Below are positions 1 to 64,000 of a DNA stretch of 64,000 nucleotides, one piece after another (position 1 is the stretch's first letter; every line of letters starts with the position of its first letter). The notes under the pieces were generated by a model that was not told the origin of the DNA, did no database searches, and was given only the letters and a program-made list of their open reading frames with translations. Made by a program: the position numbers and the translations under genes. Source of the DNA: Eledone cirrhosa (taxonomy: Eukaryota); assembly GCA_964016885.1 (NCBI GenBank), contig OZ024742.1, positions 268,460,001 through 268,524,000 on the forward strand, in the 5' to 3' direction.

Positions 1-2010
1 TTTCACAAGCCATTCATCTACTCCTAGTTTTCTAAGAGCCCACCAGATTAAAGCGCCGGGAAAGGCTTTCTCGAGATCGACGAATGCCAGGTAGAGTGGC
101 TTACATTTTAGCTAGGTGCTTTTCCTGTAACTGCCTCACAGGGAAGAGGGCATCAGTGGTGCCTCTTCCTGGCACAATCTCAAATTGAATCTCATCTAGT
201 TTCACCCGGTCCCTAATCAACTGTGCTATAACTCTTTCTGTTACTTTAATGACCTTGTCCATCAGCTTTATACCTCTATAGTTTCCTCTATCTAGTGCAT
301 CACATTTACCTTTGTAGCAGTTAACAATGATGCTACTGCACCAATCCTTTGGTATGACACCTTCTAGGATTACCTGGTTAACAATACGTGTGGTTATGGT
401 TTGACCTACCGACACAGAAACCTTCAGCATCCCAGCAGCTAAACCCGATGGACCGATTGCCTTCCCCGTCTTCCTATCTTTGATTGCCTTACTTACTACG
501 CTGCTGCTGACTTGTACTGCTGAGCACTCTATAGGGTCTGCTTGGGGTAGGGTCGCTTCTTCCCATGCATTCTCCTCATTTACTAATCTATCATAATGGC
601 TCTTCCACTCATCTTTCTTCTCAGCACTTGTGAGGGCAAGCTCACCTATCATTCCGGATACACTTCTCTCCAATAACATCACACTCCTTTCTAACACGCT
701 GCCTCGCAATCTTGAACACCTCATGATTCTGGTCCTCACGATGCAAAACATTATTGAAATTTCTATCCTCTGCTTCCCTCCTAGCTAAGTATACTTGTCG
801 CCTAGCTTCCCTCCTGGTCTCTATGTAATACCCTGCTTCCCCCGTTCTTCCATTCTTTCCATGCCTGTCTATTGGCCTTAACTGGCTCATCTAACTTATT
901 GTTCCACCACCAAGTCACTCTGCTCCTGGCTGTAGTATTACTCCAGCCACAGATCTCATCCGTCGCCTCTACTAAGTTATTTTTTTATGAACTCCCAGTG
1001 CTCTTCTACATTGAATGTCTGTATATGTTCTTCTTTACTGTAATACGCGTTGAGTAAAATATCTTTAAATCTATTACTGGCTGAGGGGTCTTTCAGCTTC
1101 CAGATCTTTATTCTCCAGGTTGGCTACTGTTTCCAGGTTCGTCTAGTTCTGACCGTGAGGTCGCTGACAACTAAGCTATGTTGGGAGGTACATTCCTCAC
1201 TATGGAAAGCTTTTGAGTTTACGACCGTCCATCTTTCACGTCCTCTGATGAGGATAAAATCTATCTGGCTAGAATGCTCCCCTGATCTATAGGTGATCAG
1301 GTGGTTGTCGGGGTTTTTTACGTTTGTGTTACATATCGACATGTCATTGGAGTCGCAGAATTCTAGAAGCCTGAATCCTTCTTCATTTCTTGTGCCAACC
1401 CCATGGCCTCCATGGACTCTATAGAAGCCGTCACGGTGTTTACCTGCGTATCCGTTAAAATCTCCTGCAATGATTAGGAAGTCATTGTCGTTTGTTAGAG
1501 CAGTAGTGTGCATTAGGGACTCGTAAAACCTATCTTTAAGTTCGTCTGGCAACCCCGATTGGGGTGCGTAAGCTGATATTATTGTGGTAATTGTTTTATT
1601 CAGGACTAGTCTGAGTTTAATGATTCTTGCATTCACTCTGTTCACTGAGATTACCTTATCTACCCATTTGTCAGCTAGTAGGATACCTATACCACCCATC
1701 CCATCGTCATTTCCCACCCAGAAAAATTTGTAGCACTGACTTTTTCCTACAAGGACTCTAGCAGACTCTCCCCTCCATCTAGTCACTTGCACACAGCATA
1801 CAACAATTTCCTTTCGCTCTAGCACCTCTACGATTTCTCCTGCTATTCCTTTCATTATGCTTACATTGATGGTACAACTCGGAGTTTTGGCCATTTGTCA
1901 ACACTCGTGGGAAAGGGTCGATTTTTGCAGGGGTGTGTGTGTGTGCTTCCTGTCGCTGAATTAAAGCTACACATGGGTGCTTGCTAGCTCGCGGATTCAT
2001 ATTCATTTTC
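1..2010 (-). pseudogene. RTE-clade non-LTR retrotransposon ORF remnant (APE endonuclease + N-terminal RT), frameshifted
   Basis: ORF 1124-1894 has APE motifs (ISAYAPQ, GDFNG, SQIDFIL, SQH). ORF 101-751 has RT motifs (NYRGIKL, QF..VPGRGTTDA). The frames are broken by stops and frameshifts and the element runs off the window start. Confidence 0.9.
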
Positions 2011-2269
2011 ATTTATTAATTCGGGGTTGCTCCATTTATTCTCAGCTCATCCATACATAGCGATAGGAGAATTCAGGGCTAGAAGAACAGTGGTGGTGGT
2101 AATAATGGAGGGTGTGTTGGGGCTGGGACGGTGAGGAGAGAGTTAGGTAGTAGTAGAATTGGCAGAGTTTGTTGGGGTTGGTAATGGGTGGGGGGCTGCT
2201 GAGGATTGATTGGTCGAAAATACTATGGTGGTGTTAATGGATGGGCAGGAGGGAAATTGTGAGATAGCC

Positions 2270-3200
2270 ATCATGGCTTATAGAACAATTTGTACTACCA
2301 CTACAAGAAACCCAACGAGAACTTACACTATATATACCGCTATTCCAAGTATTCAAGGAACATTACCAATAATCTAGTATCAAATATCTCCCTCCACGTA
2401 TCACCCTTGTCCACAAATAAGCGTATCTTCAACGAACTCGCGTCGTACTACAACCAGACCTTCAAAAGAAGCGGCTTCAGGGAGGACCTTCACTCTTATC
2501 CAGGCCCTTCTAGCGGATATAGCAGGCGATGCTGTCGCTCAGGCCACGTAACGTGGTTCTATCCTCCCACAATGCTCCGGTCGTAACACCAATTGGGAGG
2601 ATTTTCTTCAGACTTCCCAATGAACACTTCTCATCTAAACAACGCTACCACAATGTCATCAATAGAAGCACTGGTAAATTTTCATACAACACTACACCCA
2701 ACTTTGCACAAGATGTCGCTTCATCTAACAATATAAACCTCTACTCTAACAGAAACAACAACGATATAATTGGTGAGCAAAACAAAAATTGCAACTGTCT
2801 GCATAGATCATCGTGTCCCCTCTAGAACAGATGCCACGAATGAAACGTGGTTTACCAGTGCAACGTTAGGACTGAACATTCCAACAAGGCCTATATCGGA
2901 TTAACCACATACGAGTTTAAGACCCAGTACTACCAACACCTACATTCATTCAGACACCCGACCCGGCGAAATGCCACGGCAATTTCTGGCCGTGTTTGGA
3001 ACCTCCAAGACAACACATTACCTATCGTTTAACATGGACCCTACTTACCAGGGCAATATCTTACTCGGGAGGCCGCACTCCGTGCAATATTTGCTCAATA
3101 CAGATGCTGTTTGCAAAGGAGCAATTGTGAAACAAAAAGGATGAACTCTTTACGTCGTGTAAACACAGAACATATATGACATATCTTCAAACCCCCTCAA
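2270..3200 (+). pseudogene. Penelope-like element remnant (C-terminal RT thumb + GIY-YIG endonuclease)
   Basis: YKKPNENLHYI (PLE thumb motif), CNC..CPL linker, and VYQC...AYIGLT..FK..Y.QH.HSF GIY-YIG motif across broken ORFs 2290-3032. Confidence 0.85.
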
Positions 3201-4389
3201 GACCCCTGTGTCTAGATCTTGGCTTTACTATCCTTCCCAATTAGATAAAGGAATCCCCAAGCATCCTAATGTAGAAATTGAATATTTTTGTTATTGTTAC
3301 AACTTCCTAACATCCTTAGGTAGAACTTTGTATATTGTCATTATTATATATTTTCTCCATGGTAAACATTCCCTAAATTTCCTTAGGTAGAAATAGAATA
3401 CATTAATTCTTGCTAAACTATAATTATTGCCCTATGGAACTAGCCGAATAGATAGCTGTGACACTTTACTAGATTTATTACCAATAATTTAACCATGATG
3501 CACAAACTTACTCGTAGCTATTACCGGACTGCCGCTATGGCACGTAAGGTATATAGATCTAACGTGTACTAGCATATAAACTTCTATCATGCAAATGCGC
3601 AAGTACCATCACTTATTATAGCATCAGAATTGTTAAGGAAAGCTATTAATTGAACTGTATTTATATTTCTTCCGATGCCCATGGAAGGCGAGGGCTGTAA
3701 TATACATGTTAGATTCACACTTTGAGGAACATACTTTACTACAGAACTTTAGCTAACTTACAAACAGTATGAGATACAAAATAACTAGTACTATCTTTAA
3801 CATTAAGACTAGATTTAGGGTGTTTGAAAACAAGTAAAAAAAACATGATAGTGAATGCCATGTCACGGAGCAATCGATAACTAGATTTCTCTATGATGAG
3901 GAGAAATAGTAATAAATTATAAATGTTTAGCCTTTTAGCAAATTGTAAAGATATAGCAAAAAACATAAATACTCTTTGGCTGAAATGCGCTGAAAATATA
4001 TTTTCTCTTGTTGAGTTTCTTTCTCTCTTGAAATGAAGTTTACCACAAAACCATTTCTACAGATTGGAAATAGTTGATAAAGATTAAATCTCACTTAATA
4101 ATCTGTGTGCGTGGCTGACTAGCTAGGCACTTTCTGGTCCATTAGTCTACCGACTCCCCTCTCAGTTTAGCATATCTAGCACCTCGCCGCTAAAAAACGT
4201 AATAAATAAAATACACGATATTTAGCAGGATTACACCAGCCATTTGATCTATCGTAACTCCAGCCACTACCCACATCACTGACCAGTCCCGAGAAAAACT
4301 AAAAAATAACAAGCTCTTAAGTTTTTTGTTATTTTTTTTGGTATTTGCTTTGACTGTATACCCATATATAGACTGTACTACTTGATAAT

Positions 4390-4562
4390 TTCAGTTAGAT
4401 TCCCGCCGTTCGAAGACCGGTGATTCAGTTGAGATCTAGCTGTCGAAATGGCAGGAGATTCAGTTCAGATCTAGCTGTCGAAATGGCGGAAGCTCAGCCG
4501 GCAGGGTCCTGAATCTTATCGGACGGAACTGTAAAAGGTAGACATACATTCATCCATGCATA
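4390..4562. repeat. Short dispersed element with internal ~37-bp subrepeats (gattcagttcagatctagctgtcgaaatggc)
   Basis: Same sequence recurs at 8020-8209 (partly inverted) and a relative occurs at 55455-55581. It abuts (TA)n. Confidence 0.7.
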
Positions 4563-4577
4563 TATATATATATATAT

Positions 4578-7500
4578 TGGATTAAATGCTCTGAAATAGC
4601 GATATATATGTGAAGATAGACATAGAATATTCGAAAATATTCTGTATGTTTATAATAAACATTTTGAAGACCTAATCGCTATAGAATAGAATACGTCACG
4701 TATTACAATTAGATTCTCGATAAAAGCAAGGGAAGTAACCTACGCGTTTCATTCTTATTAGAAATCTTCAGGATTACATATCCAGTGCTTTTATCGAGAA
4801 TGACACAGCTAGAGACTTATAGAATACTTAGCTGTGTACAGGAACTGGTTTGAAAGAGCGGTTGCCGGTCCGGCAGAAATTAGAAATTGGATTAAATGCT
4901 CTGAAATAGCGATATATATGTGAAGATAGACATAGAATATTCGAAAATATTCTGTATGTTTATAATAAACATTTTGAAGACCTAATCGCTATAGAATAGA
5001 ATACGTCACGTATTACAATTAGATTCTCGATAAAAGCAAGGGAAGTAACCTACGCGTTTCATTCTTATTAGAAATCTTCAGGATTACATATCCAGTGCTT
5101 TTATCGAGAATGACACAGCTAGAGACTTATAGAATACTTAGCTGTGTATAGGAACTGGTTTGAAAGAGCGGTTGCCGGTCCGGCAGAAATTAGAAATTGG
5201 ATTAAATGCTCTGAAATAGCGATATATATGTGAAGATAGACATAGAATATTCGAAAATAGTCTGTATGTTTATAATAAACATTTTGAAGACCTAATCGCT
5301 ATAGAATAGAATACGTCACGTATTACAAGTAGATTCTCGATAAAAGCAAGGGTAGTAACCTACGCGTTTCATTCTTATTAGAAATCTTCAGGATTACATA
5401 TCCAGTGCTTTTATCGAGAATGACACAGCTAGAGACTTATAGAATACTTAGCTGTGTACGGGAACTGGTTTGAAAGAGCGGTTGCCGGTCCGGCAGAAAT
5501 TAGAAATTGGATTAAATGCTCTGAAATAGCGATATATATGTGAAGATAGACATAGAATATTCGAAAATATTCTGTATGTTTATAATAAACATTTTGAAGA
5601 CCTAATCGCTATAGAATAGAATACGTCACGTATTACAATTAGATTCTCGATAAAAGCAAGGGAAGAAACCTACGCGTTTCATTCTTATTAGAAATCTTCA
5701 GGATTACATATCCAGTGCTTTTATCGAGAATGACACAGCTAGAGACTTATAGAATACTTAGCTGTGTACAGGAACTGGTTTGAAAGAGCGGTTGCCGGTC
5801 CGGCAGAAATTAGAAATTGGATTAAATGCTCTGAAATAGCGATATATATATGAAGATAGACATAGAATATTCGAAAATATTCTGTATGTTTATAATAAAC
5901 ATTTTGAAGACCTAATCGCTATAGAATAGAATACGTCACGTATTACAATTAGATTCTCGATAAAAGCAAGTGAAGTAACCTACGGGTTTCATTCTTATTA
6001 GAAATATTCAGGATTACATATCCAGTGCTTTTATCGAGAATGACACAGCTAGAGACTTATAGAATACTTAGCTGTGTACAGGAACTGGTTTAAAAGAGCG
6101 GTTGCCGGTCCGGCAGAAATTAGAAATTGGATTAAATGCTCTGAAATAGCGATATATATGTGAAGATAGACATAGAATATTCGAAAATATTCTGTATGTT
6201 TATAATAAACATTTTGAAGACCTAATCGCTATAGAATAGAATACGTCACGTATTACAATTAGATTCTCGATAAAAGCAAGGGAAGTAACCTACGCGTTTC
6301 ATTCTTATTAGAAATCTTCAGGATTACATATCCAGTGCTTTTATCGAGAATGACACAGCTAGAGACTTATACAATACTTTGCTGTGTACAGGAACTGATT
6401 TGAAAGAGCGGTTGCCGGTCCGGCAGAAATTAGAAATTGGATTAAATGCTCTGAAATAGCGATATATATGTGAAGATAGACATAGAATATTCGAAAATAT
6501 TCTGTATGTTTATAATAAACATTTTGAAGACCTCATCGCTATAGAATAGAATACGTCACGTATTACAATTAGATTCTCGATAAAAGCAAGGGAAGTAACC
6601 TACGCGTTTCATTCTTATTAGAAATCTTCAGGATTACATATCCAGTGCTTTTATCGAGAATGACACAGCTAGAGACTTATAGAATACTTAGCTGTGTATA
6701 GGAACTGGTTTGAAAGAGCGGTTGCCGGTCCGGCAGAAATTAGAAATTGGATTAAATGCTCTGAAATAGCGATATATATGTGAAGATAGACATAGAATAT
6801 TCGAAAATATTCTGTATGTTTATAATAAACATTTTGAAGACCTAATCGCTATAGAATAGAATACGTCACGTATTCCAAGTAGATTCTCGATAAAAGCAAG
6901 GGAAGTAACCTACGCGTTTCATTCTTATTAGAAATCTTCAGAATTACATATCCAGTGCTTTTATCGAGAATGACACAGCTAGAGACTTATAGAATACTTA
7001 GCTGTGTACAGGAACTGGTTTGAAAGAGCGGTTGCCGGTCCGGCAGAAATTAGAAATTGGATTAAATGCTCTGAAATAGCGATATATATGTGAAGATAGA
7101 CATAGAATATTCGAAAATATTCTGTATGTTTATAATAAACATTTTGAAGACCTAATCGCTATAGAATAGAATACGTCACGTATTACAATTAGATTCTCGA
7201 TAAAAGCAAGGGAAGTAACCTACGCGTTTCATTCTTATTAGAAATCTTCAGGATTACATATCCAGTGCTTTTATCGAGAATGACACAGCTAGAGACTTAT
7301 AGAATACTTAGCTGTGTACAGGAACTGGTTTGAAAGAGCGGTTGCCGGTCCGGCAGAAATTAGAAATTAGATTAAATGCTCTGAAATAGCGATATATATG
7401 TGAAGATAGACATAGAATATTCGAAAATATTCTGTATGTTTATAATAAACATTTTGAAGACCTAATCGCTATAGAATAGAATACGTCACGTATTACAATT

Positions 7501-7855
7501 AGATTCTCGATAAAAGCAAGTGAAGTAACCTACGCGTTTCATTCTTATTAGAAATATTCAGGATTACATATCCAGTGCTTTTATCGAGAATGACACAGCT
7601 AGAGACTTATAGAATACTTTGCTGTGTACAGGAACTGATTTGAAAGAGCGGTTGCCGGTCCGGCAGAAATTAGAAATTGGATTAAATGCTCTGAAATAGC
7701 GATATATATGTGAAGATAGACATAGAATATTCGAAAATATTCTGTATGTTTATAATAAACATTTTGAAGACCTAATCGCTATAGAATAGAATACGTCACG
7801 TATTACAATTAGATTCTCGATAAAAGCAAGGGAAGTAACCTACGCGTTTCATTCT
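4578..7855 (-). repeat. 310-bp tandem array, 10 full copies + 1 partial, each unit with a hammerhead ribozyme motif (retrozyme-like)
   Basis: attaaatgct recurs at 4581, 4891, 5201 ... 7681 (exact 310 period). Units differ by only a few substitutions. (TA)n lies on the left, and on the right after a short inverted copy. Confidence 0.95.
4713..4801 (-). ncRNA. Type I hammerhead ribozyme (first array copy; repeats every 310 bp)
   Basis: Minus strand reads GTAATC-CTGAAGA-tTTCT aata AGAAt-GAAAC-GC-GTA/GGTTAC. Stem I is GTAATC/GGTTAC, extended past an internal loop by the 16-bp helix attctcgataaaagca/tgcttttatcgagaat. Stem III ACGCGT is palindromic. Predicted cleavage lies between 4741 and 4740. 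Confidence 0.85.
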
Positions 7856-7856
7856 C

Positions 7857-7970
7857 GTAATCCTGAAGATTTCTAATAAGAATGAAACGCGTATTCTATT
7901 CTATAGCGATTAGGTCTTCAAAATGTTTATTATAAACATACAGAATATTTTCGAATATTCTATGCCTATC

Positions 7971-7975
<5 letters not shown>
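7857..7975 (+). repeat. Inverted, internally deleted partial copy of the 310-bp unit
   Basis: Reverse complement of unit sequence (approx. 4606-4777) lacking 49 nt, followed by (TA)n. Confidence 0.9.
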
Positions 7976-8019
<44 letters not shown>

Positions 8020-8023
<4 letters not shown>

Positions 8024-8113
8024 AGATTCAGGACCCTGCCGGTTGAGCACCGGTGATTCAGTTCAGATCTAGCTGTCGAAATGGCCGGAGCTCAGCCGGC
8101 AGGGTCTGAATCT

Positions 8114-8166
<53 letters not shown>

Positions 8167-8209
8167 CATAGATGAATGTATGACTACCTTTACAGTTCCG
8201 TCCGATAAT
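8020..8209. repeat. Foldback copy of the 4390-4562 element
   Basis: aagattcaggaccctgccggttgagc ... gctcagccggcagggtctgaatctt form inverted arms. 8163-8209 is the reverse complement of approx. 4515-4562. Confidence 0.75.
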
Positions 8210-8237
8210 ATACATGTGGAAGCACACGCCTCTCTTC

Positions 8238-8529
8238 CGTTGCCAATAAGAAACACACGCCAATTGCTTTCACTTCAATTTATTATAAATTAAATTTATA
8301 AATTTAGGAATTTATAAATTTCCAGTTGGTTGGTTGGTTGGTTGGTTCCACAACCAGACGATTGTTCATATATTGTCAAAGTTCTTTCGTCACACATTAT
8401 GTGACCACTTCAGTGATTGGGGATTATTTTCTGGTGCGTGTGTTTCTTATTGGCAACATGACCCTCCCAAAGCATAACAATATCGGTTTCAACACACGTT
8501 TTCAGATAAAGAATATTGCTAAAAAATGC

Positions 8530-8530
<1 letters not shown>
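8238..8530. mobile_element. Penelope-like 3' terminal (pseudo-LTR) fragment with an inverted terminal segment
   Basis: 8238-8425 matches approx. 24658-24830 and 42214-42395. 8432-8525 is the reverse complement of approx. 24590-24680. It ends in (TA)n. Confidence 0.8.
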
Positions 8531-8610
<80 letters not shown>

Positions 8611-8759
8611 AAAAAAAATATATATGAATATAGATTTGAAAGAGTTGAAGACAGTTTTGCATATTGCTATTGTTTCGGTATTAAGTTAACAGAAATAATA
8701 ATGACAAGAATAATAACAAATATATAAGTAGTAATAATAAAATAAATATTCGAATGAGA

Positions 8760-10420
8760 AAAGAAAGACCTATGGGCAACTGAAGTAACCCCACCAATCC
8801 TGATCGAGGCTACGAGGGCCACCGGGAAGTGCACCCTTCTCTCCCTCAAATTAATTAGTGTATCTCCTGGTATCACATGCCAATAGTTGTTGCTGTTGTT
8901 GTTATTGTCGCCACCAATACGAAACGAACCCTCAAAGAGTTCCTTCACGCAAAGAATCATAAATGGCCACCTGATAATAAGCATAAGGGTTTCATTTATT
9001 GGCCACTAGGGCTATTATATGGGTGACAATACAAAGACTGGGACATTGGGGTGATACAACCCATCACACAACAAATTAAGAAAGACATTTAACAATCGAA
9101 GTACATAACATACACAAAACTATAAAATATATAACAAAATGAATTCCCCAATAGGGGTTAAACCACACAAGAGCAAAATAGGTAGTCCACCAAACCTGAT
9201 CCAACCGGTGACAGACGCCGTAGGCCATCGATGTAGTGATTGAAAACCTGACCCGTCTCCCACCCCCTCCCACCCCGAACAGCTGAGCAAATTCCTGGCG
9301 AAAGGTCTCTCACATCTGCTTGGAATCGTACAACTTGCGTTCGTTTCAGTCCGTCAAAGATGAAATCGTGGTTTTGTTACCACGTTGTGCCTTCTCTATG
9401 AGGGCCCATCAAACAGCATTGATTCTCTCGTTTCTTAAAAAATACGCCTTAGCTCTGACAATGCAACCTTCGTGTATAGCATTAAAGACATTTTCTAATG
9501 CCATTCTCGCCGCTAGAACCTCAGAGACAATGTCACTGGTTAAAAGAAGGTGGCGGAGCAATCTTCACGATGACTCAGCTGATAGCTGGATCCATCCTAC
9601 ACGCGACTGCAGATATTCGACATAAACTCACAAGTCAGCGATGATAGGACACTAGACGAATGCGTGCAGGATGGTCTCGTTGCCCAACGCACATCTCGGA
9701 TAAGCCCAGAATTCAGAAAATTATTCACTGGCACTGGAGCGAATGTCTTCCCGAAAGGAATAGCTAGTTAGCTTTCGTCGACACCCAGAATTTCCCCAAG
9801 GATGCCATCGTTCTGGCCCTCCACTAACCCTCTATAGAACGCCAGGGATTAGTTTCCACTGATCACATCACCCGCCTGGCCGAGAGCTGCGGGTGCTTGA
9901 AGACATTCCAGTCTCCAAGCGTTTCATCTCGGTATTCGCTTGACCTAGAACTGGGGAAAGTCAAAGAAGCGGAAGATGAGGTAGAGATGCCGTAGTCTAA
10001 GCGCACGTCTGCACATCATCAGCCACAGCTTGCCCAGCCCTCCACGTAGTGAGTGTAGACAGCTGATGGACCCCCTGATCATCGGAGCGCCTCCGTTCCA
10101 TAAAAGGTTAAAGAGCCATCGCTCCAGTGCATCAGGCGAGGCTTAGGACAAGGCACGACCGCTAGGCAGAAATAGATGACGGATACGATATACGCGTTCG
10201 TCACCTCCGCTCGACATTTCACGTATCGCTTCCTCTCGGCACATTTCTGGGTGAGAGAGGCCACCCACTTCGTCACCTCATCCGGCTTTTGTCCGTCTGG
10301 AGGTCCTGACAGAAGCAGACCTCCAGCAATTTAACCAGTTCGTCAATCGCCCAACGACGCTGTTGGACGGCATGGACCTACCTCACCAGGTACCAATCCG
10401 TAGGCCCACCGGCATGTCAT
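8760..10420 (-). pseudogene. Tx1/L1-clade LINE ORF2 C-terminal remnant plus probable 3' UTR
   Basis: RAEVTNAYIVSVIYFCLAVVPCP (ORF 10079-10276) and a decayed zinc knuckle PRCALGNETILHAFV*CP near 9650-9700. Confidence 0.7.
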
Positions 10421-11219
10421 GTTTAATCATTTCACTTCTCACCACCTTGTATTCTCTCACGGTAGTGCCGATCGCCTCAATCTGTTTGGCGCTCGATGGT
10501 AGAATTAAAGCATGATTCTGACAAAAGGGACAAAAGGGGAAAATAATGAGTTAACAACAATAATAATCTACTAATATAATAGTCTTGAATATCGGTATCG
10601 CACTGTAGATGTTTGAGGAAGGAACGGGTGATTACGTCGATCGAGAAAGGAAGTGGTGATAACGTTGGCTGAGGAAGGAAGAGTTGATAACATCGACTGA
10701 GGAAAGAGAGGGTAAAAATAATGATTACATTCACCCACATTTATGGGATGATTGAAGACTGAGGTGGTGAGAAAGTATAGGTGTTTAGCGTTCTAAAAGT
10801 CGTCACAGTTGTGTGTTTGTATATCTGTTTCATTTGTGTGAGTGAGTGCGAAGGAACCAAACAAAACAGATCTCTCTTTTATAAAATGTATAGATATTAC
10901 AATTAGCCGTCATTTAGTATATATAATATACCAGCTAGTATATATAATGAAGAGAAAGAAAAACGCGATTGGAAGAAACCAAAGTATCAACAACTGCAGC
11001 TATGATATTACCAATTGAATTCAACTTCACGTGATACAAGAAATAATGGTATGACGGATATGAAATATATCCGCCTCTAAACGAGTATACTTACACAATG
11101 ATATTATTCTGAAAGGAATGCTATATTGTTCAGATTTGTTTTAACTAGAAATGAAAGCTAACAAATATTCTCAACTTTCATTTATTGATCCCCATTCCTG
11201 AAATGAAAAGCATTAACAC

Positions 11220-11800
11220 TTTTTCAAACCAGTTAACATCATCATAAACCCCGAAAGCGTTAAATCCCTAACAATCCCCATCCTATTCGTTTATACTTTC
11301 TTCACTGTCATCGGTATTAGTAGCCGCAGCAGCAGCATTAGCCCACAGTAGTCTCATCACCAGCATTATCATGACTATCATTACCAATATCATCCACCCA
11401 AATCCCTTCCAGCATCATAATCAAAGCAGCAGGCGGTCAATTATCGTCTTCAAGGAATTCATCATTATCGATGTTATCATCAACCTCATCATCAGCACCA
11501 CCACCAATACCATCATCACGATTATCATCATTATCACCATTCGTTATCTTCATCATCATCATTATCATTATAATGACCGTCCTCACAAATATCCTCATCA
11601 TTATGTCCACTAAGGACATCATAACCATCATAATTTAAACCGTGGCATAATCAGCTGCAAGATAATCAGAATCATAGCCCATATCAATGATTTTATTATC
11701 ATAGAATACAATACTACAAGCCAATAAAATTAACACATGAGTAACATCGGCATTAACTTTATCTTTATCTTTATCCTCCTCCTCCTCCTCCTCCTCCTCC

Positions 11801-11840
<40 letters not shown>

Positions 11841-11942
11841 CCCTCCTCTTCCTCCTCCTCCTTCTCCTCCTCCTCCTCCTACTCATCCTCCTACTCCACC
11901 TCATCCTCCTCCTCCTCCTCCTCCTCCTCCTCCTCCTCCTCC

Positions 11943-11987
<45 letters not shown>

Positions 11988-12045
11988 CCATCATCATCAC
12001 CATCATCATCATCACCATCATCATTCCATTCACCACCAATATTGA
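11220..12045. repeat. Compound (ATC)n/(TCC)n trinucleotide low-complexity tract
   Basis: Directly visible. Confidence 0.95.
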
Positions 12046-12559
12046 ATCAATATCTATAAAACAAACGATAAATGCATTTTGGAAGTTAATGAATCTATGA
12101 CGCAATATATATTAAAATGAAAAATTAATTTTAATGTTATCATATTTAATGTAATGATTATTATACGTATGACTAGAAATATGCATAGGCTTGATAAAAT
12201 GAGATATTGTTTTAATTAATTCAGTAACTAAAATGAAAATTACTATGGACTTGTTTCAGTATTCTTCGAAGTATCTAACAAGGAACAAAATACAGCCTAT
12301 TTGAGGTGTAGGTGTAAGTGATGTTGCATACTTCTCTTCTACTTAGAATTTACCAACCAGATAACTACATTCACAAGTAAACCTAATTAATTATTCAATA
12401 TACACGGGATTGGATATACCTACATCAGTTATCTATCTATATATATCTATGCGTCTACCTATGTCTCTCTATTTGTTCTCTCTCTCTCCATCTCTCTCTT
12501 TCCATCTCTCTCTATCGATCTATCTAGCTATCAAACTATCTATCTATCTATCTATCTAT

Positions 12560-12940
12560 ATCTCTATATATATAGTAAAAATATATACAAAACCAAAGTC
12601 CGAACAGGGCTCGATAAGGATTTTATATATATATATGTTTATATAAACTCTTAGAGCAAATATTTGTTATTAGTAGCGATTAAAGTTTAAGCGAAGAATT
12701 TCTTCTTTCACCCTATGCAGGTTCTTCTGAAACTGAGAAAATTCAATCTGTAGAGGTAGAAGTAAATATAAAAAAAAAAAGTTACAACCGAAAGGAAACA
12801 AGAAGACATATCGGTAGTTCAAGAAGACTTTCTCTGGCGATGGGTGATATATATGCAAGAATATTTACGTCATTATGAAGAGCGAGAAGAACAATTTCTT
12901 GCTCTGAAATATGCATGTTTTTGCTATTAAAATATCAGGA
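12560..12940 (+). mobile_element. Non-autonomous Helitron-like fragment
   Basis: Homologous to 44410-44770 (gggctcgataa, tttaagc.aagaat, ttctgaaact, ctggcgatgg). TC(TA)n-type start. Confidence 0.5.
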
Positions 12941-13419
12941 AATTAGAATAGCCGAATGATTTCCAACTACCGTATATGGAAAATTATGTAAATAAAAGTA
13001 AAATGATTAAACAAAAAATCTGAAGGTATTAATAATAGTAAAAGTAATAATAATGAGAATATTAACGTTAGTGTTATGGGATTTAGGCTCGTACATAAAT
13101 ATGCGTTGAAAGGTGTGGAAGCATTCGTAAGCGAGGATTTATTGTATAAAAACATGCATACTTTTACAGATTTACACGTGTGCATGTACACATGTAAGGA
13201 CATGTCAATAGTTAAATGAAGAAGGTGTGAGTGTAGAGAACTTTGAAGCTATGTATCGTAAATCTAGACAGCGGCGACATGAATGTGAAGGTTATGCGTA
13301 CGTTGAATAGTGAGAGAGGTCACGGGCTCTACTCATGTAAAAAGAGGTCTAGTAAGGGAGAGTGATACCTGCATCGAACAGGTGACCTCTTATATATATA
13401 TATATATATATATATACTT

Positions 13420-13617
<198 letters not shown>

Positions 13618-13629
13618 TAGTGTTGTAGT

Positions 13630-15900
13630 TTGCTTGTAGCATTGTCGAACTTGAAATATAAATTTAAATAATTTTAAAAACCATACAATGCATTAGAAAA
13701 TTAAAGATGCCCAGATAACGATAGAATCTTACCCATTATCTAAGGAGTGTCTCTATGAAAGTCTTAACAGACCCATTCGGAGATGAGTTGCTTTTAGTAT
13801 GTCAGAATTTAATTTAAATATGATGAAATACATATATATATATAATATAATGAAGCAAATAAGAAAAAGTTTCAAAATAAATTTTAAAAAATTCACTGTA
13901 CTTACTATGTTTACCTTTACCAAATCGGTTCCGAGTCTCAAAAATAAATGTAAAGTCCCTGCGGGTTTCCATTGAAAAGATAAACTCTCGTCAGAAGGTT
14001 CTTTTAACTCGGAGAATATAACATTCCCGAGTTCAAATTACGAACTGCCGCTATTCAAAATTGTTCTCGAGATGAGAATGAATGATGTGGAAGCAATTCT
14101 GTCCAGTCCCGTGTGTAAAGATAGAAGCAGAGGCAGGGAGGTCAGTCTACTACTACTATAAATAGCAGCAGTCAAAATGACCAGATTTCATCTCAACCAG
14201 AGGAAGATTAATAATAATAAAGTATCCCTGCACACAAAAAACGAATAGGAACTCATGTACTATCCAACCATTTGCCAATGTGGTTCAATGGCAGGTTAAT
14301 AAATTAACGAGCTAGAACATATATAATCAAGATTTAGCAAATAAGAAAAAAGTTTCAAAATAAATTTCAAAACAAAAAATATATATATATATATATGTGT
14401 GTGTAGATAAATCTACCAAATATCCGTATGAAGAACTAAATGTAATCCAAATATAAAAGATATCATGAAAAGAGAAGATGCATTCACAAATTTACGATAA
14501 TAGACATAGCAAAACAGAGTCAAGATAAATTAATAAAAACAATGAAATAAAAACAAAGAACAAGTTCCTTATATTTAAAAAAATCATCATTTTACGATCG
14601 TTTCTGGGATGTATATGTGTGTTGGTATGTATATCATGTTTAAGATCTATGTAAGAATACTACAAATTATCAGAGGAAATATACATATCTTCACATATAC
14701 ATGCCGTCCTCAGAAATAATGAGATGTGTTTATTGAAAAAAACAAACAATTGATATAAAGAGTCTGTTTGGGAACAGGTTTTGAATTGACCAATAGAAAT
14801 GAGTTGGAGGTCAAGTTGATAGAATAACAGTAGTAGAAATTAAATCTAGGAGTGGAGGAGTGCCGATTTATGCTTTGAATGAAAAGAATACTATGGGGAG
14901 GAGAAAGGTGGGGATTAAAATGAGGTCAAATCAAGAAGATAATGAAGTGTACACGAAAATTTGATGTTATTAAAGAATGTTGTTACAAACGAAGGAAAAA
15001 AAATATGGGATAAGGGTATTAGTGAGAAATACCAATCTTATATAAACTACAAGGAATCTAGATTCATAACAGGACATTTAATTAATTCATAGGTATACTT
15101 ACAGGGATAAAATTATATTAATTCATATGAATGTGATAAATAAAGAAGTAAAAAATTAAAGCAATAAAAAATATATATATGGAAAAACTGAGATAGATAA
15201 AAATGTTTATAAAGAGTATTGTATCTATATGGACATTGATGATATTAAAGATATTAATTATAATTAATAATCATAGCTATTAAATGTGTTAAATAGGGGA
15301 TGCGAGTAAATGCAGTAGTGAGGTTAAAAATAATTTTAGGAAAAGAGAGCTGTAAGAGGGAAATACAATTATGAAATTCTCTGTACTAAAATACTAATTG
15401 TAGGTTAACTAAATTTAAAAAATCAATTATAATAATTCGTAAAATATAAGAGTAAGGTATATATATTAATTAAGTTTATAATATTGGAAGGTTTTTCTAA
15501 TTCTATGATTGTAAGATATAATTAATTCCTGTCGCTTATTTAATAGGATATCCTTAGATTTCATCATTTCAAAAGGTTCTTGGGAGCATAACCTACACTC
15601 ATATCTGCTATTTTGATAAGGGGTGGCCCTTTTAAGCACGGTTCTGGTCAGGTTATAATCAATGTTCTTCTTTCTACAATTATTAATTGCTTCGGCCAAG
15701 GATGTTGTATTAGCTAAAGCGGCATCTTTAAAACTATGTTTATGGGTATTAAATCTTACTTTAAATTGGTTAGACATAGCTCCTATATATGAATGAGTGG
15801 ATATCTTACTGCTAATTTTACATTTATAGACTATGTTATTAAAAAAACAATTTCCCTTTAATGGGCCTGTTATTTCTAGTAAACGAGAAACCCACACAAA
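13630..15900 (-). pseudogene. Penelope-like element 3' remnant (GIY-YIG domain + long AT-rich 3' region)
   Basis: ORF 15466-15897: PLKGNC..NIVYKC..SYIG..FK.RF..HK.SF..CRLC..E..LLNKRQE. The extent of the 3' region is approximate. Confidence 0.75.
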
Positions 15901-16186
15901 TTATTAACCTTGGACTTGAGTAAATTCCAATAATATCAATAGCTATATTTACTCATATTTTAAGGTGGTAATCAACAGAAATTGTGTATCTTCAAATACA
16001 TTCAGGATACGAATCTGTTTGTCAATATTTAGAAAGGATGACTTGCGATTACGATAAAACATTCATATTTCCAATCCGCTTCTGCAAACATAACTTAATG
16101 CATATGATTCCCTATAGATATGTAATACATAATATCACACGTCTTCAGATTTTGTGCCTTTTCATCCCCATATGTGTGCATATATA

Positions 16187-16679
16187 TGATAAAAAGAACG
16201 AGGTGTTACATCTTCATTTCATTTATTGACGTGGTACGCACCCTTCGCGACTGATGCGCTCAGGGTTCGATCTGTATGATTCCATAGTCGGGCTCGATCC
16301 ATATAGAACAAACCTTGAATTGATCAATCGCGAAACGCGCGTCACACCACAATAAATGTAATGAAGATCTAACACCTCATTCTTTTTATAATTATTATGA
16401 CGCTCTGGTTGGTATATCACCAAAATACCTACTGGAATCTCGGCATCGAGTGCTCACAATTGTTGAGGGATTACAACGTCCACTTACTGTAGTTTCATAA
16501 AGGGACATAATAATAATAAAAAGGATAAAGTTTTAGATCTTCATTACATTTATTGAGATGTGACGGGCATTTCGCGATTGATTATTTCAAGGTTCCATCT
16601 GTATTGATCAAGCCCGACTCTGGAATCATACAGATCGAACCGTGAGCTCATCAATCGCTAAATGTGCGTAATACCTCAA
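16187..16679. repeat. Two inverted copies of a ~200-bp self-complementary MITE-like element
   Basis: 16190-16390 has long terminal inverted repeats (gaggtgttacatcttcatt...aatgaagatctaacacctc). 16520-16679 is a reverse-orientation copy. Confidence 0.7.
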
Positions 16680-16830
16680 TCTAAACTATAATAAAGTAAA
16701 GAGTGCGGGACTGCATCCAGAATATTTTTTTTAATCCCGTTTGTAAAATAATTTTGATTACTTTGAATAAATAATGAATGAATATTACATAATGTATGTA
16801 CTAAATTTCGTAACTAAATTTCGTATTTAT
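16680..16830 (+). mobile_element. Helitron 5' terminus fragment
   Basis: A|TCtaaactataata..aagagtgcggg... matches the minus-strand start of the Helitron at 49357. Confidence 0.65.
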
Positions 16831-17961
16831 AAATAATTTAAAATTGACTACTTTTCAAAGTTACAAATTTCAACGCTTCCGGTATATCGTCGCCACCACC
16901 ACCACTTCAACTGCCATATATATAGAAAGAATGAGTTTGAGATGAGAGAAATAGAGTGATTATGACTTTCTACACGCTAACGCGTATGATTGTGCACATA
17001 CATACATCTATATGTATGATTATATAACTATATTCGCGCAAACAAACTAATAAAAATACACCCTCACGGACTTACATTCAGATAAATACACATACTTTCA
17101 CACAAAAACATTCATACAAACACACATTCACACATACGTTTACACAACCACACACATACAGTCATGATAGCGTTCGGTGAATTGGAAACGGAAGGGTAAA
17201 ACTAGTATAACGTTTATTTATTTATTAACAGCACAGTTTAACTCTATTTTTTTTAAAAACTCATTTGTATAAAATTTAATATATTGGTTACAGAACGAAA
17301 ACACTAACTACTATGATATATACAAAGGAAAGGGAAAGAGTGGAAAAATTAGCCACTACCAGAGCAAAAGAAAACAATATAGCGAGGAGCCCTGGAAATC
17401 CTCTCTAATAATTTTTGAGGCAAGCCAGCACTCTTGCAGCGTTACCTGGGGTGATAGCAAGGGTGAGGTGCTGGAACAACCAAGCGCCCTCACGAGCATC
17501 ACCAGTTATCTCATTTGTATAAAATATTAATATAATGCTTACAGAACGAAAACACAAACAAATATAATGTATACAAAGCAAAGAAAACAAAAAAAAAAGA
17601 AAGAGAAAAAATACGCATGCCCGTAATGGAAACATCTAAAGCCATATAGACTGCATAATGTAGTTAGCTAACAGAACAGCGTAGCAAAAGTGTCACTAAC
17701 TGTGACGTCCCATTCACACATACTTTCACACAAACACATGCATACATTCATACATACTTTCACACAAACACATAAATACATTTACACAAACACACATACG
17801 GTCATACAGTCATGATAGTGTTCGGTGAATTGGAAATGGGAGGGTAAAAGTACAACTTTTATTTATCTATTACCACACAGTTTAACTCTTTTTTTTAAAA
17901 ACTCATTTGTATAAAAATTTAATATAATGATTACAGAAAAAACGGTAACAAATATTATATA

Positions 17962-19649
<1,688 letters not shown>

Positions 19650-19699
19650 TACAAAGTAAAAGAAAGGAAACAAGAAATAGAAAAAATGCACAAGCACGT

Positions 19700-20130
19700 A
19701 ATACCCACCACTTAGACCCCATACAACAATATGCAGGCGAAAGAATGAAAAAACGAGACGCTACCAGAGCAAAATATAGCAATGTAGCGAGGAGCACTGA
19801 GAAACCTCTCTAATAATTTTAGAGGCAAGCCAGCACGCTCGCAGATTTACCTTGGGTAATGGCGAGGCTGAGTTGCTGGAACAACCAAGTGCCCTCATGA
19901 GCATCACCAGTTACCTCTGTTTGGCAAGCCGCCAGTGAACATAAGAACCTCGCTGTCAGTAGCACGACTCCACCAAACGTCTCGAACGTCACAGGCTAGA
20001 TAATGTGACAGAACACGGATTTTACGATTTGGTTCCTTTCACCTGCGGATAATGTAGCTCTAGCTCTTACTGCTGCATCCAGGATGTGGGAAGAAGCAAA
20101 ATAGTCACTAACGGTGACATACCAAGTAAG
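19700..20130 (-). pseudogene. CRE-like retrotransposon 3' fragment (duplicated at approx. 17330-17520)
   Basis: Paralog ORF 17405-17635 encodes EITGDAREGAWLFQHLTLAITPGNAARVLACL. 19800-19915 is homologous. Confidence 0.6.
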
Positions 20131-20409
20131 GAACCTGCCTATTGACCAAGAGCACAAAGTAAGTCCGTCAAGTTTCTATCAATTCTGGACAACCCAGACG
20201 GTTCCAAAACTAAGGAGATGTTTGCGCGGGCCAAAGCTCTTGAGTGGTAATAGGACACTGTGTGTATGTGCACGCGCGAGTTTGTCGGTGTTCTTAAATT
20301 AGAGATATGTGTGTGTGTCATTATTTTTAAGTTAGAGACATATATGTGTGTATCACTTTCATTCCTTTTACACACACATACATTCACACGAACACACATA
20401 CACATTGTG

Positions 20410-21060
20410 TGATGGACGGGTGGACAGAAGTCCCTCAAATTTATATGTATGTAAATGGAGTTTTACTGAAGCAGTTAGAGAAGTTCAAGTACCTTGGAAC
20501 CGTGGTCATAAGTGATGGGATGCAGGAGGTTGAATTAAGTGTAAGTATTGGAAAAGCTGATGGAGTAATGCGCCTGCCTCGGCATTCAGCAATCAGAAGA
20601 AGGGGTTAGGTGTAAAAGCCAAACTCGCTGTCTTTCTGGTATTCCTGCCAACTCTTACTGAGGATCATGAATCTTGAGTAATAACAAAAATAATACAATT
20701 GCCAATAAAAGCGGCAGAAATGGGATTCCTCCGAAGGGTCTTTGGAGTAACGTTACTCGATAACGTACCAGAGATTCACGCCTGGTAGAGCAGCTACTTC
20801 TCCGAAATGAGAGATCACAACCCCGATATTATTAGCATGGGTTAGAATATCTCAGTAAAGAATCGCTGGACACATTTTACAGGCAAAAACCAACCGTCAA
20901 GAGACCCTGAGGTAGACCCTGAGCAGGATAGTTGGATAACATCCATGAGTTTGGCTGGTCACGCTGTGTGATCCAGCTGCATCAGTGTGAGATGGAAGGA
21001 GTGTTTGAGAAGGACATCGATTGCGCAGGGCTTACCTTGCCTTCAAACCCCCTCACGACC
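20410..21060 (+). pseudogene. RTE-type LINE 3' fragment
   Basis: VNGVLLKQLEKFKYLG, AAEMGFLRRV and RP.GRP motifs in broken frames. Confidence 0.75.
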
Positions 21061-21753
21061 CGGGTGGGTAGACAATGGCTGTAACATCCTTCTTTCCCCA
21101 CTTGCCGAACAATTTAGGGGAAATCACAACATACATAAATATATGTAATTCTGTTTCTTTTTTCATTTATCTCTTCTCCTCACTTCCTAACACTCCCTCT
21201 CCTCTTGCTTTTCCTTTTTCCTCTTTCGCTTACCCGGAGGCATCCTATCGGGCTTTTGTAATCTCAGTACCCCCACCCCCGTGAATTCTATATAACATTG
21301 ACTGAAGACGCAACATCAGCTAAAAATGTAGCAGCTGTTTTAAACTCTAGTTTTTTTTTTAATTTTAGTATTCTCCCTTTTTAGATTACTGTATAATTCT
21401 AATTTCGCTTGCTTTCTAGCTAGCCTACTTCATTCACACTCCTTCCAATTTGTTGTATAGAATTTACTTTTAACGCTTGACCGACTTCACCAACTTCCTC
21501 TTTGTTCTACAGGCATGTTCAGACACACCCCGCCCTTACCCACCACCACGAAAGATTTAACTTTGTTTACAAGAAATTTCGACCAATACTTTGATAAACT
21601 ACAAACTTCAGAAATGCATGATTATCGCATGCCCATATATGGGATTACCCCTTGAAAGTTCGGCTATATCCTTACCACACTAAAAATTTAATTTAGTCCA
21701 GATACAGACGTCGAAACGTCTTGAACTATGTCATGGGGTTCCTGAACCTTTCC

Positions 21754-22706
<953 letters not shown>

Positions 22707-23513
22707 ATATTGTTTATACATATATAAGTTTAAATTTGGTGGTCCACCACTGGGTAGAATTGCCCAATCTTTAATAATAACCATGATGTAATATGAGGAA
22801 AGCACATGGAGTTATGCAACTCATCCACCATTGGTGTTGAATCATATTGGTGGTGCGAAACCGGAATCAAATCTACTATATAAATGGTAATTTGTGTCTG
22901 CTTCTGTGTTACCTATTGGCGAATAAACCTTTGAGTAGATCATGATGAAATTTTACACACAGGTTAAGCTAATAGTCTGAAACAGGGAATATGACTGGCT
23001 AGTTGGAATATGACTGAATAATGGAACCCCTGGGGACATTAAACGTTCCCTGCTACTACACCCCTTTCTCCTCCCACAACTCAGTCCTCCAAAACGAGGC
23101 AACAACTTGTTTGTTTTCTTTTCTTTATTCTCTAGAAAAAGAGAGAGAGGGGACGAGATAGAGGAGATAAGAGAGAAAGAGTGGGGATGAGAGAGAGACA
23201 TAATAAGAGAGAAAGAAAGGGGGGATGAGAGAGGGAGAGGAAAAGAGAGGGAGATGGGGGTTAGGAAAGAGGGAGAAAGAAAACAGAAAAATGATAACTA
23301 ACATTTCTTTTAAACGCTTCTTAACTAACTCCTTTTTTTAACGTTACCACTCTTTCTCTCTCTCTTTGACAAAAGTCGTAATGGGACTGCGTGTGTGTGT
23401 GTGTGCACGTGTGTGTGTGTGTGTCTAGGCGTTCTTAAATAAGAGACAAGTGTGTGGGTGTGTTTATCACCGTACTTAAGTTAGAGGCATATATATATGC
23501 CAGTCTCCTGTCT

Positions 23514-23558
<45 letters not shown>

Positions 23559-24150
23559 GCAAAAAGTAAACGTTGTATGTGACAATTCCATCTACTAGAA
23601 ATATTAGCAAAATCCATTTCAAATCACAGCGAACATTCCTACACACATACACACATACACATGCATATATGTGTATGTATGTCATGAAGCCACTATGACT
23701 GTTGGTGTCTCTAAAAGAAATAGAAAACAAATCTCCCTCAAACAAAATCCTATTGCTATAGAGGGAAAAGTTGGTGATATATATGTATATATATACATAT
23801 ATATATTTATATATATATATATATATATACATTGATTATTTGAGGGATATTACGACTCTGGTTGGATATACCTGTCGCCCGGGATTTCTGTTATGGTCAT
23901 TCTTCCCCAGATGTTTCAGTCCTGGATGACAGGACACGCGCACCAGGACTGAACAAAGTCTGATTCACCCTCTTGGGTCCTATTCCTCTCTTGGACTCAA
24001 CTCACCTCCCCAATTTTTCTAATACCCCGTCCACTATCACACCCCTAGATTCCTATCGCTTCCTCTTTGCTAATAGCTTCGTACTTACATGCACACACAC
24101 TCATTTACACACGCATTTCTTCTTAGCTTCGTACGGATATACAATAACAC

Positions 24151-24189
<39 letters not shown>

Positions 24190-24422
24190 AACCCATGCTT
24201 ACGCACGTGCTCAAGTATAGCTCTTTTTTACAAAACGTTTTTTTTACTTTTCAGGTAGACGGGCGTCATCATCCACTTTTCTAAAAAAAAATCATACACA
24301 AAACGCCAGCACCAAGAGTTTTGCAAGAGATCTCAACATGAATGGACCTATTATTTTTATCTAAAGACATGTTTTCGAATCCCATCCCACCCGTCCCCTT
24401 AATCTATTTTATTTCTCATTCT

Positions 24423-24458
24423 TTCTTCTGATAAAGGACTGCGTCCGAAACGTTAAGA
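24423..24458 (+). ncRNA. Minimal PLE-type hammerhead with one core substitution
   Basis: tctt-CTGATAA-a-GGAC tgc GTCC-GAAAC-GTT-aaga. G8 is replaced by A, so it is probably inactive. Confidence 0.55.
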
Positions 24459-24544
24459 CCCTCTTCCTGCTATATAATGCGTTAACCTAATATATACCTT
24501 CCATATATTGTACCGATTGTTTTGTTATTTCTGTTTCCCTTTTA

Positions 24545-24574
<30 letters not shown>

Positions 24575-24577
<3 letters not shown>

Positions 24578-27500
24578 CGTTTTTGAATTTGTTTAGCAAG
24601 ATTCTTTATCTGAAAACGTGTGTTGAAACCGATATTGTTATACTTTGGGAGGGTCATGTTGCCAATAAGAAACACACGCAGCAGTTGCTTTCACTCCAAT
24701 TTATTATCGATTAAATTATAAATTAAAAAAAATATATAAATTTCCGGTTGGTTGGTTGCTTCCACAACCGGATTGTCAAAGTTCTTTCGTCACAAATTCT
24801 GTGACCTCATCCATGGCCGGGGATTCTTTTCTTTGTTTTGTGCCTCTCCTTCGTTCTGTCCTACGCCATCTTGTTGTTGTGAGTGTTGGGTACTTAGTTT
24901 GCGCATGTGTTACATCCGGGTGTCTGTGTGTGTTTTTATTTGTTTATTTATTTGTTTATTTACATGTCACTAGTTGGTTGTTTATTCTATGTGTGTGTGT
25001 TTTCATTTTGTCCTTAATTGTAAGTTGTGATCTTGCTATTCCATTCATGTTTTTTATTTAATTTTGGTTGAAGTTCATTTATGTTTATTGCCTCTGTGAT
25101 TTGTCTAAATATTGCGTCATTTCTATGTATAGATTTTATTTTTATTTCTATGTTCTCTAATTTGCCCTTATGTTCTATTTTAGCATGTTGGTGGAGTACT
25201 GATGAATCTTTTCTATCTTAAAACTCTAGCCAGTGTTCATTTAATCGTTCTCCTATACTACGAGCTGCCTCACCTATGTACATTATGTTCTTATCTTTAC
25301 ATTGTCCCTCAGTACATCTTATGCTATATATATGTTTCTAGTTTTGCAGTAGATATAGGGACTTAGTTTACAGATTATACATTTCTTATCTATACAGGGA
25401 GGTCTTGAAAAGGGTATGTATTAGTAATAAGTGTTTTTATGAAGGTACCTGGTCTTTCTACTATCTTAATATTTAGTTTAAGTTTATCTAGGGCCCTTCT
25501 AAATTTGTAAGCTAGTTCACCTATAGGGGTTATATTAATGAACATTACACTCTGGTATTTATTGCTATCATACCATGAGTGTATTCTATTAACCTTATTC
25601 CTAGTTGTTCCTATTCTATTCCAAAAATTGCTCCTATACAAGGGGCAGGTCCAATTTGTATCATTATTTACCATTTTTTTCCCATTTGGTTCTGGCTCCG
25701 CTATATACTCTGATTGTATTTCTCTGATTGTAACCAGAGACTGCATACGGTGGATGACGTGTTGTATGTGTCTGTCTAGTTCTTTGGGGTTGCACATGCG
25801 GGACACGTTCCTCATCAACCGTACTAAATCCGCAATCAGTATGTTGATTTTGGTGTGATCCGAAACAGCTGAATTTCGGTGGATCAGGTATTTGGAAGTC
25901 ATGGGTTTGGCATAATGGGAATGGAGGATTTGTTTTTTGTCATTAATGGTTTCTAACCAGAGCTCTGAGTCTAGTACCGGTAATCGATGGTTGGTCTGTT
26001 TACTAGGGTAGTCTATAGTAACTTTAATACTCTGGTGGATGGAGTTAGCTATGTGCTGGATGGTTTCCATGGTGTTTTTCTCTAATTCCTGACTGTTCTC
26101 TAGTGGGGGTGTTTTACTACGATGTTTATAGCATCAATGTAGCGGGAGTACATAAGGAGGGTTAAGAAGTTGTTGTCTTCTAATTGTTCTTTAAGTTTAT
26201 TGTCCCACCATACCATGAATATATTTGATATGTCACCTGCAATGCTAACACCAATGGTTGCTCCCTCTTCTTGGGCATATGTTTTTCCATTAAATTTGAA
26301 CATATGTTCCTTATGGGTTAGTTTTATACTGGCACCCACCGCATGTGCAATCATTTTCGATGTTCATCATGGATTTCGGGGGTCCGTATGACTCTGGTCC
26401 ATGCATTGCATCTTTCCGTGTGGGTTTTGTTGGCCATTGAGGTAATGGTAAGTGGTCTGCCTCTTGCTGGCCTTGTGGAGAAGAGGTTGCTAAGGTCATA
26501 CGTATCTAGATAATTATTATTGTATGTATGTTTAAGTAGAAATCCCAGCTCACTGATATCACTCCCACGGAATTCAACATTGCTCTCAATGATCATTGGC
26601 ACGCATTACTCCACAGCAAAGTCCCCGTCAATCGATGGGAATAGGGACACTACATCCATACTACCTATTATACAGTCTGATAGTTCACTAGACAGGTTAT
26701 TTTCGCTGATTCTGCTGAGGAGGTCCTCCGTGCTGTCACATATGTCCGCGAACATTTCCATGATGGGGCGTACGATCAGGGAGAGGAAGTAGGAAAGTCT
26801 GTAGTTGCTAGCAATGTTATCTCCACAGACTGGTCGTGTTGGTGGTCCTGTGACTGGGTCACTCTTCGTCTTATGGACTTCTCGTCACTGTTCCAGGCCT
26901 GGAAGTTGTTGGCAATCCGTTTATTGGGCTGTATTATGTTTGTCCACATCATCATATGAGCGTTGATGGTTTTCACCCTATCCTCATGCTCTTGTGGTCT
27001 TACTTCTCTTGTGTTAGTGATGTGGGGTTGCATTGCCTGGATGTAGTTTGACAGACTGTCAACCGACATTCTGCCAGACTTGTCTGTTGGAAAGCATGCA
27101 ATCCCTCCATTACGTGAGCGCTGCATGAGCTTACCCAAGCCATTTGCAGATTTTTCTCCCAGCGGCTTGTTACTATACTGTTCTATAATATTTCTAAGTT
27201 TAGATCTAGCTATATAAAATTGTGCTTCTGTTGGTTCATCGAACTGTGATGGCAATTGCGTGCGTTTGTTAAAAGTTAAAGTCGTGGCGTGGACTCATCG
27301 TAAGTCGAAGGATATATCAGAAGGGTTATAAAAAGTGGAATTCCAGGTTGCGTTGTGTGTTCTATTGCTATTGTTAATTGTGTTGTTGTTTCTATTTCTA
27401 TTTCCACCAACAGCCTCTTGGTTGTTTCTCTGTCTCTCATTATTATTCCCGTCCCTTCCTTCTGACTCCTTGTTATTATCTACTCTATTTTGTGCATCTG

Positions 27501-27780
27501 TGTGTTCGTCCTGGTTATTTCTCCTGCCATTGGCATTGGTCTTACCTCTCTTGTTTGTCTCTCATTGTTACTCCTATCTCTTCCCTCTGGCTCATTGTTA
27601 TTATCTAATCTATTTTTCTGTGTGTGTGTGTTCGTCCTGGATATTTTCTCTGTCATTGTCATTAGTCCCCCTACTTCTCTCATAGCCATTACAGTCCCTT
27701 ACTTCTGTGTTACTGTCATTATGTATTTTCTGTGTCTGTGTGTCTGTTAAGATTATGGTGGTGGTGAGAGGCTTAGAATG
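24575..27780 (-). pseudogene. Near-complete, decayed Penelope-like element (RT + GIY-YIG + 3' pseudo-LTR)
   Basis: PTDKSG, EGATIGVSIAG, YSRYIDA and HYAKPM..LIH.NSA motifs. Manual translation of approx. 25040-25330 gives YSIRC..MYIGEAARSIGERLNEH...RQITEAININ...LNKKHEW (GIY-YIG). The 3' end abuts (TA)n. Confidence 0.9.
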
Positions 27781-28135
27781 TGTGTGTGTTTAATAAACGC
27801 ACTCAATTGCCGTCACACACACGCCTCAACAAGTAAAACTAACTTGGAAGACGGACGACGGAGTGTAACACACACAGACACACACACGCGCCACTCGAAC
27901 CAGAAGACAGATCCCATGGCTCTATTGCAGTCACCGTGAGCGTTTTATTTTGATGCTACTCGATGCACAACTTTGCGGGTCGTTGGCGGAACCTCCCAAC
28001 TGGCCGAAGACAGAATTCGTGAAACTGGGCGCGGCGGACTGGTGGGTAGCAGAAGCAGCGGCGGCGGAACTCGTAAAACTTGTCCGTTGGCGGACAATGG
28101 ATCGGCGGCATGCAACGCATGGAGCGGACTTGTAC

Positions 28136-28203
<68 letters not shown>

Positions 28204-28424
28204 GCGTGTGCGCGCGCGCGCGCGTGTGTGTGTGAGTGTGTCGTTGTTTCGCAATGTCGATGAAAGAAAGCCGCGTCAGTGTTCGGACCCCGTAGCTATC
28301 TCTCTCGTTGATTCATTCGTTCGTTCCAATTTCTTCCGCAGTCCACCGCCGCGCTGCCATATTTCGACATTTTTTTTTCTCTCGACTCGTATTTTTTCTC
28401 GTTGGCAACCGCCGCCTCGAGGAG

Positions 28425-29088
28425 CGGATTGAGTCGTTCGTGAGAAGAGACTCAATTGATCGCAGTGTGGTAGCTACTCTACTAAGTACCTCACTCCGAA
28501 CGGAAAGGCGAGCCGTATACAAGCGATCCTTTTCGGCTCAATCTCTTTCGACAAATCGAATGGACGATTCGCGTCGTCACATAATGGCAATTCCACTGAC
28601 GCTGCTGCTAACGACGACGCGCACCCCGAAAAGGGGAGCGTCTTCGCCAAACGAAGTCATGCCCCTTAAGAAGGTTGAGACGCTTTCGAAAAACAACTCA
28701 GTCCGGCTACGTTCCGGCTTAGAGGCGTTCAGCTGTTATCGTTCAGAGGCAGCCTGGCACCACCACCACTCTATCGAGCGAGCGCGCAAACCGTTGTTCT
28801 GATCCCGCAGTTTCTCTCGTACTGGACGGGATAGCCGTCGCCGAGTTGAGGTTGCCGGCGTCGACGCCGGCCGCAACCCCCTTACAGAAGATGGCTGCAG
28901 ACGCCACCGCCGCCGCCTACACGCAATATATCGGTGGGATAAAACTAACCTGTCTCACAACGGTCTAACCTAGCTCACGTTCCCTGTTAGTGGGTGAACG
29001 ATCCAACGCTTTGCGAATTCTGCTTCGCAATGATAGGAAGAGCAGATATCGAAGGATCAAAAAGCGACGTCGCTGCGAAAGCTTGGCC

Positions 29089-29131
<43 letters not shown>

Positions 29132-29430
29132 CCGCGAACGCATATCTCGCCGCTATTCGGAATGGATCGATGGGCCACGCTTTCGCGGTCCGTATTCGTA
29201 CTGAAAATGTAGATCGAGCGAGCTTTCGCCCTTTTGCTCAACGTGTGGTGAACGTCCACGCTGAGCTCGCCTTGGGACACCTGCGTTACCCTTTGACAGA
29301 CGTACCGTCCCAGTAAAACTCTCCGACCGACACTGTTCTCGACTAAGGGTCACATCGGCTACGTCGGCGCACAACGTGTGCGCGCCGACATACACCGCAC
29401 GCTACGCACCAGATAAATGAACTTCCGCTC
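28425..29430 (-). pseudogene. 28S (LSU) rRNA 3' fragment, pseudogene
   Basis: Antisense peptidyl-transferase-centre sequence (cacaagccagttatccctgtggtaac, gaaggatcaaaaagcgacgtcgc), a sarcin-ricin-loop-like AGTACGAGAG near 28812-28823 and a 3'-terminal motif tcaattgatcgcag. Substitutions occur at normally conserved sites and the 5' part of the gene is absent. Confidence 0.9.
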
Positions 29431-30592
29431 GGCGACGTGGATTTTGCTGTGGAGAAATGCGTGGAAATGATCAGTGAGTGGAATGTTGAATTCCATGGGA
29501 TTGATACCAGTGAGCTGGGACTCCTATTTAAACTTATATATAATAATTGTTTCTACTTTTGGCACAAGGCCAGCAATTACCCAGTGCATTACTGGTACTC
29601 TATTTTATCGACCCCGGAAGGATGAAAGGCAAAGTTAACCTCGACGGGATTTGAACTCTATCATACAGGGAGTTAACTCTATGCTTCAAAGCATGGCATC
29701 CGACCCTCTACCGATACTGCCGAAACTTATATATAATAATGATTATCTAGATACGTATGACCTTAGCAACCTCTGCTCCACAAGGCCAGCAAGAAACAGA
29801 CCACCTATAATTACCTCAATGGCCAAGAAAACTCACACAGAAAGACGGAACGTGTGGAACAGAGCCATACGGACCCCCGAAAACCATGATGAACCCCTAA
29901 AAGGATTGCACATGCGGTGGGAGCCAGTATAAAATTAACCCTTAAGGAACATATATTCAAATTTGATGGAAAAACATATGCCCAAGAGCAGGGAGCAGCC
30001 ATTGGTGTTAGCATTGCAGGTGACATAGCTAACCTATTCATGGTATGGTGGGACAATAAACTTAAATAACAATTAGAAGACCCATGACTTCCAAGTACCT
30101 GATCCACGGAAACTCAGCTGTTTCGGATCACACCAAAATCAAAATAATGATTGCGGATTTAGTACGAGTGATGAGGAACGTATCCCGCATGTGCAACCCC
30201 AAAGAACTAGAGAGACACATACAACACTTCATCCACCGTATGCAGTTCTCTGGTTACAATCAGAGAGATAAAATCAGAGTATATAGAGGAGCCAGAACCA
30301 AATGGGAAAAAATGGTAAATAATGATACAAATGGGACCTGTCCCTTGTATAGGAGCAAATTTTGGAATAGAATAGAAAGAACTAGGAATAAGGTTAATAG
30401 AATAAACTCATGGTATGATAGCAATAAATACCAGAGTGTAATGTTCATCAATACAACCCGTAGAGGTGAACTAGCTTACACATTTAGAAGAGCCCTAGAT
30501 AAACTCAAACTAAATATTAAGATAGTAGAAAGGCCAGGTACCTCCATAAAAACACTTATTACTAATACATAGCCTTTTCAAGACCTCCATGT
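29431..30592 (+). pseudogene. Inverted partial copy of the same Penelope-like family
   Basis: Matches the reverse complement of approx. 26630-25390. A ~270-bp deletion near 30081 removes the RT YIDD region. A SINE interrupts it and it ends in TA-rich sequence. Confidence 0.9.
29548..29722 (-). mobile_element. SINE with 18-bp target-site duplication
   Basis: aaacttatatataataat at 29530-29547 and 29723-29740. The body (B-box-like gagttcaaatccc, ttgcctttcatcct..ggggtcgataaa) is shared with 45738-46117 and 51528-51585. Confidence 0.9.
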
Positions 30593-30637
30593 ATATATAC
30601 CTCGTGTATATATATGTATATATATGTATATATATAT

Positions 30638-30922
30638 ATATTGGTAAACGGATAATAATAAAATAATTTTGAGATAGAGTGTCCGTGCTGTTTGCTCTGA
30701 TCAGCACGGACACTCTATCTCAAAATTATTTTTGAAAAGCATTTAGAAATGCGCAACCGGTAAAAACTTAAAAACTTAAAACCACAACTGAATACTAACC
30801 CATACAATTACTAATACTCTTTTATTCATAATTAAACCATTTTTCAACTGTGAACAATTTGTCAGCATTTTCTATTCCGTTTACCAATATATAATAACTT
30901 GTGTGTTACACCTCTATTCTTT

Positions 30923-30928
<6 letters not shown>
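30638..30928. repeat. Foldback element in (TA)n with a decayed minimal hammerhead
   Basis: Perfect ~31-bp arms at 30660-30732, outer inverted repeat atattggtaaacgga/tccgtttaccaatat, and ttgaaaa-GCATTT ag AAATGC-gcaac-cg-gta at approx. 30731-30760. Confidence 0.6.
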
Positions 30929-30997
<69 letters not shown>

Positions 30998-31285
30998 GGA
31001 TTCGTAAAGGAAATGCAGTGTTGAAACTTGAGTAAAGTAAGGACAAAATGAAACAAAATGGTATACAGTGTTTTTCATATTTCGGGCTATTGAAGATATG
31101 TTACCAAATCAATTAGTTGGAACCTTTTTCTCAGATGCTCTACTGTTAAGAGAACCATTTCCGATTGCCTTCATGCTGGAGGAGTGCGTTATAATCAGAA
31201 ATATTACGAATTATAAGGTAGAAAACATTGATATTCTTGATTACCACAACACTAGTTCTCATTGCATTGCTTATTCGTATACAAC

Positions 31286-31427
<142 letters not shown>

Positions 31428-32360
31428 TCCTCCGTTTCCGTTATATATTTCCCATTTTTCTTTCTCGCATGTAAAATCTCGTTTTTAATAATATTATCTC
31501 TATTGTACTCTATCTCTGTTTTTCGTTTCTTCATTCTTCTTACATTTGTTATTTCCACGAAATACTACATCTTACGTGTTTCTATTCTCTTCAAACTTTC
31601 TCTTTCGTTCTTTCCTGTCTGATTTCCTGTACGTTCTATGGTGTGCTTCCATTCCAAGACACACATCCTTCAAGAATAGATAGGCAAATCACCCATACGT
31701 ACTCATTTATAGGCACACACATTAACTTATAAAAGCTCTTATGGAATCACGTATATACACGTCTGCGTCTATGTGTATTTGATTTAATTTTTTTTTTTCG
31801 TAAATTTTTATTAATCTGGTATAACTTAATTCGTATATATATACATACTCGAACAGAACCATTTATAGCCACATATTCATCTTTATACGTGTATATATAT
31901 ATGTGTGTAGATATGTATACATGTTTATAAATGGATATATGTTGTGTGATTGTATACTTTGAAATTTTTCGCTTTTTTTTTCTATTCTGCTGTCATCTTT
32001 GCCATCACAGAAACCAATGTGGAAGGTAGCGCAATAAACCGGTTATTGTAGAATGGGTTGGGAATAAAATAGTTTCCAAGCAATGTCAAATGTTAGACGA
32101 TCCTGAAAGAACCAAGGAAATTAATGTCGTTATTTGCGAAAGCATTTCTTCGCCGAGACAATTCCTTCGACACACATATATGTAGACACATAAAAACAGA
32201 CCGACTCACACACTAACACCATAATCACTACTGAACATATATTTCCTACAATAACAAATACACACCCAAACACACACACACACACACAGACTCACACATA
32301 TATATAATTATATATATATACATGCATGGGTGCGTATAGAGACATTTATATATTCCACCA

Positions 32361-32408
<48 letters not shown>

Positions 32409-32409
32409 G

Positions 32410-32440
<31 letters not shown>

Positions 32441-35329
32441 ATATATATATGATATTACATATATAAACATTTGAATGAGTTGTCTCCCACATATCACCCT
32501 ATCTCGTGCAAACCACCAGAGAAACAAAGAATCCGATAGAAAGTTATAAAGGAAATGGAAGTAAATAGAAGAAAAAATGATTTCACACATAATACACAGA
32601 AACACACATGAAGTTACACATACATACATTTACATACAAACACACATAAACACATAAGCGCATAAAAGCACTCTAATGCATACACTTCTACAAATAAAAT
32701 AAACCAGAGAAAGGGTGTTTGTGTTTGACCTCAGATATAGTTGACCTTAAATAGAAAATATATTACTTTGGATGTAAATAAATTGAAGAATTCTCGTGCG
32801 AGGAGATTAACTGAGTTAAGATTTTTGGCAAGGAATCACTTTTATCCTTAAAGTAAGCACAAACGAATTATTAACTCTGCTGACCTCTCACTGGAAAGGC
32901 GACCGTAAAAGTTTACTACCAATCTCAGATAAAAGTTTAATATATAGTATAAACTATATAACATAGAATATATGTATGCCTTCCGTAAATATATATATAT
33001 ATATATATATGTGTACGTATGCGTGTGTGTATGTGTGTGTGTGTGTGGGTGTATGTGTATATGAATGAATGTGTGTTTATACGGATGTGCGTAAATGGAT
33101 ATGTATATGTGCATATATTTGTGTGTAAGTGTGCGTGCGTGTGTGCGCATCAGTATATCTGCGCGTGTGTGCGAGTGTGAGCACGTGCAATTGTTTGTGT
33201 GTATGCGTACGTTGGTGAGTGTTCGTGTCGATGTGAAGGTGTATCTCTGATCTAAATGTTGTCATGGAAACACGAATTGGCGTGGAAAGTTGAAAGGAAA
33301 TTGAACGACAATATTGTGAGATGTGTATATATTAAGTGACCTAACTGTGTATATATTCATGTGTGTTTGCATCTATATACCTATATATATGTGTGGTGAC
33401 GTATATATCTATCTATCTCTCTCTCTATATATATGTATGTATGCTTGTTTGTGAATATGAATGCGCCTATTTCTATTCTGTATTCCACATAGGAAAGTGA
33501 TAGTTATTTTCGTGGATAAATTCTGCTCAAGTGTTGATATTTTGGTAGGACATTTATTCTAGAAATATTTCAGCTGTAAGTAATAACGAAAACCACTCTC
33601 TTAGTCTATATAGTTTTCTCTAAATGAGTTGTCTTGCTATAGAGAGTTCAATTCCGCCTGCAATTGACTAGTTTATTTTTTTATTTGTGTTTTGTTGCTT
33701 TTTTAACTGTTATTCGCGTGGTTACTGCTATAGTTTCTATTGTTGAATTTGTTACTGGTGTATTTTTGTTTGTAATTTGTTTCTATTCCTGATTGGGTAA
33801 GTATTTGTTTCTCAAATTCGAGTCGCTGTGGAATTCTTGCACAATTCTTCATATTTCAGACAATTCTTAACGAGACATAACATGTAACTGCAAGAGAATG
33901 TTTTATATAAAACTAACACATAGTTGTTTAATGAATTATATCAAAAGCCATCATTATTTCGAAGAACACTGTGTTGAAAGGAACACTCATTAATTTTAGT
34001 TTATATTCCTATCGATATGATGGTGTATCACCGGACAAGATGTATTCATGGAGACACGAATTGAAGTGGAATGCTGAAAGAATTCTGATCGACAATATTG
34101 TAAAGTGTGTATGTAAATATTTTTTGTGGAGGAGGAGACTCCTAGTCTTCAGTAAGACATCTCTCTGGGAGAAGGTCACTCTGATATAAAACTTGCGACT
34201 TCGTTTGCATCCAATGATGTAGACTAGTTCTACGTTTTTAATAAATCATTCGATGTTCATCGAGTGTGATTGGTCCCGTGCAAAGCCTTTCCTCATTTAC
34301 AAAAGCTTCAAACACAGGCATCGCTTGATATGTAACACATTTTGCGAGGAATGGCATTTCTGATCATAGCCCACGTCCGCTTGATACTTATGTATCGAGC
34401 GATGTCATCAATCCAAATCGATTTGCAGCCATCATGTATGTATTTATGTATGTAGTTATGAATGTTTGAATGTATGAATGTACGTATGTATGTTTATATA
34501 CTTGCATGTATCTCCTAATGTTACCATTGCTGTAATGGAAATAGTCCTAATAACCTACTTTCTAGACAAATAGCCCAAATACTTTGTGTCTCTCATCGCC
34601 TCTGACAACCGAATCCCAGCACCTAGACTTCCCGTTGCAGGAATCTTACGACCAGTCAAGAAGGTGCAAAGCTGAGACATTTGCGCCTTAAAAGTAATTT
34701 TCCCGATATACAGAAGAAACTCTGTCTAGGAAAATGTTAACTCCGATTTCGAATGTAGAGTAGATGTAACATATTAATCCTAATTAAAACAACCCATCTG
34801 AACGTGAAAGTACCGAAACCCCCTTGGTTGCAGTCAGGACACGCAGTAAATTCACGGGGAGCGAAGGACGCCGAGTAGTATTCACCTACTTCCAAGAGAG
34901 GGAACTTCTGAAGTGGAACCTGCGATTTACATGATTACAGATCAGCTAGCTTAAACGTGATTTCAGATTATAATCGTGTTCGAAAGATGTTTCACTATAA
35001 TCCTTGATGTCATTCTATCTATCCAGCCATTGCAAGCCGGAACTCTAGATTTCTGAAAATATATAGACATTGGGCTTATTGGCTGTAAATATTTTTGTGA
35101 AACTCGAATTTGCGTTAACCAAATACCACTACTTACATTGTTTCGTCCCCTCGCCAGATGTAGTATCATTGGGATCAGTTACGGTTCTTCAGTCACCCTC
35201 TGCTGATATGTCCTATGTTGGATTGTTATCAATTTATGGGTGTATAACTTGCAATATCTATAAGTATGTTTCTCTTTTTCTTAAGGTTGAGTACTTATTT
35301 GACCGGTCACTTTCCTGGTGGCAAGGTTG

Positions 35330-37545
35330 TAAAAGAAATTGTCATCCGTTGAATCGCAACAATGTTTTGAAAGCTTTGAAGGTGCCAGATATCTAAGCGA
35401 TTAGTAATCTATCAATTAAGGAGCTGCGCTCTTTGTCCACCAATCCAGATTCAGTTATACTTTGGTCCAATCGGGTTGGTATAAAACCCGTAGCTCCAAT
35501 AATGATGAGTATGAAGCTGAAGGTGTATCTTGGATACTGGATCTGCAAACTCCTCATCAATGGTCCGTGGATATACTCCTTATCTTGCATTTTCCTTACA
35601 ACGTTGACATCATGTGGACAACTGATCTCTACAACAGAGCAGGTTTTCAATGTGTGGTCCCAAACAACAATATCAGGGCGGTAGTTAGGTGGCAGTTTGA
35701 GTTTTCAGGTTCCACCAGTATTCTTTACTGCCATCTATCTCAACATATTCCTGCCCATTTGTTTTTAATTTTCCTAAGTGCGTTCCAGATGTTTCTAGCT
35801 ATCACATCGTGTTTCATGGCGAGGTAGTAACGCGACGACATTCCTTCGCAGTTGGCAACGATGTGGCTAACGTCTTCGATCTTTGTTTTACATAGCCTAC
35901 ATTTATTGTCGACTGGTGGCCCTACTCTTTTCTGTAGCAGATATTTGGTAGGGATTTCTTGTTCCTGTATTGCATAGAGATATCCTTCAAGGTGGGATGT
36001 CATAAACTTGTCGGAAATCTATGCCAGGCTTTTTGAATGATTTATTCCCTCTATGGTCTGTGTCTTTCGTCTCAGGTATCCATGCACAACTTTCTCTGTA
36101 AATTCGTCCATTTCTGTTTATCTTGTTCGAGCATTGAATAGGATCTTCCAATTTCCCTGGGAGAGAGATTAATATCAGGCCTTATTCCATAACTCTCCTC
36201 CAGATTAGTGGCTATCCTAATGATATTAATTCCTTCATGCTCATAAACCTGGGCAAGACGGTTGCTGACCTTTTTCTACTGATGAAGTTATTGCTTCAGT
36301 GTTACTATCCGGGTCTCGTATGATGTTAATATGGAATTTAGATCCCATCCACCTTCCTTGTATGAGAAGTATAGCCTATCCACATCACCATTGATGTTAA
36401 AGTTTCCAGTAACACTGAGAAGCTTGCATTTATATCACTTACTTCTTGAAATGACCAGTTCAGCAGACCAAATGTTGGTGTTAGGATTGGCACGACATAA
36501 GTATTGTGGGTAATGTATTTGTTGTACACCGATAATTCTGATGATCATATTTACTTAACTCTCCTGATGTATTCTGATCTGGTTCTCTCCTTAGTTATGG
36601 ATCCATCATATCTGATATTCTCATCCTGTTTAAGATATCTGTAGTTGTCACCTCACTGTAGATGTTGTATTGTCAAGCTGTTCATCTCTATATTTCCAGA
36701 GGAGGACACAGCCCTTCCACGTTTTACAGTCAAATATGCACATTTGGACTCACTAAATTTGATTCTGATGTCTGCCAAAAATTGTGTCATGAGGTCCAAT
36801 TATTTTTGAATATAGTTGATATTTGGCCCATACAACTTCAGGTCATCAACAAAGAAAAGATGGGAGATATTTCTGGAACCACTTCAATGACCACCTTGAT
36901 TTGTGAGCAGGTATGAGAGTGGGTTTAGTGATAGGACGAAGAGCAGCACTGATACGCTATCACCCTAAAAGATGCCTTTCTGGTAGTGTATTGTATCAGT
37001 CTTAAGTTGCTCCTTCTCGCCCCTAAGAATCAAATTGGTGTACCAGTTCTTGGTCAGACGTTCAACCGCAGCTAGTAGTGGTTGTGGAACTTTGCCTAAT
37101 TGTAAAGTCTTAATAATCCACCAATGATTTACACTATCAAAAGCCATCTGATAGTCCAGCTACACCTCAGTCATGTTTCTGCGATTTTTTACTGTTTTTT
37201 CCTGTATGATTTTATTTATTAGTACGTAAGCTATGTAGCCCCACACCTCCTTCTTTCTACCAGCTTGCTCAGGTTTTATAATGTTGTTGGTGCACAATGA
37301 TCTTGTAAGAAGAGATTAAGGCACCCAATGTATAATGTATACATGATGTTCTGGCAGGCTGTGAGGTGGTAATTTTTAGCAAGGGTGGTCTGGCTATTTA
37401 CGGGGATGAGGAGTGTAGTGGTCGTCGATAACGATTGGGCCAGTTCTTGTATGCCTAGTATGCTTTCTCTAAACAGCCGTATGGGATCTTGCCGATAGAA
37501 GGAGAAATTCTTCAGCCAGTATCCTGTTATGAAGGCTAGGTCTCA
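35330..37545 (-). pseudogene. R4/Dong-like RLE non-LTR retrotransposon remnant
   Basis: AFDSVNH and KGIF*GD RT motifs, CCHC knuckle CRLC...HIVANC, and RPDIVVWD..VEISCP..IIIGATG endonuclease motifs. Confidence 0.85.
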
Positions 37546-37769
37546 TATGTATGTATGTATATATGTATGTATGTATGCATATAAGTATGTATTTATGCAA
37601 CTATATACGTATTTATGTATGTTCTTCTAGTTTTATTATTTTATTAATTTCCACCAACTGGACGAGAGCTGCATTCTCTGATAGAAACAAGACTGTTTCA
37701 TTGGAATTTAATAAACATAAACCTGATAAATACGTATGTATGTCTGTATGTGTGTATGAGTGTGTATGT

Positions 37770-37848
<79 letters not shown>

Positions 37849-38019
37849 TGTGTGTGTGCGTGTGCGTGTGTGTGTGTGTGTAGATATCGGTGTTATTGCA
37901 TATGTAGATAATAACATTTTAAATTAAATGTGTGCACGTGCATATGCTTCTGTATCTATATATGTGTATATGCAGTTATTACCTACTGAATTAATGTATT
38001 GTTTTACATATATTTGCAG

Positions 38020-38930
38020 TCCTATTATTGGACTGTACTTGCAATTTTCTAACTAGCCAATGTCCTGTCTAGTTCTGTGAAAGCCAGCTTCTCTAGATTT
38101 ATAACGAGGCAGTTAGTAACGCATTACATAGTCCCAATGATCCCAGGTACAAATCTTAAGGCATAGTCGGGGTGGAGCTTCTGCAGATTTCTCATCGTTT
38201 CAGCATATTTGTCCTCCTTGTCGCTAATTTCATTCACACCTGCTAAGCATCAGATTGTCACTATTGTGCATGCCTTCTTTTCTCTGTCCCATATTAGAAT
38301 GCCTGTTCTGTTATATTAAACTTTTTTTTTGTTACTGGACCATTCCTCCATAACATGTTCATATTATCCTCCCCATCACTGTAACATTGTATATGTTTAT
38401 TGTCAGGATTACCCTTTCTATAGATTGCATTGTGTAGATTTTGGCCACTACATCATAACACATAGGTAGATAATATCGTGAGGATATCTTTGGGCAACTG
38501 CTTATGATGTGTGTGATATCTTCGATGTTTATTTCACAGAATCTGCTTGCGCTCTCACATGTAGGTGTTTTATCTGCTCACTATATATTTTGTACATTAG
38601 GCATTTCGTTATTTCCTGTTCTTAGATTTTAGAAGAATATATTTCAATGGGAGAGCCAATATACGGTGATTGGTCTAAGATAAACTGCTTCGCCTATTTA
38701 TGTTAATCTCAGATTGAAACGTTCTGGCTATACAGCCATTCATGACGTTTTTGCAGATAAACATGCAGCTTTTCATACATGGATTCAGTGCGGCATTGCA
38801 GTGGAATCCTCTAGGTGTGAGCTTTGGTTGCCATGCAGGGTGTATTTCTCAAGGAGCTCCTTCAAAACTCTTATGATATTACCACGTCATGTAAACAGAT
38901 TTTTCTGTAGATGAGCATCTATATGTACGA
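38020..38930 (-). pseudogene. Second, more decayed R4/Dong-like 3' remnant
   Basis: CRFCEINIEDITHIISSCPKISSRYYLPM near 38460-38545, paralleling 35810-35900. Confidence 0.65.
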
Positions 38931-39309
38931 ATGCATGTACGTATGCATGGATGTATGTATGTATGCATATATATGTATGTATGGATATGAGGCAGCAGAA
39001 AGTTGAAGTATACGGACGTGTTTTTTAGCCAATCCTGTCTATTTCGGTGGGTAAGTTCTGTTTAATTTTGCATTTCCAAGCGTCCAAATTCGACAAATTA
39101 TTACCCACTAGTCTCTGCAAATAACATGGTAGAAGTTGTGAAAGTTGCATACATATTTATATGTATTTTCCCAATGCAATCGTTGTTTACATTTTATTTA
39201 CACCCTAATGCTTTTTAAACAAATACGGCTAAATTTCAAGAAAGTGATACATCTCTCTGCCCTCAGCAACACATTTACACACATACGTCCTTGTCATTGT
39301 GCTTGACAG

Positions 39310-40350
39310 ACGGGATGTGCAGTGTGTTCATGTTCTTCGTGGGGCTGAGTGCTGGACGGACCACCGGCAGGTACGTGAAAAAGTGTAATTAACTACAAAA
39401 CGTAAAATCCGGGCTGCTGGAGTTACCCTGTCTAAAAGGCTGAATGCTGCTGATCTTAAGGATAATAGTGGGAAGAAAACATTGCAAAACGAAATGAATG
39501 TTGCAGACAAAACGCTGATTTATGCTGTAGGCAGGCGTGTTCTGGGATTAGTACAAAGAAAGCATCAAGACTGGTTTAAAGAAAATGATGACCATGTAGA
39601 TGGATTGTTGGCTGATAAGAGGCGTGCTCTGTCACGGTACTTGGCTGAAAAGCCACAAGAGAAGAATATGTTGCATAAGGAACTCAAAGATGTGAAATTA
39701 CGTGTGAGGTGGAGGCTTTCTCAGATGAAGGATAAGTGGGGGAGTGAGAAGGCTGATGAGGTAACAGCTGCATCAGATTTTAATGACACAAAGCTGTTGT
39801 ACAATCTCTTGCGTGAAGTTTATGGACCGTCTTGTTCTCTGGTGACACCGCTTCGCAGCAAGAATGGCAAGGAAATTATTCTTGACTCACAGGGAATTCT
39901 CCGAAGGTGGCTAGAGCACTTTGATGAACTTTTGAATCAGCCATCTGTCGTCAATGAAGATTTCCTCAATCTCATTCCAGAAAAACCTGTGAAAGTAGCT
40001 CTCGCGGAGCTACCGACTTTTGAGCAGGTTGCAGTAACTGTCTCAAAGCCGAAAAGTGGAAGGTCTCCAGGTATGGATGGCATATATGCAGAGCTCTTAA
40101 ACTATGGTAGTGAGACACTTCTGCAGCATCTTCACTGCTCGTTTGGCAGGATATGGGTAAGTGAATCTTTCCCCGAAGAATCCAGATATTCAGTAATGGT
40201 AGTCTTGTACAATGAAATGGTATCAAGAATGATTGCGGAAACCATAGGTGTATATCATTGCTTTCTGTCGTAGGAAAAAAAATATTTAGGGTTCTTCTGG
40301 ACAGTCTGCTGACACACAGTGTGCAAATGTTTTCGATAAGATATGATGCG
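39310..40350 (+). pseudogene. RTE (BovB-like) LINE internal fragment
   Basis: ECWTDHR, HQDWF.END, ILRRWLEHF..LLN, GRSPGMDGIYAELL. Confidence 0.85.
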
Positions 40351-42069
40351 AAACTCAAATGCTGTCTGGACTGATGTTAGGCCTCTGACTCCCTGCCTAC
40401 TTTTTAAGTAGAGGTGGTCTATCTCACTGTTGATGTGAAAGTATCCGATGTTGCTTTGTAATTTCCGAGTTTTAACATCAATAACTCAGAGATCGTCTAT
40501 CATCCAATCGAGTATTCTAAACGTTGGTGGCAGGATAGGCGCAGCAAACACATTGTGAGACACTGTTTTTTCGCAGGGATTTCAGACGCCCACAATTTTT
40601 CTAAACGGGTGTAATATTTCCTGGTTACGCGTCCTTGTTACTGATACCATCATAAGATGTATTTTCATTTATCCCTAGGTATACGTATCATTCCCTGTCA
40701 CATATCGGCGAAACAGTTAGGCCATAGATAAACATATTGCTATATTGGCTTGTAGAATTTCGGTGCTTTACAATCATAAATGAAAATTTATCTTGGCCAA
40801 ACTCTATTCCTATATCCTTTGAGAACCTTGTAACTAGGTCGTATGAATGTATGTATGTATGCATTTATGTATGTATATATGTATGTTGGTATGTATATGT
40901 GTGTATGCATGTATGCTTGTATTTATGTGTGTATATATACATATATATGTGTATATATGTAAGCATCTTTATGATATTTTTTGTATTTTGCTACTAAATG
41001 TAGCATCTCCTACAGCAACATAGTTGGCACTTTATTATATTATTGGCGTTAATAGTGCAAATGCTATTATTAGGAAAATGGTTATTTCTATATTTTTATC
41101 CTGTTGCATTGGTGCTGCTTTTTCTGTTACGCAGCTCTTTTATGATGAATAGATCCATTCAATCGGTTTATCGAACGTCCACTTGTGACGTTCCATCGTT
41201 GCGGCCAACTGTATTACAAAGGATGGCTATCTTAATATTTGGATAGGTAATTATCATACTGATGTTAGTTAAATGCCCTGAAGAATGAAATATATGAACA
41301 CATACAATCCATACGGTTGTTGAAAGCAAAAATTGGTATAACTATTTATGTGTATGATGTATATTTACTATTGTAATTCTAATAAACATAGAGCAATATA
41401 TATCAGTTTTCAGAAAGACTAAGCCTATTTGCAGCGTTTTTAAAACATATGAGCAAACATTTTGAAAGAATTCTTCATACTGGACCAAAAGAGTATGTAG
41501 TCTCCCAAATCTAATAATATTTCCAGGACAAATATGAAATGTAATTGAAGCTCGATAGGTTTCTCTTCATGCTGCGTATTAGGTACGTTAATACTAGCGA
41601 TTGAATGGATGGGATCCGAGTATACGTAAGTAGATATGAATGGTATGCATACACAGAACACAACAGAAGAAAAGAAGAAACCACGAGATTACATGTTTAC
41701 AAACCAACATTGAAAGGTATATTACAGCTTATACATCAAAGATGTTAAAAAATATCTACTGTGTCATAGAAAAAGAAATTTAAATATTGTAATAAATCTA
41801 TAGGATTTATAACGGCCGACAAAATGGTGTATGTAAAAAGATGTCTTGAGATATATATCATAACATTATTCAGGAGTTACATTAAATATATAGATATGCA
41901 TACACGTGTATATAATTTCATTGTTGTGGTTGATTGCGTTGCTTTGACCCTTACCCACAATTTTCAATTTGTTAACACCTTTTAACGTATGTTTATTACC
42001 TTGAGATGTAACTTATTGATTTATCGATAACTTCTTATTGAGTGCTTCGTGCAAAGCTTCCGAATATTG

Positions 42070-42129
<60 letters not shown>

Positions 42130-42133
<4 letters not shown>

Positions 42134-42810
42134 CGTTTCTTAATTTGTTTAGCAAGATTCTTTATCTGAAAACGTGTGTTGAGACCGATATTGTTATACT
42201 TTGGGAGGATCATGTTGCCAATAAGAAACACACGCACCAGTGCTTTCACTTCAATTTATTATAATAAATTTATAAATTTAGGAATTTATAAATTTCCGGT
42301 TGGTTGGTTGGTTCCACAACCAGTTGGTTGTTTATATATGTTCAAAGTTCTTTCCATAGACATTCAGTGACCTCTTCAGTGACTGGGGATTCTTTTCTTT
42401 GATTTTGTGCCTCTCCTTTGTTCTGTCCTACGACATCTTGTTTCTGTGTGTGTGTTGTGTACTCAGTCTGTGCATGCGCCACATCCGGGTGTCTGTGTGT
42501 GTTTATATTCGTTTATCTATTTGTTTATTTACATGTTGCTGGTTGGTTGTTTGTTCTATGTGCGTGTGTGTTTTAATTTTGTCCTTAATTGTAAGTTATG
42601 ATGTTGCTGTTCCACTCATGTTTTCTATTTAATTTTGGTTGTAATTATTTTATGTTTATTGCCTCTGTGATTTGTCTAAACATTGCGTCTTTTCTGTGTG
42701 TAGATTCTATTTTTATTTCTATGTTCTCTAATTTACCCTTATGTTCTATTTTAGCATGTTGGTAGAGTACAGATGATTTTTTACTATCTTGAAGGTCTCG
42801 TCAGCGTTCA
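42130..42810 (-). mobile_element. 5'-truncated copy of the 24575-27780 Penelope-like 3' end, between (TA)n tracts
   Basis: Colinear with 24575-25240. Confidence 0.85.
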
Positions 42811-42825
42811 TATATATATATATAT

Positions 42826-42956
<131 letters not shown>

Positions 42957-43106
42957 GTGTGTCTGTTTGAATTCATTTTATTGAGGCTTTATCACAGGGT
43001 CATGTTGCCTATTCTCCGTAATAAATGAATATTAAATCTCTACTTCGATATTGAATAGTCCTTCCTCTCAGCCGTCAACTTCATACGGATATATATATAT
43101 ATATAT

Positions 43107-43184
<78 letters not shown>

Positions 43185-43188
43185 ATAT

Positions 43189-44375
43189 AAGAATAAATGT
43201 GTTGCGTGTTTGCAAATGGGTGGCATATGAATAAGGGGTTCGTTCATCAGTGATCTTCCAACCATCACAGATATTTCTTCGCTTTAAAGACCATATACCT
43301 GCGGTTGGTGCGAGCAACGGCTAAAAGAAGTCGTTGGGACATGTTAATAAAGGGAACAGCGAGAGTGTAAACAAAAAAAGATGGTGAAGCAACGAAAAGT
43401 GAGGAAGACTGAGTCAAGTCCCAAATTTCCATGAATGTAAAATCGGTGAAATCTTGAACGAGAGAGAATAAAGACCATCAAACCCGCTTGGAATGTGAGC
43501 AAGGAAGGAATTCCGTACAGGTCTAACGGGAGGAAGAAGGAATCTAGTCTGTGCATTAGGTGAACATAAGTTCTGTGAAATCGTAGACGAGAGAGAGAAA
43601 AAAGGGAACCAGCCTGACCAAGCGTGCGAAAGAAAAGAATTACGCAGAGGTCAAACGGGAAGAAGGAGGAGGAGGAGAGGTAGTAACAGAGAGTGAGTGA
43701 GTAAAGGGTGAGGAAGAGGCTAACAGAGAGAGTGACTGTTAGAGAGGGTAAAGATACAGAGAAAGAGGAAGCAGTAAGAACGAAATAGACGGGTCACAGC
43801 GGGGGAAAAATATGTGTAAATATGAGAATAAATATGCTGCGTGGATGCATATGGGTTACATATGAATAAAGTGGTCCTTCATCCGTGATCTTCCAACCAT
43901 CACAGGTATTTCTTCGCTTTAAAGACCTTATACCTCCGGTTGGTGCGAGCAACGGCTAAAAAAAAGTCGTTGGGACACGTAAATAAAGAGAACAGCGAGA
44001 GTGTAAACAAAAACAGATGGTGAAGCAACGAAAAGTGAGGAAGAATGAGTCAAGACCCAAATGTCCATGAATATAAGTTCGGTGAAATCGTGAACGAGAG
44101 AGAATAAAGACCATCAAACCTGCTTGGAATGTGAGCAAGGAAGGAATTCCGTACAGGTCTAACGGGAGGAAGAAGGAATCTAGTCTGTGAATTCGGTGAA
44201 CATAAGTTCTGTGAAATCGTAGACGAAAGAGAGAAAAAAGGGAACCAGCCTGACCAAGCGTGCGATAGAAAAGAATTACGCACAGGTCAAACGGGAAGAA
44301 GGAGGAGGAGGATAGGTGGTAACAGAGAGTGAGTGAGTGAAGGGTGAGGAAGAGGCTAACAGAGAGAGTGACTGT

Positions 44376-44377
<2 letters not shown>
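43189..44377. repeat. ~635-bp tandem repeat, ~1.9 copies, between (TA)n tracts
   Basis: gtgatcttcc at 43250/43885 and agtgactgtt at 43731/44367. Confidence 0.85.
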
Positions 44378-44399
<22 letters not shown>

Positions 44400-44410
<11 letters not shown>

Positions 44411-44493
44411 AGTAATAATAATAAATTTGAAGACTAAAATCCAAAGAGGGCTCGATAATGATGAATATATATCAAATATATAAGAACCGTAGA

Positions 44494-44537
<44 letters not shown>

Positions 44538-44829
44538 TATTAGTACAAATTAAGGTTTAAGCAAAGAATCGGAGCTTCCACCTTCTGAAACTAGAAAAAT
44601 CAAACTGTAGGCGCATAAATAAATAATTAAAAAAATATGCATAAAAAGTCGATATGTTGTATCGTGAAGACATTTTCTGGCGATGGAAAAAATCTATGCA
44701 AGGATAATTACATCATTGCGTAGAGCTAGAACAACAATTTCTTACAAAGAAAAAAGCATATTTGCTATAGAAAAAAAATCATTACACTAACAAGCAGAAA
44801 AACCGCCACTTGGGCGGTTTTCTGGTAGT
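44400..44829 (+). mobile_element. Non-autonomous Helitron-like element ending in a palindrome
   Basis: Homologous to 12560-12940 and ends cagaaaaaccgcc-acttg-ggcggtttttctg-gtagt. Confidence 0.55.
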
Positions 44830-45737
44830 ATATATAGTATGCATATATATACGCAAATATATATGCACATACATATTATACGTAAATGGACAATATGCAC
44901 ATAAACGGAACAAAGACTTTGGTACTCTTACTACTGTAATCAGTAAAGTAATCCAGAATACATAAAAAAAGGCGATAATGAAGATGGAAAAGCGATGAAA
45001 TTATTTACGGAAAATGTTCATGAATGTTCACTTGAAAATGTCGATAGGAAGCTTCAGGCATTGAATTTGAAAATAGATGCTGCTGGTATGAATGAATTAC
45101 ATTTACCAATATGAAGAGTTGACCTGTTGTTTTACTGTATTCAAATACAAATTTCTTAATTTTTTGTTGTGTCACTTTTCTAGTAATGAAATAGAAACTG
45201 AAATGCATTTCAACTAAAAGCGAGTGATTGCTGTTTCACATCACTGTAGAATTTCTTTGTAGACACAGTTGTCCACAAACAGATCCGTTTCATTTATTAT
45301 TTTTATGTTTTCTTTTTTTATAATGCAACATATATCTGACCATGTGAGAAGAATTGTGTTGGTAGATATACACCTATCTTTTCCAATGTCTGCCCTTGTG
45401 CCTTGTTGCATGTAAGGGTAAAGGCTGGTTTGACAGGAAATTGCTTGCGAGTAAAGGTGAAAGGGAACTCAAGCTTATGAGATACATGTGGTATCCTTGG
45501 GATCAGCAATCTTGTTCCAGCTTTGGGACCCAATGCCACTTCAGCTTCAATTACATGATTATGTAAACTGTGGATGATCTAGCGTGTACCATTGCAATGC
45601 CCATTTAGAGCATCCATATGTCCCAGAAGCATGATACAACTGCCTTTCTTCAGTTTAAGTATGTCTGTTGGGAACCCTGATGGAGTAAGTTTGTTGATGA
45701 ACTCAATTAATTATTGCAGTTCATTATCTATTGTATC

Positions 45738-45918
45738 GGTGGATTGGCAATATCGGTGCAGGGTCGGACGCCATGCTTTCCAGCATAGTTAAGTCCCTTT
45801 ACGATCTGAGTTCAAATCCCGCCGAGGTTGACTTTGCCTTTCATCCTTACGGGGTCGATAAAATAAAGTACCAGTAATGCACTGGATAATTGCTGGCCTT
45901 GTGCCTAAAGTAGAAGCA
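45738..45918 (+). mobile_element. SINE (copy 1 of tandem pair) within the Helitron helicase
   Basis: Same family as 29548-29722, flanked by attatctattgtatc. Confidence 0.85.
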
Positions 45919-45937
45919 ATTATCTATTGTATCAGAG

Positions 45938-46117
45938 AGGAATTGGCAGTATCGGTAGAGAGACGGACGCCATGCTTTCTAGCATAGTTACGTCCCTTTA
46001 CAGTCTGAGTTCAACTCCCGCCGAGGTTAACTTTGCCTTTCATCCTTACGGGGTCGATAACATAAAGTACCAGTAATGTACTGGGTAATTGCTGGCCTTG
46101 TGCGTAAAGTAGAAACA
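45938..46117 (+). mobile_element. SINE (copy 2 of tandem pair)
   Basis: Flanked by attatctattgtatcagag at 45919 and 46118. Confidence 0.85.
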
Positions 46118-49100
46118 ATTATCTATTGTATCAGAGCTTCTGTAGATTATTTCATGACCAGGGAACTTGTTGACCATGAACTCATTCACCAATCTTGCTG
46201 CATCATTTGTTGGAATGTTAATGGCTCTATTTGGAACCAATAGTGTGTTTGTGTAGTTTTCTGGAAGATTTGTATACACAAAATCACACAGTCCAGACAC
46301 ATTACCATATTACAGACAAAGTTCATTTGGCAGAAGAATTGTGAATGCACCTACAGTTGGAACAGTTGGAACGTTACCATATCCCACATCAAGAAGGTAG
46401 TTTGCAAACTTTCATCAGAATCCTCTGCATTAATTAATCGTTGATTAGTTGCCATCTCCATGGTTCCCACATAGTCATCCCAGAGATAGGATATCTTGAT
46501 GGTTGTCTCCATTAATTGTGGTCTAGCACCATGACGTACCATTGGAGGAATTTTCTTCCAGTTACCAGATATTAATACTGTTAGACCACCAAATGGCTTT
46601 TTGCAATCTCGAACATCTTTGAAGCTCCTGTCAAGGCATTCAAATGATATGCTTATGTCCCATACCTATCTCATCAATGATTATCAGGTAAGCTTGATGC
46701 ATAGTTTTACCTGTGGCATCCCTCTTTGTGAAGAAGCAAGTTTATTCTGCAGTTAATTGAGAGGAGTCTTGCACTTGGAATCAATAGTTCTACCCTTATG
46801 AAGCAAAGTGGCTGCTATTCCATATATGGCAGTGGCAAGTGCAATTTTGTTTTTAGATCGGAGGTAATCCAATAGGATGTTTATGAAATAGGTCTTTCTT
46901 GTGACTTGCATTCAAGCACAAAATCTCCCTTCATTTTTATTTACAGAGGTGATTACGTTGTGAAAAATAACCAGTTGCTCTGGATTCAATGTTCATTTAT
47001 GTTTGCTTGCAGTTTGTGTGTATTGAAATCAGTTTCTGCCATAAGAATCCTGTTGATCACTGGTATGGCAACAATAGTTGGGTCTGGCCGAGGAAATCCA
47101 TAGTTGGCATGAATGTCCAAGCCATCATGTAGAAGTGTTTTTTGGTTCTTCTGTAGAACAATCAGCACGGTTTTCATGAACATGACTTGCTCATGATTTC
47201 ATGCATGATATCCTCTGCAAGACAATTCTTCCATTTCTCGCAGAGCGTTGTTTGGCATGCAGTACAATAAAATGGGCTAGAAGTCTCTTGCAGCAGAGGA
47301 CCAATCGTAATGGATGAGGCCTCTTCCATAGCTTTGTCTTTTTCCTCATCTTCATCCAACAGACCAAGCTTCCTGCATGCTTCTTGGAATGCTGGAAATT
47401 CAACTCCTTCAATTATTCTCAAATCTTTGTATGAAGCTGACACAGCCTTGAGATGTAGGATCATCCTGAGATAATATAATTCAGATTGATGTCTAATGAG
47501 AGATACTGTTGGAATGCATCCAATAGATTCCCTCATAAATTGTTGATCACCATCCAGATGTCCTTTCTTTCTTCTTTGCCACTTTTTTTTTCAAAGTGGA
47601 ACATTTAGGAATATCAATATACAATATTGTTTTGTGCCAGTGGGTCTCTAATATTCAGTTGGAAATATTCCGTCAACTTAGTCATTGACTGTATCCTAGA
47701 AACAACACTTTCTTCCAGCCCTCGCTCATACACAACCGTTTGTTCTCCAGGTAAATGGAAAGGAAACTTTTACACTGGCGGTTTTCGATGATGTAATGGA
47801 AATTTATAGATTCTCCAGAATGCTTCACTGGCTGATATTACCGTGCATTGATATAGGTCTCAATCTCATTTGGGGCATGGACACAATTTCCTTGATCATC
47901 CTTAATAGTGAAAGTGATCTTGTCTGATCCTTTTGTGATGTACTTATATAAATACTTAACAGCCCTGACATTGTGGACAGCCTCACAATTGATGTGGCAC
48001 TGAAATCTCGATGAGAGGAAAGGGTTGTCCAACGATTATCAACAGGAAATTCTTGGCATTTAAGTTGAAATTGTATAGGTATGACCACCATGCTGTATAT
48101 CCTTCTTCTATACTCCCGAAAGGAATTTTCAGCAACAAATGTGGTTTGTCTGAATGCCTTGGGATAACATTTTGAGCAATGGCGTTGTTATCCTAGACCT
48201 TCCATACATGAGCACATCATATTAGCTTGTCCATATGAGTCATGAGTGTTGCAGGATGTGATGATCTTATCCAGAATTGGATTGGTTTCTTTATCAGGAA
48301 TCTCGCAGTACACTACCTGATCAATAGCATCAGCAGTTTTGGGCTTGCTCTCTTCAGCCATTAACAGCACAATATGAGCATGAGTGAGGGCTCGTTTCTG
48401 CGACTCTATTATAGCATAATAAGCCACAACGTTTCCTAGTAGATTTTTCTGTTTCAGTATGTCATGCATGAGGCTGTCATACTTGATCTTGAAGACTCTT
48501 GCACAAATAACAGGACGGTCTCCAGGTTCTTCACGAAGGTGCAAAGTATTTTTTATTTTATCCCAGTTAAGATTAGGGGTAGGGTACATTCCTCCAAGGA
48601 AACAGTATCGCATAATGTAGAGGATCATAATCACGGTGCATCTCATGGATCCTCTGCAGAACACTATCTCTTTTATGAATGATGACATCCAAAAGACCTA
48701 ATGCTGTATCAGGTTCAATAACAGCAATCTCAGATGCCATGGGAAGATCATATGTGCGACTAAGAAAATCAGTGGCTTTTAATTTGTCAGCATGTAGGAC
48801 AATATTAACATTGTGAGAGACTGGCATTTCAATGACTGCGTTGAAACTTCTTATATAGGTGTTACAATAGTGCAAGTATTGTTGCACTACCTGCAGGACA
48901 GCAGCATCAAAATTAGCATGATGCAAGCGATTCTGAAGCTCGTGATCGGTATCATAGAAGTAAAGCTGCGCAAACCTGGGTGACGTATCACTTGGAAGTA
49001 GTGATCCAATAATATGACAAATCTTACCTTGGATCTTAAATGGGGGGCTAAATACTGGTGCTTTAATCTCTTTGCAGCCAATTGAAGCTGAGGCAAGCAC

Positions 49101-49846
49101 ATTGATATATGCACGTATCTTATGGACAAAATAATTTCATGCTTGAGAGATATCGAAATATTTGAATCTTTTAAAAGAGGTGAATCTTAAAATATGCAAT
49201 AATATTTTTAATATATGTTTAATCATGTGTTACGAAATTTAGTAGATAAATTATGTAATATTCATTCATTATTTATTCAAAATAATCCAACTTATTTTAC
49301 ATACGGGATAAACATTTATATTCTGGATGTAGGCCCGCACTCTTATTATAGTTAAGATATTCAATTTAGGACATCCGAATGGTTTCCAACTACGAATTTT
49401 GATAATGATATAAAGAAAAGTAGTAGCCGAAAATGACTGAAGTAATAATAGTGATGTGACCATTACAATTACTTTCGTAGTATTTAGGCTCATTTATAGT
49501 ACGCACTGCTCCATGCAAAAGCATGCGCAAACGAGGATATATTACATAAAACTGTGTACACATAGACTCGTGTGCATGTGTACATGTACACATGTAATCG
49601 CGAATGAGTTTGTATGTGCTTGTTTAAATGTATGCATACATATAAATATACTCGCACCTATATGCTTCTAAAATACACACACACGTTTATATCGGTATGC
49701 ACATATGCATAGATATTCAGGATGTGCATGCACAGGCACGTATTTGTGCACACACTCTGTATATTAACACATACATATACATGCATATATATATATATAT
49801 ACATAAACACACATAAACACCCACACACGCACACACACACACACAA

Positions 49847-49932
<86 letters not shown>

Positions 49933-50321
49933 TTGTATATATATATATATAATTTATCACTCCGATCCCAGGAAGAGCGATCAAACCTGTTGATAAACTG
50001 AATCCTACGTTCGATCACCAATACCATGAGCTTGCCTTTCAAGTAAGTCTGATATTTGATTTCGGAATCAAAGAAACACTTTGAACGACTGTTCGTTTAA
50101 TTTGTCCAGGTGTACTTTTCTCAACCTGATTAGTTCTATCGTTGCTTTGGTATATATTGTGTGATAGTTTAGCCTACCACAATGTTCGATTTGTCAAGCT
50201 ATTTAAACGTATGTTATTACTCTAAGGCCCTATCTTATCGAGTGCTTTGTTAACTCATCACTTCATATAAGTCGGCCGAATTCACTTGCAAACCGCCAGA
50301 GATTCGATTTAACTGATTTCC

Positions 50322-50378
<57 letters not shown>

Positions 50379-50445
50379 CGTATACGTACATACACACACA
50401 GGCACACATACACGCACACATACCTATATATAAATAATTATTATT

Positions 50446-50497
<52 letters not shown>

Positions 50498-50953
50498 CAC
50501 GCATACACATATATACGTATACATACACACACACATATACACGGTGATATACACATACATAAGGATAAGATATGCATACATTTACACTAATAAAGCTGAC
50601 GGCCGTATATATGTAACAAACATTTCGCCAAACTGCTGAAAGAAACGGCACCAAATTTACACCTTAGAAGAAACTTTTTTCCAAGTAAGAAAGTGAGGGT
50701 ACTTGTGGCTATTCAATTTTGTTAAATGATTAAAGATATTATTTAAATATTCCCTTTTTTTAATTTTTCAAATATCAACACTTCCGGTTATACGACATTC
50801 CTCTCCCTTTCTTAGTCTGTCTTTTTAGATAGACACATCGCTATAACGTCGCGCCCTTATAATATGTCTCTGTATGTCTTGCTGTCTGACTTTTGAAAAC
50901 CATTCATTGTCTTCGCTATCTGTGTTTGTATGTATATGCATACATAGTGCGTT

Positions 50954-51099
<146 letters not shown>

Positions 51100-51330
51100 T
51101 AAATATATATATATATATATAGTGTATATATATATTTAATACAATAACAGAGATAGCTTAACGCTAAACTCCGACTGGCAACCATCTCACTCAACAAACA
51201 TTAGGTTATATGTTAGTATAAACCAATTTAAGTGTTTGGGGTGCTAACTATATGTATTTTGTGGAAAGCCAGTTTTATTTTTTTATGAGATATAAATAAG
51301 GTTAAAATATATCTTTCTTTCCAAACAATT

Positions 51331-51411
<81 letters not shown>

Positions 51412-53366
51412 TTAGTATCATAAATAAGAGACAGATTTGTGCATTTTATTACACCATGCTTTTATACGTATATATATGTACATACATACATAAACAAGTT
51501 ATTCACAGTTGTATTAAAAAGAAGTATAATTGTTTCTACTTTTGGCACAAGGCCAGCAATTATACCAGTACATTACCGGTACTTTATTACATATAATATA
51601 TATAATACGACATTCCTCTCTCTTTCTTACTCTATCTTTTTAGATAGATACATAGCTATAATGTCGTGCGCTTATAATATATGTCTGTATGTCTGCCTAT
51701 CCGCATTGACATCGCTTCTAACCAACTTTTAATTAATGATATATATATATAATTATATATTCGTGTACATATTTTCAACAGTAACACTATAATATACTAT
51801 ATATTTTCAACCGTAATACTATACTATATGTTTTCAAAGGTTATACTATACTATATGTTTTTAACAGTTATTGCAATAATCATCAACCGCTTATAAATTT
51901 GACAACGGTTATCTCTTTATGTCGAGGGGAAGTCGATTCCATGAGGCCCATTGTTTATGTTAATAACTAATAACAAGATATCACATGATTAGTTAATTTA
52001 TCTAACACTACCAATTAATCATTTTATCATTAATAAATAATTATACTACTAGGATTGATTCCTTCACTAATCCGACTAATTTATTAAATGAACATGTCTT
52101 ATTTAACGAACAGGACTAATTTATAATGCTAACAAGATTTATTAATTAGACTAACGCTACTAATTAAATAAATCTACACAATTAATCAATTACACGAACA
52201 TGATAATTAATAAAACTAACACCATTAATCAATTAAATCAATGCAATTAATCAATTAAATTAACGCGATTGATCGATTGACATATGAAATAAAATAAATT
52301 GACAATTAGTTAAACTAACATGATAAATAATTGGTTTAAATTGAATGTAATTAGACTAATTAATCGAACTCACTTAAACGATTATTTAGATCGGCCTAAT
52401 TAAGTAATGGCAATACGCACAAAAAAACCCAGGAGTGTGTCAAACCAACACACGCACACATCGACAGAACTATACACACAGATAGACCGAACTAAACACA
52501 TATCACGGACGCGCTGACAACTATAAATGTTATGTCCTCAACGACGTATATATACACAATGACAATAAAACTATCTAATTCGTTAGTGTTCCGCCTATCA
52601 AACCTTGTTTTCACCCGTCCTAGCATTCTCTCTCAGTGAGATACGCACATATACACTCACTCTCTTTATATTCGACTGCCAGCAAACAAAATTATGTTTC
52701 TCTGAACTACTGTTGACCACTTCACAAATTCTTTCTTCTTCACAACTCCCAGCCGAGTTTCTGAAGTTTACAACTTGACCTTCGGATTGCAGAATCTTGA
52801 TATCTCTCTCTCATACCATTTGGTATATAGACACACAGACACACACATGCACACACACAGAAACATACACACACACATATACACACTCATACACACACAC
52901 TCACATGAAGACAGACTTACACGCTGATAAACACACCGTCACATATAAAGAATATTAACTCTGTAGATTCAATCAATGATAACACCCACAAAAACATTCA
53001 TATACACATACACATATTCCTACATAAAGGCACAAACAATATGCAGACACACAAGTACACGTACACACACGCAGATACTGAACAAGTAAAACAACGAAAA
53101 TCACACTAACGGAATGCACACGCATTTCAGTACCAATGAAGAAACAGACTTTCCACTTCACCCCACAGTAAAACGCCTGCCCATCTAAACCATCATGATA
53201 AAACATTATTCTTCTTACATCTTCACAACTTCCCAACTCTTCAATTTCCGTAATTTGCTCGCTCCCGGTGAAGGCCTAACATCCGATAATTTCAAACATA
53301 GTTTTTCCCTTTACAACAAGCATTGAATTAATAAAGCTTTGTTATTGTATATTCATATTTATTCTG

Positions 53367-53404
<38 letters not shown>

Positions 53405-53442
53405 TTGCGAGGTTTTTTATATGAAATCGTATGTCGAAACAA

Positions 53443-55301
<1,859 letters not shown>

Positions 55302-55341
55302 TAGACACACACATATATATACATATATATATATATATATG

Positions 55342-55378
<37 letters not shown>

Positions 55379-55454
55379 CGAAGGAAATGTGGTAAGGAAC
55401 CAGGTGGACCATAACGCACCAAAATACTCAATACTAAGGGTAGTAGAGTGGGTA

Positions 55455-55576
55455 ATAGGAACGAGTAGGACCCCGACGGCTGAGCTCAAGCCGTTTCGAC
55501 AGCTAATTCTGGACTAAATTAGTACAGAATTAGCCGTCGAAACGGCTTGAGCTCAGCCGTCGGGGTCCTATTCGTT

Positions 55577-55581
<5 letters not shown>
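55455..55581. repeat. ~125-bp palindrome related to the 4390/8020 element
   Basis: taggaacga.taggaccccgacggctgagctcaagccgtttcgac is mirrored. It shares gtcgaaa.ggc..gagctcagccg..gggtcct with approx. 4478-4510. Confidence 0.8.
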
Positions 55582-55614
<33 letters not shown>

Positions 55615-56125
55615 TATATATATATTTGTGTGTGTGTGTGTGTGTGTGTGTGTTTGTGATGGTAGCTAAGATGCTTCCATAGGCGGTATGCCGGTTGAGC
55701 ACTCTATGTTCATACAGAGCAGAGTATGATATAATATAAAACGAAAAATCAGTAATGCATCTGAACTCAATTTATTGTGTGTTACAATTGTTTCTCCGGC
55801 GGACAGCTCGAGACACGATCATTGTGTGGATAATTATCTTATATAATTTCATAATTCTTGCTCCCAAACATCTCGCATTAAAAAAATATTTCCTCTAATT
55901 TTACACATCAAGAGTTCATTCTTTCGTAATTACTAATTTATATTGAGGAAGCGATTTGTACTTAAGCACACAACACGCAACGCACACACAACACACATGT
56001 ATATATTTGTGTGTATGTTTGCGTGAGTGTATACCGTTACCTGAATGTGAATTAGTAATTACAAAAGAATGAGCCCTGGGTGTGAAAACCTTTACAAAAC
56101 ATGATTTTAATGAATGGCTATTACA

Positions 56126-56395
56126 ATGGAGGCGTTTGAACTAGTGGTAAGTGTGTACGATTTGCGATCATAATTTCTTGGTTGCCATTCCTGGACTAGG
56201 TTGTGTTTTGGGACCTTGAGCAAAACACTTTATTCCACTTTGCTCCAGTATATTCAACTGAAAATATGTACCAGTAATATTTTGGGGTTTAATCTGACGA
56301 TGGACTCGCGTATTGTCAAGTACTCAGTTGATTTGTACAACGAAAACCAGAATAACCACCGGCTAGATGAGCCTCCGGGCGTGAGAGAGATTATA
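56126..56395 (+). mobile_element. Decayed tRNA-derived CORE-type SINE
   Basis: A-box-like tagtggtaag and a CORE-like gaccttgagcaaaacactttattccactttgctccagt. Confidence 0.6.
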
Positions 56396-59300
56396 ATCTT
56401 TTGTGAGGCATCTATATTCATAAATATATATTTCTTTAGACCATATTTAATTCGCAAGTTATTAGATGGTGTAATCGATGACAAATTTCCATGCAAATAT
56501 ATATATGATACTTTCATATGGTATTATTTGTTTTTGTACTTTCAGATGATTAAGCAAATTCGTTTCTGGTTGAATTTCAAAGTGGAATGTACGTTAATGT
56601 GACTAAACACGCCATATCTTCCTGTCTGCTCAACCAGCATGACTACCAACATTAATACGAATAATGATGTGAAATGTAAAATCAAGATAGTCTACGAGCA
56701 GTACCTTTTCATATGTATGTAAGCAATCGAAGGGGAAATTTGGTTATGTAAATAATTATTTTTGTTATATAAGTTATGACATCAAACCCATCCGTCTCTG
56801 TATCTTAATCACTGAAGAAAGCTCTGAAGTAGAAAGTATCCTCTTTCTTTGTTCTATGAAATATGCCGGGGACCAACAGGTGGTTGTGTTGCTGGTGCAA
56901 AGTGGGGAACGACAGAATTCTAGAAAGATAGACCTGCATCGAGAGTGCTGATAGATGAAGAGGCATAAGGACAGAAACCAATACACAATGAACATTTTTT
57001 ATAAACGGATCAATGCATAAGCATATACAAAACATTTAATACCAAGTACATGTCAAGCAATCCTTTTACATCAATAACTAACCGCCACATCTCTCAATCA
57101 CTCGTGTTTAGTTTAATGAGGAACTGATACATTTATAAATTTATAATCAATAATTAAAGACAAAGTTAGCATGGTACCGGCCCATATATCTTTAATTACT
57201 GAGCAACTTGCCCAGAACGAATCCAGGAAAACTAACACCGTTTTGACCTTCTAGAATAGCAGCCATATCTCACTCAGAGCTCACTATAGTATATTAAATG
57301 TACTGCTAGATAAAATATGTCCAGAAAAATTAGGGGTCCCGGCAGCATCAATTTTGTTCATTGGTCGGCTGAATTACGGTTGCTCATATAGTTAAACAGC
57401 AGCCTGGGGCATAGTTAATATAATATGATCAATTTTCAGAATATAATGTTGCATACTAACAATGCAATCAATAAATAAATTGTTATCTCCTCCTGAGTTA
57501 TATGAAACTTTCGAAATCGATTCGCAGAGGCAGATATATTTACCATGCTAAACAATGTACTTTGAAATATTCATTTGTGTCTGTTTATGCTTTGGGTAAA
57601 AATACCACGCAGGTTCACTTTCCTTTTCATTCTTCCGATGAATTTAAATTAGACAGCGGATTCTTCCTGCAAACATTGCTGGAGCTTCTAAAACATATTT
57701 TGTTTTAACGCATCTCATTAAGACATAGAAAAAAATTAATATCTATATATGTTTTTCGAATTTGTGATTTAATATACCTCTGATAGAGCATGTGACCTTG
57801 ACATCTCATGCGTCCGACAATGTATGCATTGGGATGCACATACTTGAATACGACGATCATACCAATCTTTCTTCCCTCATTATCTCTCATCATCTCCATA
57901 AGTTAGTAATCACTGTCATCAATTGATAGGATTTTGTTAGGAAAACGGTATTCCGGAATTATAATGCGAAACATGACAATCACATCTTCCAGTGTTTATT
58001 ATATTATTATATAACTTCGTGTATAGCTTTTATATTCAAGGTTCAAAATAATAAATGCTATTCAAATAATGTGATTGTTTTATCATCATCCAGACATTTC
58101 ATCATGTGAAAGCTTGCGTAAAGACAAAAATCAGTATGGTACTATTATTTTCTAAAATCATTGATTGGCAGAAAGGGAAACATTTGTAGTATATATGTCA
58201 AAGTTAGAAATCCCTGGTCAAAAATGTCACTGTTTTATGCGGACTGCACACAAACGAATTATCAGTGAATGTGCTATGATCATTATGTTTAACGAAGCCC
58301 CACCACCCATACTATTGCGTTATTCCCATGGATGTATCTGCGATCATTAATCAGAACATTCGGATCAAGATTATCTGCCTTTTCCTCATACTCTTTAGGA
58401 ATCAAAGTCTTCAGGCCGATCAGCCCCTCCCTCAAACACATACAGATACCTATTACAACGCACACACATGCCCCGACACTGTTTTAGAAGACAGGTACAT
58501 CCACACTTGCAAACACATACAAAATTACGCAGAAACTCACTAATGTACATAGAAACACACACAAGCACATAGAAATATACACAGATAAACATATATTTCC
58601 TGTCTACCTTTCGCTTACATTCGTGAAACGTCACGAAGCCCATTCCATATATATTCCTTCTTATCATAGCTGATGTGCAATATTGCATTCTCGCTACCCA
58701 CAGAATAATATTATGAAGGTATAAAATCTTGCAAAGTCACAGATTACATGGACAGGAACTCAGCAGAGGTATAACAATTCAATATAGATATTGAACTCCT
58801 TAAACTTATATTTGTCCTGAATATCCAGGATAAATACATTTACTCAAACTGTAGAATAACATAATCGAAATATTCCCCATTTGCAAATAATCTTCATATC
58901 TCATTATCATTTATTTGCTCACTTAAACTTTCAAAATGGCCTGAACAGAACACGTCGGGAATTTACTACCTTTACACTCAGAGCACACAATGGATTAGGC
59001 AAAAATGTGATGCTCTGTAACTAAATTTTCGAGGAAATTTCATTTTATTTATGCATATTATTGCTTTGGGAAATATATATTCCCCAAAACATATATTTGC
59101 ACATATTTTACATCCGAGAAACCTTTGAAGAGTTTATATAAAACGACAGATCAGGAAAGATCAAACATTTGACATTATTTATTGCATTAGTTGTGTCAGA
59201 TGAAATGAAAACAATTATTTTTGTATACATGTTAGAAAACACAAAAATAAGTAGCACTCATGGAAATTGCTGACAATGGAGATTAACTGCATTGACATCT

Positions 59301-59873
59301 AGTAAGAGCATGTAGATATCATCTAAATAAGTATAAATAAATATGAGTGGTACCAACAGCATTCCCCAAACACAATTTTCCTTTGCTTTCTGAGAGCTTA
59401 GCTATGCATCAATGGGGTACGTTTGGATGGTTTCAATTTAGAGTAAACTCTATTTATTATAGATTCTACTAACCATAAACATTAACAAATACAATTTGAC
59501 GAATAACATCATATAAAATGAGGAATATACGCAAATAAACACTCGCTACTACTATTCGTTCTCCTAAACAGTTAACATGCCAATAGGCTATGTTCGAAAA
59601 TAATATATTATTTCAAAGACATGAAAGCACAGCGAGGAATTAATTGTATATTGATGTGACATTGAAAAGGTAAGACCAGAGAAGAAAGAAACCTTTTCCC
59701 CACCTTACACCGTTGAAGTACGATTCACAAAACACATAAAAGTATATTATAAGAACATGCATATATGCATGTGTGCATATGTGTCTTTCATTATGCACAG
59801 TGTAATTACATATTAGCCATTATTGATGTTTATATACACATGTTTACGCATATACACACGCATACACAGAAAC

Positions 59874-59949
<76 letters not shown>

Positions 59950-60399
59950 ATGCATACATTCATGTCATTTGTATCAACAGGAATTAATGAGTGTACATAT
60001 AATTATGCAGAAATAGGTAGGTGTATATGAAGTTATATCGAGCTCTGATGTGAGTGAATATATGAGTGCGTATGTGTTGAGTATTATATCTATCTATAAT
60101 ATATATTCTATACAACAATCACGTACATACAATCTGAAGCCATGTTGTATTATGCTGTTTGCAATATATGTACTTCATTAAAGTACGTTTCAAAAGATTA
60201 CAACGTAGTTCAACTTTGAAACCTGTCAAGACCTGATCCTCTGATCCTCTTTTATCTGCGTGTATGAATATGTTGTGCATAAAGAAGAGCTTTTGAATTT
60301 TACTTTCATTGATTCTCATTTTCTCTCTCTTTATTATGGGTTTTGGAGGCTTAAAGACTAACGAAAACACGTATATTGTACAGCACAGTCTACCTGCTC

Positions 60400-60467
<68 letters not shown>

Positions 60468-60559
60468 AGTGTGTGTGTGTGTGTGTGTGTGTTTATATAT
60501 ATATAACTGCATTACGTATATATATATATGTATGTGTGTGTACTTAGTCCGAAAATTGT

Positions 60560-61735
60560 TTTTTAATAATACACTATACTAACGGGCATCTTCTTTATTT
60601 GCTACTAAATCCGTATATGGTGAAGGAAGTGTGTAAATAACGTGTATGATGTTTATGCTTTCCATTAATGATACGATTGAGGTGAAGTGTGATCACTTCA
60701 AAGGAATATAGATATACATACTCTGAGAATATTTCATGTTGTTGATAGCTTACATCCTGTTTCACGATGCTTGGAACTTTACTAACTAGAATGAAAATTT
60801 GGATGTTTGAACCAGCCCACAAATAACCCAAATATAACACAAATATTCCTTCAAAGGAAGCAGATGCGCGTATTTTGAAATATAGTCCTTGGAGAAAAGT
60901 GCCCTAAGGAATAATGAGATATTAACATCTGGAATGCCTTGGATAATAAGCTTTTTTTAATACCATATTTCATACAATTTCGCGATGCGGGGGCAAAACA
61001 CGATGGTCTGGCGGTAATAGATGAAGGGTGTGATCTACGCCTTCACCTCTGCCATCCGACATGTCAAGGATAGCTTCATTTCGACATATATTTGGGTAAA
61101 TAAAGCAACTTTGATCGTTACCTGGTCCCAGTATTCATCCATCTGGACATCTCGCCCTAAGCCGGCCCCGAACAACTTCGTTGTTCTGTCCGCACCGCAT
61201 CCAACGGTGCTGTTTAACGTCATGTATTTGTCTCTCCATGTGCCGAGCTGCAAACTCACCGATTTTCGGGTTGATATATGCAACCTCCAAACTTGATTTC
61301 CGAGATGTTCAACGCCATCACAGTGACATCGTCAGGGTATGCCGGCGCGGTCTTTTCACGCCCCGGTTCGAGCGAGATGCCCTCAACATAAATGAAGAAG
61401 GCATCCTTGATGGACAGAGTACGTGATCTAACATTGTTCCGATGGGTGATTGTTGACAAATACCAACGACTAAAGATCCGCTGTGCTGTGCAGGGATACA
61501 TCCTCTGAAGTTAGGACTTAAGCCAGTTACTATGATGATGGTCGATCCTATAGAAAGTGACAGATTGATCCAAATTGATCAAAGCCCCACCGAAAACTTT
61601 TTTATTGCCTACACTTTCTGTGATGTATTTCATGAGATTGAGGTTGTTGCGTATGGATATGGTTGTTATTACGCATCTATGCGAGTCCCCTACCAGGCTT
61701 TGATGTTAAGCCCAGCCTTGCTGATAGCACCTTGA
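60560..61735 (-). pseudogene. Tx1/L1-clade RT remnant
   Basis: GALINLDQS..RIDH, AYPDDVTV (YADD) and LQLGTWRDK motifs. Confidence 0.75.
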
Positions 61736-61973
61736 CCAACATCTTACACTTTATATTCAGCAGCATTACAGGCCTGAGGTTTATCTAAAATTACACTATT
61801 TTTCTAGTATTTCCTCATCAACGTTACTACGCAACGACTCGAACAACTGGGAAGTCTCCCGTTCTGGAGCCAGTTGCAGTACGCGGCTTCAAGGAGGTCG
61901 GGGAACAAGTGAGGCATATCTACGAACAACTCATATAACATACCATCCAAACTGGGCCGTTCACTCTCCTTAG

Positions 61974-62090
61974 AAAGAAGAAGAAGAAGAAGAAGAAGAA
62001 GAAGAAGAAGAAGAAGAAGAAGAAGAAGAAGAAGAAGAAGAAGAAGAAGAAGAAGAAGAAGAAGAAGAAGAAGAAGAAGAAGAAGAAGAA
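61974..62090. repeat. (GAA)n microsatellite
   Basis: Directly visible. Confidence 0.97.
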
Positions 62091-62229
62091 ATTAGACTGA
62101 GGTATGAAATACATAATTCTCTCCTGCGATATGTGGCATGAGTTTATTTATTAAACGGAGAAAAGATGATTTGGAAAGTATTGATAGGGAAACTACAAAA
62201 TGAATGACAGTGCATAACGTACTCCACGC

Positions 62230-63100
62230 AAAGAGTCATGTACCAAGAATTTATATTGAAAGAAAGAATGGAGGTAGTGGATTAATGTAAAAATGATGTC
62301 AAAGGCGAAGAGAACAACCAAGCTTGGTTCCTTAAAATGTTAGGGATAACATCCTGTCAAAAGTGAGAGTGCATGACTTACTGAAATATACTGATGTAGT
62401 AGCACCTAATAGATGCAAAAAGAGCGTTGAAAAGGAATTTGAAAAGGAATGGAATGGTATATGTATGCATGGTCAGTACACTAGAAATAACGTAATGCAT
62501 GTTGGAGGCTTAAAAATGGCAATCTGAAAGGGTGCACGAAATCTCTACGGTGCAGCACCCAGATGCAGAATCTTCGAATTAACTACAATAAACGTTATGT
62601 TGATAAAGTCCCCACTTAAGCAAACATGTTTAGTTGGCGCAGTGAGAAAACAAAATACGGCATGATAATATTGCCGCATATATCCACAGGATAATATCTG
62701 AGAAATGGATTGTCAAAGCACATACATGGTATGAGTAGAGACTAGAAGAGGTGTTAGAGTATGACGGGTTTAAGATTCTGTTGCTAAATGATTTAGGCAA
62801 GCAGGTGAGACATTTAATTTTGAACAAGAAAAAAGAAGAGGCAAAACTATCGATATATCTGCCCCAGGAAATAATAGCGTGGCGGATAAAAAGAATGAAA
62901 AGTTGGAGAAGTATGAGCCACTGAAGGAGTGTTTTGGAATTTGTGAGGAATGGTTATATGGTTAATCGGAGCTCTGGAATGCTCATCTGAGAGTTTTGAA
63001 GAATGTGTAAATAGATTCGAAATTGATACAAGATTACAGGTCCTGCAAAATATAGAAGTTCTTGGTACAACAACATTTTAAGATAAGTCTTGTTTATGTA
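62230..63100 (+). pseudogene. Highly decayed R4/Dong-like 3' remnant
   Basis: MHGQY, LKNGNLK, EKLEKYEPL, IGALG and LLGT-like motifs in broken frames. Confidence 0.55.
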
Positions 63101-63935
63101 AGATACAGGAGAGAATCTAGTGGGGAACATTTGTCAACATGTTGACTGCACCCTAACTGAAATATCTAGATCGTTTAAAATCTAAGTGTTTGAGAGTTCC
63201 AAAAATGAATCTTTATAATAAGAACAACATTAAGATGTTTAGATATTGTTTTTCTGTTATATGATATATGTAATATATTATGTAGACTTATTGGAGACAG
63301 AAAATAATGCGCACTGAAACATTATATAGATGCCTCCCTCCAATGTTACAGAAAAAATATTGTTGATACTTCAATGAAAATAGTATTAATATTGCTGAGG
63401 TAACTAGACGAAAAAGCAATATGTCGATGACGGATATTTTGATCTATTAACATTAAAAAAGAAACTGTCATCGTTTATATTAGTATCTTACCAAATATAT
63501 ATTTGGTCTTGTGTAATGGAGACGTTTTTTCTTCAACTTGAAGTATATTTCATACAAACACTCGAAGACAGAAACAGTAATATATGATTTTACTTCATCT
63601 CTTCTTAGACGACTGAGTACATTTTCTTGCATTTTTCCCAAAGATGACATTTTATATTGACTATTGTAAAAGTAGTGACATACTGTTTGAAACTACTCAG
63701 CATTGAATGTTAGGTTAGCTGTTTTCCCCATTGCAGATCAGACAAAGCACACGTGTGATTGAATGTATTCCAGTCGCGCCTTTGACGTAATGATGTTTCA
63801 CATCTTAAACTTGATTAATAACTTGTAAAATTTAAAAATTATTATTATTCCAATGAATTTGTAGTTGTTTCTGTTTTTTTCTCTGATGTTTACTTGTTTT
63901 GAATACATTTATATATCTCTCTCTCTCTCTCTCTC

Positions 63936-64000
<65 letters not shown>

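Follow-up and report, generated by a model that had tools for sequence, protein, structure and literature searches.

Retrozymes and Penelope-like elements

The described systems that lie closest to the locus reported here are the retrozymes of animals and the Penelope-like elements (PLEs) with which they have been linked. Metazoan non-LTR retrozymes, as set out in the main text of Cervera and de la Pena 2020 (PMC7229834), are tandem, non-coding repeats of 170-400 nt with low GC and one type I hammerhead in each unit, and the 310-nt family of this report resembles them in all of these, as it does in its short stem III, in a U.U pair at the foot of stem II like that of the axolotl HHR_Amex2 and in the PLEs that co-exist with it. 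For those elements cleavage and circles have been shown, with mobilisation by PLEs and synthesis of tandem cDNA from the circles proposed only, and the word 'inverted' has no occurrence in that main text. What the 310-nt family adds is the anatomy of its insertions and the pattern of their variants, whereas cleavage and circles are predicted here.

The retrozymes of vertebrates have been tied to PLEs by co-occurrence and by homology of terminal repeats (Li, Clavereau and Pollet 2026, bioRxiv 10.64898/2026.07.22.740005), with the mechanism called open; neither 'tail' nor 'target site' occurs in the text of that preprint as available. They share with the 310-nt family the link to PLEs, the multimers and a similar unit size, but for the 310-nt family no terminal-repeat homology was found in three PLE families sampled, and it does carry the footprint of a PLE insertion.

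This footprint is known from EN+ PLEs (Craig et al. 2021, PMC8557442; Frangieh et al. 2024, PMC11167929). According to the main texts of these papers, PLE insertions have an inverted, truncated arm, a tail at one end and a bias towards (TA)n (PMC8557442), and for an anole PLE in vitro the tail corresponds to what lies between two internal starts of reverse transcription, both target strands are cut and extended, and uncut RNA is the main substrate, hammerhead cleavage being unnecessary (PMC11167929). The 310-nt family has the same head-to-head, inverted and 5'-truncated arms, the tail at one end, the (TA)n target and the two internal starts downstream of the hammerhead. It differs in having no ORF, a tail of 26-33 nt and arms of up to 28 exact repeats, in using the two starts one per arm (46 of 49 insertions) and in a short start with homology to the target, the starts of the anole PLE having been at non-homologous sites (PMC11167929). 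The non-autonomous PLEs of Chlamys, such as MRC1 (PMC8557442, main text), are likewise non-coding, multicopy in head-to-tail order and moved by PLEs, but at the 3' end they are similar to autonomous partners, and most Chlamys elements lack hammerheads, whereas the 310-nt family carries one and showed no homology to a partner in the PLE families sampled. Retrozyme insertions with two arms and a tail were not found described in the literature covered, nor was the 310-nt family itself; this literature consisted of main texts and included few subscription journals.

The insertion in the window

The window is a stretch of 64,000 nt of contig OZ024742.1 of Eledone cirrhosa, and within it TRF reports a repeat at 4576-7855 with a period of 310, 10.6 copies and 98% matches, there being 18 variable columns across the copies. 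The 10.6 near-identical units of the original prediction are thus found again, with the start moved from 4578 to 4576. The label 'satellite' that was given to them has to be dropped, as the array makes up the long arm of a single retroposed insertion that spans 4576-7983 and includes an inverted short arm of the same unit, which had been overlooked. The outer ends of both arms adjoin (AT)n. The features are collected in Table 1, in which unit positions are counted on the minus strand from the predicted hammerhead cut (position 1 at 4740).

Table 1. Features of the 310-nt insertion (window coordinates unless unit positions are given)
Feature	Position	Strand	Details
Long arm	4576..7855	-	10.6 tandem 310-nt units, RNA sense; outer 3' end at unit position 165 ('long' start)
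Long arm, inner 5' end	unit position 296	-	
'Tail'	4576..4601	-	26 nt, unit positions 140-165; at outer end of long arm, missing from the other end
Inverted short arm	7857..7983	+	unit positions 274-310 (7857-7893), then 46-139 (7890-7983); 4-nt overlap CGTA at the join
Short arm, outer end	unit position 139 ('short' start)	+	C131 reads T
Short arm, hammerhead core	7857..7893	+	core without the 3' strand of stem I
Left (AT)n target run	4560..4575	.	
Right (AT)n target run	7974..8019	.	overlaps the AUAU tract of unit positions 132-139
Hammerhead core, copy 1	4735..4777	-	CUGAAGA at 4771-4765; predicted cut 4741/4740; repeats every 310 bp up to copy 10 (C3 at 7561)

The GC content of the array region is 33-35%, no ORF of 120 aa or more is present in the window array, and the RT and GIY-YIG ORF of an autonomous PLE is absent from the 310-nt unit. 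Non-coding tandem units within the range of about 170-400 nt, low in GC and with one type I hammerhead each, make up the feature set of a retrozyme. Instead of the large, in-place arrays with arbitrary ends that define a classical satellite, there are short dispersed arrays with two fixed ends, and the inverted 5'-truncated arm, the tail at one end and the microsatellite target are those of a PLE-mobilised element.

An older small repeat lies on either side of the insertion (4402-4559 and 8020-8214), in inverted pieces that end at (AT)n and carry a GCTGTCGAAAYGGC hairpin, in which no hammerhead core was seen. It was considered as the terminal inverted repeats of the array and rejected, being an older, separate family that is present in 11 of the fetched loci. 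The jump from unit position 310 to 46 within the short arm was likewise considered as a switch onto a cut 3' end, and was rejected, since it occurs once among the 10 discontinuities listed and has an overlap of 4 nt at the join. Elsewhere in the window there are what we take, from their translations, to be LINE-like endonuclease/RT and Helitron-like remnants (104-1897, 39389-40273 and 47174-49136).

A young family of high copy number

The genome-wide copy search that had been proposed for the unit found it to be dispersed and tandem, with at least 14,973 units counted by two mutually exclusive exact ribozyme patterns (3,392 and 11,581 units; reversed controls gave 0). At least 260 matches (40 of 266 candidates scored) came from a DNA search of the 3.0-Gb genome. 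Of the 200 full units in the first 38 insertions, 68 match the window unit exactly, with a mean difference of 0.42%. As a retrozyme family the 310-nt repeat is new, young and of high copy number.

There is also an older sister family, about 320 nt in length and 70-80% alike, which has 567 exact matches and ends at the same two points as the young family. Its copies (L156-L169, and L043 at 1323-1423) have a natural U3-A8 core, a stem II closed at its base by G-C, the site GUC and a longer palindrome in stem III. Within the young family a 312-nt subfamily (L137, L145, L148, L149) is longer by an insertion of 2 nt, and its long ends are shifted (164, 170). The genome also holds other hammerhead repeat families (L026 at 5739-9711, L035 at about 3770-4660, L022 at 5494 and L042 at 7370), which include a tandem repeat, about 515 nt long, and another whose core is a minimal CUGAUGACGAAA.

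Low-depth contigs of the family occur in the public runs X5, X10, X8, X6, X19 and X4, which are labelled as other organisms and one wastewater sample; there is one such contig per run (two in X8), mostly of the dominant subfamily, and three contigs of 340 nt (X5, X10 and X8) are exactly 310+30 nt and closed. These contigs are probably carry-over between samples and are given no weight as evidence. The eight public runs covered consist of contigs or DNA reads and bear on DNA alone.

The hammerhead

The claim that each unit carries a type I hammerhead on the minus strand is borne out by ten cores in the window, with C3 at 4771+310n and predicted cuts between 4741 and 4740, +310n. The core is laid out as stem I GUAAUC/GGUUAC, CUGAAGA, stem II with a U.U pair and UUCU/AGAA, GAAAC-GC-GUA and the palindrome ACGCGU. 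Seven cores were said to be intact, which they are, copies 5 and 10 reading CUGAAUA and copy 4 having a mismatch in stem I; copy 5 also has a broken ACGCGU palindrome and copy 8 a change from C-G to U.G. The 16-bp extension of stem I is there as described, with 4801-4786 pairing with 4728-4713 and enclosing the hammerhead (minus strand, 4713..4801), and it is preserved by compensatory changes in the sister family. The three named hairpins of the unit are also present in the sequence.

When the unit was shuffled 20,000 times with its dinucleotides preserved, a type I descriptor matched one shuffle on either strand, and the core is kept in 410 of 424 sampled copies. Rfam, where the check was to be made with Hammerhead_1, returned no Hammerhead_1 row; the best match is to Hammerhead_HH9 in one copy (20.3 bits, E 0.23), and with 24.6 bits in the sister family both scores fall far below the gathering value of 52. 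Matches to Rfam microRNAs were set aside as microsatellite noise.

Further evidence comes from an alignment of 14 sequences, five young and nine old, from which RNAalifold recovers the three-stem junction unaided. The named structure has 92% of its cells paired, compared with 36-44% in slid controls, and 18 of 27 pairs show changes on both sides; the 14 sequences are essentially two lineages, so the independent covariation events are few. The tertiary pair C3-G8 is replaced by U3-A8 in the old family (9 of the 14 sequences), a covariation that is reported among natural hammerheads in the main text of PMC3088659. Common changes among the young subfamilies also preserve the fold, including the replacement of U.U by A-U as the basal pair of stem II. 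Covariation in the aligned sequences thus shows the hammerhead fold to be real and under selection.

The linear monomer folds with z = -3.68, and in the monomer folded as a circle the pair probabilities are 0.05-0.07 for stem II and about 0 for stem III, so that the predicted self-cleavage would probably need a dimer or the help of a protein. The U.U closing pair of stem II, named at the outset as a reason for doubt, is indeed there, but the worry over it is eased, since the axolotl HHR_Amex2 has U.U at the same place and cleaves, better as a dimer (PMC7229834, main text), and an A-U form exists at L072. Eight of nine retrozymes of Xenopus failed to cleave in vitro (Li et al. 2026, available text).

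Two ends, two arms and one kind of target

The anatomy of the family was read from 110 insertions, with L122 and L144 (duplicated) and L140 (empty) excluded. Because 44 of the 110 were chosen by their end pattern, the fair count is that of the remaining 66, in which 110 of 115 arms stop at unit positions 137-139 (56 arms) or 163-172 (54 arms), an AT run lies within 2 nt of 105 of the 115 arm ends, and in 46 of 49 two-armed insertions the two ends are of different kinds. The family is thus dispersed in two-armed form, with two fixed 3' ends, one per arm, and (AT)n as target. Target-site duplications are unreadable within (AT)n. Over all 110 insertions 78 are two-armed and head-to-head, 73 of them with one short and one long end and two with two long-class ends. 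Junction patterns of the window subfamily number 104 long and 154 short genome-wide; on C1-C9, with 71 long and 99 short, all 35 outward-facing junction pairs are long plus short, and one long plus long pair is found on C20 (L124). The tail is 26-33 nt long across the family, arm lengths range from 0.1 to 28 units, and the inner ends are scattered and joined mostly through short overlaps.

These features give substance to the link with PLEs that had been proposed for the repeat, as two fixed ends, an inverted arm, a tail and an (AT)n target are what a PLE leaves behind, and the two ends match the PLE 'tail' signature, which in vitro has been shown to mark two starts of reverse transcription. 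The inner arm ends were also considered as fossils of hammerhead cuts; 5 of 188 were called at position 1, four of these run past the cut and the fifth (L130) is ambiguous, so there is no enrichment and the idea was rejected.

It could be argued that the inverted arm arose when one cDNA folded back and primed itself, as has been proposed for head-to-head PLE repeats (PMC3846280, main text) and as the short overlaps at most inner junctions would suit, or that it is an artefact of long-read assembly. A fold-back would hardly leave the short-end arm as the longer one in 35 of 73 insertions, nor five insertions in which neither arm contains the other; this inequality argues for twin priming rather than fold-back, and the five would each represent two independent primings. 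As to an artefact, there are contigs in the public run X1 whose loose (AT)n ends lie at positions 139, 167 and 170 of the unit. Both versions of this explanation are extremely improbable. Twin priming as such is known from L1.

The priming itself has left a mark in the variants, C131, which lies just inward of the AUAU tract, being changed in 16 of 32 terminal units at short ends compared with 3 of 276 units elsewhere, as it should be were the cut (AT)n end to pair across that tract.

The template

Rare variants tie the two arms of an insertion together. A rare variant is common to both arms in 11 of 27 insertions, compared with 16 of 702 cross-locus pairs, and in a second set in 9 of 39 insertions compared with 5 of 1,482; the two arms of an insertion therefore have one common donor. 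What form the donor took is a question on which the variants also bear. Among 51 insertions with three or more units, eight carry a rare variant in every covering unit, and two of these eight variants were followed genome-wide: C266A is found in six units of the assembly, all in L048 and three per arm, and A260G in four L129 units and one solitary unit that is without the A20G of L129. No donor array is thus present in the assembly for C266A or A260G, which makes a repeatedly copied monomer the simplest source; donors could instead be unassembled, on another haplotype or lost. In L048, L129, L142 and L143 the insertion-wide private variants run across both inverted arms.

The other side of the picture is that 15 of the 51 insertions, the window included, carry rare variants in some units only, that L027 has variants of period 2, and that the variants follow the same order in both arms of L016 and L021 and partly of L043. 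Partial, periodic or same-order variants such as these need either multimer templates or later exchange between units. They lend weight to a template in the form of a linear transcript that spans several units of an array already in place and is left uncut, with twin priming by a PLE just the same and the hammerhead slow or a passenger, circles being by-products. Besides the partial sharing, and an order that in L016, L021 and partly L043 is the same when read from the outer ends of both arms, this reading draws on the weak predicted fold of the hammerhead and on the preference of the anole PLE for uncut RNA (PMC11167929, main text). It cannot make an insertion-wide new variant without a donor array, such as is missing from the assembly for C266A and A260G; copying of linear donors could only shorten arrays, yet arms reach 28 units; and the hammerhead is maintained by compensatory change. 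As the general source of the insertions a linear template is, on balance, unlikely, though it deserves to be kept in mind.

The window array also has a repeat of variants of roughly five units and, with the periodic variants of L045 and L027, this indicates that some later exchange occurs. It might then be supposed that single or short units were inserted in the manner of a PLE and that the arrays grew in place by unequal crossing-over or slippage, and local amplification has been proposed (Li et al. 2026, available text). Growth of this kind sits badly with private variants in every unit of both arms in the four insertions named above, with arm lengths that correlate (Spearman 0.42, p = 0.0002, n = 73) and with a copy difference of 0.42%, which leaves little time for exchange across the inversion, and it is very improbable as the origin of the arrays.

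The pattern of variants across the insertions is thus likely to reflect rolling of the enzyme on a monomer circle, at least often, the support that the spread of variants lends to it being indirect. A further thought is that the circles might form a viroid-like RNA population that mutates or replicates as RNA between insertions, with the L048 and L129 haplotypes as its snapshots, and that a dimeric PLE enzyme then rolls both strands off the circles; this is decidedly unlikely. The 340-nt contigs in runs labelled as other organisms leave movement of circles from host to host remotely open, carry-over between samples being far likelier.

The candidate driver

PLEs are plentiful in the genome, with 18,580 and 103,606 first-look candidates. 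One family has a CX4CxxC linker and GIY-YIG, and is of Neptune/Nematis type by the main text of PMC8557442; at least two have the RW, DKT and CxCX5C motifs and are of Hydra type. Young autonomous copies are present, the Hydra-type ones having in many cases an open frame of 821 aa and the Neptune/Nematis-type ones frames of up to 921 aa, and an autonomous PLE of this genome has a layout of short and long ends like that of the retrozyme. Among the matches listed in three sampled PLE families of the genome there was no terminal repeat homologous to the unit, and the Neptune-type tail has only ATATCG and ATTTCAGA in common with that of the retrozyme.

In 29 inspected loci of 32 with one arm, four events were found in which a retrozyme arm is joined to an inverted PLE arm. 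The partner is of Neptune/Nematis type in three (L031, L113, and L121 with its duplicate L122) and of Hydra type in one (L036), with a background cover by the Neptune-type family of 2.9%. The join at L031 is short plus long and that at L113 long plus long, and the PLE partners at L031 and L036 are 99.5-100% identical to other copies. The direct joins and the tail motifs are suggestive of a Neptune-type driver; the joins, in which two clades are involved, could stem from later deletions. Between the candidates the balance tips slightly towards a family of Neptune/Nematis type as the driver, and otherwise it would be of Hydra type.

The window itself holds Neptune/Nematis-type PLE remnants at 8239-8530, 24547-24832, 25393-27294, 30066-30569 and 42073-42398, a PLE remnant's own hammerhead core at 42379 on the minus strand, and a GIY-YIG-like remnant at 15469-15900. 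Pfam gave no match on four of the PLE remnants of the window, and on longer PLE frames only weak matches to RVT_1 and GIY-YIG. The two young Hydra-type families, at L073 1688-4150 (821 aa) and L090 4866-7139 (758 aa), are not recognised by Pfam; many copies of the 821-aa frame look intact.

How the insertions may be made and what they mean

The reading that we prefer, with a probability of roughly 70%, is that the 310-nt repeat is a non-coding hammerhead retrozyme that the enzyme of a PLE, acting in trans, inserts by priming from both strands of the target and often by rolling on a 310-nt circle. The minus strand would be transcribed and would cleave itself, probably as a dimer or with the help of a protein, the products then being ligated into circles. 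The PLE endonuclease would nick both strands of an (AT)n run, one DNA end would pair with the AUAU tract of the RNA (132-139) and the other would start 26-33 nt further 3'. Both cDNAs would run for 0.1-28 units and be joined through short overlaps, and it is likely that some insertions were copied from dimers or longer RNAs.

Retrozymes are a known class of element; what is new is the family and its insertion footprint, which, as far as genome sequence can tell, is direct genomic evidence of twin priming by a PLE. The movement of retrozymes in animals, by PLE enzymes and through tandem cDNA made from circles, has so far been a proposal, and the origin of the inverted arm and tail of PLEs is still debated. 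On the latter point the 310-nt family argues for twin priming over fold-back self-priming. In an in vitro assay of the PLE, one strand is predicted to start at 139 and the other at 165, and a circle to yield multi-unit cDNA. An enzyme that would turn a small RNA circle into many-unit DNA, writing both strands into (AT)n, may also be of interest for genome writing. For the biology of such elements, the value of the family is that its thousands of near-identical insertions give a direct view of the two starts, of the target, of the common donor and of how many turns were made.

Follow-up and report, generated by a model that had tools for sequence, protein, structure and literature searches.

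The locus consists of two decayed Penelope-like elements (PLEs), arranged head to head in (TA)n DNA, with ribosomal DNA (rDNA) inside the inverted arm (Table 1). On the minus strand, a 3' piece of 28S is followed by a CpG-rich spacer, a co-oriented PLE (the left arm) and (TA)n, and an inverted PLE copy (the right arm) adjoins the 5' end of the 28S piece; PLE sequence lies on both sides of the rDNA, and the outer flanks are (TA)n. The rDNA insert of 1.6 kb (1,010 nt of 28S and ~606 nt of spacer) replaces 615 nt of the inverted arm, and is placed within that arm because a 29-nt PLE piece in the inverted orientation lies at the far end of the spacer. Any target duplication around the whole unit is unreadable, as both outer ends are in TA runs, which would hide it. 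The PLE family is frequent, with four loci or arms in the window (the whole 64-kb stretch of DNA that was analysed).

Table 1. Features of the locus, with positions in the window
Feature	Coordinates	Strand	Basis or remark
(TA)n target, 3' end of left PLE arm	24547..24575	.	42-kb copy has the same 3' end before (TA)n
Left PLE arm	24576..27788	-	5'-truncated within the ORF, decayed
Degenerate minimal hammerhead-like motif, 3' terminal region of left arm	24775..24818	-	Read by eye, three copies
C-X4-C-X2-C linker and C-terminal GIY-YIG endonuclease, CCHH residues	25041..25400	-	tblastn, alignment to homologs
PLE reverse transcriptase (RT) region, ~70 extra residues between motifs A and B'	25401..27345	-	tblastn
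Asn/Arg-rich low-complexity ORF linker with 125-bp repeat; contains the truncation point	27346..27788	-	Left arm
29-nt PLE piece, inverted-arm orientation	27789..27817	+	Equals left arm 27273->27245
Downstream-of-28S sequence, putative 3' ETS/IGS start	27818..28423	-	Contiguous with 28S end, CpG-rich
28S rRNA 3' 1,010 nt, pseudogenised	28424..29433	-	Rfam match; changed invariant columns
Inverted PLE arm, main part	29434..30599	+	Left-arm equivalent 26629->25387
SINE-like insert, later	29547..29723	-	18-bp target-site duplication
Degenerate TA-rich run, outer end of inverted arm	30600..30641	.	Arm stops at internal TATAGATA-like element site

On the minus strand, the match to the Rfam model LSU_rRNA_eukarya extends as far as 28424, where the end of the model (3401/3401) is reached, confirming the ~1 kb of 28S 3' end previously read from the sequence alone; at the other end of the piece, 29433, the inverted PLE starts immediately. 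The spacer is a direct continuation of the 28S 3' end and has rDNA-like composition, as expected of a native 3' ETS/IGS. The interval originally proposed for it (27790-28425) is indeed CpG-rich (GC 0.535, CpG o/e 1.35, compared to 0.547 and 1.39 for the 28S piece and 0.40 and 0.53 for the PLE ORF) and includes a microsatellite (28139-28241; (TG)n on the plus and (CA)n on the minus strand), but 27789-27817 turned out to be the inverted PLE piece rather than spacer. Within the 64-kb window, there is no second copy of the spacer, microsatellite apart, and none of the junction between the spacer and the 29-nt piece, the latter being a weak test. Among the 173 columns that are invariant in 2-7 reference 28S sequences, 10 are changed in this piece, one by a deletion; this count includes lineage-specific 28S changes, the reference set consisting of seven loci, none from a cephalopod, and the real decay may thus be smaller and the piece more recent. 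Because the reference sequences themselves show few such changes (0-2 differences in 46-48 columns and 0-6 in 108-114 columns), the piece is, by this comparison, not functional rDNA.

In the left arm, tblastn matches to the RT, the Cys linker and the GIY-YIG endonuclease span 27345 to 25041. The co-oriented PLE ORF recognised earlier is not intact: the N-terminal 160-260 residues of the nearest full-length relatives are missing, 7 frameshifts and 3 stops were counted by eye, and the YVDD-type motif reads YIDA. The inner boundary of the arm falls at 27749-27795 by composition and was set at 27788 by the adjoining 29-nt piece; an N-rich stretch similar to the linker that contains it precedes the RT in the O. 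vulgaris homolog P0001. At this junction with the rDNA, neither (TA)n nor a promoter repeat is present. The opposite, 3' end passes into (TA)n and has counterparts in two further family copies within the window. The supposed pseudo-LTR ending in (TA)n is a single, 3'-terminal repeat, no upstream copy having been found at the locus.

The element combines several features of EN+ PLEs, namely, a PLE-type RT related to telomerase, a C-terminal endonuclease and an inverted partner. The RT region was delineated by tblastn matches to RT-domain homologs, the Pfam RVT_1 match being weak and below the cut-off; Atlas clusters have RVT_1/HTH_animal/GIY-YIG at 0.95-0.96, and the predicted structure of P0001 (mean pLDDT 59) matches group II intron RT and TERT. 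The endonuclease (25331-25041) aligns with the C-terminal domain of the homologs with E-values down to 4e-28 and contains the GIY-YIG CCHH motif, as read by eye against a published alignment. The C-X4-C-X2-C linker between RT and endonuclease shows the short, Nematis-like spacing and fits the CX2-5CxxC pattern of Neptune and Nematis, and the (TA)n target is also as in these clades: each of the three family 3' ends in the window lies in such a run, and the 42-kb copy is flanked by (TA)n at both ends. The family copy at 8239-8530 carries a 5' inversion. The element was not assigned to either Neptune or Nematis, as these clades lack the insertion-in-fingers between motifs A and B' that is present here. 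The spacing between these motifs is 120-144 residues in 53 of the 55 relatives with both motifs, among 167 proteins, compared to ~60 in DreriNep1 (counted by eye in a published alignment). A C-terminal endonuclease and a ~70-residue insertion in the RT fingers occur together in this PLE lineage, an observation that may matter more to specialists because such an insertion has been described as characterising telomerases and those PLEs that have an N-terminal endonuclease.

The hammerhead-like core, stem II and GAAA are recognisable by eye across three copies and degenerate in each; stem II folds in two of the three, no fold z-score is significant, the strict core pattern matches the 42-kb copy only, and there is no Rfam hammerhead hit.

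The inverted copy at the 28S piece's truncated 5' end belongs to the same family and has a TA-rich outer end, as the sequence-only reading had it; of the seven TA-like clusters counted in 2,768 nt, one coincides with this end. The inverted arm lacks the endonuclease and the terminal repeat (811 nt) and has a 270-nt internal deletion at 30079/30080, with 2-nt microhomology, by which the YxDD region is lost; the large lesions (615, 270 and 811 nt) are confined to this arm. It also contains a SINE-like insert flanked by a perfect 18-bp duplication (29529-29546 and 29724-29741) and ~10-12% diverged from two copies at 45723-46136.

The 29-nt piece matches the PLE at 26 of 29 positions (E 3.3e-6), with a score of 40.1 bits compared to 31.9 bits for the best of 1000 shuffles. 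This piece runs in the orientation of the right arm and is colinear with it along the element, 615 nt of PLE being absent between the two; by position alone, such colinearity has a chance of about one in three. It may represent the inverted arm's 5' stub or else have arisen by fold-back copying; its three differences are all synonymous, which hints at a different template. The junction with the spacer shows CACA microhomology.

The two arms differ at 82 of 970 positions (8.5%, that is, 4.2% per arm), with 21, 27 and 31 differences at the three codon positions, pS of 0.115, pN of 0.075 and a pN/pS of 0.66 that does not differ from neutral (p=0.13). This distance is not clearly smaller than that between the left arm and an independent copy (74/659, 11.2%; p=0.07). 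Both arms share two -1 frameshifts where the homologs are continuous; the post hoc probability of such sharing by chance is 0.05 if slippage occurs only at the 16 runs of 4+ bases and ~0.003 for ~60 sites (57 runs of 3+ were counted). The decay of the 28S piece (10/173, 2.8-10.4%) is compatible with 4.2% per arm (p=0.34), in a comparison that has wide intervals and uses no 28S of the host. Because of the shared frameshifts, the near-neutral arm divergence and the comparable 28S decay, the arms and the rDNA piece are compatible with a similar age, in line with the original view of one complex locus, and the rDNA does not look younger than the arms. Arm divergence is uneven, with 34 differences in 252 positions near the rDNA (13.5%) and 45 in 693 further out (p=0.001). 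One count of derived amino-acid changes gives an excess in the left arm (31 vs 15, p=0.026), and the other does not (12 vs 8, p=0.50).

We tentatively favour, at somewhat less than even probability, one complex integration in which an RT template jump onto pre-rRNA put the 28S and spacer into the inverted arm; a template switch of this kind, the second option of the sequence-only reading, fits the locus. Mobilised in trans, a frameshifted PLE RNA would have reached a (TA)n site, where cDNA primed by both target strands, at the element 3' end and at an internal TA-like site, would have given rise to the inverted partner. Plus-strand synthesis could then have left the truncated left arm and copied 29 nt of the partner before jumping, at the CACA microhomology, to a sense pre-rRNA, within its spacer; after copying 1.6 kb toward the 28S 5' end, it would have returned to the partner 615 nt beyond. 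Decay of the locus and acquisition of the SINE-like insert would have followed. Against a pre-rRNA template counts that 3' ETS-bearing pre-rRNA is short-lived and nucleolar, and nothing at the locus tells RNA and DNA templates apart, or integration and later repair. In support of the template jump, the 28S is in sense relative to the left arm, the orientation required for RT on rRNA; among human 28S/LINE-1 chimeras, 83% of 18 are described as sense (PMC13174262). PLEs are reported to typically have inverted 5'-truncated partners (PMC8557442), and to capture host DNA; template jumping by PLEs has also been proposed (PMC3846280).

Identical anatomy is predicted if the pair was inserted first and its long inverted repeat later broke, with PLE-independent repair deleting 615 nt and capturing an rDNA fragment from DNA, extrachromosomal circles or cDNA. 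A DNA template would account for the spacer without a short-lived RNA, and short microhomologies accompany both the 270-nt deletion (2 nt) and the spacer junction (CACA). In addition, breaks in yeast are reported to gain short inverted (5-34 bp) and distant templated insertions (PMC11724301), and the human genome is described as rich in dispersed rDNA pieces, spacer included (PMC5381670). However, the 28S decay does not suggest a younger age than that of the arms, the sense orientation would be merely a 50% expectation, and the fold-backs described in yeast copy break-adjacent sequence whereas the template of the 29-nt piece lies 515 nt away, such that we regard later capture as rather unlikely. 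Less probable still is a derivation from an rDNA orphon beside which two independent same-family PLE insertions came to lie. With 8.5% overall and 13.5% in the inner part, the divergence between the arms overlaps the independent-copy value of 11.2%, the pN/pS point estimate is below 1 and the family is frequent, all of which would suit such a history, but two frameshifts are common to both arms, neither inner junction has the (TA)n that the independent 42-kb copy has on both sides, and PLE sequence of one orientation and order adjoins both rDNA ends. As for an artefact of assembly or library construction, in which abundant rDNA became fused to repeats, assemblies are reported to be error-prone at inverted repeats and rDNA (PMC8557442); nevertheless, the 10 invariant-column changes, including the deletion, do not fit functional rDNA, the two arms diverge by 8.5%, and an insert with a target duplication is private to one of them, making this explanation very improbable.

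The sequence-only reading had put forward a single chimeric 28S-ETS-PLE RNA from a Pol I-driven source PLE downstream of 28S. In this simple form, it is not the best reading: the co-oriented arm has no promoter repeat, the 29-nt inverted piece, colinear with the right arm, intervenes, and a source PLE in the rDNA spacer is disfavoured because the truncation is ORF-internal and the rDNA junction has no (TA)n. In a modified form, a truncated PLE with a 29-nt 5' inversion would reside in the rDNA spacer, 600 nt past 28S, and its Pol I read-through RNA would be retrotransposed in trans, the inverted partner forming in the same event. The contiguity and common orientation of 28S, spacer and left arm are in keeping with this origin; a promoterless frameshifted source would explain the two frameshifts common to both arms and possibly the extra left-arm decay in one count, and Selaginella PLE-X elements are reported to live in 28S (PMC8557442). 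Yet the spacer junction lacks (TA)n although the family targets it, the colinearity of the 29-nt piece with the right arm would be coincidental, the junction is single-copy in the 64 kb (a weak point), and PLE-X, which inserts at 28S nt ~1121, far from the present piece, belongs to another clade (PMC8557442). We consider this modified form improbable, and give equally little credence to the broader proposition that a non-autonomous PLE, resident now or formerly in the spacer past 28S and transcribed by Pol I read-through, seeds dispersed 28S-ETS-PLE insertions, by which a PLE lineage with both a C-terminal endonuclease and a telomerase-like RT-fingers insertion would spread rDNA through a cephalopod genome.

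A close parallel is found in the human 28S/LINE-1 chimeras, in which an rRNA fragment, in sense, is likewise joined 5' of a truncated retroelement, and for which template switching, RNA ligation or twin priming have been proposed (PMC13174262). Those chimeras involve L1 and 28S pieces of 50-482 nt (n=18), and the main text of that report does not use the term ETS (PMC13174262), whereas the present locus involves a PLE and 1,010 nt of 28S with ~606 nt of downstream sequence, nested in the inverted partner, and a 29-nt inverted PLE piece intervenes between the rRNA part and the element. A literature search found no published PLE case of an rRNA chimera. The head-to-head arrangement, (TA)n target, degenerate hammerhead-like 3' region and proposed trans mobilisation are shared with canonical PLE insertions as described (PMC8557442), unlike which the present inverted arm does not end in a pLTR. 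N-rich ORF inserts and captured host sequence are reported for PLEs, including Penelope of Adineta vaga (PMC8557442, PMC3846280); there, the capture lies between direct pLTRs (PMC3846280), whereas here rDNA was captured within the inverted arm. As with R2, other 28S-specific non-LTR elements and Selaginella PLE-X, a retroelement adjoins 28S and is co-oriented with it, but those elements are described at a fixed site within intact rDNA units (PMC8557442, PMC10946416), whereas here the rDNA is the insert, with PLE on both sides, outside the array, and the PLE targets (TA)n. A decayed piece of an rDNA unit, spacer included, away from the array also recalls dispersed rDNA pseudogenes (PMC5381670), and break-templated insertions (PMC11724301) and SINE28 (PMC4994717) were compared as well; in contrast to these, the present piece is bounded by colinear parts of one retroelement arm, and it shows no sign of having become a repeated element.

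The locus is without function because neither ORF is functional and the rRNA piece lacks a promoter; it is likely a curious one-off relic rather than a new system, and a single decayed copy changes little. Nevertheless, PLE integration has not been reconstituted, and the origin of the tandem and inverted structures is described as open (PMC8557442), and a foreign, oriented template trapped in an inverted arm records the direction of synthesis. The arrangement suggests that PLE RT can leave and rejoin its template. If such captures recur, they would provide a countable genome-wide test of twin priming versus antisense self-priming, and would represent one route by which rDNA is scattered.

The 3' end of a 28S rRNA and an rRNA-like spacer lie between a left Penelope-like element (PLE) and an inverted right PLE (see the table), an anatomy described in the sequence-only reading and recovered here part by part. 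The left element carries a reverse transcriptase (RT), a C-X4-C-X2-C linker, a C-terminal GIY-YIG domain and a degenerate hammerhead-like motif, and its (TA)n-embedded 3' end is common to two more copies in the window, at 42.1-42.8 kb and 8.2-8.5 kb; the nearest named proteins are Octopus vulgaris predictions (64% and 55-56% identity), which makes an octopus or another cephalopod the probable host. This left arm is truncated inside the ORF: homology starts at 27345, which in the four best full-length relatives corresponds to residues 162-261, and no match into 27350-29424 came from any of the 23 proteins of 880 or more residues. A search of the spacer with eight proteins at E up to 10 returned noise only, apart from a 29-nt stub, and an upstream terminal repeat (pseudo-LTR) of the left arm was sought and not found.

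The stub, a short PLE piece in right-arm orientation, matches the left arm at 26 of 29 positions (E 3.3e-6), a score reached by none of 1000 shuffles. Given its orientation and position, the inverted arm, read on the plus strand, starts exactly at the truncated end of the left arm; it runs for 29 nt, gives way to 1,616 nt of rDNA in antisense orientation, and picks up again at a point of the element 615 nt further on. The inverted arm also has a 270-nt deletion, lacks an 811-nt 3' end and later received a SINE-like insertion that shows an 18-bp duplication. The locus is the canonical adjacent inverted PLE partner, as characterized in the accessible portion of PMC8557442, containing an rDNA insert.

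Features of the composite locus and of other elements in the window
Feature	Positions	Strand	Remarks
LINE and Helitron relics	101-1897 and 48188-49136		AP endonuclease and RT pieces; Helitron_like_N, E 1e-18
Tandem array	4576-7855 (and 7863)		10.6 units of 310 bp, 98% identity
Short same-family PLE copy	8239-8530		5' inversion, TA-rich surroundings
Different element	23830-24546	+	Hammerhead-like hairpin near 24428-24460
Left PLE arm	24576-27788	-
Stub	27789-27817	+	Equals left arm 27273->27245
Spacer	27818-28423	-	Putative 3' ETS or spacer
28S piece	28424-29433	-	5' start directly against PLE sequence
GC-rich 28S insertion	28850-28930		About 77 nt not present in the Rfam model
Right PLE arm	29434-30599	+	Equivalent to left arm 26629->25387
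SINE-like insert	29547-29723		In right arm; same family as the units and fragment listed below
MITE-like element	30638-30892		Hairpin 30660-30732 with 31-bp arms
5'-truncated same-family PLE	42132-42810		(TA)n on both sides
SINE-like units	45723-46136		Two 199-bp units, head-to-tail, about 10% apart
SINE-like fragment	51526-51588

The Rfam model of eukaryotic LSU rRNA matches the minus strand down to 28424, where the match ends at model position 3401 of 3401; its extension to 29666 on the other side was rejected as an artefact caused by the SINE-like insert. The spacer of about 600 nt has a GC content of 0.535 and a CpG observed/expected ratio of 1.35, values like those of the rRNA piece (0.547 and 1.39) and unlike those of the PLE (0.40 and 0.53), so that, by composition, it is compatible with a native 3' ETS or spacer. 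Scans of the spacer for repeats and terminators yielded just microsatellite pairs and chance-level matches, which speak neither for nor against a 3' ETS, and the fold of the 28S end with the first 185 nt of the spacer showed nothing unusual (z -0.12). A single scan of contigs from bacterial and archaeal genomes, aimed at eukaryotic 28S contaminants, yielded seven non-host loci, none with a match to the spacer; these were used solely for defining invariant columns. They are eukaryotic 28S contigs inside seven bacterial genome records, three of them with intron-like interruptions, and probably represent contamination. Directly after the conserved core of the 28S piece lies a GC-rich insertion that is probably a lineage-specific expansion segment. 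An imperfect microhomology at the junction of 28S and right arm (7 of 12 positions against L004, one of these reference loci) was too weak for use.

Of 970 aligned sites, 82 differ between the two arms, and the 945 coding sites give a pS of 0.115 and a pN of 0.075, a ratio of 0.66 (p=0.13 against neutrality). Both arms share two identical -1 frameshifts at places where the homologs stay continuous, and these are the sole small frame-changing indels of the right arm; the chance of such sharing is 0.003-0.05, a post hoc range set by the number of slippable homopolymer sites. Systematic homopolymer error may have produced the common frameshifts, but both arms keep four runs of 5-6 bases intact. 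The conserved core of the 28S piece shows changes at 10 of 173 invariant columns (5.8%, interval 2.8-10.4%), counted over three segments (29131-28934) with variable regions and the references interrupted there excluded, a decay in line with the 4.2% of each arm (p=0.34). Several observations run counter to a single origin: the left arm differs from the independent 42-kb copy, our control, by 11.2% (74/659), not significantly more than from the right arm (p=0.07); arm divergence is uneven, 13.5% near the rDNA versus 6.5% further out (p=0.001); one count of derived changes is higher in the left arm (31 vs 15, p=0.026), a second showing no such excess (12 vs 8, p=0.50); and the three differences of the stub are all synonymous. 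The comparison of arms and 28S piece to which the sequence-only reading had pointed nevertheless suggests, with moderate confidence, that both arms come from one defective template lineage and that the parts of the locus are similar in age.

We tentatively favour one integration event. On a frameshifted RNA, cDNA synthesis would be primed by each of the two strands of a (TA)n target, the second priming occurring at an internal TA-like site of the element (its 2,768 nt contain seven clusters of this kind). Plus-strand synthesis would then leave the left arm for the partner and, after 29 nt, jump onto sense pre-rRNA at a CACA microhomology, copying the spacer and 1 kb of 28S before rejoining the partner. 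The orientation of the rDNA is that required by an RT acting on rRNA; in the available text of PMC13174262, sense orientation is given for 83% of 18 human 28S/LINE-1 chimeras. The nearest competing explanation, which we consider rather unlikely, is that the inverted repeat broke later and its repair captured rDNA; it predicts an identical anatomy with later timing and has precedents in yeast templated insertions and dispersed human rDNA, as far as the consulted parts of PMC11724301 and PMC5381670 describe them.

The sequence-only reading had proposed a single retrotransposition of a chimeric 28S-3'ETS-PLE RNA, implying either a source PLE in rDNA or an RT template switch onto pre-rRNA; the single event and the template switch are the parts that we tentatively retain. 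An rDNA-resident source PLE accounts well for the common frameshifts, but it requires a (TA)n-targeting element at a non-TA site and leaves the stub to coincidence, which makes it improbable. Independent PLE insertions appear equally improbable, given that they explain neither the common frameshifts nor the inner junctions devoid of (TA)n, the 42-kb copy having (TA)n on both sides. An artefact is hardly credible because each part decayed separately. The locus is a real, old and probably single composite insertion without function.

Its predicted domains make the element an EN+ PLE whose Cys linker is short and Nematis-like. Where telomerases have their IFD, between motifs A and B' of the RT, this lineage, represented by the element in the window (25401-27345) and by the homologous PLE proteins P0001 (from O. 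vulgaris), P0009 and P0021-P0167, has an insertion of about 70 residues that is predicted to be folded. The spacing between the motifs is 120-144 residues in 53 of the 55 scorable relatives and, counted by eye, about 60 in a Neptune sequence; 270 library proteins match P0001 at E<=1e-30. In the predicted structure of P0001, the insert is confidently folded (block pLDDT 81-94 across residues 341-450), and the best structural matches are a group II intron RT and telomerases; a PDB sequence search gave no match. The corresponding inserts comprise 20 residues in Naiad and 20-40 in Chlamys, and canonical C-terminal-endonuclease PLEs are described as devoid of one, according to the accessible sections of PMC8557442. 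Combining a C-terminal GIY-YIG endonuclease with an RT insert, the lineage matches no clade by the descriptions in these sections and may be an unnamed clade; a motif look-up in the supplement of that paper detected no sequence of this lineage, although motifs can be missed where alignments contain gaps.

The window consists of animal DNA in which (TA)n and transposon relics abound. In the short PLE copy, an inverted terminal piece adjoins a direct piece, the two overlapping by 27 nt, a twin-priming-like structure. The 310-bp array contains a hammerhead-like core in eight units, on the minus strand, followed by one inverted copy, and resembles an array of a non-LTR retrozyme or of a non-autonomous PLE (compare the available part of preprint 10.64898/2026.07.22.740005). 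The different element to the left of the locus and the left arm end tail to tail in one (TA)n run. To the right, a MITE-like element with terminal inverted repeats (by eye) sits within a TA run; its hairpin is a source of false miRNA matches, and the Rfam miRNA matches were rejected as TA-rich hairpins scoring under the gathering threshold.

Searches of the open-licence literature found neither a PLE-rRNA chimera nor a PLE within the rDNA spacer of an animal. 'Penelope' does not occur in the accessible text of the rDNA/transposon review PMC10946416, nor 'ribosomal' in that of the animal-retrozyme preprint, and the O. vulgaris repeat annotation lists 336 recent Penelope-like insertions, with rDNA unmentioned in the part available (PMC13282606). 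A link between PLEs and rDNA, of which the sequence-only reading knew none, does exist in PLE-X, located at about nucleotide 1121 of 28S (PMC8557442 supplement). The locus is no member of this rDNA-resident class, in which R2 and PLE-X lie at fixed sites within rDNA. Its PLE part conforms to previously described PLEs, known to take up host DNA and N-rich segments (PMC3846280, in the portion consulted), and the locus as a whole works like a 28S/LINE-1 chimera or a templated insertion; it belongs with the known rRNA/retroelement chimeras, as a variant of them.
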